Part shown: piece after piece, positions 1 through 64,000 of the stretch
Layout of the letters: every line of letters begins with the position of its first letter
Numbering within the stretch: position 1 is the first letter of the stretch
Source: Podarcis erhardii
Taxonomy: Eukaryota
Reading direction: 5' to 3' (one strand)
NCBI GenBank assembly: GCA_964252035.1
Contig: OZ176208.1
DNA length: 64,000 bases
Notes under the pieces: generated by a model
Databases searched by the model: none
Seen by the model: the letters and a program-made list of their open reading frames with translations, nothing else
Told to the model about the DNA's origin: nothing
Made by a program: the position numbers and the translations under genes

Positions 1-191
1 TATCTCAAATATGAAAGAATAAGGATGTTATCCGACAAGATGTCCAATATGTCCATTGTATCAGCACGCTGTATTTATGATAATTTTGTGGTCCACACAA
101 AATACAATCTCTCTGTTCTTCAGGCTCTTACAAGCATCACTGGGTGGTTGTTGTTTGTTTTTTGTAATCATGCTTGTGTTTTATTTTGTAG

Positions 192-260
192 TGGCTGAAA
201 GATTGCAAGAGGACATTTGGTACAGATGATGGTATTCATGGAACCACTACAGATGCTCAG
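192..260 (+). CDS. FRYL: FRYL (FRY-like transcription coactivator) internal coding exon, WLKDCKRTFGTDDGIHGTTTDAQ
   Basis: tttgtag|TGG...CAG|gtcggt, 69 nt, phase 0/0. The peptide resembles the recalled human FRYL segment WLDDCKRTFG...TDAQ. Confidence 0.9.
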
Positions 261-1254
261 GTCGGTGTCGGGCCCTGGTCACTGGGTCCATTTTATGCCA
301 TTCATTAATATGAACACCTTGTGTATGCCACAGTAGCAGTCATATTCCCAGACTGATTAAAGATTACTTGTAAAGGTTTTCATTTCAGTTATCACAACTA
401 TCTGAGGAATTTTATGAAGCATTGGCCTAAGAATAATGGATTCTCCATTTTATTGAAGTGAGGAGCCAGGCTCTGGGTCTGGGCTTAATAACACTGAGCA
501 GATAAGCAGGACAGATAGCATCTGCGTACCAAAACACGCCTGCCTTTGATGCAGCTGCTGTTGCAAGCGAGAGAATTGGTATGCTGCATCTCTGCTCATC
601 AGATAAATTACTGTCTGGACCAGAAGCCTCGCTGGATCTAATCTCATTAGTCCTGGGCACATACCTATGACCCGTCTAGAAGGGTACATTTAAAACAATT
701 ACTGGAGTGATGAAAATCTTGCCTGTTGTATTTGGAAAGGGCTTTCCAGAACAATACAGCTGTAGTACTTGGAACTAATAGGTGCATGAAAGAAGGCACT
801 ACAGGAACATCTTTGCTAAGGCTTTTTAATACTTAATACCACAATATTACCAAGTATGCAACAAGAACAATATTTCAAGTAAATGCTTGCAACTGCCATG
901 GTATTACGAGGATAGTGCTCTTTAGCACCCCGATGGTTACACTGTGGGGTGCTGCCAATAGTATTTAATATCAATATGTATCATCTGGGCATAGTTTGGG
1001 GGCAAGATGCCATCGGTAGGTAGATAACACTTGATGATATTTCTCTAGTGTTTGACTCAAGAAAGGATATGCAGTGCCTGGATGCAATGGTGGGATGAAT
1101 GAGGGGAAATAAGCTGAGGCTGAATCCTGGCAAGATGGTTGCACTGTGAGTGAGCTGTTTCCACGTCTAGGAAATTGGTTGACTGCCTGCCATGGACAGG
1201 GCTGCTCTCCTTCTGAAGGAGCAGCTACACAGCCTGGCGGCGCTTCTGGATCCA

Positions 1255-1600
1255 GCCTTATCACTGGAGGCCCAAGTGCCTAGAAGGGCCTTTTACCAGC
1301 TGCACTTGGCATGACAGCTTCAGCCGTTCCTGGACTGGGAGAGCTTTACCACCATAGTTCAGGCACTAGGCAAGATTTACCGTATTTTTTGCACCATAAC
1401 ACTCACTTTTTTCCTCCTAGAAAGTAAGGGGAAATGTCTGTGCATGTTATGGAGGGAATGCCTATGGGTGGCATGCCTACGGATTTTCCTCCTCTAAAAA
1501 CTATGTGCGTGTTATGGTCGGGTGCGTGTTATAGAGCGAAAAATACGGTAATTATTGCAAGGCACCCTATAAAGGGCTTCCCTTGTGCTTGGGCCAAAAA
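1255..1600 (+). mobile_element. Degraded L2-type LINE ORF2 C-terminal fragment interrupted by a MITE
   Basis: Translates roughly as RRAFYQLHLA.QLQPFLDWESFTTIVQAL...YC..LYKGLP, a typical L2 post-RT region. Confidence 0.65.
1380..1548. mobile_element. Tc2/pogo-like non-autonomous DNA element (family A)
   Basis: TA|CCGTATTTTT...AAAAATACGG|TA terminal inverted repeats and TA TSD. Confidence 0.85.
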
Positions 1601-2552
1601 AATGTAGCTAGAAGCAGGGTTTTTGTAGAGCTACCCAAAGCTCTGTTTTCAGCAGAATTCTCAATTTTTTACTTTAACTTCATACCTTCTGGTTTTTTCC
1701 CCTTCTTCTCCCCTTATTAATGAATGTATTTATTATTTAATTTGTTGACTATTCGCTAAAAAGTAGAAAATCACAAAGTGGTTTCCACTGCAAATAAAAC
1801 TTGAGATATATCAATACAATATAAAAATAGCTACATACATTAAAACCCAAACAATACATAATCACAAAGCAGTAGCAAAATGAGAAACAAATGGGCCAGC
1901 ACCTGGCATTAGAATGCCCCCAAAGCCAGGATAAATAAATATAACTTAAGTTGACGATGAAAGTGGAATACTGGTGGTGCATAGAGCATAATTGCATCAG
2001 GGTGATGAAACTGCTTGTGACAGTATTGTCTTCTGTGCTTATCTTCTAACATTTGTGGGGTCGGACCAAAGGTTAATGTACGGAAGTTTCTAAAGAGCCT
2101 GTACTCTGGAAGGTTTTGCTTCATCACCCTCCCCAACTTTTATTGAAAAACACTTGTTGCAAAAAAAAAAAAAAGTATTGGGAAACAGAGTCTGATCCTC
2201 TGCATCTTTTGCAAGGGGGGGGGGACACCTTGCCCCATCCTCTGGCCCTGTTATCGCCTCCTTTGCTGGGTTAGCAGGGTTTGCCTGCTCTGTTGGTGTG
2301 AGGTCAAGGTTCCTTGCAATGCAAGACCACCAGTTGGAGAAAGAGTGGGGAAATGGGTGAGGTGTTGCTAGGTAAATGGGGCTCTTCCCACAGCTGTGCT
2401 AACACTGAAACACAGTTGCAGTGCCGAAGATCGTAATGTTGAATACAGGTGTTGGGAGAGGCTTAGGGAGCAGAGCTGGCTGTGGGACAAACCTACAACA
2501 AAAGTAGGGCCCAGTACTTGAGTTTTAATAGAAGCAAGCTATATTTATCTAC

Positions 2553-2903
2553 GGGAATGCGGGTGGCGCTGTGGGTTAAACCACAGAGCTGAGGACTTGC
2601 TGATCAGAAGGTCGGCGGTTTGAATCCCCGTGATGGGGTGAGCTCCCGTTGCTTGGTCCCTGCTCCTGCCAACCTAGCAGTTCGAAAACACGTCAAAGTG
2701 TAATTAGATAAATAGGTACCACCCTGGCGGGAAGGTAAACAGTGTTTCCGTGCGCTGCTCTGGTTCGCCAGAACTGGCTTAGTCATGCAGGCCACATGAC
2801 CCGGAAGCTGTACACGGCTCCCTTGGCCAATAAAGCAAGATGAGCACCACAACCCCAGAGTCGGCCACGATTGGACCTAATGGTCAGGGGTCCCTTTACC
2901 TTT
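2553..2903 (+). mobile_element. Sauria SINE, full length
   Basis: tRNA-like head (GGTGGCGCTGTGG A-box, GGTTTGAATCCC B-box) and ...CCCTTTACCTTT tail. Confidence 0.9.
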
Positions 2904-3470
2904 AATTATATTTATCTACAAGAAAATATTTCGTGGATGAAGGGGGACAATTGGTCTCTAGGGACCGTTCATCCTCTAAGGTCAATTCTCCACATACACC
3001 ATGGGATTCTATTATTCTGTATTAAAAGATCCTTTGGAAGTGAAACTTTTTGGCCAAGAGAACGCTTGCTCTATGGTGCACAGCCTCCAAGCCAATCCCC
3101 CCTCCTTCCTGTTAGGGCTCCAAGCAGGTTTTCTTGCTTCCTCTCAGCCCTGGCCAGTTGAGAGCACACATACAAGAAACATTGCCCTTAGCCCCAGTTG
3201 TTGTTTTTTGTATGTGTGTGTTTCAGGGGAAAGGGGGGGATCCCTCCCCAATATTTCTTTCTGCAAGGATGAATATTTGCTATCTCGTAGAAAACCTATC
3301 CTGCCTTTCCCTCTCCCTCCATTTTGGGTCCCAGTCTATCTGCACATAAACTCCGTAGTCTGCTAATATAGGAAATCATTTGGCTGTGTTGATACGCCTT
3401 AAAATGCATGAGGTTTCTTTTTTTTATCTTTTTAATGAATATATGCATGCAGCTCTTTCCTTTCCAATTA

Positions 3471-3843
3471 CCGTATTTTTCACTCTATAAAACAGACATT
3501 TCCCCCTCCAAAAATTAAGAGGAAATGTGTGTGCGTTTTATGGAGCGAATGCAGGCTCCTTGGCTTCAGCGATAGCAACGCGAAGCCTCCGAAGTGCAGT
3601 GGGAGCACTCCCTCTGAGCTCCAGAGGCTTCGGGTTCCTTTCACTGAAGGGTAGGTGCCCCTTCAGCTAAGGCACAGTGCCCCTTCAGCTAAGCAGGAGG
3701 AGAAATTGAAGGGGCTCAGTGTTTCCTGCCGCTTCGCTGAAGGGGCGCTGTGCAGAGAGGGGGAGTTTCCCCCCCCTTGTTCTCCCCCTCTAAAACAAGG
3801 TGCGTCCTATGGTCGGGTGCATCCTGTAGAGCAAAAAATATGG
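3471..3843. mobile_element. Tc2/pogo-like MITE (family A), longer GC-rich internal variant
   Basis: TA|CCGTATTTTT...AAAAATATGG|TA; shares subterminal sequence with 1380-1548. Confidence 0.85.
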
Positions 3844-4109
3844 TAAATGTGAGAATTTTACAAATACCCTCTACTTTACACTATATCATTTTGTCATACT
3901 GCATGAAAGCAAGACAAGTAGTACATCTACAAATTCAGTTACTTTGAATTCTGCCTAGACTTTTTACACACAGTGAAGCTTTCTTTGAACGTTATTCTTC
4001 TTTTAGTTTATATGGGACATCTGAGACCCTATTTAAAATGATCTTCTATACTAATTCATGATCTTTTTTCCTTTTTGTATTTTTGTGACCTGCTCACGTT
4101 CTTGCTTAG

Positions 4110-4127
4110 CATTTGGAAATTCTAGCA
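4110..4127 (+). CDS. FRYL: FRYL 18-nt microexon encoding HLEILA
   Basis: cttgcttag|CATTTGGAAATTCTAGCA|gtaagt. Frame-preserving, and matches the recalled human insert QMEILA between TDAQ and ELELCRR. Confidence 0.8.
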
Positions 4128-4874
4128 GTAAGTGATGGCTCTTGATTTATCAAATATTTAACCATGCCAGTAAAGAAACTGGTTTCATTTTTGTCTCTTG
4201 TCCATTTGTGATATAGCTGTGTCTCATTTAGATTACAGAAAGTGTTTGCTTCACTTACCTATATAATTCTAACTCTTAAAATGCCAGCCCCTTTTAGATG
4301 GTAGATTAGCAGCAAGTGATTCCATTACCATTTGCTTTGCTGCTTTGGTGTAAAACAATCTTAACACCCATCTCCCTGTGATACATACATGTGAAAATAT
4401 GCAGAGAAGTAATATTGCAATTTTGTTCAGGAATTTATTGCTTTTACAGTTGTCATGCTACTGTAGAACTGGAAAGCTAAGAGTGTATATTTTAATAAAT
4501 GTATTAACTGTGGGAAGAAACAATGTGCTTGAACATAAATACCATATTTTGATATGTGGCCCAGAATTAAAACTGACATCACCAGTAGAAATAGAAGCAA
4601 TTTCTTCCCTGCTAGAGCATGGCATTTCTGAAATGTCATGAGAATCCCTTTCTGTTTTCTTTGTTGTAAATACAATTGCCCTTCTTAAAAGGTAAAGTTA
4701 TAAGGGCAACACCACTTTTTAATTATACATCTACAGCTTTCATCAGCTTCTTACTGCATTAGCTTCTGCAAATAACTTTTTTATATTGCAAATTATTCAC
4801 TAGACAAGCAGTGTGTTTATTGTCTGATTATTATATAGTTGATTAATATACTGAATTTAAGATAATAACCTTAG

Positions 4875-5021
<147 letters not shown>

Positions 5022-5194
5022 TAATAGTGTTTGTTAAAAGTGAACTGCTTGAGATTGTCAATTTTGTTTTAAGAGGATAAAACAATCTGACTTACAATGT
5101 TAATCACATTTGTAACCATCACCCAATTGCAGTTGGATTGATGTCAAAGTTTCTGATACACATATACCAAAATTTCCAAGTTCATATTGTGAGC

Positions 5195-5640
5195 AGTTAA
5201 GAGTTGGAAGGGATCCCGAGGGTCATCCAGTCCAACCCCGTGCAATGCAGGAATCCCAATGAAAGCATCCATTACAGATGGCCATCCAACCTCTGCTTTA
5301 AAAACTCCATTCCACCGTCAAATAGCTCCAACTGACACTTAGTCAAAATCTTCTTTCTTGTAACTTGAAGCCAGTGGTTTGGGTCCTACGCTCCAGAGCA
5401 AGAGAAAACAAGCTTGCTCCATCCTCCATGTGACAGCCTTTTAGCTAGATGGCTCTCAGTCTCCTCTTATCCAGGCCAAACATGCTCAACCATTCCTCTT
5501 AAGGCTTGTTTTCCAGACCCTTGACCATCATGGTCACTATCCTCTATATACGTTACAGCTTGTCAATATCCTTCTTAAATTTTGGTGCCCAGAAATGGAC
5601 ACAGTACTCCAGGTGTGGTCTGATCAAGGCAGAATAAAGT
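5195..5640 (-). mobile_element. CR1-type LINE 3' fragment (degraded)
   Basis: Hallmark segments AGAGTTGGAAGGGA...TCCAACCCC and CCCAGAAATGGACACAGTACTCCAGGTGTGGTCT; boundaries approximate. Confidence 0.6.
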
Positions 5641-5775
5641 GCTTGAGGTACTTCTGTGAGCAAGCATTTAACCCGAAATATGCCCTAATTAAATATTTTT
5701 TAAAAATAACCCTCTGTCCCCATTTCTTAAATTGCTTTTAGTACAAAAACTTAAGTTTATCTTCTTTTGTTTTAG

Positions 5776-5972
5776 GTAATAAACATGTCAGAGGAGCTTG
5801 CACAGCTAGAAGCCTTTCTGAAGGAAGCAGAGTCTGCTTCTGACAGTGGTATTGAAGAAATGGAAATTCCAGAAGCTTCTCAAGCCAACACTGAGACTGC
5901 CATTCATTCTCTCATTGAAACTTTGAGGAATAAAGAGTTTATGTCTGCTATAGTACAGGTCAAAGCTTTCAG
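5776..5972 (+). CDS. FRYL: FRYL penultimate coding exon, VINMSEELAQLE...VQVKAFR
   Basis: ttttag|GTA...TTCAG|gtac, 197 nt, phase 0/2. Overlaps track ORF 5785..6084. Confidence 0.95.
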
Positions 5973-6211
5973 GTACAATTTGCTAATATTCTCATTTGAA
6001 AAGGATAAAATTGAGAGGGACCTTTATGCAATGGCCTACTTACATCAGTATATTTCTTATTTTATCAATACAATTGTAAGGTAACTCCAAACGGAGTTAA
6101 GTTCTCTCATAACTGTAAGGTATAATAATTTTTAACCTAGAATTTTGAAGCAAGCCTACTTTATTAAAAAATGGAAATATGATAAACTTCTTTATAAGAC
6201 AAAGACATTAA

Positions 6212-6490
<279 letters not shown>

Positions 6491-8464
6491 AAACTACTGT
6501 CCCACAGAGAAGAACTGACATGGTCTCAATATTATCAAGCACCTTTTCATATCTGTTGAAACTTGCTGTTTGTGACAGAAACCATACCTGTGATGACCAG
6601 TGAAGTACTGGGAGCAAGCTATGTTATTCAGAAATGAAGGTTTTTGAAACCTCATAGCCATCACCTTAACTTTTTCTTAAACAGTAGCTGTGTATGGACA
6701 GTATGAACACTTTTTGAAAATAACTATATACAAACTGCATTAGAAGAAAAGGGCTAAAAACAATGCCTACAAATGCATTATTATCTTCAAAAACGACTTG
6801 TTGCAATAATGGCCTCTTGATACTGAGACAATTAAAAGCAGGTAAATGAGGCTAAAAATCAAGGCTGGTTATTTTGGCTGAAGACCTGCGAGGCTTCTTC
6901 GCTTTCAAGCAGCAAATAAATCATCAGGTGATGCCAAATTAATACACTTGGCAATGTCATGAGGAATGTGCTGCCATACTGGAGCCGGAAAGACTGCAGA
7001 CTCCATTGATTTATCAATGTTGTATTTACTCTACCTTCGTCTATAATGGTGGATTATGTGTGAAAGTAGGAATGAATGGATATCTGACAATTGCATTTTG
7101 AAGGTATGGATGTTTGATATGGTCTGAGCATGCCTAAAAAAGCACTGCAAGATTATTTTTGGAAGAAAAAAAATATTTTATTAGATTTAACTCCTTAGTC
7201 TGTAAATGTTATGGCATTTAATAATATTTTAAACTGGAATTATCCAGTTTTCAAAAAGAAATAATATATCTAACTCGTTTGGAATGCTGCTCAGTTCTCT
7301 GATCAGCGCTTATTACAAATATTGATAACGACTAACCAAAAAGTAGCTGCCTGCAGAGACTTTAAACTGTATAATAAAAGATATATGTTGCTCCTCAGCA
7401 ACTCATTAGAAAAGTTAACTTATTTTATTCTGTACATACTCTAGAAATTGTATAGTGTAAAATCCAGTATTTTTCTTGTACAATTGTGCAATGCACTGTT
7501 ACATGAGAATAGTGTATAAAGCTGGGGGGAGGGGGGGGGAGAATAGTGGCTGTTAATGGAATACATGATCTGCATCTGTGTATTCTAGAGTTCAAGAAAA
7601 GGTGTAAACTTGCTTGTATTTTCATGATAACGCTTAGGAATTTGGGACTGTAGAAGGGAGAGACCACTGACTACCAAAACCTACAATATACTTTAGAATT
7701 CCTTATTAAAATCTTGTAGCACAAAATAAACTGGATTCTATTGGAACCAAAACTTTTTTAGAAGCAAAAAAGTAATGAATGTCTCATGATTCCTGAAGGA
7801 ACAAATGCCCTGTATTTTATGCATCTCTCCTACCCACTGTGATTGATGTTAAAGCAAAAAAATTGGGCTCTGAAATGTCAGGGTGTAGAATGTAGACATG
7901 AAATCTCTTAGCATGGCCTTTTTTCCACTGGGGAAATGGAGTAGACATGTAATTATGCTGAAATACATTAAATTAAGGCACTGTGCATACCATTGGACTG
8001 CTGACACAAGTTCTGTTACTTTTCAAAATCCGCACATTCATAATCACTGTATTATTTTTTACCCTGATATAATTTAATTATTTTGAAGGCTCTGTGGTAC
8101 TGTAGATTATGTTCCTAATTATTTAATACACTTTTAAAAGGGGTGTGTGTAGTTTTTAGTGGTGTTACTTTTTACATCTTCTATTGGCCTTTTTGTGTTT
8201 CTTTTTGCTTTGGGGAGGGTTGGTAAAATAAAATTTCATATATGCTACCTTGTGTATTTTCTGAAAAGGATTGTGGGGTATGTGTGCAAACATTTAAATA
8301 AGAATATCACTTTTATGCTTTATTCTAAGACAACCTTAGCATGCTTAAAAATAGACTAGCTATAATAAGTGACAAAGAATACAATACACATCCTCTAACC
8401 AAACATACATGTTGTATGTAGTGCTGTAATTGCACTGCATGACTTGCTAGGTGTAAGTGTAGAT

Positions 8465-8474
8465 AATAAATAAA
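8465..8474 (+). terminator. Candidate FRYL polyadenylation signal (overlapping AATAAA hexamers), implying a ~2-kb 3'UTR
   Basis: aataaataaa after a long AU-rich tract, with GU/U-rich sequence downstream. Position inferred, not transcript-supported. Confidence 0.45.
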
Positions 8475-9462
8475 AGTAGAGGGGGAGCTGCTGCAAAACT
8501 CTGCATGATGTGGTGGTTCTCCTGAGTTATTTGTATATGTTACTGATAGTTCAGAATTGAGCCAAACTCATTTTTGTGCTAATTGGGGGGGGGGAGAGAT
8601 CCATAGCTCATTGGTAGAATATAAATCCATTGCAGTCCAAATTCAATCTCTGAATTTGGTACTTCCAGTTAAAGGATCTCCATAACCTTGGGAGCCTGGA
8701 GTGCTAGTTCAAACGCAGGCAAGGTGAGTAAGATGTATAAGGTGGATCTGCATGCAAGTAGTGAGATAACAATAAACTTATTATTTTCATTTATATTTCA
8801 TTTATAAATTTCTCCCACTGAAATCATCAGAGATGCTTTTCATTGGATTGGGCCTAAGGCGATGCTACTACACAGAATAGGGAAAGGCGCTTGATTGGCT
8901 GAAGGGATCATTAGCAGTAGGACAAGGCCTTGACTATTGAGAAATCTCCCATCCCTTTGTGAATTCAATATCCCACATCTCCACTCCCGTTGCTGACCAG
9001 GCTTGATGGGAGGTATTAAAGAGGAGGTGCCCAGTTAACACTACAACCTATTTTCTTGCAGTCATACTAGCTTCTATCCAGAAGCAAGCCCTGGGTAAAG
9101 TGTATCAAACAAGCTATTTGAAACTTCAGAACCTTAGCACTTAAAGTTGATACTAGAAAGCAGGTATTTAGCAATACACAGCAATTTGGAAGTACAGTAT
9201 AAACAACACTACATAGTAGTATTTAAAATGACTGCAGCACAGATCATGTAGTTCTAGCAATGTGGCCAGTGACAGTTTCAGCTGCCTCCGATAAGCTTAA
9301 ATTGCTTTAACCAAACAATAAATCCCTATCCCTCCATAAAAAATAGTTATACTATATCAACTATACTGACATAGTATAGTATGTAACAGTTATAACAGCA
9401 AAGCATGGTTCCCATTTGAGAATGTGCAACAGTGAGCCTTAGGCTCATATGCTGTCCAAGTA

Positions 9463-9689
9463 CAGTGGTACCTCGGGTTAAGTACTTAATTCGTTCCGGA
9501 GGTCTTAACCTGAAACTGTTCTTAACCTGAAGCACCACTTTAGCTACTGGGGCCTCCTGCTGCTGCTGCACCGCCGGAGCACGATTTCTGTTTCTGTTCT
9601 CATCCTGAAGCAAAGTTCTTAACCCGAGGTACTATTTCTGGGTTAGCGGAGTCTGTAACCTGAAGCATATGTAACCCGAGGTACTACTG
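9463..9689. mobile_element. Tc1/mariner-type MITE (family B, TIR CAGTGGTACCTCGGGTTA)
   Basis: TIRs and TA TSD; internal repeats TTAACCTGAA/GTAACCTGAA. Confidence 0.9.
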
Positions 9690-11025
9690 TACTAGAAGAG
9701 AAAGTTTAAAGCTTCCATTTGCAACCACCAACAGCCTCCTCTATTCAGATGTAATGGGAAACAATGGCAAATTGAAGCTTTAAGCTTCACCTCCTAACAG
9801 GAGTGCTGGCATGGAAGCCCAGGGATCACTGCAGGTCCATTCATCTAATGCCAACTCCTGAGAGACTGATCTGCTTTCAGAATTAAAATCTGCAAATGAT
9901 CTACCCCTTTTTTGGGGGGGGGGTTCAAGTCAAAGTTGTTGAGCTTTAGGGAGGAGAAAAGCCCTGTTTTTATACAAATACTGTCTTAGTTCCATTTCCG
10001 GGGGGGGGGGGGCATTAAAGGCAAGGGTCAAAGGAGAAAGTCACTCACAATAATAAACGCTTTGAATGAAAACACCCACAGAGAGAAATGAAATAGTTAC
10101 AAGCCGTGATGAAGCATCACAATCCCTTTATTTATACATTCACTCAGATAGCGCCTCATCATCATGAAAGTTGTAGGTAATATTTAGAAGCATGCCATTC
10201 ACTGTCTTGGCTCAAGACAGTGAATCTTAATCTCTCAATTTTGGATGATGGCCAGCCATTAGACATATCCTGCCACTCACCTACAAACTTAAACTGGCAT
10301 TGGTCAGAAATAGTTCTCCCGTTGTACCAAATACTGTACCCACTGTACCTATCAATATTCAGTTATGCATACAACTTAGATCCAGAACAATTGTCTAGTT
10401 TTTACCCAGCACCATTCAAGTACATCTCAGTTGAAGAAATCTAAAGGACTATACATCACTGCCTCCTACTTCTACCATTAAACAATTCACTGCTATTCCA
10501 CCCCTTTTCATATCAGTTATATATTTGATTCTCCATAAATTTTAACTATTTCCCATAACTTTACCTGCCCTGTATAGAGCAATTGTCAATGTGAAACTCA
10601 TACGTACAATTACATTTCCCAGTTTGGGGCCACTTAAGTGTGCATTAGGTTCTACACAGAAGCATTTCATAGCAAGATGGTAACAAGGAAGAAGACTGGT
10701 ACACATTCCTCCACACAGATGGGAAGAAGGGTTTAAATAAGGCTCTCCCATCACCAGCAACACCCCCCCTCTTTTTTTGCTGAACTTGCTTTTCAAGTCT
10801 TCTTCTCTCCAAAAAGAATCTAGCTGAGTCACAGTATGCCAGGCAGAGTCCCTCCCCCTTAATACAATTACAAAAAATGAAGTGGGCATTAGGTTGCATT
10901 AGGATTCACAATTGCTTTACTACAGCTTCATTGGCAGGCTTTCCACTGCTGCAGCCTGCTGTTTCCAAACAAAATATCTGCGTCATTGCAAATCTATATT
11001 AAGGATTCTTTCGCTACTATCCTGC

Positions 11026-11169
11026 TCAAATAATATATTTAAAACTAAATGTACTATCACAAGAGAGACGTTTGCCTTTGCACCTTCCACAGAGATCCTG
11101 ACGATGGGGTCTCTTGGGATCTACATGGCGCAATTTCACAGGACAGACGCACCGTGTCTGCTTGCAACT
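11026..11169 (-). CDS. ZAR1: ZAR1 exon 4, SCKQTRCVCPVKLRHVDPKRPHRQDLCGRCKGKRLSCDSTFSFKYII-stop
   Basis: Minus-strand acceptor cccatttcag|AGT; TGA at 11026-11028. Canonical ZAR1 zinc-finger C-terminus. Confidence 0.97.
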   Translation of the reverse strand, partial: SCKQTRCVCPVKLRHVDPKRPHRQDLCGRCKGKRLSCDSTFSFKYII

Positions 11170-12798
11170 CTGAAATGGGACAGAAAGAGGCACAGTATCT
11201 GAAACTACTACAAGCATCCATGTACAAGTTCTGCAGATAAAATATGCTTTAGGGGCCTGCATAGGTATAAGGTTCACAGGTTCCATGACCTTTTTAAACT
11301 CCAACCTAAGCACCGCTTTCTGTTTGGGGGCCTCTTCAGTGACTGGAAGACTCATGCACAATAGGATGCAACAACAACTACTAAAGCAAACTGTTAACGC
11401 TACTATTATTGTTGCATCTCCATCACACACACCCCAACTACAGAAGTACAGTTTCCCTCTAGGTAGAACAAGGAAGATCAATTCCAAGTACTGTATAAGA
11501 CTCCCTAAGAAGTGGCGAATGCCATTAAGAAGATGAGACAAATTCATGGAGGTAAGGCTGTCAGCTGATAGTAACCACCATGGTTATATGTCTTACCTCT
11601 ACCTCCACTGTCGGAGGCTGTACATCTCTGGATATCAGCTGCTGTCAGGAACTACAAGTGGGAAGAGTTCAGGCTTTGCACAAGGCAGCTGGGTTGGCCT
11701 CTGGAAGAACATGATGCTAGACTAGGTGGGCCTGATCCAGTAGGCTCTTAAGACTGCCCATTGGGGAAATGATGCATTTTGAACTTTAACCCTACATATG
11801 TCTACATATGTAGCAGAATGCACAGCTGGGGATCATATTTAAATTTCCCACATAAAAAATAATAATTAAAACTTCATTTCCAATTGCAAGAAAACTGAGA
11901 GCAAGCAGAGGGCTGGACTATATTTGTAACAACTACACAGGGAGCATTCCAAAGTCCTCCATTTGTCTGAAGCAACAGTTCATTCTACCACCCCATGTAG
12001 AACATGCCTTCATTAAACCTAAACTACTCCACAAAGTATCCAAAACTGAACCAATCATGGGGCCGCATTAACTAAAGATATACGCCATGGCCTAGTTTGG
12101 ACTTTAAATCATCAGCCAAATATACCATGGTTTAATAGTAGTTCTGGAACAAGCACCTCCATTTCAATCACCCACCCAGCTTCAATTAAAATATCCTGGT
12201 TTCTTAAGCCAGTGTTTCACATGACCTCCAAACCAAGAAACTGATTTGAGTTCACTCAAAACCACTATAAGATCATCAACACTGTACAACAGATTAAGAG
12301 CATTTTCAATGAACAATTAATTTTCCCCATCCTTCCAATTTACTTATCCTTCCTATTAGCCATCCTGGTGCAATCAAAGTTAAAGGGTAATTAAATTATC
12401 ATTAAATTCAGGTATCACCGCTAGTGAGAACTGATCTTGCACAGGAAAGAGAACCAATTAAATCTACATACTCAAGTACAGAATGTGCATGTGCTGTGCA
12501 GAATGTACACGTTAAACTATAAATGCTGTTCTAGTGGGTTTAGAGGGTTTTCATGCTCTTCATGACTAAGTGCACATCCCAAAATCTGATAGGGGATAGG
12601 CAAGGGCCAACTGAGCAGGATGCTGCATCTGGTTCTATATAAGCACACCTGTTTTTCACAGGGGCACAAGCATTCTATACTGCAGTATGGCTATCCGAAT
12701 ACAAGCAGTAGAAGAGACAGAGACAGAGATATCCAATGCCTGAAAACAGTATGTTTGGAAAGTATTTTGCCTTCAATGGCCTCCTAAGAGTTGCTTAC

Positions 12799-12873
12799 TT
12801 GGCAGGTGATATCCTCCACACGGTAGGGATTGTAGGATTTCTGGCAAGTTCGGCAGAACTGCCTAAAATATAC
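12799..12873 (-). CDS. ZAR1: ZAR1 exon 3, VYFRQFCRTCQKSYNPYRVEDITCQ
   Basis: ccctcag|GTA...CAA|gtaagc, 75 nt, phase 0/0. Confidence 0.97.
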
Positions 12874-12968
12874 CTGAGGGTGGGTGGGGAGAAGGAAAAA
12901 AGCATGAAGGCAACTCCTTACCAAAGGGCAAGACCACCCCCCTCCACTGCTCTAGTGACAATACTCAC

Positions 12969-13061
12969 CTTGTTTGTGCCCTGCACACACCATACATAGG
13001 CACTCTCCCAGCGGATGTTGCAGTCCTTGCAGTGGTAATAGCCATACTTCTGCTCTAGGAA
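12969..13061 (-). CDS. ZAR1: ZAR1 exon 2, FLEQKYGYYHCKDCNIRWESAYVWCVQGTNK
   Basis: ctctctag|TTC...AAG|gtgagt, 93 nt, phase 0/0. Confidence 0.97.
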
Positions 13062-16000
13062 CTAGAGAGCATAAACCAAACAGTAAGGGAACTGACATCT
13101 CAAGTTGAGCAGCCTGTTGCAAGCCCTGACCTTGTGCGCCTTAAGAGCAACTGGCAGCAGCTTCCCTCACAAGCTTGAAGAATCAGAAGAATCTCTATTT
13201 GCACCAACCACTAGCCACAGCAATAAAACAAATGTGTTGAAGACAGAGGTATAAACTTAACTATACAAAATACATTCTGGAGGTTTACATCAATAATCAA
13301 ATAATGGATCTTTTTCTAATTGCTTGAGGCAGCGTCCATAATTCACCAGGCGCATTTTGCACCCAGCTATCGGCCACTTGTGACCAAGTGAAGATGCCCA
13401 GGTGCCAGGAGGGCGTATCACGTCTCCACCATCCATAGGTGCATGCCTGGGGATCACCGGATCATGACTTTTCATAACCCATCCTCTAGAATTCTATCCA
13501 TCGCATTGTATTTTATCTACACAATCGGAATGAATTTCAGGAACCAAAAAGTTGTATTGAAAAATACAATTTTTCAGGTTTCTGGCCCAAAAATGGCAAC
13601 TAGACATTTCGGTTTGGTGACTAACCCTGGTTTAAGGAGCCATTTGGCACCTAGCTTATGAGTTTCTAACACTGCCTTGAAGAACAGTAACCAACTAACC
13701 TCCAACTTAAGCAACACTTTCAATCTAAGTCCAGAGAGTTTTGTCTCTTTTCAATACCTTCTATATTGAAGGTAAGAACTGGCCAATCTTCTCCCTGCAA
13801 GGTTTTCTTCTCTTGAATAAAGCAAAACTATTATTTCACTAGGAGGTGGAGAGTGTCAGTGCCCCATAGCAATGTAGGTAGTTCTATCAACTGAGATTCC
13901 TATTCATTAACTCAGCCAGATATGGTCTGCAACTTCCATACCCTAATCACCTCTAGGTTAATTACAGTAATACACTTCTAATGAGCCTGTCTGGAGCTTC
14001 TGAAATCATCTTCAGGTTGTTCAAACTACAGCTACCAGGATTCTGACTAGAGGCAATAGATCAAGTCACATTAATCCAATTTTATACAATTTAAGTTGGT
14101 AACCAATTTAAGTTGGTAATTTCTTTCACATAAAACTGCCTAAGGCCTGCTCCAACTTCCCCACCCTAAGAAATAGCAAGCAGGCAGGCCCTCCCACCCC
14201 CATTTTTATTCCTACAGTGCCCAGAAACTGGCATAGCTTTCCCAGAGATATTTGGCTCCATTTCCACCCACTGGAACACAAGCAAAGGCTTGCGTTCAGT
14301 GAGCTTCTTGGACACTGCTTTTTGGTACACACGTCTTCTGCCATTTTGATTGCACAGGCTTTTGGGTATTGTCTTGATAAACTACTGCCAGCCACTTTTA
14401 TTGCTCACCACAGGAAGAAAGGGTGTCACAGCTTGAAACAAGTTTCTGCAAAGGGGAAAACAAACCAGTCATTTCTGCTCTCCATTCCATCCACATGTTC
14501 TCAGGATGTGGTGGGCCAATCCACACCAGAGGAGCAGTGGGGATGCAGCTTGGTATGCAGAGGCAGGGAGAGTGTACTAAATGGAACTTTTGGGTCTCCC
14601 CACCAACCTATGTCTCCCGGCTAGTCTAGTTTCTCCATACACAATAATGCATGAGGCTCAGAGCCCAGCCACGAAGAACTATGAAGGGATTCTTTCAATT
14701 AACTGCGCTAATTTCTGTGCTCCTTCTTGCACATGAGCAACTGTGAAAAGTCAGGGGTGGGTACCATGTGCCCCCCCCAGATGTTTTGATCTCCAACTCC
14801 CACCAGTTGCAGCCAGTATTACCTGTGCTCAGCAACATCTGGAGAGTCACAAGTTCCCCACCATTGGCCCAAGCCAACAACCCACAAAGTACAAAAAGCT
14901 CCTACAAAACCAACACCACTGGGTCTACTCTACGCCAATATTCAACTTTGCTCCCTTTGCCATAGGCAGGTAATTCCTCTGCTCTTCTGAATCAGATACT
15001 TTAATTATCCAAGGATTCTCGTTATGCCTGCATGAAGAGCCTAGGACAACTTGCCTTTGCCCAATGAAGCACATCACAATCGGCCTCATGCCAAAACGGA
15101 CAGTGCAGGTGCCAAACTTGTACAAGTCTTACAAGACTAAAATTGATGCATAGCATACAGCCTTGTGCATTCTGTTTAACCTGAAGGCACCTGCAGGTAA
15201 CTCCCCACCCCCCACAACAAGTCCCAGCGTGGGAGAGGAAATGGTTAAGCCATCCTACCCCACGGGGGGGGGGGGGGCAACTTGAATAAAATATTGGGGA
15301 GGCAGATAAACCCCAACCCATATAATCAATCATGTGACACCATTTGAATGGCAATGCCCATCAACATGTCCAAGAAGAGTTATGTACAAAAATGCACAAC
15401 CTGTTGTTGGGCCCTTAGGCTCTCTAAAACTCAAGTTTTCACTTACAAGAGCAGAAGGATAGCTCTATTCTTCATTCAGGAAAGTAAGGCTTGTTCCCGC
15501 TACACAATTTGGCCAAGCCTGGCCTAAGCAGATTAACTACCACCCCACAAATAAGGACTCCCACAGGAGCCCCAGACACCATAGGGCAGAAGGGGCTGGT
15601 TAAGTTTCATCCACTCCGCTGAATTTTTATGTCCTTTTTAATGCCTTCCTTTGTCCATTTTTATGTCTTCCTGCTTTGTTTTATTGTTCTGCACATAGGC
15701 CTGCGGTTATAGGGCGGTATAAAAATTCAAGGAATAAATAAACGTGTTTTCACCGTATTCTTGACTGCCACCCTGAGACTTTCACTGAAGCGCAGCAAAA
15801 AATAAAATAAAATAAAATAAAGCAACCCTGTTTAGGGAAGTTTTTATATTTGATGATTTATGGTGTTTTTAGTGTTCTGCTGGGAGCCGCCCAGAATGGC
15901 TGGGGAAACCCAACCAGGTGGGCAGGTATAATTAATTAAAAAAAAGTATTTTATATATTATTATTATTATTCGAAACAAATATATTTGTTTTCTCAACAT

Positions 16001-16293
16001 TATAAACAAACACATAAAACATACATAACTCATAGCCTTATTAAAAGGCTTATTAAATTACACTTTTTAACTTTGTTAATTGACTTCCTCCCTTCCCCTT
16101 GGTTGAATTTCATTGCATTTTAACGGTTTTCCAAATCACAGTCCTTATAAAATTTAACTTAAACATGAGCATCCTTAGTATTATTATTATTATTAAAAAG
16201 AAAACCCAACCCTCCGCTTAAGCACAAGGGAAATAAGGAAGAGCGAGTCTCCTGAAGAAGCAAGAAATAGGCGGGAAGCTGAGGGAGACCCAC

Positions 16294-17088
16294 CTGGAAG
16301 CGCACGCGGGCCTTGCTTTCCTCTCGAGGCCCCTCCGAGGGCTTCTCCGCGGCCTCGTCTCCCCGCTTCTCCTCTGGCTGGGGCGGCGCCCCCTCGCCGT
16401 CCTCCCGAGGCTTCTCCGGCTGTTCCAGGCCGCCCTCGGGGGCTGGGCCCGAGCCCTCCTTCCTCTCGGCCTTGGGGCGCGGCGGCGGCGGCCGCTGCTC
16501 CTCCTGCAGGGCGGCGGGGCCCTCAGCCTTCTCCCCGCCCGCGCGCGCCTCGTCGGCTTTCTGCGGCGGCGGCGGCGGCGGCGTCGAGGCGGCGGCGGCG
16601 GGGCCGTCGGGCGGCTCGGCTTCCTCCAGGAAAGTGGTGAGGCGCCGCGGAGCCACGGGCGAGTAGACGGCGATGGTCCTGGGGAAGCGCACGGAGCGGC
16701 AGGCGCCGCTGACGGAGCTGCCTTGCTCCTGCTCGACGGCGCGGCGGCGCAAGAAGAGGGGCCGCGGCCCGAGCGAGCACTGCACCGAGGCGTCCTGGCG
16801 CGGGTTGACTTGCACGCCCACCTCCTTGGTGTTGGCCTTGCGCAGGCGGGGAGTCAGGTTGGGGTTCACCTGGGACAGGATGGCTTTCAGCTGCGCCCGC
16901 TGGTAGTTGTCGAAGTACTCGGCCGCCGCGGCCGCCACCGCCGCCGTCTCGCCATAACCGGAGAAGTAGCCGCCCCGCTGCCTCCACGGACCCTGCCCGC
17001 CTTTGCCTCTCGGGTAGCGGTAGGAGTAAGGGTTGTAGGAAGGGTACGACGAGTAGCTCTCCATGGCGTCGTCCACCAAAGCGGCCAT
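16294..17088 (-). CDS. ZAR1: ZAR1 (zygote arrest 1) exon 1, MAALVDD...KARVRFQ (265 codons)
   Basis: ATG at 17088; conserved AEYFDNYQRAQLKAILSQVNPNLTPRLRKANTKEVGVQVNPRQDASVQCSLG motif; donor CAG|gtgggt. Four exons total 368 aa. Confidence 0.96.
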
Positions 17089-17119
17089 TGCCCCGGGCTG
17101 CGCTCATCACGGACGAGGC

Positions 17120-17252
17120 TTAAATAGCCCGCTGGGCGGGCCGCCTCCTCTCCCGGGAGACCCAAACGAGAGTCACTCGACACAGCTGTGCGGGTCCCGT
17201 GGAGCGAGCTTTGCAAGCCTATGAGCGCTTACTTCGGAGCAAGCGCCAATTA
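17120..17252 (-). promoter_or_regulatory. ZAR1 proximal promoter: TATA-like TATTTAA (17120-17126), GC box (17134-17140), E-box CAGCTG (17183-17188), CCAAT/TAATTG homeobox site (17246-17252)
   Basis: Motifs read directly, within 165 bp upstream of the ATG. Function is inferred. Confidence 0.6.
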
Positions 17253-18781
17253 ACGTCGGGGGCTTTCCTTGGAGGAAGCATGCATGAAGGCACGCGCGCG
17301 GCTGTTGTTGCAGCCGCAGGTGGTTTACTCTGCAACAAAAGGCCCCTCGATTTAGCGGCGCGTTCTTGCCATGAGTGTCCGCAGGATTTGCAGCCTCACT
17401 GCGGAATGAACACCGCCGAACGCTGTAGGGTTTTCTCCCGAGTAAGCATGCAGAGGACTCGGCTGTTAACCGGTTTTCTGATGTCATATACAAATAATAA
17501 TAGAAAGTAGCAGAAATGGTTAAGCGCCCTGCGTTAAAATTCCCATATGGTCGACAAATATGCATTGAAAGGGGACAGTAAACTTAATTAGGCTGTAATC
17601 CTAGGCTGGTTTACATGGAAGTAAGAACCACTGAACTCAGCAGAATTTACTTCTCAGTAAATGTACTAAAGGTCCGCCTGTAAACGGGAAAAGTTACTTT
17701 GAAATCAGTGCTGTTCAAACCATTCAGAACTGCAATCCTGCACTCACTTATCTGGGAGTAAACTGACTGAAACTCAATGGGTTTATTTCTGAATGGGCAT
17801 GTACTGGATTGTGCTATATGTATACCAAGTACTGTATATTATTTATTAATCTTGCCACTAGGCCACATTCCACACGCGATTTATTTTACCTTGGTTACCT
17901 CTAAAGTGGTCCCACAAACTTTAATGCTATGGCATTTCAGGCTTTAGTAATATTTTACAATATACACATAGTACGTTCCCATTTAGTCTAATACTAAACA
18001 TAGTTAATTGAGTAAATCCCACTAAATTCAGTAGAACTTACTTTCCGGTAAATATGTTTGGGATTACAACCTTGGTGAACCAATGAAATCTTAGCTTTGA
18101 TTCCCAAGCAAGTCCACATGACCTACAGAAATAGGAGGGCACATATTGTATTCAGTGATGTATGCTTTTGCATGCAAACAGAACAGAATTCAGTTCCTGG
18201 CTTCTCTGGTTAAAAGATTAAGAAATACCCTTACTTGGCATCTTAGATAATGGTTACAATAGATCTGCATCACAGGTCCAGCTCCTTTGTTAAAACAGAT
18301 TGCAGATTTTTGCTCCCAGGTATCTACCCTGAAGAGTTAATAATGCCAAGGAGCATTCGGTTTTTAAAAAGGCCCCCACTCATTCGGAAGAGAATTTCTC
18401 TTGACTACCGCTTAGTGGGAGGGAGATCTTGTTGCTCTTCTGTCTGTGAAAAGAGTGACAGCTTTGATATCAACAAGATGAAGCAGACAGTGTCTCATAA
18501 GTCCTCTTAATGGCTTGGTATCTTCAGAATAAATTTAATCAGTGGTAAATATACAACATGAGTTCAACCTTTCCACATACACAGAAGCTGAATAATGTAA
18601 AACAGATACAATGCTTTTAAACAGCAAATGTTGGTGACATTCAGTTACACAAGAACAAATACTATCAGCATTAATTCCCCTGTTCTTCTCTTCCCTCCCT
18701 CTCATACTAGTCTTTAAAATTACCTTATAAAACCCCTCTCTTCAGCATGCAGCCTTCCTGCTTGCTTGCATTTCAGTATAC

Positions 18782-18787
18782 TTTATT
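18782..18787 (-). terminator. Candidate SLC10A4 polyadenylation signal AATAAA
   Basis: First minus-strand AATAAA I found after the stop codon (~220 nt downstream). More distal sites are possible. Confidence 0.4.
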
Positions 18788-19006
18788 GTGATGGCTCATA
18801 TTGATTCTTTGTGGTAGCTGAGGAGGTGCTCACAGGTGACTTGCTATTCATGGACAAAAATATTGGCATTTTTACAAACCATATATGCTGAGGGAATCAA
18901 GATTACAGCAACTGTTTTGTGCCATCATCTCCCTGCCTCCTCCTTTAACTGAACAGTTTGCTACATTATCCCACAACAGGATTTCCAGTTCAGGTCCTCC
19001 CTTCCT

Positions 19007-19528
19007 CTAGAGGGCAGTCTGCATCGGTTCCATGAGCACTGAGGCATGGCCCTCGGCAGTCACAGTGCCATAGGAAGTATCTGGCATTTCCTCTTCCTTC
19101 AGTTTTTTGTAGGAAATGTTTGTATCTTCTTCTTCTTCCCCTACTAGAGGCTCTTGTTTGTAGGAATCCTTGCCGTACACCTTATAGACCAATACAAACA
19201 GACCAGCTTCTGCAGCCTGGAAGAGAGCGTAGAGCAAGGGGAACATGTACATGCTCCCAATAAGTTCTGGAGGGAAGGTCAGTTTGAGTATAGCGGTGCA
19301 GAGCTGTACGTTTTGGCAGCCGGTCTCCAGTGACACTGTCCTCTTGCAGTGAGGTGGCAAGTGAAATAAGGTTGCTATGCCATAACCACAGCCATAGCCA
19401 GCCAAGGGCATCAGCACAGCTACTACGTAGACAGTAGCAGGGATAGTAGCCAGCAGATCAGGTCCCAACATGGTACCGGTTAGGATGAAAAGGATCACCA
19501 GGGATACCAGGAGGGACCACAATGAAAC
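19007..19528 (-). CDS. SLC10A4: SLC10A4 exon 3, VSLWSLLVSLVILFILTG...EPMQTAL-stop
   Basis: ctttgctag|GTT; contains the SBF-family motif VSLETGCQNVQLCTAILKL; stop at 19007. Confidence 0.96.
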   Translation of the reverse strand, partial: VSLWSLLVSLVILFILTGTMLGPDLLATIPATVYVVAVLMPLAGYGCGYGIATLFHLPPHCKRTVSLETGCQNVQLCTAILKLTFPPELIGSMYMFPLLYALFQAAEAGLFVLVYKVYGKDSYKQEPLVGEEEEDTNISYKKLKEEEMPDTSYGTVTAEGHASVLMEPMQTAL

Positions 19529-20699
19529 CTAGCAAAGAAAGCATTGGATTAGATAGAGTAGGATTTTGGAGGACCGCTGCTCTTAATTACATATTACTAT
19601 ATCAGTAAGCATACAGGTTATTTAAAATATATTTCAAGCATCAAGACACATAAGACTGCTTCATTTGCCAAAGCATATGAATGTGTATTGGTGCTGTTAT
19701 ATAAATAGAAGGTGTATATTTGGTGATCACAGACAGAACTAGCAGGATTAACAGTAGAACTGCTTGTTCTGTTTCAATTTCTTATTATTTATTCCAGTTT
19801 ATTTATATACTGGTTTTTGTTTTTTTTTGGCCCAAGGCCCCCCGAAGCAATGAATGATATACTAAAATAAAATATACAGTAGAGTTCAGTGAAATGCCAT
19901 AACAATATAAGACAGCAAGATTGCAACATAGGTGGGCCAAATGAAAGCCTTCTGTAGCTAGAAATTAATGGGCACTCTTAACAACCTCATATACCACATG
20001 CTTTGGGGCTAGAAAACTGAACAATGAGAAATACCAAAAAAAACTACCCCAGTATAGAAGAATTAAGGGTGCTCTCACTACCTCCCCATTCTAATTATGC
20101 AGAGGTGCACAAGCAATCTATGTAATTAACGCAAAAGCATTTTTAAAACAAAAATGGATGGTCATGGTGGATCAGTTGCAGGAATTGCTGGAGAAAACTG
20201 ATCATCTGAGCACATCTCAGTCTTGGTTCAGGCCTGGCAGCTTTCTGACAGTATATAACACCCGTGCTGCAGGAACTGCACTCCCTGCCTAAATGCTACC
20301 AGGCCATGTTCAAGGTTTTGTTACTAGTGTACAAAGGCCTAAACAACTTGGGATCAGAGTGCTTCACTCTCAGTTGGCCAACTAGATCACTGATATCATA
20401 AGGAGCTGAGCTTTCAGAAGTACCTTGTGCCTCAGAAATCAAATATATTTGTACCCAGCTCAGTAACCCCTGCAATATGGGAACATTCAGTGAAGGCGAG
20501 GCAGATGATGGCATTGTGTGACTCCTATGTGCCATAAGAACATTTTTATTTAAGCAAACATTTCTAGAATGCCAATTTTATCTAGTCATGTTTAATACTC
20601 TACTGTTTTTATGATGTATGTTATTCTATATTTTAATCTGTTGCTAAATCGTCTAGAGAGCAATGGTTGTATATGATTCTTAAATAATTAAAAATAAAT

Positions 20700-21375
20700 A
20701 AAATAAAAAAATTCCTTCCAGTAGCACCTTAAAGACCAACTGAGTTAGTTCTAGGTATGAGCTTTCGTGTGCATGCACACTTCTTCAGATACACTGAAAC
20801 AGAAGTCACCGGACCTTTCTATATAGTGAGAAGGTGGGGAGGGGTATTACTCAGAAGGGTGGTGGGAATGGGTGATTGGCAGATAGCTGCGATGAGCCTG
20901 TTGACGACTCTTAACGACTGCAATAGGTCTAACAGGAAAAAGCAAGGGGTGAGAAGGTGAAAAATGGCTTTGTCATGTATAATGAGATAAGAATCCAATG
21001 TCTTTGTTCAAACCAGGTCTCTCCATAGTTTTAAGTTTGGTGATAAGTTGCAATTCAGCAGCTTCTCTTTCCAGTCTATTTCTGAAATTCCTTTGTAATA
21101 GAACAGCTACTTTGAGATCTTGTATAGAATGTCCTGGGAGATTGAAGTGTTCTCCTACTGGTTTTTCTGTCTTGTGGTTCCTGATGTCGGATTTATGTCC
21201 GTTTATTCTTTGGCGTAAGGTCTGGCCTGTTTGTCCAATATAGAGAGCTGAAGGACACTGTTGGCATTTTATGGCATACACAATGTTAGACGATGAGCAA
21301 TTAAATGGTCCCGAGATGGTATGTGTGATGTTGTTGGGGCCAGTAATGGTGTTGTCCGGGTGTATGTGGCAGCAA
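20700..21375 (-). mobile_element. Penelope-like retroelement 3' fragment, left arm of palindrome (GIY-YIG endonuclease C-terminus plus 3' pLTR region)
   Basis: Open frame CCHIHPDNTITG...VYAIKCQQCPSALYIGQTGQTLRQRINGH...GLN...HYT-stop; carries a hammerhead motif; TSD TAAAAATAAAT at 20689-20699. Confidence 0.92.
20755..20792 (-). ncRNA. Minimal type I hammerhead ribozyme motif, sense to the SLC10A4 pre-mRNA
   Basis: Exact mirror image of 21947-21984. Confidence 0.85.
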
Positions 21376-22080
21376 ACACCCGGACAACACCATTACTGGC
21401 CCCAACAACATCACACATACCATCTCGGGACCATTTAATTGCTCATCGTCTAACATTGTGTATGCCATAAAATGCCAACAGTGTCCTTCAGCTCTCTATA
21501 TTGGACAAACAGGCCAGACCTTACGCCAAAGAATAAACGGACATAAATCCGACATCAGGAACCACAAGACAGAAAAACCAGTAGGAGAACACTTCAATCT
21601 CCCAGGACATTCTATACAAGATCTCAAAGTAGCTGTTCTATTACAAAGGAATTTCAGAAATAGACTGGAAAGAGAAGCTGCTGAATTGCAACTTATCACC
21701 AAACTTAAAACTATGGAGAGACCTGGTTTGAACAAAGACATTGGATTCTTATCTCATTATACATGACAAAGCCATTTTTCACCTTCTCACCCCTTGCTTT
21801 TTCCTGTTAGACCTATTGCAGTCGTTAAGAGTCGTCAACAGGCTCATCGCAGCTATCTGCCAATCACCCATTCCCACCACCCTTCTGAGTAATACCCCTC
21901 CCCACCTTCTCACTATATAGAAAGGTCCGGTGACTTCTGTTTCAGTGTATCTGAAGAAGTGTGCATGCACACGAAAGCTCATACCTAGAACTAACTCAGT
22001 TGGTCTTTAAGGTGCTACTGGAAGGAATTTTTTTATTTTGTTTTGACCATAGCAGACCAACACGGCTACCTATCTGTAAC
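21376..22080 (+). mobile_element. Penelope-like retroelement 3' fragment, right arm of palindrome, with 41-nt extra 3' tail
   Basis: Reverse complement of 20700-21363. Frame open 21377-21766 (129 aa, GIY-YIG); TSD copy at 22081-22091. Confidence 0.92.
21947..21984 (+). ncRNA. Minimal type I hammerhead ribozyme motif (PLE-associated)
   Basis: GUAU-CUGAAGA-A-GUGUGC[AU]GCACAC-GAAA-GCUC^AUAC. Stem I GUAU/AUAC, 6-bp stem II, palindromic AGCU stem III; predicted cleavage after C21980. Confidence 0.85.
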
Positions 22081-22777
22081 TAAAAATAAATAAATATTCA
22101 GGATAAATTGCAAATTACTAGTGTGGCCCTCATCTGCTACCAATTTATTTATTTATTACTGAAGCGGTACCTTTTGCTACTCCAAATCAAATTCCAGTGT
22201 ATCTTGGGGTGGTAAAATGCCCCCTGAGAAAACCATGTGTGTTGTTGGAAAATCCTATGGGGCATTTATTTTACCCCACCCTTTTTATACTGGGGGGGGG
22301 GGGAGCACCACAATGGCAAAACAACAACAACACACATTTTGTGTCACAAGCCACTTTTCCGCCCCCAGAAATAAAACTGCAAGCGGCTGAAATTTAGAAA
22401 TATTGTTTACTACTATGCATATGGCAATGTCGTAGGAGGACAACTGTGTGTGAATTCCTTCTGTGTAAATTCTGTAACAAAACAAAACAAAAAATTGCTC
22501 TCAAGGCAGGATTTCATCTCGCAATACTGGACGGAGGATCATTGGTTGCAGTTTACACTGTTGGTCCCTCTAGCTTAGCGTTGCCTTCTTTGGTGATTCT
22601 GCAAGACTTCAGATACCAGCAGCCCTGCTAGAGCAGTTCTTCACTTGGAAAGCAAACATGGCACTCGGCAAATAATGCAAAGGGATCCTGTGCCTTCAGG
22701 ACATATATGCTCTCCCACTGTCTCACTGGAGTAACACTTTAATTTCTTTGTTAAAATTTCATTCTTACATTCATATA

Positions 22778-22990
22778 CAGTGGTACCCCGGGTTACAGAC
22801 TCTGCTAACCCAGAAATAGTACCTCAGGTTAAGAACTTTGCTTCAGGATGAGAACAGAAATCATGTTCTGGTGGTGCAGCGGCAGCAGCAGGAGGCCCCA
22901 CTAGCTAAAGTGGTGTCTCAGGTTAAGAACAGTTTCAGGTTAAGAACGGACCTCCGGAATGAATTAAGTTCTTAACCCGAGATACCACTG
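22778..22990. mobile_element. MITE family B copy in SLC10A4 intron 2
   Basis: TA|CAGTGGTACC...GATACCACTG|TA. Confidence 0.9.
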
Positions 22991-23257
22991 TATACCACTT
23001 TAGCTCCAAGGAGCTGAAAGTGGTATATTCCTCCTAATTTTTTTTTATCACAACATCCTTGTGAGAAAGAGTAGGCTGAGAGGCAGTCACCCAGTGAGCT
23101 TTGTGGCTAATTGGGGATTTGAACCCAGGTCTCCATGACCCTATAGTTTGACACTAATTACACCACTGCTCTTGGTTCTAGCTAGATGTAGTCCTTGCCT
23201 GCATTAGGGCTCCTCCCTGTATCCCCTGTAAAGGTGGGCATCTGGGGCCTGGCTTAC

Positions 23258-23468
23258 CTTCAGCAGGATGTCTGCCACCCTGGTGAATCTGTATCGGATG
23301 AAGACCCCAATGCCGATGGGGAGCAGAGTGCTGCATAAGGTCATGGTGACGGCGCCCAGGGGCAACAGGCGCACTAACGGGGTGTTGATCCAGGCTCGGC
23401 TGTAGACCCACAGGCAAAGAGGCATCAAGACCAGAGCAAGCAACGTAGACGACGTGGTCATGATTATA
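23258..23468 (-). CDS. SLC10A4: SLC10A4 exon 2, (S)IIMTTSSTLLALVLMPLCLWVYS...VADILLK
   Basis: ctggcag|TATA...AAG|gtaagc, 211 nt, phase 2/0. Confidence 0.96.
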
Positions 23469-24804
23469 CTGCCAGAGACGAGAGAAAACAGAGTTCCCAG
23501 AGGGAAAAATACGTGATGTACTGAAGTTCCTTCCACCGCCCCATTCACTTTCCACGGGCTGCTCAGACGGCACATTTTATTGCAGAAGCCTCTTCCCTTT
23601 AGTCTTTCCAACCTCACACTGCCAGTGGGAACCTCCTGCTTGGCTGCTAATTTTATACGGGTGATTTCTGCCTTTTACACTCTGTGTGTATGTTGTAGAA
23701 GCAGAAGCCGGTAGTTTTGAAAGAGAAAGGCACCCTTCCCAATTCGTTACAATGCACTGTTCTCGCCATGGCATGATGTGCTGCTGTCTCTCATCTGTCC
23801 AGTGCAGGCTTTACTTAAACACATTATCTCTCTTCCCCACAGTCCACACTTTTTCTCCCCTCCCTCCCCATCGTTAAAAACTTCCTCCCCACGCACACCA
23901 CATATGCTGTTTTCCAGCACTGCTGCCTGCAGGGCGTGTCTGGCTATCAAGGTTCACAGCGCACACTGGCAGCACAGCTCTCTCTCCTCTTTGTGCTAGC
24001 TTGCAAGTGAAACTAGAGGGTCTCGGAAAGCAGGGAGAGAAGCAAGAGCTTAGCGGCTTACAAAAAGATGTACTGTGCAAAAGGAAAAGGCTGCCCACAT
24101 TGTCTGGCTGTGCCCCATACCCTGTCTTGCCTCCCCCCCCCAATTAATTCTTAAATCATAGAAACAGCTGGTGGGGATTGAAACCTGCAGGGAAAGTTGT
24201 TCCCCAAGCCCAAATGCACAGGTCTGTGGGTGATTCCTGGCAGACAGGCAGACATTCAACAGGTGCATCTTTTCTCAGGCTGGAGATGCAGCGATGGGTG
24301 AAACTTCCATTAGGAAAGGCAGATAACTCCAGTGCAGGCGCTCTGCACTTGCTCAGTGGCACTTGCCTCTTTGCCCCACCCTCTGGGAACAGGGCATACA
24401 TAACAACTCATCTGACGTTTGCTCGGGAGTTTTACATTTCATCTCTCCGTTCCTTTTCCTCGCAGGACCTCCGTGCCTTGAGCAGGTGCTGTGACGGATA
24501 AGATATTCTACGGGTGGATTTGGCTTCCATCGTGGGGGGGGGGGGGGAGAGAGATAGGAGGGCGCTACACCTGTTGAATGTCTGCTCGCTGTCCCAATGT
24601 GAATGGAGTTGGAGCTCTGCCGGGAAACAATGCAACTTTAGACAGTGTGCTAAAGCGAAAATAACCGATTTCAGACAGAAGCACCCACAATCTCGCTCCT
24701 CCCCGCTTCCTCCTGCAGGAGAAATGCCCTCAGTCTCGCTGCCAGTGCCACCCTTTCCCCTGGTTCGCTGCCCCAGAGATGGGTGGGGTATAAATAATAA
24801 GATT

Positions 24805-24841
24805 TATGTATGTATGTATGTATGTATGTATGTATGTATGT
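24805..24841. repeat. (TATG)n microsatellite
   Basis: Read directly. Confidence 0.9.
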
Positions 24842-24999
24842 AGTAGCAGCAGCATTGTTATTAGTAGCATTATTATTATTGTATTTTAATCAACTTGGTT
24901 TTATTATTGGTTATTAGCCGCCCTGAGCCCGGTCTTGGGGAGGGCGGGGTATAAATAGAAATTTAGTAGTAGTAGTAGTAGTAGTATTAGCAGCAGTAT

Positions 25000-25850
25000 T
25001 GTTACTAGCCCGTTTGGCTCTTCTTGCCCAGCGGACCCCCCACCCGGCCTCCAGCTTGGCCCTCCCTTCCCTTCCCCTTCGGGTACCTGAGGTTCATGTC
25101 CCCGTTGACCAGGAGCGACATGATGTTGGAGAGGTTCCCCCCGGGGCAGCACCCGCACAGCAGGACGGTGACGGCTGCCACCTCGTCGAGGGCGAAGACG
25201 AGCGCCATCAGGAAAGCCACGAAGGGCATGAGCCCGAACTGGCACAGCAGCGCCAGCAGCAAGCCCAGGGGCCGCCTCAGCTGCGCGCCCAGCTGGCTCA
25301 GCTCCACCGTGCAGCCCAAGCCCAGCATGGCCACGAAGAGAGCCAGCGCCACGAAGACGCTCAGAGCCTGGTTCAAAGGGGTGTTCCAGAAAGACGCAGA
25401 GCCGCTGTCTTCTCCGGGCGCCAAGCCGGCCGTGGGCGCCCACGTCGCAGCCGGGCTGGGGACGGGGCTCTCGCTCCCGCTGCCTGAGGAGACCGTGAGG
25501 TTCCCGCGCTCTTCCCAGGAGCTGTCCATGGCTCCAGGCGTGCGTCTCCCTCGGACGCTGAGCTTCAAGTGAGGCGAGAAGTGGGGCGCGCCTGAGGAGC
25601 CCCCGTCAGTTGGGGACAGACAGACAGACGGGTGGACGAATGAGAGGGGGAAGCAGCTGAGGAGGCTGTCTGTGCGTCTGTCAGTCACTGCAACAGGCGC
25701 CCTCCGCCGCTCCTTCAGGACCTTGCCTCGCCGGCGGCCACATCCTTGGGAAGCTCTCGCGCGCCAAACTCACCGCTTTATTGGCTCTTTCCCGCCGGCG
25801 GCGGCGGATGGATTTCTTGCACCGCATCACGTGTCAGTGAGTACCTTGCG
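25000..25850. promoter_or_regulatory. CpG island / promoter of SLC10A4, with CCAAT box (plus-strand attgg 25780-25784) and E-box CACGTG (25828-25833)
   Basis: GC/CpG-dense; motifs read directly; boundaries approximate. Confidence 0.75.
25087..25529 (-). CDS. SLC10A4: SLC10A4 (solute carrier family 10 member 4) exon 1, MDSSWEERGNLT...CCPGGNLSNIMSLLVNGDMNL(S)
   Basis: ATG in good context (gccATGg) at 25529; SBF motif CPGGNLSN; donor CTCAG|gtaccc, 443 nt. Three exons total 391 aa. The track ORF starts at an upstream non-ATG codon. Confidence 0.94.
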
Positions 25851-26270
25851 CTCCTTCTCTACAAAGCACAGGCGCCTTCTTTCCAATCTCGTTTCCAAAC
25901 TGCGGTTTTTGTTCTATTTCGTTTTCAGAATTAAAACACACACACAGAGAGAGAGAAATCCATGACTGAAACCCTCCAGAGAAATTTCCGCTTGAGAAGA
26001 AAACTTAGTGCCACTCCCCTGAAAAACCTTCAAATTCTTTGCACCTCCTGGTTACAAATGCAGGCGAAATTCAGGCGATATTTCATCCCTTTCCATAGCT
26101 GTCAACGTTTCCCTTTTTTAAGGGAAATTCCCTTATTCCGAACAGGATTCCCCGCAAGAAAAGGGGAAAGTTGATAGCTATGCTCCTCTGCCCTGGAAAG
26201 TGAGCAGAGTGAGACTCTTTCTGCCTTTCCTTTCCTTCCCCACCCCACCCTCCAAATTATTCAGGTATTT

Positions 26271-26380
26271 TGGCAGAGCAGGACCATCCAAATTTTCTTT
26301 GGATGTTTCACTTTTTTTTTGGCATCTTGGCCGAGCAGGACCATCCAAATTTGCTTGGGATATTTCACCTTTTTTTGGCA
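26271..26380. repeat. Two-unit ~57-bp tandem duplication upstream of SLC10A4
   Basis: Core GAGCAGGACCATCCAAATTT exact at 26276-26295 and 26333-26352. Confidence 0.8.
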
Positions 26381-26854
26381 AAATTTGACAGCAATTCCAA
26401 CTATGAACAGCACAAGTTCTAATCATGACTTCTCAGAAGTCCTGTCGAATTTGATAGGGCTTACTCGCAGGTGAACAGCTAGTATTGCAGCCCAATCGAT
26501 TCAAGGGTCCTCCTCTCTGTGACAGGGAGAGTGCATGTTCTCCATCCTTCGGCTATAGTATTTTTATACAAGGGGTGGGGGAATCAATAATTCCATCCGA
26601 CAGTCACAACAGCCGTGAGAAATGAGGTTCCACGAGTGTGCAAGCCCCATTAGTGGCTCTGTCTGCAAGAGCACTTAGCGCCTGGCAGATTGGGCGCATA
26701 AAAACAGGGACCAATTGCACACACTCGCGCTCTGCCATTTTCTGAGCCTTTCTTAAAAATTATCCTTTAAGGCTGAATGCCACCTGAGCACAGGAATAAA
26801 ATGCATGAATGCCAGTGATGCTACCTATCTGCCCCAACCTCAGAAAAAGACATG

Positions 26855-26857
<3 letters not shown>

Positions 26858-26924
<67 letters not shown>
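26858..26924. repeat. (CT)n(AT)n compound microsatellite adjoining the BovB tail
   Basis: Read directly. Confidence 0.9.
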
Positions 26925-27119
26925 TTGTTGTTGTTTAGTCGTGTCCGACTCTTCGTGACCCCCTGGACCAGAGCACGCCAGGCACTCCTGTCTTCCACTG
27001 CCTCCCGCAGTTTGGTCAAACTCATGCTGGTAGCTTCGAGAACACTGTCCAGCCATCTCGTCCTCTGTCGTCCCCTTCTCCTTGTGTCCTTTCCCAACAT
27101 CAGGGTCTTTTCCAGGGAG
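26925..27119 (-). mobile_element. RTE-BovB LINE 3' fragment
   Basis: SLEKTLMLGK..RRRGRQRTRWLDSVLEATSMSL..LREAVEDR.AWRALV.GVTKSRTRLN with an (AAC)n tail. Confidence 0.9.
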
Positions 27120-27307
27120 TGTGTGTGTGTGTGTGTGTGTATTCTTCCAAATCCATGCTCTCCCTGCCCCAATCCATTACAAGAAATAGTGCTATTGTCT
27201 CTTTAAAGAAATGAATGGCACTACAGCCTTAAGCGTAAAGCATATTAAGAGCTCACAACACAGACATGGATGAAGGCTTCCTCCTGCACATGGGCTGGAA
27301 AAAGGAG

Positions 27308-27525
27308 CGGGTGGCAATAGCTTGGTGGTACAATAGCATATGCTTTGCATGCAGACAGTCTTGGGGTCAGACACTGTTGTCTTCAGCCAAAAGGGTTAGG
27401 CAGTAAGTCTTGGGAGAGACCCATTGCTGCTTGAGATCCTGGAGATCTGCTGGTGGTTAAAGTAGCCAAGATGGGGGCGACATGGGCAATGCCTGACAGC
27501 TGGCATAAGGCGATTTCCTATGTTC
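27308..27525 (+). mobile_element. Degraded tRNA-derived SINE (Squam3/MIR-like)
   Basis: ATAGCT..GTGGTA..AGCAT.TGCTTTGCATGCAGA head and ATAAGGC...TTCCTATGTTC tail. Confidence 0.5.
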
Positions 27526-27643
27526 GCATCAGTCATCCTTGTGTGCTGTTGCAAACAAACAGTCCCAACTCCTGGCCTGACTGAGTAAAGCTGGGAAAGC
27601 CTTCTTCCTGAAATCCTGGACAGCTACTGCAGTTAGTGTAGAC

Positions 27644-27845
27644 CATGGGTAGGCAACCTAAGGCCCGGGGGCCGGATCCGGCCTAATTGCCTTCTAAATC
27701 CGGCCCTCAGACAATCCAGGAATCTCTGGGTTAATGGTGGGCATAGGAATTCGTTCATTCCCCCCCCCAAAAAAATAGTCCGGCCCCCCACAAGGACTGA
27801 GGGACAGGGGACTGGCCCCCTGCTGAAAAAGTTTGCTGACCCCTG
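27644..27845. mobile_element. hAT (Charlie-like) MITE, first of a tandem pair
   Basis: Ends CATGGGTAGGCAA...TTTGCTGACCCCTG; 8-bp GTGTAGAC on both sides. Confidence 0.8.
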
Positions 27846-27853
27846 GTGTAGAC

Positions 27854-28110
27854 CATGGGTAGGCAAACTAACCCCTGGGGGCCGGATCTGGCCCAATCAC
27901 CTTCTCAATCCGGCCCTCAGACAATCCAGGAATCAGCATAGTTTTTACATGAGTAGAATGTGTGCTTTTATTTAAAATGCATCTCTGGGTTATTTGTGGG
28001 GCATAGGAATTAATTCATCCCCCCCCCCCCCGCCAAAATATAGTCCAGCTCCCAACAAGGTTTGAGGGACAGTGGACTGGCCCCCTGCTGAAAAAGTTTG
28101 CTGACCCCTG
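27854..28110. mobile_element. hAT (Charlie-like) MITE, second of a tandem pair
   Basis: Same termini as 27644-27845, with extra internal sequence. Confidence 0.8.
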
Positions 28111-28139
28111 GTGTGTGATATTCTGGGACTAGATGAATC

Positions 28140-28367
28140 CAGTGGCGTAGCGTGGGGGGCGCAGGGGGGGCCGGCCGCACCGGGCGCAACATCTGGGGGG
28201 GCGCACTCGCCGCCTCTGGAGTCGCCGAAGAGCCTCGGGCGCAGGCTGTAGCAGAGCCCCATGGCAGCAGCCCAGGCAGCAGCAAGAAGAAGCTGGCAGC
28301 GGCGGCAGGTTAGGGGCGCAAATTACTTGCCTTGCCCCGGGTGCTGACAACCCACGCTACGCCGCTG
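28140..28367. mobile_element. CpG-rich hAT-type MITE (TIR CAGTGGCGTAGCGTGGG)
   Basis: TIR pair CAGTGGCGTAGCGTGGG / CCCACGCTACGCCGCTG; perfect 8-bp TSD GATGAATC at 28132-28139 and 28368-28375. Confidence 0.88.
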
Positions 28368-28603
28368 GATGAATCAATGGGTCTGAGAATATAAGGAATA
28401 TGACAGCATGCCCAGGAAAAAAGGGGGGGCAAATTAAACACTAAATGATGTGGGCGGATGTTGCTCTTTGTGATACAGGCATGATCCAATCGGTGCCTGT
28501 CAAGCAGTGATCTTCTGTTATGTCAACGGCAATAAATAATTATCATGTTTGCTGGGCTGCTGGATTAGAAAGGAGAAGATTGCTTTTTCAAGCCAGCAAT
28601 GTA

Positions 28604-28845
28604 CAGTGGTACCTCAGGTTAAGTACTTAATTCGTTCCAGAGGTCCATTCTTAACCTGAAACTGTTCTTAACCTGAAGCACCACTTTAGCTAATGGGGCC
28701 TCCCGCTGCTGCCGCGCCACCAGAGCACGATTTCTGTTCTTATCCTGAAGCAAAGTTATTAACCCGAGGTACTATTTCTGGGTTAGCAGAGTCTGTAACC
28801 TGAAGCGTCTGTAACCTGAAGCATATGTAACCCAAGGTACCACTG
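28604..28845. mobile_element. MITE family B copy
   Basis: TA|CAGTGGTACC...GGTACCACTG|TA. Confidence 0.9.
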
Positions 28846-29532
28846 TATTGCTGTGAAATTTGCTGGGGAAACTGAATAATATTTCCAAAATCGAATCACT
28901 ACAGGAAGGAAAGTTGTAAGTGTTCCACACAATATATTTAGTGTGGAAGAAACATTAGCAGACAAAAAATATTTCTATTTGGTGATGCACATAGCTATCC
29001 TTGTTTTATAGACACCAATTGAACCTGTCTTTTCTAAGCCTCCCTCCTGTAATTTAAACCTACTGTTATTAGCCCTCTCCTCTACTATTTCTTTCTGATA
29101 ATCTTTTAGATATTGACCCATCTTCTGCCCTCATCCCTCCACTTAATCTTTGTTTCTTCAGGCTAAACATGCTCAGTTCCTTCAGTTTTCCCTGAGGGCA
29201 AGATAAGTGTACAGTCCTTTTTATCTACGAATGTAACTTCTGAAATGTGGGCTGGTGTTAGAGATATTTGCACAGCCATATTCTGCAGAATTTGCTATAG
29301 AGGAACTTTTACACTCAATTTTAGCGAGGACAGCTTTGCACAGAGTAAATAAAATTGTTCCTTTCACTCCAGTTTCTAACCTACCTTTTATTATTTGCAG
29401 TTGAGTTTTGTAGGGTAAATGTTATGTTGAAGGGGGGCGGAAGTAACTCAGCTGTGAGAGCACATTTGCAAGTATAATAACAGAACATTTGTGAAATTGA
29501 TACACCCTAAAGGACAAAAAGGACAAAGAGGA

Positions 29533-29792
29533 GGGACGCAGGTGGCACTGTGGGTTAAACCACAGAGCCTAGGACTTGCCGATCAGAAGGTCGGCAGTTC
29601 GAATCCCCGCTCTGGCGGGAAGGTAAATGGCGTTTCCGTGCACTGCTCTGGTTCGCCAGAAGCGGCTTAGTCATGCTGAGCACATGACCCGGAAGCTGTA
29701 CACTGACTCCCTTGGCCAATAAAGCGAGATGAGCGTCGCAACCCCAGAGTTGGCCACAACTGGACCTAATGGTCAGGGGTCCCTTTACCTTT
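29533..29792 (+). mobile_element. Sauria SINE with a ~91-nt internal deletion
   Basis: Junction GAATCCCCGC|TCTGGCGGG compared with the copy at 61120. Confidence 0.88.
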
Positions 29793-30466
29793 TTAAAGGA
29801 CAAAGTTACATAGTGATTCAATCATCACTATACCACCCTGAGTATTCAGTTCTTAACCAGTGTACTAAACTATCACAAAAAGGGTATGCTAATCAAACAG
29901 GCAGTGTTGTGCAACAGGCAGCCTGTGAGCCAAATCTGGTCCGAAGCCAGCCACTATTCTGCAATGCTGTTTTATTAGCATTTTTAGCTCTGGTTAATTT
30001 TTTCAGTTCTGGGAAATCAGCTGTCCTTAGAAAGCAGAACTGGCTGAAACAAATCGGTTGTGCTGCTGTCTGTGCAATCTCTCTCCAAGAACAGCCACTG
30101 CAGCACTGGTTCTTTCAGTATAGATTAAACATGGCCCCCACTGAAAGAAGCAAATCGAAATGAAAAGAACAAGGCACTCTTGCCCTGTTAGATCTAATAA
30201 GCCAAGCAGGGTAAGGGTTGAGCCATCAGGGGATAGGGAACATCTCCCTAAGGAAAGCACTCTGTACATTGACAGGTAACAATACAACTGAAGCTGATCA
30301 GTTGGTAAGACCATGTCCTAGACCACTCTACCCTAGACTATGTGACAAAAAGCAATATACGTCAGATTGGAAGTGAGCAATTTTTGTCAGTAAACACAGC
30401 ACATTAAGCTTGCAAGGGTTCTCTGGCAACACCCTGGGTTGAATTAGCTCTCTAACTATTAAAATA

Positions 30467-30680
30467 CAGTGGTACCTCAGGTTACATACACTTCAGGTTA
30501 CAGACTCCGCTAACATAGAAATATTACCTCGGGTTATGAACTTTGCTTCAGGATGAGAACAGAAATCGTGCAGCGGCAGCGGGAGGCCCCAGTAGCTAAA
30601 GTGGTGCTTCAGGTTAAGAACAGTTTCAGGTTAAGAACAGACCTCCAGAACGAATTAAGTTTTAACCTGAGGTACCACTG
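30467..30680. mobile_element. MITE family B copy
   Basis: TIRs and TA TSD. Confidence 0.9.
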
Positions 30681-31549
30681 TAGTGTATGTTCTAAACTAC
30701 ATTTGTGTTCTGCAGTAGGCAAACCTTCACAGGCAAACTTTCCAAACTCTGCCTTGTGTTGAAATTTGAGGGTCCAACTTGTGAATGAGATCTCATCCCT
30801 CTTTCTTTCTTTCTCTCCCTTCCCAAAGAGAATAATTTAAAAGGAGTATGAAAAAGGGATAAGAGGGAGAGACAGTAAATATGCATAGTCAGGAGGAAAA
30901 CAAACTGGCTCTGAGTAGCCAATTGCAGGAGTTACATATAGCCTAGAAAGTGGGCATAATACTTTTTGAGGGCTTGGAGAGAAAGTGACCAGGGTGTCAC
31001 TGGCAAGGAGATATGGTACTGTCAGAGGGTTAGACAGCAAACTTTCCTCAGTTGTTGTACTAAGATTTGGTGGATGCTATGTAGTCTGTCAACCTCTAGG
31101 GAATGTAAGCTGAGTGGAACTGGAGGTTTTGAAAGAGACAGGTTGAGGGGAGGCCAGAAGTGTGCCACAGAGAGAAGTAGGAAAAGATGAATGAGCCAGC
31201 TGGGGTTGTGGTATTCACTAGTAAAAAAATGAGGTTTCTGCAAAGGAAAAGAATTGGGTTCAGAGCACACATATCCCCTCAAGCTGTTGCCCTCATAGCT
31301 TCAAGAAGCTTATTGGGGCATTTGACTCTTTCTCCATCACCAATTTTCTGAAGGCTGCAGCGTCTTAAATCCCTCTTCCTTTTTAACAGGGAGGGTGTTA
31401 ACCGTGTCTGGTGTGCAACATCTATATTGGGCCTTAACTAAAAATGGTGGAAAGGGAGATTGCAGTAGTGACAGAAGTTGGGCTCTCAAATTTATTTTAA
31501 AAAAATAAATTTAATTTTTTGCTTTTTCAACTTAAAGTTTTACAGAGAT

Positions 31550-31963
31550 GTGTTGTTGTTTAGTTGTTTAGCAGTGTCCGACTCTTCGTGACCCCATGGA
31601 CCAGAGCACGCCAGGCACTCCTGTCTCCCACTGCCTCTCGCAGTTTAGTCAAACTCATGCTGGTAGCTTCAAGAACACTGTCCAACCATCTTGTCCTCTG
31701 TCGTCTCCTTCTCCTTGTGCCCTCCATCTTTCCCAACATCAGGGTCTTATCCAGGGAGTCTTCTCTTCTCATGAGGTGGCCAAAGTATTGGAGCCTCAGC
31801 TTCACGATCTGTCCTTCCAGTGAGCACTCAGGGCTGATTTCCTTCAGAATACATGGGTTTGATCTTCTTGCAGTCCATGGGACTCTCAAGAGTCTCCTCC
31901 AGCACCATAGTTCAAAAGCATCATTCTTTGGCAGTCAGCCTTCTTTATGGTCCAGCTCTCACT
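31550..31963 (-). mobile_element. RTE-BovB LINE 3' fragment
   Basis: WTARRSN..ILKEISPECSLEG...KLRLQYFGHLMRREDSLDKTLMLGK...RWLD... with an (AAC)n tail. Confidence 0.93.
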
Positions 31964-32652
31964 CAAACATATATAATAAAAACAAGATCCCAAGGAATCT
32001 CCTGGACTTCCATCCTCCCCTTTGTGGGTCCTTTTATTAATCATTTCCTCCCACATCTTTTTTGGGATCTCAAATTTCAGTGGCACACTGTGCAATGATA
32101 AAATCCGTCCCCCACCTCTCACGCTCCATTCTGCAGCCTTGTTTTGGCACCCTCAGCAGCATGGGACGCAGTGCCAACAGGCTGGTCGTGCCACCTTGAA
32201 ACTGCCTCTGATTGTGGACAAACATTCAGAAGACATTCATGCGTACAGCTAACCAACAGCAGTGTGGTGGCTTGACATTTAGAGCACAATGCCCATTGCC
32301 CTCTCCTGCCTCCCTTTTTAAGAGTAGAGGAAGGACCCTATTCTCATTCATCACTCGCAGTCCCTAATGTGCCGTTGGCTCGTCACCCATATGCAGCCGC
32401 TAAGAATGGCTGTCACGTATTTAAGGGTTTCCTGATATATATATATATTTAAATCCTACTATTAATCAGCAAATGAGAACACAGTGACTCAGGAGGACTC
32501 AGTGTTCTAAAAACTGTTCGTCAGTTCTTCCCATTTACATCCATGGCCACCTGCCCAATTCTGTTCTTGGGCACAGGACTTTTGTCAGGCCCACGAAAGG
32601 GCAATATATGTCACCTTTTACCTTACGAAGGATCCACAATGATAAAGGAAAT

Positions 32653-32808
32653 GTCAAAACAAAATAAAAGAAAAAAAAATTCCTTCCAGTAGCACCTTAA
32701 AGACCAACTAAGTTAGTTCTAGGTATGAGCTTTCGTGTGCATGCACACTTCTTCAGATACACGAAATGTCATTTCGTGTATCTGAAGAAGTGTGCATGCA
32801 CACGAAAG
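32653..32808. mobile_element. Miniature Penelope-like insertion: minus-strand hammerhead plus 3' end, followed by an inverted partial hammerhead copy
   Basis: Near-identical to 20700-20794; 39-bp arms 32730-32768 and 32770-32808; flanking direct repeat AAAGGAAATGTCA at 32644-32656 and 32805-32817. Confidence 0.9.
32725..32762 (-). ncRNA. Minimal hammerhead ribozyme motif in the mini-PLE
   Basis: Reverse complement reads GUGUAU CUGAAGA AGUGUGCAUGCACAC GAAA GCUC AUAC. Confidence 0.8.
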
Positions 32809-33025
32809 GAAATGTCATTTCCAAACAAGATGTGGTGTAATGCTCGCAGTTATGGAGAGTGAGTAGGACTTGTATTTAACCGCAAAAAGGCTGTGTATGT
32901 GTGTGAAGAGCATAGAGCATTTCAGCCATTCATGGAATAGTCTTATTAGCTGCCCTTCACCAGAAGGTCCTCAGGTGGGTTCCAGCAATATAAAATACAG
33001 GATTAATATATTTTGAAACAAATTA

Positions 33026-33256
33026 CAGTGGTACCTCGGGTTACAGACGCTTCAGGTTACATTCGCTTCAGGTTACAGACTCCGCTAACCCAGAAATAGT
33101 ACCTCTGGTTAAGAACTTTGCTTCAGGGTGAAAACAGAAATCGTGCGGCAGCAGTGGGAGGCCCCATTAGCTAAAGTGGTAACTGAGGTTAAGAACAGTT
33201 TCAGGTTAAGAACAGACCTCCGGAACGAATTAAGTTCTTAACCTGAGGTACCACTG
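33026..33256. mobile_element. MITE family B copy
   Basis: TIRs and TA TSD. Confidence 0.9.
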
Positions 33257-33657
33257 TACAATGGCAACTAGAGTGGGTCTTATATGTGTATGCAGGGACA
33301 AAACTAAGCTTTATTTCACCTGGATCAAAGACCCATTTTGGCATCCCTTCATGCACCCCTCTGGAGGCTCCCCCCAGTGCAAAAAACCCAGCTAGCCCCC
33401 CTGTAGCGATGGCACTGCTGTCTGGGTAAGCTGGGAGAGACCATGCTGAAAATGTGAAGAATATGCTTAATTTATAATATAATAATGGCTCAAGTTATTA
33501 GGTATTATAATGTATCTTGATATTTACAGAAATATCCATACTTTAGGATTATATCCTCTCTTTTTGAGAGGGAAATTTTAATATATATATACACACACAT
33601 CCCCATGCACACAGTATAATAAATGGCTCAAGGACAAAGCATAATATCTTTTTCCTT

Positions 33658-34008
33658 AAAGGTAAAGGTACCCCTGCCCGTTCGGGCCAGTCTTGCCAGA
33701 CTCTAGGGTTGTGCGCTCATCTCACTCTATAGGCTGGGAGCCAGCGCTGTCCGCAGACACTTCTGGGTCACGTGGCCAGTGTGACAAGCTGCATCTGGCG
33801 AGCCAGCACAGCACACGGAACACCATTTACCTTCCCGCTGGTAAGCGGTCCCTATTTATCTACTTGCACCCGGAGGTGCTTTCGAACTGCTAGGTTGGCA
33901 GGCGCTGGGACCGAACGTTGGGAGTGCACCCCGCCGCGGGGATTTGAACTGCCGACCATGCGATCGGCAAGTCCTAGTCGTTGAGGTTTTACCCACAGCG
34001 CCACCCGC
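33658..34008 (-). mobile_element. Sauria SINE, divergent subfamily
   Basis: AAAGGTAAAGG tail; diagnostic differences from the other copies; TSD TTTTTCCTTAA at 33649-33659 and 34011-34021. Confidence 0.88.
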
Positions 34009-36669
34009 TTTTTTTCCTTAAGATACTACATATGTGCTAATTCCTTCTAGCCACTGGGCATGAAATATGCTCTGTACATGCTCCAAGTAACTATTTTTAT
34101 TACTACTGAATATGTCCTTGGTGAAAGAACTCTGGCACTGGAAACAGGCTCTGGAGCTGAGCCTTGATGACTCTTGGCTCCAAGGAAAGCCTTGAGCCAG
34201 CAAAGCCATTGATGAATCAGGAGGTCTGAAGGAGAGGCTTATCAAGTCAAGGAAGAGGGGCATGATTTGATGAATAGCGAGGATGCACAGGATGTAGCAC
34301 CGAAGAACAGCGCGGAGCGTGTCTTTTTAATTAAGGAGATGCGTTGAGTCCAAAGCACATGTTCCTTGCCCATTGTTGTTTTGCCATCCAAAAGTCCTGT
34401 TGAGACTGGGGACACTGAAATGCTAGGAACAAAACGTCAAAAACAGAAAGACTGTATAGGGACAAGTCATACTGATCAGTATGGCACAGATCAGTATCTG
34501 ACCACTTTATCAAGGCAAGCTTCTTTGTCCCCAAGTAACCCTTTCTTGGCACTTGCCATTTTTCCTTCCTGTGAATTTCTGCAGAATTCCCCTTGATGGA
34601 TTTTCACTGCTCACTTCTCACTTCCTCTCCTGTAAGGTCCGATACAGCCTTCTCTCAACTTGCCAAAGGTCCAGGATATACGTTGGTTCACCTTTAAAAT
34701 AAACGAGCATTGCTGCTCTCAAAGCATTGCACGCATGATATTACTGGTTGGGCAACATGGAATTTGTGCATAAAGCACAGTTCTAAATGTTAAGGTGATG
34801 CTGGCTGCATGGAGCATGCTTATAAACATGTGGGCAATTATTAATTTGTGTAGAATATTATTAAATATATAAACATACACCCCAATGAAGTTGTAAGAGA
34901 AGGAACTAACAGGCACTGCTGCTTTCAAGGGGGCATTTAAGGGACATTTAAATTTAATGCCATTTTAGAGAACAGTCAGTTTTCTGCCTGTTCTAATCTG
35001 TCAGGCTACTTTTTACAATTCTACTGGGAAAAGTAAAACTAGCTTGTGTTTAGTCTGCATGTTCAGGTTAATTACCATCTGTTAAGAACATGCAACAGAG
35101 CCCAGTGATAAAAACTGGCAGGCTCTGTTCTCAGAGGTGCATGTTAATAATATTATTAATAAAACCCTGAGAAGACCGTCCTATTTATTTGCCAAATCCC
35201 AAATTTAAAGATGGTGTGATTCTTTTAAGCTGGTGCCTGGGTGAAAACGTGATTATCAATAACATTGCTGTTAGTCCATGGCAGAGCATTCAGCTTCAGG
35301 AATCTTGAGACATTTGGTCAAGAGATCACCAGCAGGCTCCTTAGGTGCAGCAAGGGGGAGACAATGGGATATGTAAATGGGGTGGTATCCTTTCACCTAA
35401 AAGCAACAGCAGTTTAGGTATAACTAAAGAGGATGTAAATATAATGTGGTGCTTTTACAAGTTTCGTTTTTGGAAGCTGATTATTGTAGTGTGTTCCTGC
35501 CTCATGTGATTTAATAATGCACCTCTAGGATGGAAATAATTCTGACACTGCTGTTGAAGTAAAAGTAAGTGGCCACATTATTCTGGCAAAGTTTAAAACA
35601 TGGGGAGGGGAGATACAACATGAACACTTGATGCACAAGACAGTGCCCAACATCTGAAAAACTGAAACAAAGAAGTCTCTGTAACTCAACCAGAAATCTA
35701 GAGATTACAAAAGGAAAGCAATAGCTCCCTCTGTTGTGTCCTTTCCCAAAGCACACGTACCTAATGGGGAAAGAGATGGAATGAGAGTATACAAGCCAAT
35801 ATACCATAAAATGAACATCAGAATCTCTGTGTTCATATGTTCAGAATAGAATTATATGGCTGTAGGCTTGCTTATTCCTTACTGTAAAGCTTGCATTCGG
35901 GGATAAATATTTATTTGCTTCTATATTAAAAATGACTTCAGAGATTAGTTTTTCCAAAGGAAAATAATCTGCACCCAGGAAAATTAGGAGTCAACCATAC
36001 TAATTGATATATTTATGTTGCAAAAATAATTGCACAGTTCAACATTACATTCAACTTTTATTCTCCTCTGCAAAGGTATCTTCATATACAAAAATGTTAT
36101 TGTGAAGCAGGGTTCTATGTTAATGTCTGTATGAATTAGATTGAAAGCCAAGATCTAGTGAGGAGTGTGAGATGCTCTTAAACTCTACTGAAACCCGAGT
36201 TTGTGAGAGCAGATGTTACATGAGATTTATTTGCAGATAAGGGTGGCTTCTTTCTCCCCGCCCCCAAAATAAACTCCATTTCTCTAAGAAGGCCTAAGCA
36301 TTTTGGAGAATAGGTGAAAAATCTGGATTCGACTAGGAGCCAGCAAGCAACCTGTGACTGCTGCTATATAAAAATAAAAGGCTAGCTCCAAAGAATGCTG
36401 TCCCTCACCCCCTTTGAATTTATGAAGACAGCTTGATGACCCTTGTTCTAATTCAAATCTGTGTTAAGAATGAACAGGAATGGGAAGTTATGATCAAAAC
36501 GTTATGGAGCTCTGGAGAAAACCTTTAATCCATCACTGCACTCTTAATTATGATAAAATGTCACTCAGGTGCCATCAAAACCTATAGCCTCATTATTGGC
36601 TCAAGATGACACATCAATCCATCTTCTAATAGGAGCCACCATGCCAAATAGTTCTAACAGATTAAAATC

Positions 36670-36837
36670 CAGGGGTGGGGTGGGGTGGGGAACCTATAGC
36701 CACCCAGATGTTGCTGGACTCTCTCATCAGTTGCTCTAGCAACTGGACTCTCTCATCAGTTGCTCTAGCAAATGATCAGGGATGAAGGGAGTTGGAATCC
36801 AACAACATCTGGAGGGATGCAGGTTTCCCCACCCCTG
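36670..36837. mobile_element. Palindromic squamate MITE (CAGGGGTGGGG...CCCCACCCCTG) with internal 29-bp tandem duplication
   Basis: Inverted termini and CAGATGTTG...CAACATCTG internal symmetry; no clear TSD. Confidence 0.65.
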
Positions 36838-36886
36838 GATTAGGTCATCAGCTACAATCACTGAGCCTAGTTGGTCTGGGCCACTT

Positions 36887-37229
36887 AAAGGTAAAGGGAC
36901 CCCTGACCATTAGGTCCAGTCGTGGCCAACTCTGGGGTTGCAGCGCTCATCTCGCTTTATTGGCCGAGGGAGCCGGCGTACAGCTTCCGGGTCATGTGGC
37001 CAGCATGACTAAGTCGCTTCTGGTGAACCAGTGCAGCACACAGAAACGTCGTTTACCTTTCCACTGGAGCGGTACCTATTTATCTACTTGCACTTTGACG
37101 TGCTTTTGAACTGCTAGGTTGGCGGGAGCAGGGACTGAGCAACGGGAGCTCACCCCATCGCAGGGATTCGAACCGCCGACCTTCTGATCAGCAAGTCCTA
37201 GGCTCTGTGGTTTAACCCACAACGCCACC
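36887..37229 (-). mobile_element. Sauria SINE
   Basis: Reverse complement of the family seen at 2553 and 61120. Confidence 0.9.
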
Positions 37230-38976
37230 AAACAGAGAAAGTCCCACGAAAGATTTCCCTTTACATTCTTCTGGGTTTCTTGTCTCCTGCACCAGCGTGG
37301 CAAAAACATCTCAATACTCTGTGCAGGAAGGTAAAACAGTACTGCACACAAAGGACATTCAGATGAGAGATTTCTGCATAAATGCCAAAGGGAAAGGAAG
37401 AGCCTGTCCTCCTTTCCACCTGAAAAGGAAAGCCGCCATATGGCCACTGGATTCAATGTACTACCTGACATGTTGACTCAGTGCATCAGTGCATTGCAGA
37501 CTGCTCCCTCTTGACCTCACTGCTGAGAGCTATGACTAACCTTTCCCATTCCTTTGTTCCTTTAGAAATACAGCACTCTGTCCTTAATTGCTCCTGTCTT
37601 TCTAGTAATAAATTATAACAATAGTCTCAAGGGACGTTAGGCTTGCTGGGATGTGTAACAGTGCTGATGTCACTAAGAGCTTTCCAGTGCATTCAGATGC
37701 ACCGGAATTACTATTAACTCCTTTGGTTCTGCACCAAACTGTTGAACTATTACTACAGAACTGGTTACGATGGCAAAACAAAAAGCTGCATTATATCCCC
37801 ATGATACAATACTTCTAAAATGTTGTGAATCTTGAAGCATACAGCGCAATATTTCACAGCATGTGCTAAAATCAAAGCCAATTATTGGTTTACATAGCAA
37901 GCATACCATCTGCTGTTGTACGCATTTACTTTGAGTTCAGTGGGTCTCACTGCCTGGTAAATATGCATGACATCTTGCCTTAATTGTTCAGCTGCAATTA
38001 ATATAAGCCCTGAAAAGATATTGTATCAGGGAAAATGTTTAGAAGGGGTCAGAGTTGTCTGCTCAGCAACTCTAGAAATAGGTCACAAGTTGCATGGTTT
38101 GAATGTGAACTGACCCATACATCTTTGCTGGGTACAGAAACTACAAACTCCTTTTAAAAAAGACAGATTAATGTGCGAGTGTAATCTCAACCCCCTTCCC
38201 CATTCCATTCTTTCATTAACTGCCCAAGGCTACCTTAGTTAGTTTCCGGTTTTTATTTTTTTCAAAATCCATGCCACTTGTTTGCATTTCTATGTATCAT
38301 AGCCAATGTGTCACTGCCAATGGAACACATGGCCACTAATACCGTATTATACAGATGCGTAACTTTTTTCCGTGGCTTTCAATTCACTATTTCTATAGCA
38401 CTTTAATGCCCCAAAGTGGCCTATGTTCCAGCTTGCTTGTCATCCCAACCACCTTTTAAGCAACAGCAAACTGAGGCACAGTGACACAACTATTTCTAGT
38501 GCCTTTGCATCTAAGCATCAGTTTTGAGCTCATATTGCCCAAGCCCTTTAGCTTCTAGACAAACTCTGGGTATGTGTGCAACACTTGTTTTACATTTCTG
38601 CTCTCTAGTCCTCTCATTTTATCTAAAGTCAGCCCAAGATGACTTTGGCCAGCTGACATTCATCGTTTTTCTTATTTTGTTGACTGAAGAACTTGCAAGC
38701 ATCCCTGGATGCACACAGCTCCACGCAGGCCAGAATTATAAGGCGTCTTCCCCCAAGGAAAACAAATGGGATGTTAAGTTCCCTGTTGTCCTGAGCACAC
38801 TCAGCCCAAGGAGGACAAATGGCTGGTAGTTTTATTCTTTACTGACAAAGCATGAGCTTACATTAGCTCCAATGGGGCACAGAACACACACATGCTTCTG
38901 GTGACTAAGTATCAGGCAAAAATGCTGAGAAAATAAGATAATGGCATTTTTAGAAGGCAGTATGGTCACCTGTAAA

Positions 38977-39057
38977 GGGACGCGGGTGGCGCTGTGGGTT
39001 AAACCACAGAGCCTAGGATTTGCCGATCAGAAGGTTGGCGGTTCAAATCCCTGCGAC
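38977..39057 (+). mobile_element. Sauria SINE 5' head only (tRNA-like region)
   Basis: Matches the first ~80 nt of full copies and stops just after the B-box. Confidence 0.85.
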
Positions 39058-40678
39058 CAACATCAGAGGAGATTCCCAAGGAATCTGTATTTTGTGAACT
39101 GGGAAATGCAGCTGTTGTTGAAAGCCTTATCTCAGAGTTAAAGGCAAGGCTATTATAGAGTGGCTAGGTTTAGCTGCATATACATTTGTGGACAGGTGCA
39201 GGGGAGGAAAAGGCACTACTGAAGAGATGGCAAAGGGTGGTTAACTTACCCTGGAACTTTTTGTACCTGAAGCACAGCAGTTTCATCTGAACATCTGAAG
39301 ATGATAAGGGCTATGAGGCCCCATTTCAGGCAACATGGTGCTGTATAACAGTGGCTGTGAAAGGTTCACATTTTAAAATATTTTAAACAATTCCCTATAA
39401 CCCTTAAATCAGTACCATGTGGTACATTACACATTAGGATTTGACAGAGATGGCTACAAATAATGTCCTTACCTTCACCCCAATAGATTGTGCTATGTTT
39501 GGAGGGAAGAATTTCGATCTTTTCACCCACTGAAAACCTACAAGTCCACAAAATCATCTTCATACTCGAGACATCTTAACATTTGGTTAGTTTCTTCACT
39601 AGTGAATTATTCCAGACATAGTTCTACAATTCTTTTTTTCTTAAATCCAGTGCTTTGCTATTATTTGTCTTGCTGCTACCAATAAAAAGATTAACATTTT
39701 TGTATAGTATAGGTTTGTTTGTTAACCAATTTGCTACATTTCACCCACAAGTTATCCCCCCAAAACTTGAATCTTTGGACAACCCCACCACATATGGTAG
39801 TATATTCCCAAAGCAATATGGTTCTTTCTCCAGCACTCAGTGCAGATTACAGTCGTTAAGCCTATTTGATAAATGTTCTTTTCCCGCTATTAAGATTTTA
39901 GCCTGGTTGTGAGGTATGGAAGTCAGATAAAATAGAAGCAATTGTTGTTGGCTGAAATTGTTCATTCTCACTGAAGGTTCCTTTTCCTGTAAATGTATTG
40001 CTTAAAATGAGGCCTACAAAAGGAACACAATATTTATATTCTGGCTGCAAACATATTGCAGGCATAAAATGTGAATTTTTCATTGTTGCTTCTTCCATCT
40101 TCTGAAACAAAGTATTGTGCCGGCAGTGTTACTACTGACTGTACATTTCCCTTCGCTCAAATTTTCCAGATAATGAAGAATCAAAAGGAGCTGCCTTTTC
40201 TAAGCAATCCTCTGGGGCAGCTATGTGGAAACACTGAAATGTTTGACTGTTAACAAATCAACTGAATGCTGGTAATTTAACCAGAAATGCCTTTGAGTTC
40301 TAATTAACATCGCTTAAAATGCACCATTACAAATATTATCAGCATCTGTTTCAGCTGGACACAATCTCATTTTCACAGATAGTGGCTATTTCACACAGAC
40401 ACTTCTAAGTGACAACATTAACCGATTTAGGAAAAATATTTGAATTGAAACAAGCTCTGTATAGGCAAAGGCAAATGCAGCTGTTTAGGTGAATAAGGGA
40501 AGCAGATGTGAATCTGCCTGCTTAATTCTGACATGCAACCATGTGTGGGCCTTTTTTTCTTTACACAGAAAGGAAGATAAACATCGCCAGTAGATGTCGT
40601 TCTAAAGCTATGAGTGTTCTCTTGTTAAAAGAAGCATTGCCATGTAGAATTGCTTCTCCTACCCACACACCTATACAG

Positions 40679-40679
<1 letters not shown>

Positions 40680-40725
<46 letters not shown>

Positions 40726-40735
40726 TACATACACA
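40680..40735. repeat. (AC)n microsatellite
   Basis: Read directly. Confidence 0.9.
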
Positions 40736-41078
40736 AAAGGCAAAGCAGCAACTTCCTCCCCAATTAAATCAGATACAACATATACAAGTTCTTTGATGTG
40801 AATTTGCAATGCTTTTCTTTTATAAAACACAGTTAGGGGAAGACCAAAGTGGCAAGTAGGGAGGGGGAGTTTAACCTACCCATTGGAAATCCCTCCTACA
40901 AAGCTATTTGGTCCAACCAGCAAAATGAACAAGCACAACCCTGTGTGCCTGTAAGTTTTTACTCCTGTTTTGCTGCTTAGCCCTAAATCACAGATGTCCA
41001 ATAGTAAGTACATCTCTAAAGAATGAAGATGACCAGAGTAATTAAATTAACTTCAAATGCTGAATTGTATATACAGAT

Positions 41079-41089
41079 TTTATTTTATT
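41079..41089 (-). terminator. Candidate SLAIN2 polyadenylation signals (tandem AATAAA), implying a ~3-kb 3'UTR
   Basis: Plus-strand tttattttatt. Another tttatt lies near 41154. Not transcript-supported. Confidence 0.45.
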
Positions 41090-44089
41090 TTTTAAAAAGA
41101 GTCAAAGAATGCTGTGGTAAGAATATTTATATTTTTTCCATTTTTTAAACTTTTTTATTAACACTTACAAAAACATTCAAACACTGAGAAAAAAATTAAA
41201 TAACTTTGGAAGCAGAACTCCTTTCTTTTCTGCCTACATACATACAACAATTCTGAGCTGTTGGCACTAAAAATAATCCACATTCATAAAACCCTTACTA
41301 CTATTATCAAACATAAATTAAGAAAATCATAGGCACTAGTTTATCAAATTCATGTTTCCACACTTCTTCAATATACCCAAACCTCTAAACACATAAAGCC
41401 CTAGGATGTCCTGGTAATCAAATAAACTGGTAATGCACAAAATCTCCCCTAGTAAACTGGCAGTTTTCTTCTTTCAGGAATTTGTATTTGCTGGATTTTT
41501 ATTACGATGTAGCAGCAGGATGTTTCCAGAACTTAATACACCTTCAAAATGATTGAACAGCTGAGTTTGATTTTTAAAAAGTGGTTTATAAAATAAGGCG
41601 ATGCACCTTGGTTAAAAAGGTAACATCTGAATTTCTGAACAACATAAAAATAAACATTTTCCTAATAAAAGCACAAATTAGAATTTCCTCACTTCTGAAG
41701 ATTGCAACATCTACTTCATTAGAGCCAAGTTTGAAAAATGAAGCCCGATAAGTTTTACCTAAAATATTTTGGTACCTCGCTTTTTTTTTTTGCTCAACAT
41801 CACATGTGTTGGATTAACAGTACAACACTATTAATCCTGCCTCAGGTTTCCCACAGGTTATTGGCTACTTTGATTTCGGAAGACACACTAGATTAGTAGA
41901 TTTCATCCAGGCAGACTTTTATCTGGATGTAAAGATCAGGGGAAGTATTTTTTAATTACAATGAATTCCCACACTGTGCTTATGATTCGCAGTGCGTATC
42001 ATTCCACCATATAAAAAAAGTAGCATTGGAAAGAACTGTGAATAAATCTATTTAGAAGACCTGTTTAAACCGAGAATCGGAAAGAATGCCCAGTCTTTTT
42101 GGGTACTTGGACCTGTTCATAAACCTTTCTTCCCATAATGTGTCTTTAGAAATCAGCATCCTAAAAATTCCTGCAGTAAGAATCCCGTGACTTAAACATG
42201 GCAAAATGAAGGGCCTCTTGTTTAACCAATAAAGACTGCCCGCGGATTGCGAAACTGCTGGATCAGAGATCTGGTCCTAGTCTGTCTTGTTCACTTATCT
42301 AATTCAAGTAAAAGTTGCATGGCTTATAATCCACTAAGCTAATAAAACTAAAAATCCGAGGACTGTGAAATTCTAGGATGAATTACTATTTGCTGCAAAA
42401 TTCAAAACACACATATTATGAGGCAGGCATGAATGAGGTTAAAAGGCAACCTACCACACATTCCAACAGAGCCTGTTGGATTCTTCAGTCATTACATAAA
42501 AAGTATCCTGGCTGCCTTGTTTTAACAAGTACTTCATGAGTGCTGCAGACTCATAGCGGATGTCATACTGAGAGACTGCCCCATCCATAGAGACATTTAC
42601 AACGGACCTGCTCCCAACTTGCTGTTTTCACATCTTCAGTCATTCAACGCAGCAAAAAACAAAAACATTTTTTTTTAAGGTATGTATGTGTGTGAAGGGA
42701 GGGAAATAGGGTGTCAATAGCAGCAGGGTTTTGTTTTGTATTTTAACTGAGCAGGGAACCCTGCAAACAAGTAAAAATAGTGATAAGTATTGGTTAGTCT
42801 GACAGCCACTAGAGGAACTAAATATCTTGTAAACATATATGGCTGGGTTGTTTTTTTTCATTTTCGTTTTTTAAACTCTTACCAACAATGTAAAATACAG
42901 GTGTAAGGCAAAGTACATAGTTAAAATACTAACATGGGCAATAACTTCGGAAGAAGTATTTACAATTAAACACAAATTAGTTTAGGAAGCTAATCATTTT
43001 TTTTTCTTTAAAAAAAGATAAAGAAAACTCCCTCATACCATGAAACATTACCAACATGAATATAATCATTTGGTATCAACAGTACAACTCATTTCCTTAG
43101 TATCTCTAGGGCGTAAGTGCATAGTCATGTTTTCTTTATGTTAACTCTACGCATGTTCAGTTGAGTTCCAGGCTGTAAGCACTGAGGTGTGATTTTAATG
43201 GACAATTTCTCCCTTTTCAAGGAAATTTCATCTGAAAAAGGACTTCTCAAAATTGTGTGAGCTGTGTTTTTCAAAATGTCGTTTGCGATAGCAAAGGCCA
43301 TCTTCCTGAGCCAGGAACTGCTAAATTTAGAAAGATTGTACAGTTGATACTAAGCCCTTTTGGCAATCCAAATGAAACAACACAAAACCAGTTTGGGTCA
43401 AGAAATCAACATAAGAAGATGCAACCTATCCAACCCAGATATATGAGGTCTGCTGCATCTAGACTGCTCAAAAAGATAAAAACAATGACATGGCTTCCCT
43501 ACCACTCCCAAATGAGACTCCAGATAAAGTGGTTCTGCTGTGACTCAGCAATTTCTCCCTTCAAATCTTCCACAATTGTTTAAAAGGATTTCACTACCAC
43601 AGTAGCACTTGGCAAGCCGTTTCCCCCCCTTTGATTAATATGTTAATGTTTACATACTACAGCTCCAGAAAATTATTTTCCTTAAATCAAATCAAGTCAC
43701 ATATGGATGTTTTAGATTTTATTTTTAATTTTATTTTTACGATTTTACATGCTGTTTTTCAGGATAGATGTTTCTTTGGCATTGTGTTAGGTGTTTGCCC
43801 AGATGTTGACCACTGTATCCATGAGAGCATTTATAACAATTTTTAGGTAGCAGAGGAGAGAAAGCTCCGGAGGTGAAAAGTGATTCATGTAAAAGTGATT
43901 TGAGTGATCACCAAGTATCTGATGTTAATGTCATTAAAGTGCTGCTTTATAATCTCTGCCAGCTTGTGCTAATTAAGGACAGAGGTCTGGGGATTTGCAA
44001 ACCCCCAAAGTCTTATCTGATCAGTCTGCATATTGATCTGTCATTTAGCCTGGGGAAGGAGTACCTACTGAACAATGTTGCTTTGCACT

Positions 44090-44156
44090 TCAGTAGCAGC
44101 CGTCCTTCCAACTCTCATCTTTCACATTGCTATAGGTTTTGGGAGCTGGCAATGTT
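44090..44156 (-). CDS. SLAIN2: SLAIN2 last coding exon, (R)[21 protein letters not shown]-stop
   Basis: gtgtttcag|A ACA TTG...TAC TGA. Diagnostic SLAIN C-terminus WKDGCY. Missed by the ORF track. Confidence 0.96.
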
Positions 44157-44859
44157 CTGAAACACAAAAATACATTCCCACAAAAGTCTTAGACCATAAT
44201 ATACAAGTGCAACTGCTTCTTTAAAATTACAGTTCACTGAATGTATTAGCACCAACTATTGTTCATTTTAAGAAGTTATCCCCAATATTAGATTAACTTT
44301 TAACAACATACACTTAGAGTAACTAACAGACAACATTAACATTTAAACAGTTTTAGCATTTCAGATACACCCGGCTGGCTGCTATTGGGAACAGATACTG
44401 GACTAGATAAGACCTTAGCCTGATCCAGGAAAGCAATTATCATAAATACTGTCTGATCTTTTTTTCATTTCACTTTGTTTAGGCAGGTCAGGTTTCAGAA
44501 AAGACTGCTCCAATTGTTTTCTCTAAAATTTAACCTAGTACCAAAATCAATCCAAACTGACCCACCCACAAATAGAATATTCTACTGGGGCTTTTGTGCT
44601 GTGCAAGCTATCTTGAAATGAACAAGAACTGCATTAAAACATGAGAGTTCCAAAGGAGTGGCTTCTGGTGAGCTGTGCCCAGTGAAAATAACAAAGTGTA
44701 AGCTTGGCTGTACCTCTGTGTTGAAGTTAATTGTGGCAACAGCAACCTCTTTAGCTCAAAAGCCACTTATATTCAACTGAGAGAGAAGAAGTAAATGCTT
44801 GGTGTTAATACTGAACACAGTGAGGGCTAGCAAATGGGAACTGCAACAGCTCTCTGTCT

Positions 44860-45125
44860 GTGGAATGCTCTCCCTAGGGAAGTTTGCCTGGTGCTTTCAT
44901 TTATACACCTTTAGGTACCAAGCAAAAACATTCCTTTTTAACCAGGGCTTTGGTTGACCTGATCAACATCCCAGACCCTTTAAAAATGTGGCCCTTTTGG
45001 GGGGAGGTATTAGTGCGTTATTGCTTTTATTTTAATTTTATATACTGTGATCTTTTTATGTGAACCGCCCTGAGACCTAGGGTATAGGGCGGTATATAAA
45101 TTCTATTAATAAACAACAACAACTA
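44860..45125 (+). mobile_element. L2-type LINE 3' end
   Basis: GGAATGCTCTCCC...GTGAACCGCCCTGAG...GGGCGGTATATAAAT with an (AAC)n tail. Confidence 0.6.
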
Positions 45126-45339
45126 CTACGTGAAACAGAGGGTTTTCTGATCAAAAGCAAAAGGCTTTAGTTTGGATGTTCATCCAACATTTAAAGTGGC
45201 TGAACTCCCACGGAAAAGGCAGGATTCACAGTTTGCAGATAGGGTGGTCTTCAACCCAGTCTTATATCTGGATTTTAGGGCCTTAGCCTTCCTTTATACA
45301 ATTAAGATGGGTGCACCAGCTGAGCTGCGTGCCTCTCTG

Positions 45340-45610
45340 AAACCACCTGATGTTGCTACAGTGATCCCTTCCTTAGTCATCTCTTATCTTGAGGTAGGGC
45401 TGCCTTTGAAAACATTTTGGGAAGTTCGACAAGTTCAGAAGGCTGCAACCGGGCTTCTTATGGGAGTGAAATCTAATGCTCATATACCTCCCCTTTTGTA
45501 TCACCCACATTGGCTGCCAATTCTCTTAGATTGCGAGTGCAATTCAAAGTGACGGTTTTGTCCTATAAAGCTCTAAATGGCTTGCAACCAGGTTACCTGA
45601 AAGATGCCTT
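45340..45610 (+). mobile_element. Degraded L2-type LINE ORF2 C-terminal fragment
   Basis: GLPLKT...QVQKAA..LLMG...HI.PLL..HWLP...QFKV.VL.YKALNGL motif. Confidence 0.7.
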
Positions 45611-45899
45611 TCCCTGGTTTTCCATAGCCCAACCCACTTCAGCCAGCATTCTGTGACCATTGAGTACCCTCATTCTCAGTCTTTAGGTCCTGTACCCTGA
45701 CCCCCCCCCCAACACTCTGCAAATACCTCTGTCTTGTGGGTCAGTGGTGCCTTTCTGACTACATAAAAAGCACTATGAGAACTGGGATTGCTATTAATGC
45801 ACAGCACAAATGATACACTATTGGAGTTCGAGACATGCAAGCACTTCTACGGAAGACTGCTTCTGAAGTTTGAAACCTTAAAATGAAAGCAAGACTCAC

Positions 45900-46215
45900 C
45901 TGCGAACAGGCTGTGCAAGTTTGCTACGAGGCACTGGTATGCCCCCAGCGGAGGGGGCACTAGGTCTTGGCAAACCACTCCTCATCCCTGTTGTCCCTGC
46001 GGGTCTTGTAAGCGTAGCACTGTTGATGCTGCTGGCTGGGCTTGGAGAGACTGAATTGGGAGCTGCTAAAGGCCCTGGTGAAGAGCTGCTATGTGAAAGC
46101 TGGACAGCTTCTGGAACAGCAGAGCTAGGTCCATGGTTACTAAACGCTTTTACCGGCTGTCTCAGAGCCAGAGGAGATGGTGCTGCTGGGGACCGGAATT
46201 TACTGGGAGAAGGAA
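45900..46215 (-). CDS. SLAIN2: SLAIN2 coding exon, (I/V)[28 protein letters not shown]...[26 protein letters not shown](R)
   Basis: attttccag|TTCC...CGCAG|gtgagt, 316 nt, phase 1/2. Contains SxIP-like motifs. Confidence 0.95.
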
Positions 46216-49200
46216 CTGGAAAATCAGCAAAACAAGAATGTCACTTTCAGTGGCGAAGAAACAACAAAACGCAGCTTAAAAAATAGGCAGAAACTGTTTC
46301 AGCACCTGCAATGTACTATAGATTTACACAACACAGCACAGAGGTATTGATGTTTTAGACATCTTTTTGTAAGGTCAGAGTTTGTGTATACACACTTACA
46401 ATGTTCTACTGAAGGAGATTGACATTTGATGTGTGGCAGTATAAAAATGGACACCTATCATCAGTTATGCTAACAGACAGAGAAGTAGTTTTGTGCCTAT
46501 TTTGGTCTGACCATTTTCAACACTTTCTTTGGGGATAGATATGTGTTATGCATACAGTCCTTCTCATTCAAATTATTCATAAGATGATGTAGCAAACCTA
46601 GCCAAGTTTGTAATGCACTGCAGATTTTTTAAAAAACATGCATTTAGTATGAGAAATGCCCATTACTACTGAATTTGTTCTGTACACTGTGAAAATACAT
46701 TTATTAGGGAGTATACCATAAATATGAGGCAATGTCTGAGTGTTAAAAGCACCCCAATGGAGAAGGTTTTAATCACAGACAATATAAGATGGTATCCCTT
46801 TAAGAAATCTAGGAAGTATAGCTATAGTTCACAGACAGTGTAGCTAGACCCTCTGTTTCGCGGAGCTGAACTACATGGTGGAATCAATATGATGAAGGCA
46901 GCGTTTATAAATAAATAAATAAAAATACTACAAACTCACACTAGAAATTATTGTAATCTAAATTCACATAACTGTGCACATCAGAACCAAGTCTGAATTG
47001 CTCTTAAAGCTCTGAAAACTCCCATGACCCTCAAATTATACAGGCTACAGCACCTTGAGAAAAGATAAAGGTGTATAGAGAATCCTTATTGGCATGTTTC
47101 TGGGGGAACATTCCACAGTGGCATTATGGAACAAGACATGCCAATGATCAGACAATGAACAAACACCCTAGGCAGCAAAAAGCCAAAAGCAAGTGAGCTG
47201 TTTCAGAAGAGACCAATAACTACAAAAACTCCTAAATAAGAAAAGTAAAAAAGTACAAGAAACCTCAAATGCAATTGCAGGATTTAAAAGACATTGAACC
47301 TGTAATGAAATAATGGATGCAGTTTCAGTGTGCTACAGAAAAAGGTTTTTGGAACAACTGAACAATGTTTATCACATGAGCTTTATGAATAAAACTGAAG
47401 ATGAATTTTTTTTGGAGATTCTTATAGTCTCACATACCCTTTAAAATAAAACAAAAACTAGATTCCCTAGTCCTTTCTATTCAAATTCTAAGAAAGACCA
47501 TCCAAACTCACTTTATACAATATTTCAGTTTCCAACACCCCACTCTGCCCACTTACTGCACACAGCTGTGAATTTTGCTGCAACAAAAGGTCCTTTACAA
47601 GAGGAAGCATGTGGCTGAAAAAGAATTTCTTTGTTTGAGCTCCAAACTATGACCAGCTTTATGTAATTATTAATAGACTGCCTAGTTAATTCCATTACAC
47701 AGAAGCCTTTTGCTTACAAAACATCTATGAACATCCACACTTCTAGAGACACTATCCACACTGATACTTTTCAATATTAATGACCTCAAGGCAAAACCGA
47801 ATGGTCTCCAGTATATGCCATAATAATGGCCCTTCACTTAAGGCAAGCATTGCAAAAATAATAATAATGGAGGAATATGTAGTAACAAACAACAAGTGTG
47901 TTGAGAATAAATACCTTGCGTAATCTTAGCCCTATAGGTATAATCTATCTGTGTCTACCGATCGACCCACCCAGAGTACTGATCAGCAAGCAACATCCTG
48001 ATATAAGAAGGAAAGGAGAATTATAGCTTCTTGTAAATAACTGAAGTGAAGTATGCCACACAACCTAAACTTGTCATTTCCTGCTTTAAAAAGGAAACTA
48101 CAGTATTCTAAAGCAAATGCAAGAGATTATAGGGCCAGAGAAGTAGCATATTGTTGAACTTAGGTGGCAGAAGACATTTAGGAAAAGGTTATCCATCCAT
48201 TAACTATTCTAAGCAGAAAAAGGACTGGTGTTTGAGGAGTAAGGACACAGAAAGCCCTAAAGTCCAAAATAAAATTCTGAGACAAAATGTGCTTTGTGAA
48301 TGATCAAATAGTCTGGACTGCTATTGAGTGTATCACAAAATATCAATAAATAATTAGAACAAAGCTATGGTCCAAGAACAAAAATAACTGAGATAATGGG
48401 CTTCGAGACCTTGCGTCTAAAGAAATCATTCTTTCAAAAAAACTATTGTAACAAATCACATAAATTCTGAACTGACTAGCTTTACACTGTACCCACAAAA
48501 ACTTTTTACATACCTAGTCATAGTGACATGGAACATGAAGAAGCCTCTCCAAAGATAATTTGGATAAGATTATCAACTTTTAATAGGGAGCCAGACCAAA
48601 ATGACATGAATAATAGACATAAGGCAGAATTCTTTGAAAATGCTACACGTGTATTGTGCAAGTGCACTGCACTTGGCAAATGTTTCTGCTTCAAAATACT
48701 TAGAAAAAAATGTTCTTTAAAATATCTCATTTAGCAATGACAAATGCAAGCTATATTTTGAAATTATGTATTATGAACCAAAGTATTAAGATGTTTTAAA
48801 TGACGTGTGCTCATTTTATACAAAGAATATTGAAGTTAAGGGCAACACAATGGGATAGCAGTTGTTAATTTCTGGAAAGTATCCAAGTTTTCCAGGCTTG
48901 AAGAATTTGGTTCAGCTATCCCAAACAGCCTACAAAGAAGACTGAATAAAAATGACAACTAAGGAACCAATAATGAAAGGTCTATCTGGAGAGTGTTAGG
49001 CAACCTTAGAACTGTTCTGAATATGCCTGCTACTTTAAAATAAAGAAGAGGGCAACTTGAATTAAACAGCTGTTCTCTTTAGAATTTAGCTAGCACTAAC
49101 TTTTCTTGAATTGTAAAACCATTAAGAGGTAAGAGTAATCAATGAATTCTTTAAAACCATACCCAGTCTTTTGAGAACTCCAAGACAGTGAGCAGTGCTA

Positions 49201-49517
49201 TTGCCCAAAATAAAGGTATAGGCACCATCTCTAAACCTAGAAAACACAAGTTTGCTCCAACTTAATATAACCTACTCTTATGCTTCTAAAGCAGAACATA
49301 GGATAAATTCTAACATGACTGATTATTTTATAAGTTAAGGTATTTAAGCAAACCTAAAGCAGTGCTGATAATAAGTTTTAAGATCAAAGCTTTCTAAAGC
49401 TTAGCATTTATTTTCATAAGAAGCATATGAAGGAAGATCACAACAGTCAACAGCTAACTCAATGCTGAAATGTTCTATAAAGGAGCATTTATGCCATTAC
49501 ATTCACCAATAAAAGCA

Positions 49518-49863
49518 CAGTGGTGCCCCGCAAGACGAACGCCTCGCAAGACGGAAAACCCGCTAGACGAAAGGGTTTTCCGTTTTGGAGGCGCTTCGCA
49601 AAATGAATTTCCCTATGGGCTTGCTTCGCAAGACGAAAATGTCTTGTGAGTTCCTGCGGGGTTTTTTCCCTCCCCCCCCTTTTCCTAAGCCGCTAAGCCG
49701 CTAATCAGTTGATCTGCTGATAAGCCGCTTAACAGCTGATCACTAAAAGCCGCTAATAGCGCTAATCCGCTAAGCTGTCAATGGGCTTGCTTCGCAAGAC
49801 GAAAAAACCGCTATACGAAGAGCCTCACGGAACGGATTAATTTCGTCTTGCGAGGCACCACTG
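49518..49863. mobile_element. Tc1/mariner(pogo/Tigger)-like MITE (family C, TIR CAGTGGTGCC[C/T]CGCAAGACGAA), flanked by CA on both sides
   Basis: 22-bp TIRs with one mismatch; CpG-rich interior with CCGCTAA repeats. Confidence 0.85.
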
Positions 49864-49973
49864 CACTTGCTGTTAGACTCCAGTTGCATTATTTCAACTG
49901 CATAAGTCTAAGCACAAGGGAACAATTTTCTGAATTTAACTGGATTTCATTAAATGGCTGTAAGCTAATTTAC

Positions 49974-50051
49974 CTCCTTTGGTAGCTGGAGTAGGAAGTA
50001 GCTGTTTGGTTTTGAAGGCAACACGGGGCATTTTTTTCTGCCTTTGCAGAG
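49974..50051 (-). CDS. SLAIN2: SLAIN2 78-nt cassette exon, (T)LQRQKKMPRVAFKTKQLLPTPATKG
   Basis: tttgtttcaacag|CT...GGAG|gtaaat. Symmetric phase 1/1 and open frame; resembles the recalled mammalian alternative segment ...QRLKSLPRTSLKAKQLLPTSSTK. Confidence 0.85.
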
Positions 50052-50559
50052 CTGTTGAAACAAAGACATGTCATATCTGTCTAAAGAGAGAAGATAATGA
50101 ATTCAAAGTTCACTTAAGATTTTAGGACCTTATCTACCTAGGAAAAATCAGGAAGCAAAAAAAGCATAACAGTTTTCAAAAGCTGTTACGGCTCCAGTAG
50201 TAGTAGTAGTGGAGGAGGAGGAGGAGTGCTTTGCTTTGCTTTGCAGAAGTGATGCTCACCACACTAAGAAGGATTGCAAAGGTAAATGTCAGATGCTTCA
50301 TGGTACAAAGTGTGTTAAGCGTTTTAGCAGGCAAAGAGTTTCTTGCAGGCCAAAGCCCAAGGAGGCAAAAATAATCCACACGCCCAGAAGTGAAAACAAA
50401 CCACCAGCCAGACATGCCACAGCCAAATCAGTGCAAGGTTAAATTCAGAACACAACGGTCACATTTAACTCAACAAAAGACACAAAATTTCAGCTCCAAA
50501 TAGTCAATTCAGGAACAGAGCTTCTTTCTTCTGAAGTTGAAGAAAATGTGTCATAATAT

Positions 50560-51084
50560 ATCAGTGTTGCACTCGGCAATTGCTAATCCAGGTTAAAACA
50601 AATATGTATGTACATATATATGCACAGGAATTCACACAAGACTGATCGCTTATTGAAGCTAGTATTTCTGCTTTAATAAAAAACTGTAATTCTGACCTAT
50701 GAAGAAGAGTCAGGAACAAGCTCAAACAACAAAATGTCATCTAAAGCCAGCTGCTGTATCTAAGAGGTCTCTTGTAAACTAATGCCTGCCGCAGATAGAG
50801 AGGACCATATAGGCAAATCAATGCTTGAAAAGTATTCAAGTATGGCTGAGAATTCAACACAATATGGTGGTCCTCTGCAACTGTCATCCTCAGACACAGT
50901 TCTAACTTAAGTCAAAATAAATGTATATATTTGAGTCACATATACTATAAAGAAACTTAAGAGACTTGAAGGAAAGAAACATGGAGCTCAGCCAAGCCTT
51001 CCCCCTCTTCCTTGTGTGTGAAATATGTCATACCCTATTACCAAGGATCAGTGTTGCACTCGGCAATTGCTAATCCAGGTTAAA
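50560..51084. repeat. Exact 38-bp direct repeat ATCAGTGTTGCACTCGGCAATTGCTAATCCAGGTTAAA (50560-50597 and 51047-51084)
   Basis: Identical copies 487 bp apart in a SLAIN2 intron. Confidence 0.9.
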
Positions 51085-53069
51085 CCAAAATGAGATATGC
51101 CCGCTTGGATTTTAAGGATTCTGATTAAAGCCAGGTTCTCAGCAACATTGAGTTTTGTTTTAACTCAGCTTGGCAAATAACAAAATTCAGATAGATGAAT
51201 ACAAAGGGGGGGGGGGGAATCATGCAAGAATTGAGACACTGCAGAAGAATTTAGATCCTGTAGCCTTCTCCTTAAACGCAGGTCAAGTCAAAAGCAGGTT
51301 TCTCAAGAACCTGCCCTGCACTTCTCTAGGTTTATGACTATGCTTAGCAACATGGCATTGAGAACTAGAATGAGAATTACCGTACCTAGATAAAAGTGTA
51401 ACCGAGGAAATGGTGTTCTACTACTGCTACATTGAATTGTTAATACACACCAAGCAGCACTTATTTATCCTTGATTCCCCATCTCCCTTCCCTTCAGCAA
51501 GGAGAAATGCGTTCTTTTTGCTTTGGATAAATGGATGTGCCCACTTTATCTGGCGGTACAAACTTAAGCATGGCTATTCAGAAGTCAATTCTGTGGGGAG
51601 GAATTGAATGTTGCACTGTTGCAAATGTTCCACCAGCATAAGCATTTCTGCTCCCCCGATGGAACAATCTCTCCTCTCCCACCCTCACTGTTTTCTCCTG
51701 AACTCCCCTTACAGAGCCAAGGGGGTTGTATTTATGATTCCACTATTAAGTCGCATATATAAATCTAATAAACAACAACAATAATTCCATTAAAAAGTGT
51801 GGCTTACTTAAAAAATATACCGAAAAAACTATTTAAATATAAATATTAGTCCTTAAAATATAGTCCAGCCCACAACCTTCTATAGCGGATAGATAAGACA
51901 TGTAGGATATACTGTTTGCTTTAATGCTGTATAAAAAGCCACAGGTATGTTACCCGACCAACACTTTCTCTGACAAGTAACATCAAAATACAGTTTCAAA
52001 TCAAGTATTTACTCATGGCAAGAACTGCCTTGTTAAACAATGCCAGAAGAAGCCCACCTAGTATCTGCCTTCAGTGATGGAGAGAGAAGCATTTAGGAAT
52101 CTCACAAAAAAGGTATGTCTTGGTTTAGAAAGAGACATCTTGTGACCATTCATTCCACAGACTGCATTAATATATGCTTCCTCTGTATATTCTAAACCTA
52201 CCGGGAGTTTAATTGGATGATCCCAGTTCTAGTGTTCGAGATAATTTCTCTTTTCACACACATGCTGCTCCACACTTGTTCCAGCCCCCAATCATCTTTG
52301 CCACACGTTTTCTGTGGCATTTCTAGAATTAAGATATCCTTCTGGAGACTGAGTGACCAGTGACCAGAATAAGACACAGTGTTTCAAATACTGGTGCACT
52401 ACCAACTTGTACAGCTATTTTATTTCCAACCCTTTAGAGATTCCTAACCTTGAATTTGCCACACCTCCTTGAGCTTTCTGTTTTAACTTCACAATCTGTT
52501 TCCCAGGTAGTTGGAATCAATTCGATGTATACGTCAAGTTATAATTAAAAGCCACTTTGCGCACGATCAAACACCTGCCACTGTACTGCTAACTAATTCA
52601 GTTGTAGAGTTCCACAGAATCTGCTTAAGCGTTTACCATTTGAAATAGCTTGGCGTAATATGCAAAACGTCCAAATAAGTTTGGAACAAGTTAAATACTA
52701 CTGACCCCAATATAAACATTTTGTTTTACACTGGCAATTTTCCAATCCTTTGGAAAGGAGGGTAATTTTAGTAGCGAGTTGTGCGTTGTAATTAATAAAT
52801 CAGAAATTTAACGTTTTGAGTCTAAGAACTTACAGATGAATGTCACTCTGCTATGGTGGCATTTCCTGTGCATGACTTATGTCTTCAGTAATACATTTGT
52901 TGATAAAGCTGCTCACATTGATTCCACTGTATCAGTCAATAGCTAAATTAACACCTTTTTCATTCTACAATTTGTTTGGTAGAAGACTTCAAAATTTGCC
53001 TTCTGTGCTACTTAATAGTTTAAAACAAGGTTTCAGAATAAACCACACTTAAGAAAATGGAACCATAAG

Positions 53070-54202
53070 AGGGGGCCACTAGGGGGCGCATCGGAAGATG
53101 GCTGACAATAACATCTCTCCGACCCACACGAGGTAATTTGGAGGCTATGATGGGAGTAATTAGCCTCCCTACCCCCCCCCCCCAGGATGGTGGGGGGGGA
53201 CTGCCTTGCCTGCTGTGCCCTATACCACCCCCAAATTTTTGGGGATGGGGGCACTAGGCACAAAGCCCTCCTGTGGGATTCTGGTGCTCCTGGACGCCGT
53301 CCCTGATCCGCGCCACTAGCTGCAAGAACTTCAAAAGAAACAATTTGGATGAAGGAATGCACATATTTCAAGGAAGGAGGGGGAGTAAAAGACTGCTAAC
53401 AGAAGAGATCTCTGATAAAACAAAACAAGATTAAATCATGAGAAGATACGCCAAGACACGGTATGGCAAATGACTGATGGGGGAGGAGGGAAAACTTTCC
53501 TTTCCTTCCTTATGTGATTAAACAAGAATCCCCTCCCCTCACGAGTCAGAAATGTCATTTTAAGGACTTAAGCTGTGGATTTAAGGCTGTGTGGAGATAA
53601 ACTTTCGAACCAAAGCATGTTTTAAGAAGAGCGTGGAATGTATAAGAGCTTTGGAATGACGCAGTTAAAAATGCCGTCGCCATATTGGGAAGTTCTGTCG
53701 GAGGACTTAAGTCTGAGAGGAGAAATAGAGAAATAGAGCTGTTTTTATATTGTGGGTGAAACTCCTCAGTGGGACTTAAGAATGACAGTTCTGTAATTAA
53801 TGATGGAAAGAGCACTGTTATCTATGAAGGCGATGATATATGGAAACCATCTCGATTTGAGGATTGGAAGAACGGAAAAATTCACACAGGATTATTATTG
53901 GTGTTTATCGGCTTAAGGAGACTATCAGAAGAGATCATAAAGAAAAAAGAGAAAATATATGAACAAGATGTGATGTGGAAACAGCAAGATAAGACTGGAT
54001 AGAATTATGAACCCTGTTTGGACTGATTTGGATTGATTTGGACATTAACGCAGTAGCAAGATGATCAGAATCCCCCTTCGGATCTTGAAATATGGGTCCC
54101 CCCAACAAAAAATTAAAATTCGGCTTTGTAATTCGGAATTTATGTGATGTGATTTAATTTGATTTGATTGGCCGGTTAATAAAAATTTAATTAAAAAAAG
54201 AA
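53070..54202 (+). mobile_element. 1.13-kb non-LTR retro-insertion, L1-type hallmarks, no recognisable long ORF
   Basis: 19-bp TSD AAGAAAATGGAACCATAAG at 53051-53069 and 54203-54221; TT|AAGAAAA target; AATAAA at 54178 plus A-rich tail; G-rich 5' end with AAGATGGC at 53095-53102. Confidence 0.8.
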
Positions 54203-55218
54203 AAGAAAATGGAACCATAAGGAGGTTACTAACTTGTACGAGAGGTATAGAATGTTCAGGTGACCATTTTTCATGAGCTAGAACAAGCCTTAAACAGGAC
54301 AAAAAATGAAGCCAAACAAATCCAAAATTTCACCTTACATTTGCAAAGGTTTGAAATAATTTTCATCAAGACTTCTACAGGTATGTTAATGAAATATATT
54401 TATGTTTATACAAGCTTAAACTGCACTGATACACTGCCAACATACTTTTCATTACCACCACCCATACGTTAGGTATTGCAGCTTGTGAAAGTATAAATTA
54501 GGGAGTGAACTAAAAGCAAGAAAAGGCAGAAATCAAAGCAACCCTCCCAAGTTAAGCTCATGCAGTGCAACCAACCTGAGGAAAGAGTGAGAAGACCACT
54601 GCAAGTGTACAGTAGTATTTTGCAAAAATAAGCAAATAAAAACCAGTAAATACAGGAAAACCCCAAAGAGCAGAACCTCCATATGCAAAATTATATATAC
54701 ACAGGGATGCAGAAACTGTGGCCCTACAGATGTCAACTCCTATAAATACCAGCCACAAGGTCAACTAACAGGTACCCCATCCCTTATCAACACAAAAACG
54801 ATACGCGACATGCTGTTTTTTAAAAAAACAGAGAAGCTTCCATTAACACTTAGAGAAGTTTCCCTTGGGATGAAAATAAAAGGGTTTTTTGGGATTTTTC
54901 ATGAGGACTAGGGAGGGTGATTAAGCTCCCTCTCTCTACCAACCATAGGCCAAATACTGACTAGGCCACCTGAGTGATTGCTAACTGCAGTTAAACAAAG
55001 GTACACACAATGTTAAACCATGTATTTGTGTGTAATTTGGCTATAGGCTTCCAAGAAAGCATTTGTTAGTTTTTCAAAAGGGAAGGAGAATGCAAATTTC
55101 AGTCCCCAAATAGGAAAGCACTTCCTACATTATTTTTGCAAAATAGGGACCAGATTCATATCCTTCCTTACAAACAAGGAAATTATGATCAGGAATTGAA
55201 AAATCAGCTCTCCATTTA

Positions 55219-55480
55219 CCGTATTTTTTGCTCTATGAGACTCACTTTTTCCCTCCTAAAAAGTAAGGGGAAATGTGTGTGCATCTTATGGAGCGAATGC
55301 AGGCTGCGCAGCTATCCCAGAAGCCAGAACAGCAAGAGGAATTGCTGCTTTCACTGCGCAGCGATCCCTCTTGCTGTTCTGGCTTCTGAGATTCAGAATA
55401 TTTTTTTTCTTGTTTTCCTCCTCCTCCAAAAACTAGGTGCGTCTTGTGGTCTGGTGCGTCTTATAGAGCAAAAAATACAG
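55219..55480. mobile_element. Tc2/pogo-like MITE (family A) with an internal 22-bp inverted repeat
   Basis: TA|CCGTATTTTT...AAAAATACAG|TA. Confidence 0.85.
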
Positions 55481-56224
55481 TATATAGGCACACCTTTCAG
55501 ACAAATTCCATTAAGGGAGAGGCTGATTCTTTGGCAACATGGATGTGTAAACACTTACTCCTCAACTTCTATTAATAAAAGAACCTGTTCATACAAGACC
55601 TTATTACTCTTTGATCCCATAGTTCTATTACTATATTCAGGTTATTGCATTATGTATAGTAATTTACAATTTATCATTTGCAGAAAGGAGTGCCAACTTT
55701 GTTCATTTTCCTCTGGTGAATATTTTGATATTTTCTACATAAAATTATTGTTTCAAAACAATTCAGGAGACAAGCTTATGGCTATAAAAGTGTATGCCTC
55801 TGAAAATGTTTATGTATGCAGCTGATCCAAGTAATTCTGTTATGAATACTGAAAAGTGAAAATAACAATATGAAAATGCAACTTCTTTCTTTTAAAATTT
55901 ATAATCCATCTTTCAGGCTGGCAGGCACTTTCGAGTTTGATGTCATAATTTTCAGTCATTCATCTGTTGGAGGTAACAGAAATCCTGACTCTCGTTTCAT
56001 ATTCACTTCAACTGCTTGATACTCACTGAAATTTGTACCAAGGCAGAATGGCAAAAGATGGGAATGGGGACCATTAGTACACTTTTTACTATCACTCTAC
56101 GGGAATCAAAAGTGTGTAGCTGCAAATTGCAACACAGCTAGGGGCTTTATAATTCCTTGCTTAGGGATGTTATATGATAATGAATGCAAGCTAAATATAA
56201 AAAATGCAAGTTACACTTGATTAG

Positions 56225-56370
56225 CAAATCATAAGAGTTAGAAGGCATCCTGAGGGTCATCTAGTTCAACTCCCAGCAATGCAGGAATTCTGAACACAGC
56301 CATCCCTGGGTGGGCTTGAACCACCAATTTTCTGGTTAACAGCCAGACCCACTGACCCACTGCACCACAG
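56225..56370 (-). mobile_element. Short tRNA-headed SINE with a CR1-like tail
   Basis: Reverse complement shows a TGGTGCAGTGG...GGTTCAAGCCC head joined to a CR1-like GATGACCCTCAGG...TCTAACTCT tail. Confidence 0.55.
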
Positions 56371-56672
56371 AGACCAAGCTTATGGAATGTTCAAGATAGA
56401 CCGTTGCAGAAAAGGCTTCCTATTCAGGACAGCAGACATTAAGGAAACCATCAATATTGAGAAGTAATGTGGGGTGGCAATGTACACATACTTCATTGTT
56501 AAGTACTGTACTTTGAAATGCTCGTTTGCCCAACATACATCAGATCTGACCAAGCTTGCATTATCTGCATGAAATGTCTAATCCCTTTACCATGAAACTG
56601 TAAACACGCTGCTAATTGCTTTCAGTCGACTCTCAGAAGCTGTGTTTACAGCATCACTGTAAAGATACTTAC

Positions 56673-56810
56673 TGGCTGAGGGTTGAGGTTGAATACGAGA
56701 TATTCCTCCATTTGGCACTTGAAAGTTTGAGTCACTTCTACTGTTTTTCACAGACTCAACTTGGATGTTAGATGTCCTGGACAGGTTTGGAAGACTACGC
56801 CTTAGTTTCT
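56673..56810 (-). CDS. SLAIN2: SLAIN2 coding exon, (E)[45 protein letters not shown]
   Basis: aatacag|AG...GCCA|gtaagt, 138 nt, phase 1/1. Confidence 0.95.
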
Positions 56811-59800
56811 CTGTATTAAGGAAAGATAACAAGAACACCACAACATACCATCTGATGCAGGAGACTGAAAAATCATGGCAACCTGAAACCCGAAGGACGA
56901 GAGGGGACAAAGTTTGCTACAAAATCTGCATAAAACAAATGGTATCTGCCTAATGTTACATTATCAAAATGACATCTACGAAATTTTAAATCTAGTAAGA
57001 TATAAAATTACTAGATTTAAAAAATGTAAAAAGAGAAAGACAGAGATGGAGAAAGTAAGTACAATTTGTCTATTTTTTTCACCCAGAGCAAAACTTACTT
57101 AACCGTTGCTGTCTGGTAGGAGGGGTTAGAATTTAATGTATAGAAGTAAGAAAACTGCTGGTCTACTCCATTCTAATATCTCAACATAACCATGGTGAGC
57201 AAATGTGTACCAAGAAAGCCCAAGACACATACGGTAGTATGCATACAGATTCCCTGTAGATAGGTCAGGGCCTGCCCTTTCATCTTCTCCCCACCATCAT
57301 TTGCTCATGACAGTTATTTCATGAGAATATGACCAATGAAAGGAGAGACAAGGAAATAAATATGTCTGACAAAGAATATATTTTTGCACATAAAACATAT
57401 GTCACTGTTGTCTGGGGAAAGTAAACAAACATTTTATCTATCTATCTGATTTATACTCATCTTTTTGAAGAAATATTCCACAAAGTGGCTTACAATATTT
57501 AAAAATAGAATGCATCTTGCTTTATCAGCTAAATGGGACTTCACTGGAAAATTTCAGGTTTTACAGGTCCCACCATGAAGCGATATCACTAATATTCACC
57601 TTCACGATGGCATAAAACTATTATTTAAGCACCACATTAAAATTATGAGAGAGATTCTACTGTCCTCAAATGAAATCTGAGTTTAGACATGAAGAATCCA
57701 ATAAATTAACATTATTTTAGTTTCAACTTAACATAGACGTTTAAGTCTTTGCTTGTGCTAATCAACTTTATGGTTGGTATCTAATCAACCTGCACTTTGA
57801 TTCTTCAAGATATTTACTGTTAACATTTAGGTAAGATTCACATTTGAAAGGAACAGTTTCAACAAGCATAGTTATATTCTTTTCTGACTTTTTCCTAAAA
57901 GGAAACATGCTTTCAAAACAACAGCACATGCTGGTTTATGTTAACTTTTGCTTTCTCCAAAAGGCAAATTCTTCTAATTGTTGTTGTGGTTGTTTTACAT
58001 TAAAGTGAACAGTGCACAACTATATCCCTATGTCTGAAAATTCTTGGAAAGTAAATTGAAGTGCAAACTTGAATATGTAGAATAGTCTCTGGCCATGTGC
58101 TGAATTGGTCATCAGAACATTGAAAAAGTCAACCGTTACTGGCCAACTGAGTAAAATAAAGCCATGGAATTAGATGTAAGACTGTGGGCTGACGTAACAT
58201 TCAACAACTTCCTTGAATGACATATTAAATTTAACAGAGTTGGGAATAAAGAAGTCAAGCTCCCTTGGCTGCTTTGGAGGCATGTCTGTCTCCTTATGAT
58301 TTACATCATACAAATACATTTGATTCCACAAGTTTTCATGTGTGGCACACCCATTTCCCATCTACTTTGTGGGATTTCTTTAAGACAGATAGCAAAATTT
58401 CTTGTTGGTTGTTGGTGTGTCCCTGCTTTTGAGGGCAGTATAGGAGAAACAAATGGAAAAGTTCAAAAGCAAGAAAAATAATGCAAGTAAGGGGGAAAGA
58501 AAAGATTAGCAGGACTGTTCAAAGAAGCTTGGTTCATCCGGTCCAAAAATTATACCAGAAATAGATTTCAGAAGCTGCATTTATTGGCCTAACATATATA
58601 AAAATAAATTCCACCCCTGTAGACGGACTCCCACCACATGCAGTTGTATTGCTATAGTGTTGGAAAGAACTGGACAGGATCCCTTGCCACACAAGCTATG
58701 GCCTTTTACAGCAGCAGCGCACTATCAGAGAAATGTGGGGCAGCATCACCATGGACACTCTGACATCTCTATGGACAGACAACTGTAGCAGCAGTCAGCT
58801 TTTCCCTAGCTCCCAAGTCCACTACTGTAGAAAGCAGACAAGGGCCCTTAACTCAGCATTGAGCACATTAGGCATTTCTTGAACCAAAGTAAAAAAATGT
58901 AGCAGCAACATGCATTTTCATTTGTACCGAGGAAACGCACTGTCTAGTCAGACTTGGGAGAAGGAAACAGACGATTGTCTTAACCAGATTTCAGAATTGT
59001 CTGATTCTTTCAACCAGCAGCATGGTGCATGGGTATATGCGCATGCAAGAAAGCATGGGATATGCTAGGAGAATGTGAAAAGAAATGAGGGAAAGCTTTG
59101 TTTTTCCAGCCACACTATTACTTTTGCTATATCAGGAGTGTCAAGAGTCACAAGGTGCAACAAGCAAACATGGCACTGACCACATGCTTTGATGAACTCT
59201 GCAGAACAGGAATACAATTATCTGTCTCCCCTCCCCGTTCAACACATCACAACCTGATCTTGGGCCTCAGCACCAGTCCTGCTACTCACCTTTCTAGAGT
59301 CCATCTCAGTTTTCTTTCTGGCTCCCTATTCTACCCACCCTGAACAGTCAATAGCAGGCAGCACATTTGATAATGATTGCAAAGAGCGGATTGCAAAAGG
59401 ATGAAGTAGAACCTCAGCGCAGAAAGTGGAATAGAAACCTTCTCCAGAAGCTGGAGACTTTAACCAGTATTTTCTCCTAAATGGATAGCTTTTCCAGGTT
59501 CGATTTTTAAAAGCATGTGCAAGGAAAAGGTTAGCAAGGTGCCAGTGTCAAAGCACATCCCCCCCCCTCTGAGAATTGTAAATTCTTTTCTACTGGACTT
59601 CTGCAATAGGACTTCTGTTACATTTTATAAAGTTGACCCATTCTGGGCTTAGAGCATCTGCAAGAGATAGTGGCAAAACCTGTTTAGACAGATACCACAG
59701 GGAGAGAACGTGTGTATTGTGAGCAATCATGTTTCTATATTTTATAACCTTCAAGCTTTGGGGAAAAGGTACCATCTGTACATAGCCACAGGATTATTTT

Positions 59801-61119
59801 GATTATTTAAAGAAAAAACAAATGACCGATAACTAATGGGCATGGGTAAAGGGACTGGGAGGACAAGACAAAATACCCCACCTGTCTACACCAGGCCTCA
59901 ATTTCTAAAGCTGTGCCCTGAACATAGGTCCTAAAGAACATGCAATTCAGCTACAGCAGCATTAGCAAGGATTGTGATGCAGAGGATGTACAGAACTCAA
60001 AGCTTTAAAACAAGGAACTGAAGGGAGTGAACAGGAGCATGGAAGCTTTAAAGAGCTGAGTTAATGGATCCATTTACAGGCAAACTTACTATATAGTGAA
60101 CTGGTCTGACCCCTCCCCTTCCACAAAGCAGTTTGCAGTGCACGATATCTGAAGGCATGCCTCGAGATATCAAAAGCAATTGAAAAGCTGAGGAACAGGA
60201 ACATCCAACAACAACAGAAAAATAACACTGCCAAATATTGTTTGTGGGATCTCCTAGCACAGGCTCAGGGTAGAGCTCTCCATAATAAGTGAGAAGCCAA
60301 GCTGAGTGATCATCAAGCAAGTGCCGGTTCTACATACCTCGTCAAACTCCATTCAAAATGGTAACATCCTTTAAAATGGAAATGCTGACGCAACAAACAT
60401 CTTGGCGACCTTTTTCTTCTGTAATGAACTTATGGTTTGGGGAACATACACAGACAGCTCTGTCTAACCAATATTTATTCTATTGTGTCCTTTGGAGAAA
60501 ATGACTTGAGAAACTTTGTTACTAGAAAAATGTCAGGAATGTGTTGTTTTTTTAAGAATCTTATTATTGTATTTTGTAAAACCAACCATACTAGAACGCT
60601 CAAGTTTAATTCTACATTTCTAGGTGTTAGAAACAGAGTTTTAAGAATCAAATTAAGCTGCCCTATTTAAATCCTCATGCAATGTTTCCATACGTTAGAT
60701 CAGCCAAAAGCCAAGCATACATTGAACTTGTTGCTTTAATTCACGGATGGGGAAGCTCAGGGCCAGGACACTCTCAGGAGCGGCAAACCCTTCACTGGCC
60801 CTGTTTTGCATCCTCCTTGAATGTTTGTGCCTTGCTAGAAGGTATCCTTGAACTCTAATAATGAATCCTGCTTGTCTGGATGGAGTCCAGAGAGGGAAGT
60901 GTGTGTAAACAAGCCTATTGTATAAAGGTAAAAATAGTATTTATTACTCTACCCACTTTGGCTTCTATCCCCACCCACATAGTCATGTGGCCTAGAAGAG
61001 ATTACAGCCTCTAGGCAGGCAATGGTTCGCCATACCTGCTTGAAAATGTATACTTTTCTTTCATATGTTCTAATACTAAACTGTAGTTTAGTATTAACTA
61101 CGGTTTAATGTACGTAAAA

Positions 61120-61468
61120 GGGACGTGGGTGGCGCTGTGGGTTAAACCAGAGCCTAGGACTTGCCGATCAGAAGCTTGGCGGTTCAAATCCCCACGACGG
61201 GGTGAGCTCCCGTTGCTCGGTCCCTGCTCCTGCCAACCTAGCAGTTCGAAAGTACGTCAAAGTGCAAGTAGATAAATAGGTACCGCTCTGGCGGGAAGGT
61301 AAACGGTGTTTCCGTGCGCTGCTCTGGTTCGCCAGAAGCGGCTTAGTCATGCTGGCCACATGACCCGGAAGCTGTATGCCGGCTCCCTTGGCCAATAAAG
61401 TGAGATGAGCGCCACAACCCCAGAGTTGGCCACGACTGGACCTAATGGTTAGGGGTCCCTTTACCTTT
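61120..61468 (+). mobile_element. Sauria SINE, full length
   Basis: TSD TTTAATGTAC at 61104-61113 and 61466-61475. Confidence 0.92.
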
Positions 61469-62342
61469 AATGTACTTAAGCACCCTGCTTCTCTCCTATT
61501 CCTGACACTGCAGCGGGAGGGGAGAAAACAAGCCCGGATCTGGATTGTCTTAACGTGAACCTGGGCTTGTGATTTGTTTTGTCCACATAAACCATAAACA
61601 GTAAGCCAAGAACAAACCTTAGCTTCCTTTTGCGGTTTTGTTTACAGAAGAAAAACAACATGAGTCCAGCTTTGCATGTCACAACAAGCCAAAATGTCTT
61701 GTTTCAAGCTCGTTTCCTTCCATGCATGGCACTGTCAAATGCAGGAGAGAAGCAAGTGCTTCTGTGCATTAAACCAAAATTTATTTTTAAAGGGGCTTCA
61801 TGTTGAGTGTGGAGCAGGCTAACGACTGAATGCAAGGGGCAGGTCCTTTTCAGATCTGACATCAATCCTGTAGTATTCGTTCCATAGGTAAGCCCGGCTA
61901 GGTCTCATTCTGTCATCTAGTTTGAAAATAGCATTTTAGGGAAGTATTTATGTGTGTTTTTCTTTGCTAAAGCATTCCAACCCAAACTTTCTATTTATCT
62001 GTCATTCTGTTGCTTGGTTTTGTCTTTTATCACATAAACCATGCTTATTTTGCTGTTTTATGTGTAGTAAATATTTTATATTTGCATTGGTTTTGTGTCA
62101 CTCTTCTTCTAGATATTCTGCCTTTCTGATAAACTGCTCAGCACTAGAGAAATTTGAAAACTAAGCAGCCACAGAATGACAATAATCTATATCTACCCGA
62201 AACTCAATTAGCTCAATTACTTTCTAAGCTTATTGATTTCTAGTCGCCCTAATGAAAAGAATGGTCAAGATGCTTATTCTACATGTTCTTGCATGACTCT
62301 CAGCAGATTCAGCAGAAACGCCACACCATTTAGTTGGTTTTA

Positions 62343-62795
<453 letters not shown>

Positions 62796-62850
62796 TCAAG
62801 TTCTATTTGCTTGTCTGATCCCATCTGATTCTGGTCACTCCAAGTTAGTA

Positions 62851-63068
62851 CAGTGGTACCTCGGGTTACATCTGCTTCAGGTTACACACTCCGCTAACCC
62901 AGAAATTGTGCTTCAAGTTAAGAACTTTGCTTCAGGATGAGAACAGAAATTGTGTTCCAGTGGCAGCGGGAGGCCCCATTAGCTAAAGTGGTGCTTCAGG
63001 TTAAGAATAGTTTCAGGTTAAGAACGGACCTCCAGAACGAATTAAGTTCTTAACCCGAGGTACCACTG
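62851..63068. mobile_element. MITE family B copy, 83 nt upstream of a SLAIN2 acceptor
   Basis: TIRs and TA TSD. Confidence 0.9.
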
Positions 63069-64000
63069 TATAAACAAAGAGCTTCTCTTCCTCAAAGGAA
63101 GGTGGGCATTTAACTTGGAAATTATTTATTTTAAAATTTTATTTCCTGCTTTTCTTCATAAAATAAACCAAAAGCTGTTTACCAAAAAAAAAAAAAAATC
63201 CACAAGGACTGTTCAAACCACAAAACAGAACTGTTCAAATAACATCAGTTTTCATTACTGACACCAAGAGTAATGTAAAACAATTCAGCATAAAACCAGG
63301 AGTAAGTAGTTTAACCCAAATTCAAAACTCAGTAAAATAAAAAGGCCTCCTTAGCTCACATGATTTAAAAGAGAGGGACAACTGAAACTGGATTTTGTCC
63401 AATTATGAACTGGAAACCAGTGCAGTTGAAACAAAACTGGGGTGATATGATAAGATAAATCAGATTCAGAAATTAATCTGGCCACCATATTTTGCACGAC
63501 CTAATATTTCCAAAGTATTTGCAGAAGAAGCCCTATGTAATATGTGTTACAACAGTCCAGGGCATGCATGTCAGTGGCTGGAAGACAGGTGGATCAGTCA
63601 AGAATAATTCAGACTGCTGAAGAGAGGAGTAAGAAATTGGATCTGGCCATTGGGCCAATCCTGCATTCTTCCACCCTTGGTAGGCCATTTTAACACTGTT
63701 ACTATACCACCGGTTGACCCATCTTTCCTTTGTAGCGTGACAAGCTGTGCTAGAAAGAAAAATTAAAACCAAGATGTTTCCGACAATTAGCTCTGACTTC
63801 AAGCTCTGCTGTGATTGGCTGGCTGTGGACTCTAAAGATCTCAGCAAAAAAGTGGAACTTGAAGTCTGTGCATATGTGTGGAAAAGTGCTGACTTCAAGC
63901 TCTGCTTTCTGCTGGGATCAGGTGTGCTACAGAGTTCTCAGGGAATACAGCAAATCTCAGTGTGTGTTGAAATCAGCACCTATCAGCTTATTAGCAAAGG

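What the first reader, a model, noticed from the sequence alone, without database searches (positions are those of the whole stretch)
20689..22091. 1.34-kb apparently perfect palindrome in SLC10A4 intron 2 built from a Penelope-like element
Seen: arms 20700-21363 and 21376-22039 are reverse complements (mirror ORF coordinates all sum to 42739; no mismatch found in the segments compared), separated by 12 nt and flanked by the TSD TAAAAATAAAT. Any transcript through it, including the SLC10A4 pre-mRNA, can fold a ~664-bp dsRNA stem. Inference: a substrate for ADAR hyper-editing, Dicer/endo-siRNA production against the PLE family, altered intron-2 splicing, or a DNA cruciform prone to deletion. 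Inverted pLTR structures are known for Penelope-like elements, but a young near-perfect intronic hairpin of this size in a neuronal transporter gene is notable.
Basis: partly seen in the sequence, partly recalled or inferred. Interest (0 to 1): 0.8.

Follow-up and report, generated by a model that had tools for sequence, protein, structure and literature searches.

The report
Young Penelope-like head-to-head insertion in SLC10A4
The 1.34-kb perfect palindrome is real in the sequence and is the usual head-to-head product of one recent Penelope-like retrotransposon insertion into an intron of a transporter gene; public reads also hold the uninterrupted site, so it is young and probably still segregating, and any effect on the gene is untested.

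Summary
Positions 20700-21363 and 21376-22039 are exact reverse complements (664 nt, 12 nt between). The target duplication TAAAAATAAAT(AAA) lies at 20689-20702 and 22081-22094.

Each arm is the 3' end of a Penelope-like element (PLE): the end of a GIY-YIG endonuclease ORF, then a pseudo-LTR with a minimal hammerhead-like motif. Only the right end carries a 41-nt "tail". The 12-nt spacer is PLE sequence that continues the left arm.

The host gene lies on the - strand. It is an SBF-family gene between SLAIN and a ZAR1-like gene, consistent with SLC10A4. The insertion sits in the middle of intron 2 (19529-23257).

New here: Logan contigs of the best-matching sample (organism A) and of a related species about 1.6% diverged (organism C) both join 20680 to 22077 with 4 letters between. 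That is exactly the empty site with one TSD copy. The insertion is therefore recent and heterozygous or polymorphic. No independent data set confirmed the filled allele.

Inverted 5'-truncated copies and one-sided tails are documented PLE hallmarks, so the structure is typical. Three other first-reader notes describe similar PLE palindromes elsewhere in this genome. The proposed dsRNA, ADAR, siRNA and splicing effects were not tested.

The parts
20689..20702 (.). Left copy of the target-site duplication TAAAAATAAATAAA (unambiguous part 20689-20699; the last 3 nt overlap the start of the left arm)
   Evidence: The empty-site contigs of X1 and X8 carry a single copy (table 8).
20700..21363 (-). 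Left arm: 5'-truncated PLE 3' part, sense on the - strand (antisense on +). Lacks the tail.
   Evidence: Perfect mirror of 21376-22039. ORF 20973-21281(-) is identical to the right-arm ORF.
21364..21375 (-). 12-nt spacer. It is PLE sequence continuing the left arm, so the left arm reaches 12-13 nt further 5' in the element than the right arm.
   Evidence: table 7: three X1 contigs match the + strand up to 21376 and only then diverge. Read on the - strand, the spacer keeps the endonuclease frame open and adds Cys/His residues (inspection).
21376..22039 (+). Right arm: 5'-truncated PLE 3' part, sense on the + strand
21374..21766 (+). C-terminal end of the PLE ORF with the GIY-YIG endonuclease domain (stop codon 21764-21766). 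Mirror copy at 20973-21365 on the - strand.
   Evidence: Translation. Pfam PF01541 E 2.2e-6, 28.3 bits against cut-off 22.6. Nearest Atlas clusters are eukaryotic GIY-YIG clusters.
21947..21984 (+). Minimal hammerhead-like motif. Helix I GUAU/AUAC. Core CUGAAGA. Bulged A plus 6-bp helix II GUGUGC/GCACAC. GAAA. Palindromic AGCU in place of helix III. Predicted cut after C21980. Mirror copy at 20755-20792 on the - strand, i.e. sense to the host pre-mRNA.
   Evidence: Inspection. The MFE fold gives helices I and II. The layout matches the min-HHR described in PMC4209133. No Rfam hammerhead model matched, so this is a motif-level match only.
22040..22080 (+). 41-nt AC-rich 'tail', present only at the right end
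   Evidence: the mirror breaks at 22040. The tail as a PLE hallmark lying between two RT start sites: PMC8557442 and PMC11167929.
22081..22094 (.). Right copy of the target-site duplication
19529..23257 (-). Intron 2 of the SBF-family (SLC10A4-like) gene. GT donor at 23257-23256, AG acceptor at 19530-19529. The insertion lies about 1.16 kb from each splice site.
23258..23468 (-). Exon 2 of the SBF gene
   Evidence: Pfam SBF E 1.3e-9. Splice sites.
19007..19528 (-). Exon 3 coding part (C-terminus and stop) of the SBF gene
25087..25529 (-). Exon 1 coding part of the SBF gene
   Evidence: Pfam SBF E 4.9e-22..

Best explanation
One recent retrotransposition of a 5'-truncated Penelope-like element (PLE) into an AT-rich site in intron 2 of SLC10A4 produced both arms at once.

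Shown:
- The insertion is bounded by an 11-14-bp TSD.
- The precise empty site exists in public reads.
- The two arms are identical copies of one template, sharing many variants that most family copies lack.
- The right arm ends in a 41-nt tail that the left arm lacks.
- The left arm reaches 12-13 nt further into the element.

Inferred mechanism: the bottom-strand nick primed reverse transcription at the distal start site of the PLE RNA, giving the tail-bearing right arm. The A-rich 3' end of the top strand primed on the U-tract 41 nt upstream, with a 3-nt microhomology, giving the tail-less left arm. The top-strand cDNA then either snapped back on itself or jumped onto the other cDNA about 670 nt in, which fixes equal arms around a 12-nt loop.

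This fits the in-vitro finding that an Anolis PLE protein cleaves and extends both target strands and starts reverse transcription at two nearby internal sites that delimit the tail.

The allele is young: zero differences over 664 bp, absent in a relative about 1.6% diverged, and an empty allele in the best-matching sample. It is probably heterozygous or polymorphic. Effects on the host gene are possible but not shown.
For: Palindrome and TSD.

PLE identity: GIY-YIG domain and nearest Atlas clusters. The hammerhead-like core sits directly before an open frame. The tail ends about 120 nt after the start of helix II, paralleling the 111-118 nt reported for PAc.

Empty site: X1 record 1 (4830 nt, flanks with no differences apart from the one junction mismatch explained next) and X8 record 26 (849 nt) each join 20680 to 22077 with 4 letters between, plus one mismatch. 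This equals the predicted pre-insertion sequence with one TSD copy (table 8).

Same template for both arms: at mirrored pairs 20811/21928, 20816/21923, 20890/21849, 21011/21728 and 21165/21574, most family depth carries another letter, while both arms carry the window's letter (table 3).

Spacer is PLE sequence: table 7.

Family-wide head-to-head copies: many joints between mirrored positions 2079x and 2194x in three species (table 5), and a second fold-back copy at 32653-32808.

Literature: inverted 5'-truncated copies and a one-sided 30-40-bp tail are typical of PLEs (PMC8557442). Both strands are cleaved and extended, and two RT start sites define the tail (PMC11167929).
Against: No independent data set was shown to contain the filled allele, meaning either flank-element junction or the centre. 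The only long contigs across the site show the empty allele. The single read-laying run used assembled contigs, which break in repeats.

Nothing here observes the order of events or the dual priming directly. The proximal start site of this family was not established from other copies: the second copy in the window ends 8 nt into the tail. Two independently primed cDNAs stopping within 13 nt of each other needs a coupling step (snap-back or template jump) that is assumed, not shown.

Rfam hammerhead models did not match. No RT domain is present in this truncated copy.
Confidence: 0.8

Rival explanations
1. Retro-copy of a pre-existing palindromic master. A read-through transcript of an older head-to-head PLE copy elsewhere (antisense arm, loop, sense arm, tail) was reverse-transcribed from the tail and inserted here, so the palindrome was not formed at this site.
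For: Head-to-head copies of this family are abundant (table 5). An insertion that starts at the tail end and has a TSD fits ordinary single-strand TPRT. The left end at the U-tract could be a microhomology-mediated 5' join.
Against: Reverse transcription through a 664-bp perfect RNA hairpin is unfavourable. Perfect arm identity would require the master to be equally young. The three X1 contigs reaching the centre diverge at 21376 rather than bridging it (table 7), so no other copy with this centre was seen. Only a fraction of the records is listed, so this last point is weak.
Confidence: 0.08
2. Assembly artefact. The filled allele does not exist in the animal, for example a chimeric or fold-back long read was incorporated into the assembly.
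For: The best-matching short-read sample yields a contig with the empty site and flanks identical to the window over about 2 kb. Perfect palindromes are a known artefact class of long-read libraries (own knowledge). PLE inverted structures are known to trouble assemblies (PMC8557442).
Against: A fold-back chimera inverts the flank as well. It cannot return to the correct opposite flank in the correct orientation, and it cannot create an exact 11-14-bp TSD whose single copy is seen in the empty allele. The asymmetries (tail on the right only, 12 extra PLE nucleotides on the left arm, 3-nt microhomology at the left junction) are those of a retrotransposition product. There are no Ns or gaps nearby. 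A heterozygous insertion explains the empty contig equally well.
Confidence: 0.07
3. DNA-level origin after a simple insertion. Either a single-arm PLE insertion was later duplicated in inverted orientation by replication template switching, or two independent insertions landed head-to-head and were homogenised by gene conversion.
For: Inverted duplications and conversion between palindrome arms are known in many genomes (own knowledge).
Against: The left arm ends exactly at the TSD, with no duplication or loss of flank. One TSD pair flanks the whole unit, and there is none around a single arm. The empty allele in reads lacks both arms, and no single-arm form was seen. Two independent insertions would need the same nucleotide target and nearly the same truncation point.
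Confidence: 0.05

Closest known systems
Canonical EN+ Penelope-like element insertions with an inverted 5'-truncated copy and one-sided tail (Evgen'ev & Arkhipova 2005; Arkhipova 2006; as summarised in Craig et al. 2021, PMC8557442)
   Same: C-terminal GIY-YIG ORF end, pLTR with a hammerhead-type motif, heavy 5' truncation, adjacent inverted truncated copy forming inverted repeats, a tail of about 40 bp at one end only, and an AT-rich target with a TSD.
   Different: No full-length unit lies between or beside the arms. The whole insertion is just two truncated 3' ends meeting at a 12-nt loop. No RT domain is present, so the clade (Penelope/Poseidon, Neptune or other) was not determined.
PAc (Poseidon_Ac of Anolis carolinensis) in-vitro TPRT system (Frangieh et al. 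2024, PMC11167929)
   Same: The layout matches: hammerhead core immediately before the start of an open frame, an AC-rich region about 110-120 nt further on where the insertions end, and a tail bounded by two start sites. The protein cleaves and extends both target strands and prefers AT-rich targets. Together these would yield exactly a tail-bearing arm and a tail-less arm on opposite strands.
   Different: The sequence family is different: the Poseidon_Ac consensus is not alike at the nucleotide level. That paper reports initiation without homology to the cleaved DNA, whereas the left junction here has a 3-nt A/U microhomology. The paper does not discuss inverted copies. The link made here is my inference.
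L1 5' inversion by twin priming (Ostertag & Kazazian 2001; own knowledge)
   Same: The second target strand is used as a second primer on the element RNA. This gives an inverted 5' segment joined to a direct 3' segment within one TSD, with microhomology at the junctions.
   Different: In L1 the inverted and direct segments cover different, adjacent parts of the RNA. Here the two arms cover the same 664 nt. That requires two templates, re-copying, or a snap-back or template jump onto cDNA.
Intronic inverted-repeat dsRNA substrates such as inverted Alu pairs edited by ADAR (own knowledge)
   Same: A long intramolecular duplex in a pre-mRNA intron. The predicted stem of about 670 bp is far above the length ADARs need.
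   Different: This duplex is perfect and much longer. No expression, editing or small-RNA data were available for this allele.

Membership tests
Penelope-like elements (EN+) | GIY-YIG endonuclease domain at the C-terminal end of the single ORF | tested here: met
   PF01541 E 2.2e-6, 28.3 bits against cut-off 22.6, on window:21374-21763:+. The nearest Atlas clusters are eukaryotic GIY-YIG clusters.
Penelope-like elements (EN+) | Telomerase-like reverse transcriptase domain upstream of the endonuclease | not testable with these tools
   Both arms are truncated about 390 nt before the stop codon, so no RT sequence is present in the window. No full-length copy was available.
Penelope-like elements (EN+) | Hammerhead ribozyme motif in the pseudo-LTR | tested here: inconclusive
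   By inspection, 21947-21984 has CUGAAGA, a 6-bp helix II with a 5' bulge, GAAA, a palindromic AGCU and a 4-bp helix I. This matches the min-HHR description in PMC4209133. No Rfam hammerhead family matched even at E<=10, and the fold z-score is -0.46. Cleavage was not tested.
Penelope-like elements (EN+) | [quoted passage not shown] | tested here: met
   22040-22080 (41 nt, 38 nt if the imperfect mirror extension is counted) is present only on the right. Definition in PMC8557442 and PMC11167929.
Penelope-like elements (EN+) | 5' truncation with an adjacent inverted truncated copy | tested here: met
   The second copy at 32653-32808 is also folded back.
Penelope-like elements (EN+) | True insertion: TSD and a matching empty site | tested here: met
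   The TSD is 11-14 bp. Empty-site contigs occur in X1 and X8 (table 8).
SLC10A4 (host gene) | SBF (sodium/bile acid symporter family) domain split over three coding exons | tested here: met
   PF01758 on exon 1 (E 4.9e-22) and exon 2 (E 1.3e-9). Exon 3 resembles SBF clusters. Splice sites and reading phase are consistent.
SLC10A4 (host gene) | Orthology to SLC10A4 rather than another SLC10 member | tested here: inconclusive
   Judged by synteny only. A SLAIN domain gene lies upstream and a ZAR1-like first exon lies downstream (recognised from memory). SLAIN2, ZAR1 and SLC10A4 are listed in the same 1-Mb interval of chicken chromosome 4 (PMC10976558). No orthology tree was made.
L1-type twin priming | Inverted and direct segments derive from different, non-overlapping parts of one RNA | tested here: not met
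   The arms cover the same 664 nt.
ADAR / Dicer dsRNA substrate | Long intramolecular duplex in an expressed transcript, with A-to-G clusters or 21-22-nt RNAs | not tested
   The duplex is predicted. No RNA run holds the locus. Contigs cannot show editing, and transitions seen in all runs reflect variation among family copies.

The most novel reading that the evidence does not exclude
The locus is a clean natural product of dual-strand target-primed reverse transcription by a PLE. One arm starts at the distal RNA start site and carries the tail. The other arm is on the opposite strand, starts 41 nt upstream and lacks the tail. If so, this would be in-vivo support for the both-strands activity seen in vitro for PAc. 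It would also give a single explanation for two unexplained PLE hallmarks, the inverted copies and the one-sided tail. Because an empty allele still exists, the site would also offer a natural pair of alleles to measure what a 664-bp perfect intronic hairpin does to a vertebrate pre-mRNA (editing, small RNAs, splicing, stability of the DNA palindrome).
Probability: 0.35. Interest if true: 0.5.

Novelty: new member of a known kind. Interest (0 to 1): 0.3.

Why it matters
For genome annotation this is an ordinary case: PLE insertions commonly carry inverted truncated copies, and this is one more. Its modest value lies in three points.

1. It is a very young copy caught with its empty allele, which indicates that this PLE family is or was recently active in this lineage.
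2. Its exact anatomy constrains how PLEs make inverted copies: the tail on one arm only, the other arm 12-13 nt longer at the centre, and microhomology at the tail-less junction. It agrees with the recent in-vitro finding that both target strands are primed.
3. It places a long perfect hairpin and a sense-strand hammerhead-like motif in the middle of an intron of a neuronal transporter gene. A 2026 preprint reports PLE-derived retrozymes to be depleted from such genic positions. The allele may therefore be mildly deleterious and could be used to test the effects of intronic dsRNA.

Tried and rejected
- **Rfam scans.** Scans of 20000-22800 at E<=1 and of 21925-22010 at E<=10 gave no hammerhead family. 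The only hits were sub-threshold miRNA-precursor models on the hairpin tip, which any perfect hairpin produces, and one meaningless lncRNA fragment. I reject a miRNA reading.
- **Search for a full-length PLE or other copies in the window**. Only one further fragment was found (32653-32808). The family consensus, the RT domain and the canonical tail-less end could therefore not be established.
- **Comparison with Poseidon_Ac**. The layout is the same but the sequences are not alike, so no alignment-based transfer of RT start sites was possible.
- **RNA evidence.** No holder on record as RNA. The run guessed to be RNA (X16) has only low-depth contigs on intron flanks and family copies, nothing at the junctions.
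- **X4 (organism B).** Its flank coverage is patchy and no piece across the site was listed, so presence or absence there is unknown.
- **Large protein searches.** I did not run them.
Full report
**1. Observation**

- The repeat finder gives arms 20696-21366 and 21373-22043 (671 nt, 6 nt apart).
- A base-by-base mirror test shows a strictly perfect stretch at 20700-21363 / 21376-22039. It is 664 nt long, every mirrored pair sums to 42739, and 12 nt lie between the arms.
- The longer arms include two mismatches, 20699/22040 and 21364/21375 (blastn 99.70%).
- The direct repeat TAAAAATAAAT lies at 20689-20699 and 22081-22091. It extends to 14 nt, its last three A's overlapping the first bases of the left arm.
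- The window has no N.
- No other inverted repeat in the window exceeds 323 nt or 97%.
- As RNA, the gene-sense strand folds into one uninterrupted hairpin of -1329.5 kcal/mol.

**2. What the arms are**

On the + strand the right arm reads, in order:
- The last 130 codons of an ORF ending at 21764-21766. It carries a GIY-YIG domain (PF01541, E 2.2e-6, above the curated cut-off). Its nearest Atlas clusters are eukaryotic GIY-YIG proteins.
- About 180 nt of non-coding sequence.
- At 21947-21984, a minimal hammerhead-like motif: GUAU, CUGAAGA, a bulged A, helix II GUGUGC/GCACAC, GAAA, a palindromic AGCU, C, then AUAC. The MFE fold recovers helices I and II. This is the architecture described for PLE "min-HHRs": a 6-bp helix II with a 5' bulge, a tiny palindromic helix III, and presumed dimeric action (PMC4209133). 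Rfam's hammerhead models do not match it, so I rate it a motif-level match only.
- An open frame that starts at helix II and runs to the end of the element.
- A 41-nt AC-rich segment at 22040-22080, present only on the right.

This layout parallels the Anolis element PAc. In PAc the ORF begins at helix II, and reverse transcription starts in an AC-rich stem-loop 111-118 nt into the ORF. The optional 30-40-bp "tail" is the sequence between the two RT start sites (PMC11167929). Here the tail end lies about 120 nt after the start of helix II. The Poseidon_Ac consensus itself is a different sequence family.

The 12-nt spacer is not foreign. Three contigs of run X1 match the + strand through 21376 before diverging (table 7). 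Read on the - strand, the spacer keeps the endonuclease frame open. The left arm therefore extends 12-13 nt further 5' in the element than the right arm, while the right arm extends 41 nt further 3'.

**3. Host gene**

- SBF domains (PF01758) are found on - strand ORFs at 25005-25688 and 23204-23617.
- Splice-site inspection gives exon 1 CDS 25087-25529, exon 2 23258-23468 and exon 3 CDS 19007-19528, with consistent phases.
- A SLAIN-domain exon lies upstream at 62340-62786(-).
- A ZAR1-like first exon lies downstream at 16159-17088(-) (recognised from memory).
- SLAIN2, ZAR1 and SLC10A4 are listed together in one interval of chicken chromosome 4 (PMC10976558).

The SLC10A4 assignment is thus supported by synteny, not by an orthology tree. 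Intron 2 is 19529-23257. The insertion sits about 1.16 kb from each splice site and makes up 37% of the intron. On the gene-sense strand the left arm is PLE-sense, so one hammerhead-like motif (20755-20792) and an AAUAAA (at 22037) are sense to the pre-mRNA.

**4. Reads**

All runs offered were Logan contigs with coded names. I laid X1 (organism A, share 0.93), X4 (B), X8 (C) and X16 (guessed RNA) on 19600-23150.

The decisive rows are in table 8.
- X1 record 1 is 4830 nt at depth 13.6. It lies on 19600-20680 and on 22077-22302 with only 4 record letters between.
- X8 record 26 (849 nt) does the same.
- This is exactly the predicted pre-insertion sequence. The 8 nt 20681-20688 are followed by a single TSD copy. 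The aligner placed the last four of those 8 nt (TAAT) on TAAC at 22077-22080, which accounts for the one mismatch reported.

The empty site therefore exists in the best-matching sample, whose flanks are otherwise identical to the window over about 2 kb. It also exists in a relative differing by about 1.6% (31 substitutions in about 1.96 kb of X8 pieces). This confirms the boundaries and the TSD, and it shows the insertion is recent.

It does not confirm the filled allele. No listed contig bridges a junction or the centre, as expected for short-read contigs in a high-copy repeat. X4 gave no information at the site.

Table 3 shows that the window copy differs from most family copies at many sites. 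Both arms carry the same minority letters at mirrored positions (20811/21928, 20816/21923, 20890/21849, 21011/21728, 21165/21574). The arms therefore come from one template.

Table 5 shows dozens of contigs in three species that turn from about 20792 to about 21947. These are mirrored positions at the 5' edge of the hammerhead, so they represent many short head-to-head copies. The window's second copy (32653-32808) is of that kind.

**5. Mechanism**

Shown: a single insertion unit within one TSD, identical arms from one template, the tail on the right only, and extra element sequence at the inner end of the left arm.

Inferred: both target strands primed cDNA synthesis.
- The bottom strand started at the distal site, giving the tail-bearing right arm.
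- The A-rich 3' end of the top strand started on the U-tract 41 nt upstream, giving the tail-less left arm with a 3-nt microhomology.
- About 670 nt in, the top-strand cDNA either folded back on itself or jumped onto the other cDNA. Either step gives equal arms and a short loop.

Three simpler routes fail.
- Snap-back on the bottom-strand cDNA alone is excluded by the orientation of the spacer.
- Snap-back on the top-strand cDNA alone cannot supply the tail.
- Classical L1 twin priming is not met, because the arms cover the same RNA segment.

The model agrees with PAc cleaving and extending both strands and using two start sites (PMC11167929). It also agrees with the statement that PLE insertions often have an adjacent inverted 5'-truncated copy and a tail at one end only (PMC8557442).

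**6. Age**

There are zero differences in 664 mirrored sites. At an assumed 1e-9 substitutions per site per year, this gives an upper bound of roughly 2 million years (3/(2 x 664 x 1e-9)), unless the arms are being homogenised by conversion. Absence in organism C and the empty allele in organism A point to something much younger.

**7. Rivals**

- Retro-copy of a palindromic master: 0.08.
- Assembly artefact: 0.07. A fold-back chimera cannot recreate the correct opposite flank, the TSD, or the PLE-specific asymmetries.
- Later DNA-level duplication or two separate insertions: 0.05.

**8. Function**

A 2026 preprint reports that PLE-derived retrozymes are depleted from introns and exons. That would fit a mildly deleterious, still-segregating allele.

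**9. Earlier scan notes**

Notes for this genome list a hammerhead reading of this same stretch, the mini-insertion at 32.6 kb, and three other PLE palindromes elsewhere. I used them as leads only. They fit the picture that such structures are common in this genome.

**10. Verdict**

The structural interpretation is correct, but the structure is typical for PLEs. The new facts are the empty allele and the fine anatomy. Functional claims remain open.

Noticed in passing
window 32653-32808 (- strand is element sense): A second, tiny PLE-derived insertion, also folded back. The sense part starts exactly at the 5' edge of the hammerhead-like motif and ends 8 nt into the tail (…gttttgac). A ~32-nt antisense arm precedes it. 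The 12-nt loop (gaaatgacattt) is a copy of the flank immediately upstream, which is itself palindromic. The TSD is about atttccttt.
   Followed up: partly
window 20786-20795 joined to 21941-21964 (read laying, table 5): Dozens of contigs in three species join mirrored positions at the 5' edge of the hammerhead-like motif, often with 0-8 extra letters. This indicates many short head-to-head 'two-hammerhead' copies of this family genome-wide.
   Followed up: no
window 22694-23050: An extremely abundant short repeat (summed contig depth in the millions in every run, with loose ends typical of a SINE with a GC-rich microsatellite) lies just downstream of exon 2 in intron 2.
   Followed up: no
window 16159-17088 (-): A 309-aa GC-rich ORF resembling the first exon of ZAR1 lies about 2 kb downstream of the SBF gene's stop codon. 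A SLAIN-domain exon lies at 62340-62786 (-). Gene order on the - strand is SLAIN, SLC10A4-like, ZAR1-like.
   Followed up: partly
window 22037, 21439, 21207 (- strand): The insertion brings AAUAAA/AUUAAA hexamers onto the gene-sense strand of intron 2. Whether any is used as a poly(A) signal is unknown.
   Followed up: no
window 21308-21431: Several Rfam miRNA-precursor models score sub-threshold (E down to 2e-6, bits far below gathering) on the tip of the palindrome. This is a generic effect of a perfect hairpin, not evidence for a miRNA gene.
   Followed up: yes

What the first reader, a model, noticed from the sequence alone, without database searches (positions are those of the whole stretch)
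32644..32821. Ribozyme-only mini-insertion folded back around a copy of its own target site
Seen: (i) ~110 nt of the same PLE family on the minus strand, starting exactly at the 5' edge of the hammerhead (GTGTATCTGAAGA) and running into the 3' region; (ii) a 13-nt linker GAAATGTCATTTC identical to the right-hand genomic flank (32809-32821) and itself a 6-bp hairpin; (iii) an inverted copy of the hammerhead core ending at GAAAG, 3 nt short of the predicted cleavage site; (iv) flanking direct repeat AAAGGAAATGTCA. The result is a 79-bp palindrome with a 1-nt loop. Inference: reverse transcription jumped onto target DNA, the target-derived hairpin snapped back and primed the inverted copy. This may be a direct footprint of how PLE inverted termini form. 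Both breakpoints sitting at ribozyme boundaries raises the possibility of a tiny, hammerhead-delimited, non-autonomous mobile unit.
Basis: partly seen in the sequence, partly recalled or inferred. Interest (0 to 1): 0.8.

Follow-up and report, generated by a model that had tools for sequence, protein, structure and literature searches.

The report
Penelope mini-insertion folded at target hairpin
A young 161-base insertion in a lizard genome is the ribozyme-bearing end of a Penelope-like retrotransposon that copied a small hairpin from its landing site, folded back on it and copied 33 bases of itself, which leaves a readable trace of how one such inverted repeat formed but is not a new kind of mobile element.

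Summary
There is a perfect 79-bp palindrome (39+1+39). There is a 106-nt minus-strand copy of the hammerhead-to-3'-end module of the window's Penelope-like element (PLE). A 13-nt central linker is identical to the right flank. A 33-nt inverted arm ends at GAAAG, and 13-nt target-site duplications flank the whole.

The predicted empty site was found. Contigs from three related species join window 32643 directly to 32805, while the species with zero differences runs into the insertion.

The linker is therefore target DNA, and the palindrome was built at this site. It was not carried in as a pre-formed unit.

Best reading, all within one integration event:
- The cDNA ran off the RNA 5' end, a probable pLTR transcription start 31 nt downstream of a TATA box.
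- It jumped onto the target's 3' overhang and copied the target's own small palindrome.
- It snapped back and copied 29-33 nt of itself.
- It re-annealed through AAAG to the end of the overhang.

Both "ribozyme boundaries" have simpler causes: an RNA 5' end and a 4-nt microhomology. The idea of a hammerhead-delimited mobile unit is not supported.

This scan has noted fold-back PLE mini-insertions many times elsewhere in this genome. My word searches of those notes found none describing a target-derived spacer. Interest is moderate, and the case is a single locus.

The parts
32644..32656 (.). Left copy of the 13-nt target-site duplication (AAAGGAAATGTCA). Its last 4 nt (GTCA) are also complementary to the element's ...UGAC, so the 3' junction has a 4-nt microhomology.
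   Evidence: single copy in the empty site
32657..32762 (-). Long arm: 106 nt of the PLE 3' module. It runs from GTGTAT (the 5' edge of the hammerhead and probable RNA 5' end) to the T-rich region near the tail-less reverse-transcription start.
   Evidence: one substitution and one 7-nt T-run indel against the copy at 21945-22047
32723..32762 (-). Minimal type-I hammerhead motif: helix I GUAU/AUAC, core CUGAAGA, bulged A, 6-bp helix II with a 2-nt loop, then GAAA and palindromic AGCU in place of helix III. The predicted cut lies between 32727 and 32726.
   Evidence: read directly from the sequence; architecture as described in PMC4209133; no Rfam hammerhead hit
32763..32775 (+). 13-nt linker copied from the target; identical to 32809-32821. 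It is the centre of the 79-bp palindrome.
   Evidence: target origin shown by the empty sites
32776..32808 (+). Short inverted arm: 33 nt of hammerhead from GTGTAT to GAAAG, or 29 nt if the final AAAG is counted as target.
32805..32817 (.). Right copy of the target-site duplication. Its first 4 nt (AAAG) overlap the end of the inverted arm.
32808..32822 (.). The target's own 15-nt palindrome (GGAAATG T CATTTCC). It was present before the insertion.
   Evidence: -3.6 kcal/mol on either strand; unchanged in the empty-site contigs of three species
20689..22095 (.). Reference PLE copy in the same window. Inverted arms span 20696-21375 (antisense) and 21376-22080 (sense), with 14-nt duplications. 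It carries the GIY-YIG C-terminus, a TATA box, the hammerhead and a 'tail' on the sense arm only.

Best explanation
This is one aberrant target-primed integration of a short Penelope-like-element RNA, specific to the source species.

Shown:
- 161 bp are inserted into a site that reads ...GATAAAGGAAATGTCATTTCC... in three related species.
- The insert holds the PLE 3' module, a 13-nt copy of target DNA, and a 33-nt inverted copy of the module's 5' end.
- 13-nt duplications flank it.

Inferred order of events:
1. Staggered cuts leave 13-nt 3' overhangs on both target ends.
2. The + strand 3' end (...GTCA) primes on the RNA at ...UGAC, close to the tail-less start site.
3. The cDNA runs to the RNA 5' end at GUGUAU. 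This is probably the pLTR transcription start, 31 nt downstream of a TATA box.
4. The enzyme jumps to the minus-strand overhang of the other target end. It copies GAAATGTCA plus 4 nt into the duplex.
5. The new 3' end, which is the target's own palindrome, folds back (5 bp, 3-nt loop). It primes on the fresh cDNA and makes the inverted arm.
6. After 29-33 nt the nascent end ...AAAG pairs with the last four bases of the overhang. This is the only AAAG in the arm.
7. Synthesis finishes across the overhang, and the overhang's 3' end primes the second strand.

Whether the element's reverse transcriptase or a host repair polymerase made the snap-back cannot be told. The product has no upstream promoter, so it is most likely an inert by-product.
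For: Structure and identities.

Empty site in three species and filled allele in the zero-difference species: table 8.

The target palindrome pre-exists.

The short arm is a subset of the long arm, and the palindrome centre equals the target palindrome centre.

AAAG occurs once in the 106-nt arm, at the observed stop, and equals the first 4 nt of the duplication.

4-nt GTCA/UGAC overlap at the 3' junction.

TATA box 31 nt upstream of GTGTAT, both in the window's full copy and in an independent contig L002.

Contigs of the high-copy module end at 32757-32760. Several read joints place one side of other inversion junctions at 32776 or 32778 while the partner side varies (32711-32742): tables 5 and 8.

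One such joint (32730 to 32772, 8 shared letters, depth 483 in X1) is what a run-off cDNA end ...ACAC snapping back onto its own GTGT would give.

Literature. The Anolis PLE protein cuts and extends both strands and starts reverse transcription internally at two sites, with the 'tail' between them (PMC11167929). The origin of inverted PLE structures is called 'still undefined' (PMC8557442).
Against: This is a single locus.

The first jump lands 4 nt inside the overhang with no microhomology. The element reads TTTCA before GTGTAT and the target reads CATTTC, so the two are one base out of register.

The transcription start is inferred from TATA spacing and from contig and joint ends, not from RNA ends.

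The joints shown are the top 15 of 305. They have short sides (20-27 nt), were laid at 90% likeness, and are partly biased by the reference, whose sense arm starts at 32776.

The hairpin is weak (-0.8 kcal/mol).

The right junction and the palindrome are not confirmed by independent reads.
Confidence: 0.6

Rival explanations
1. Two steps. An ordinary 5'-end-complete mini-insertion (module plus duplication) came first. Later, a replication or repair polymerase folded back at the small palindrome next to it (quasi-palindrome template switching) and added the inverted arm and a second copy of the flank.
For: The simple insertion ...ATACAC|GAAATGTCATTTCC... is fully contained in the present sequence. 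Hairpin-driven template switching is well documented for replication and repair, for example in the papers listed.
Against: The return to the template would be expected at the 8-nt match ACACGAAA, shared by the arm end and the module/flank junction. That would give ...CACGAAATGTCA... Instead the sequence reads ...CACGAAAGGAAATGTCA..., which restores the full 13-nt duplication. That AAAG-G context was available next to the break only during integration. No intermediate allele was seen, but only empty alleles were sampled in other species.
Confidence: 0.15
2. Twin priming. Both target 3' ends primed reverse transcription. [quoted passage not shown] The minus-strand end (...CTTT) primed at AAAG inside the hammerhead, possibly on RNA already cut 3 nt downstream by the ribozyme. 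Both cDNAs ran off the same RNA 5' end and were joined with a filler.
For: The Anolis PLE protein extends both strands in vitro (PMC11167929). There is a 4-nt AAAG/CTTT pairing. Equal inner ends are expected if both cDNAs run off one RNA 5' end.
Against: It does not explain a 13-nt filler that is identical to the target and sits exactly at the symmetry centre. On the minus-strand path the filler would need a template spanning the + strand cut (...GTCA|TTTC...), and that template no longer exists after cleavage. GAAAG is not one of the element's known start regions. Hammerhead cutting was not needed for insertion in vitro, and no RNA ends at the cut site were seen in Anolis.
Confidence: 0.12
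3. A small non-autonomous mobile unit bounded by the hammerhead (retrozyme-like or SINE-like) that transposes as such.
For: The hammerhead-to-3'-end module is extremely abundant in all four read sets (table 2). PLE-derived retrozymes are described in other vertebrates. Earlier notes report many ~130-nt copies that begin at one fixed base.
Against: This copy contains 13 nt of its own landing site at its centre, so the folded unit arose here. It is a single copy, not a tandem. It lacks the TATA block that lies upstream of the module in full copies. The outer boundary is explained by microhomology.
Confidence: 0.04
4. Assembly artefact: a fold-back error in the source assembly.
For: No independent read set spans the palindrome or the right junction in the source species.
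Against: The left junction is supported by an X1 contig. The structure has duplications and junction microhomologies that assembly errors do not create. 79 bp is far below read length for any modern platform.
Confidence: 0.03

Closest known systems
Endonuclease-positive Penelope-like elements (Penelope/Poseidon type, e.g. PAc of Anolis carolinensis) and their 5'-truncated, tandem or inverted insertions
   Same: GIY-YIG C-terminus in the window's longer copy. Minimal hammerhead in the pLTR. Variable 13-14-nt duplications in AT-rich DNA. Reverse transcription starts internally, with an optional ~40-nt 'tail'. An inverted copy abuts the 5' end.
   Different: The second arm is only 33 nt and does not reach a normal start site. 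The arms are separated by a copy of target DNA rather than by element sequence or nothing.
L1 5' inversions by twin priming, and snap-back templated insertions at microhomology-mediated end joining (my own knowledge)
   Same: Inverted segment at the 5' junction of a target-primed insertion, junction microhomologies of a few bases, and templated filler copied from DNA next to the break.
   Different: In classical twin priming the two arms cover different, adjacent parts of the RNA and no hairpin is involved. Here the arms cover the same part, and the symmetry centre is a target palindrome.
Non-LTR retrozymes (tandem hammerhead repeats derived from PLE pLTRs; bioRxiv 10.64898/2026.07.22.740005; Cervera and de la Pena 2020, cited in PMC8557442)
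   Same: A short non-coding PLE-derived sequence carrying a type-I hammerhead.
   Different: Not tandem, no pair of same-strand ribozymes to release a unit, and formed at this site. No evidence of circular RNA.
Fold-back PLE mini-insertions noted elsewhere in this genome by this scan (e.g. s1-217697, s1-238293, s1-214983)
   Same: Young, duplication-flanked, head-to-head copies of the hammerhead-bearing end.
   Different: Those are described as spacer-less or with element-derived filler. Two word searches of the notes found none with a target-derived spacer. This is a weak negative.

Membership tests
Penelope-like element (EN+) | C-terminal GIY-YIG endonuclease with a Cys/His motif just upstream | tested here: met
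   Tested on the window's longer copy. Pfam GIY-YIG scores 28.2 bits against a cut-off of 22.6. It is 81% identical to a Podarcis protein, and the CxHI motif is shared with homologues. The mini-insertion itself is non-coding.
Penelope-like element (EN+) | Telomerase-like reverse transcriptase domain | not tested
   Both copies in the window are 5'-truncated and lack this region.
Penelope-like element (EN+) | The mini-insertion is homologous to the element's 3' module | tested here: met
   106 nt with one substitution and one T-run indel against 21945-22047.
Penelope-like element (EN+) | Insertion signature: duplications, 5' truncation or run-off, inverted 5' copy, absence from orthologous sites | tested here: met
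   13-nt duplications and an empty site in three species.
Minimal type-I hammerhead ribozyme of PLEs | Core CUGANGA ... GAAA, 6-bp helix II with a 5' bulge, no helix III but a palindromic tetranucleotide for dimer pairing, H at position 17 | tested here: met
   CUGAAGA, bulged A, GUGUGC/GCACAC, GAAA, AGCU, then C before the cut. Matches the description in PMC4209133.
Minimal type-I hammerhead ribozyme of PLEs | Match to curated hammerhead covariance models | tested here: not met
   No Rfam hammerhead hit at gathering score or at E up to 10. This is expected for motifs without helix III.
Minimal type-I hammerhead ribozyme of PLEs | Self-cleavage | not testable with these tools
   Needs an in vitro or in vivo assay. 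The short inverted arm lacks the cut site and helix I 3' strand, so it cannot cleave.
Non-LTR retrozyme | Tandem units, each with a same-strand hammerhead, able to release a monomer | tested here: not met
   There is one complete motif on the minus strand and one truncated core on the + strand, with no tandem.
microRNA precursor families | Score at or above Rfam gathering threshold | tested here: not met
   Hits of 20-50 bits against thresholds of 45.6-211. These are generic responses to a perfect hairpin.

The most novel reading that the evidence does not exclude
This locus, together with the recurrent fold-back junctions in the reads, may reveal the general route to PLE inverted repeats. After run-off, the enzyme jumps to the target's 3' overhang as a normal step. 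Whenever the nascent 3' end meets a short complementary stretch, whether its own or target-derived, hairpin-primed synthesis builds the second arm. On this reading target palindromes would act as natural triggers.
Probability: 0.25. Interest if true: 0.6.

Novelty: new variant of a known kind. Interest (0 to 1): 0.4.

Why it matters
How Penelope-like elements finish integration, and why they so often end up as inverted or tandem copies, is stated to be unresolved (PMC8557442). The first in vitro system dates only from 2024 (PMC11167929).

This insertion is a natural single-molecule record with a verified pre-insertion sequence. It shows which template was used at each of three switches.

It also gives a concrete, testable rule: a palindrome at the cut site leads to a target-derived spacer at the centre of a fold-back.

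It adds nothing to ribozyme biology. The ribozyme boundaries here coincide with an RNA 5' end and a 4-nt match.

Tried and rejected
Rfam scans gave no hammerhead hit and only sub-threshold miRNA-like hits caused by the perfect hairpin.

I tried to collect more copies of the family.
- The word-based protein search with the GIY-YIG C-terminus returned only 10 proteins, none above 85% identity.
- A 21-kb Podarcis muralis locus held one diverged copy at 79%, so the source genus is not well represented.
- Two short contigs were fetched. L002 is an older, asymmetric inverted PLE with a 285-nt element-derived spacer and a CTC junction overlap. It was useful only for showing conserved TATA-to-hammerhead spacing.
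- A real genome-wide breakpoint histogram could not be made. I had only the top rows of one read-laying run.

I first took the abundant 235-nt repeat at 33024-33258 for a PLE-mobilised SINE, because reads join it to the hammerhead edge. It has terminal inverted repeats and is a MITE. That idea is dropped.

I considered that the linker might be element sequence upstream of the hammerhead. This is rejected: 13/13 identity to the flank, against a poor match to the element.

Four word searches of the scan's notes and one of the place searches were aimed at comparable cases; none returned a note describing a target-derived spacer.

Full report
**What is there.**

Reading the + strand from 32644, the parts come in this order:
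- a 13-nt copy of the target, AAAGGAAATGTCA;
- 106 nt (32657-32762) that are the reverse complement of the 3' module of a Penelope-like element (PLE);
- a 13-nt linker, GAAATGTCATTTC (32763-32775);
- a 33-nt sense copy of the hammerhead from GTGTAT to GAAAG (32776-32808);
- the target again, from AAAGGAAATGTCATTTCC. Its first four bases overlap the end of the 33-nt arm.

Arms 32730-32768 and 32770-32808 are 39/39 complementary around one base. As single-stranded DNA the 79-mer folds at -46.8 kcal/mol, z = -16 against shuffles.

**Which element.**

The 27-nt hammerhead core occurs four times in the window and never in shuffles. The other two copies sit in a 1.4-kb inverted structure at 20.7-22.1 kb. 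That structure encodes the C-terminal GIY-YIG endonuclease of a PLE:
- Pfam 28.2 bits against a cut-off of 22.6;
- 81% identity to a Podarcis muralis protein;
- other lizard and turtle relatives.

Downstream of its stop codon lie a TATA box, the hammerhead, a T-rich stretch and an AC-rich end. The mini-insertion matches this module from GTGTAT to ...TTTTGAC, with one substitution and a 7-nt T-run difference.

The ribozyme has the minimal PLE architecture described by Cervera and de la Pena (PMC4209133):
- core CUGAAGA;
- a bulged A;
- a 6-bp helix II;
- GAAA;
- a palindromic AGCU instead of helix III, so it would act as a dimer;
- a predicted cut after GAAAGCUC.

Rfam's hammerhead models do not detect it, as expected for this type. 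The only Rfam responses at the finding are sub-threshold miRNA-like scores caused by the perfect hairpin.

**The empty site.**

I laid contigs of four runs from four organisms on 32000-33400. In X2, X6 and X12, single-copy contigs pass from window position 32643 to 32805 with consecutive contig positions (table 8). They carry no differences between 32581 and 32845.

Over the left flank, the X2 contig has 15 substitutions in about 642 nt (2.3%) and the X12 contig 38 (5.9%); the X6 contig covers less of it (4 in 209 nt). X1, with no differences over 637 nt, runs 33 nt beyond 32649 into the masked A-rich start of the insert. This is consistent with the filled allele.

The insertion is young and lineage-specific. 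The linker is a second copy of DNA that was single-copy at this site. The target also already contained a small palindrome, GGAAATG-T-CATTTCC.

**What follows directly.**

The centre of the 79-bp palindrome is a copy of this site's own DNA. The folded structure was therefore assembled here. It cannot have arrived as a pre-formed palindromic unit.

The short arm is entirely contained in the long arm, so it can be a copy-back of the long arm's cDNA but not the reverse. The symmetry centre coincides with the centre of the target's own palindrome, which is what a hairpin-primed fold-back predicts.

**Geometry.**

A 13-nt duplication implies staggered cuts that leave 3' overhangs. The + strand is cut after ...GTCA. 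The minus strand is cut to the left of AAAG.

The linker spans the + strand cut (GTCA|TTTC). A continuous template for it exists only on the minus strand of the right-hand end, as overhang plus 4 nt of duplex.

That fits a nascent + strand which:
- copies the RNA;
- then copies that overhang;
- then copies itself;
- then copies the overhang again.

It does not fit a nascent minus strand. This is my main argument against twin priming with a filler.

**The three junctions.**

- **3' junction.** The target end ...GTCA overlaps the element's ...TGAC by 4 nt. The start lies between the short (tail-less) and long (tailed) ends seen on the two arms of the 21-kb copy. This is in line with the two internal start sites and the 'tail' reported for the Anolis element (PMC11167929).
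- **cDNA to target.** ATACAC is joined to GAAATG without overlap. The element reads TTTCA before GTGTAT in three independent arms, so the apparent TTTC match is one base out of register.
- **Inverted arm to target.** The arm ends in AAAG, which is also the first four bases of the duplication and hence the last four of the overhang. AAAG occurs only once in the 106-nt arm, at that spot. So the first chance for a 4-nt pairing with the overhang's end is exactly where the copy-back stopped. The '3 nt short of the cleavage site' coincidence needs no ribozyme.

**Why the inner breakpoint sits at the hammerhead edge.**

Earlier notes on this genome (s1-234774, s1-234773) proposed that most copies begin at one base in front of the ribozyme because transcription starts there. 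I could test this only in part.
- TATATAG lies 31 nt upstream of the G of GTGTAT in the window's full copy. The same spacing is present in an independent, diverged contig (L002).
- Contigs of the very abundant module end at 32757-32760 in two read sets (table 8). This is what a shared 5' end would do to an assembly graph.
- In the listed read joints, one side of other inversion junctions sits at 32776 or 32778 (GTGTATC or GTATC), while the other side varies (32711-32714, 32730, 42).
- One joint (32730 to 32772, 8 shared letters, depth 483 in X1 against about 6 for single-copy DNA) is the signature of a run-off cDNA end ...ACAC snapping back onto its own GTGT.

These rows are a small, partly biased sample: the top 15 of 305, with short sides, laid at 90% likeness. 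They agree with run-off at an RNA 5' end followed by fold-back.

**Rivals.**

- **Post-insertion replication fold-back.** This is possible. It would more naturally have returned through the 8-nt match ACACGAAA, giving a product that is not the one observed.
- **Twin priming.** It has biochemical precedent, since both strands are extended in vitro, and it explains equal inner ends. It leaves the target-identical, centrally placed linker unexplained and lacks a template for it.
- **A mobile hammerhead-bounded unit.** The target-derived centre contradicts it, and the TATA block is missing from the insert.
- **An assembly artefact.** This is unlikely given the duplications and microhomologies. However, the palindrome is not confirmed by independent reads.

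**Limits to generalising.**

In the 21-kb palindrome of the same window, the 12-nt spacer reads CCHI in the antisense arm's frame. That matches the CxHI motif of homologues, whereas the other frame gives CGSK. So the tail-less arm is 12 nt longer at the centre, while only the other arm carries the ~44-nt tail. Neither arm is a subset of the other, so a simple snap-back cannot have made it. Two primed cDNAs are needed.

The mini-insertion therefore documents one route to PLE inverted repeats, not necessarily the main one.

**Verdict.**

- Observation: confirmed, including the empty-site prediction.
- Mechanism: snap-back at a target-derived hairpin during integration is the best-supported reading (about 0.6).
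- Mobile-unit idea: not supported.
- Classification: an ordinary kind of element with an unusually informative junction.
- Interest: moderate. Its value would rise if a genome-wide census showed the same rule at other palindromic targets.

Noticed in passing
window 20696-22080: In the large PLE palindrome, the 12-nt spacer (21364-21375) belongs to the antisense, tail-less arm: its frame reads CCHI like homologues. Only the sense arm carries the ~44-nt tail. Neither arm is a subset of the other. One testable idea is two reverse transcriptases in tandem on one RNA: the leader starts at the proximal site, and the follower starts at the distal site and stops about 12 nt behind. This predicts that the spacer always belongs to the tail-less arm.
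   Followed up: partly
window 21914-21947; L002 476-511: A TATA box lies 31 nt upstream of GTGTAT and is conserved in a diverged contig. The bases just before the hammerhead (CTTCTGTTTCAG) also look like a 3' splice site. This recalls the Drosophila virilis Penelope intron, which ends at helix I (PMC4209133).
   Followed up: partly
window 33024-33258 (also near 9460, 22790, 28600, 30470, 62860): A 235-nt MITE with terminal inverted repeats starting TACAGTGGTACCTC. There are six copies in the window at 84-91% identity. In all four read sets it is even more abundant than the PLE module. Many contigs join its end to its start (33258 to 33024).
   Followed up: partly
reads laid on window 32711-32780 (tables 5 and 5c): Several recurrent junctions join the antisense PLE 3' module to a sense hammerhead starting at GTGTATC or GTATC. 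One of them (32730 to 32772) appears at depth 483 and only in the source-like organism. This suggests many independent or amplified fold-back mini-copies.
   Followed up: partly
reads laid on window 32756-32761 joined to 33018-33024: In all four organisms a few contigs join the hammerhead 5' edge to the start of the MITE. This may be a MITE inserted at the TA of GATACAC in some PLE copies. It remains unexplained.
   Followed up: no
L002 1-598 (ENA assembly ERZ27260045): An older inverted PLE: 145-nt arms, 94% complementary, with a 285-nt element-derived spacer and a 3-nt CTC overlap at the junction. A called 'protein' (P0008) reads antisense hammerhead fused to sense GIY-YIG.
   Followed up: partly
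window 56301-56374 (minus strand): Rfam tRNA match at 48 bits. It may be a tRNA gene or a tRNA-derived SINE head.
   Followed up: no
window 32434-32450: A short (TA)n tract that differs in length (ATAT insertion) in one contig of the source-like read set.
   Followed up: no
protein P0003 (Eublepharis macularius, annotated CD94-like): This annotated lectin-like protein has a C-terminal part that matches the PLE GIY-YIG domain at 66% identity. It is probably a gene model that runs into a PLE fragment.
   Followed up: no
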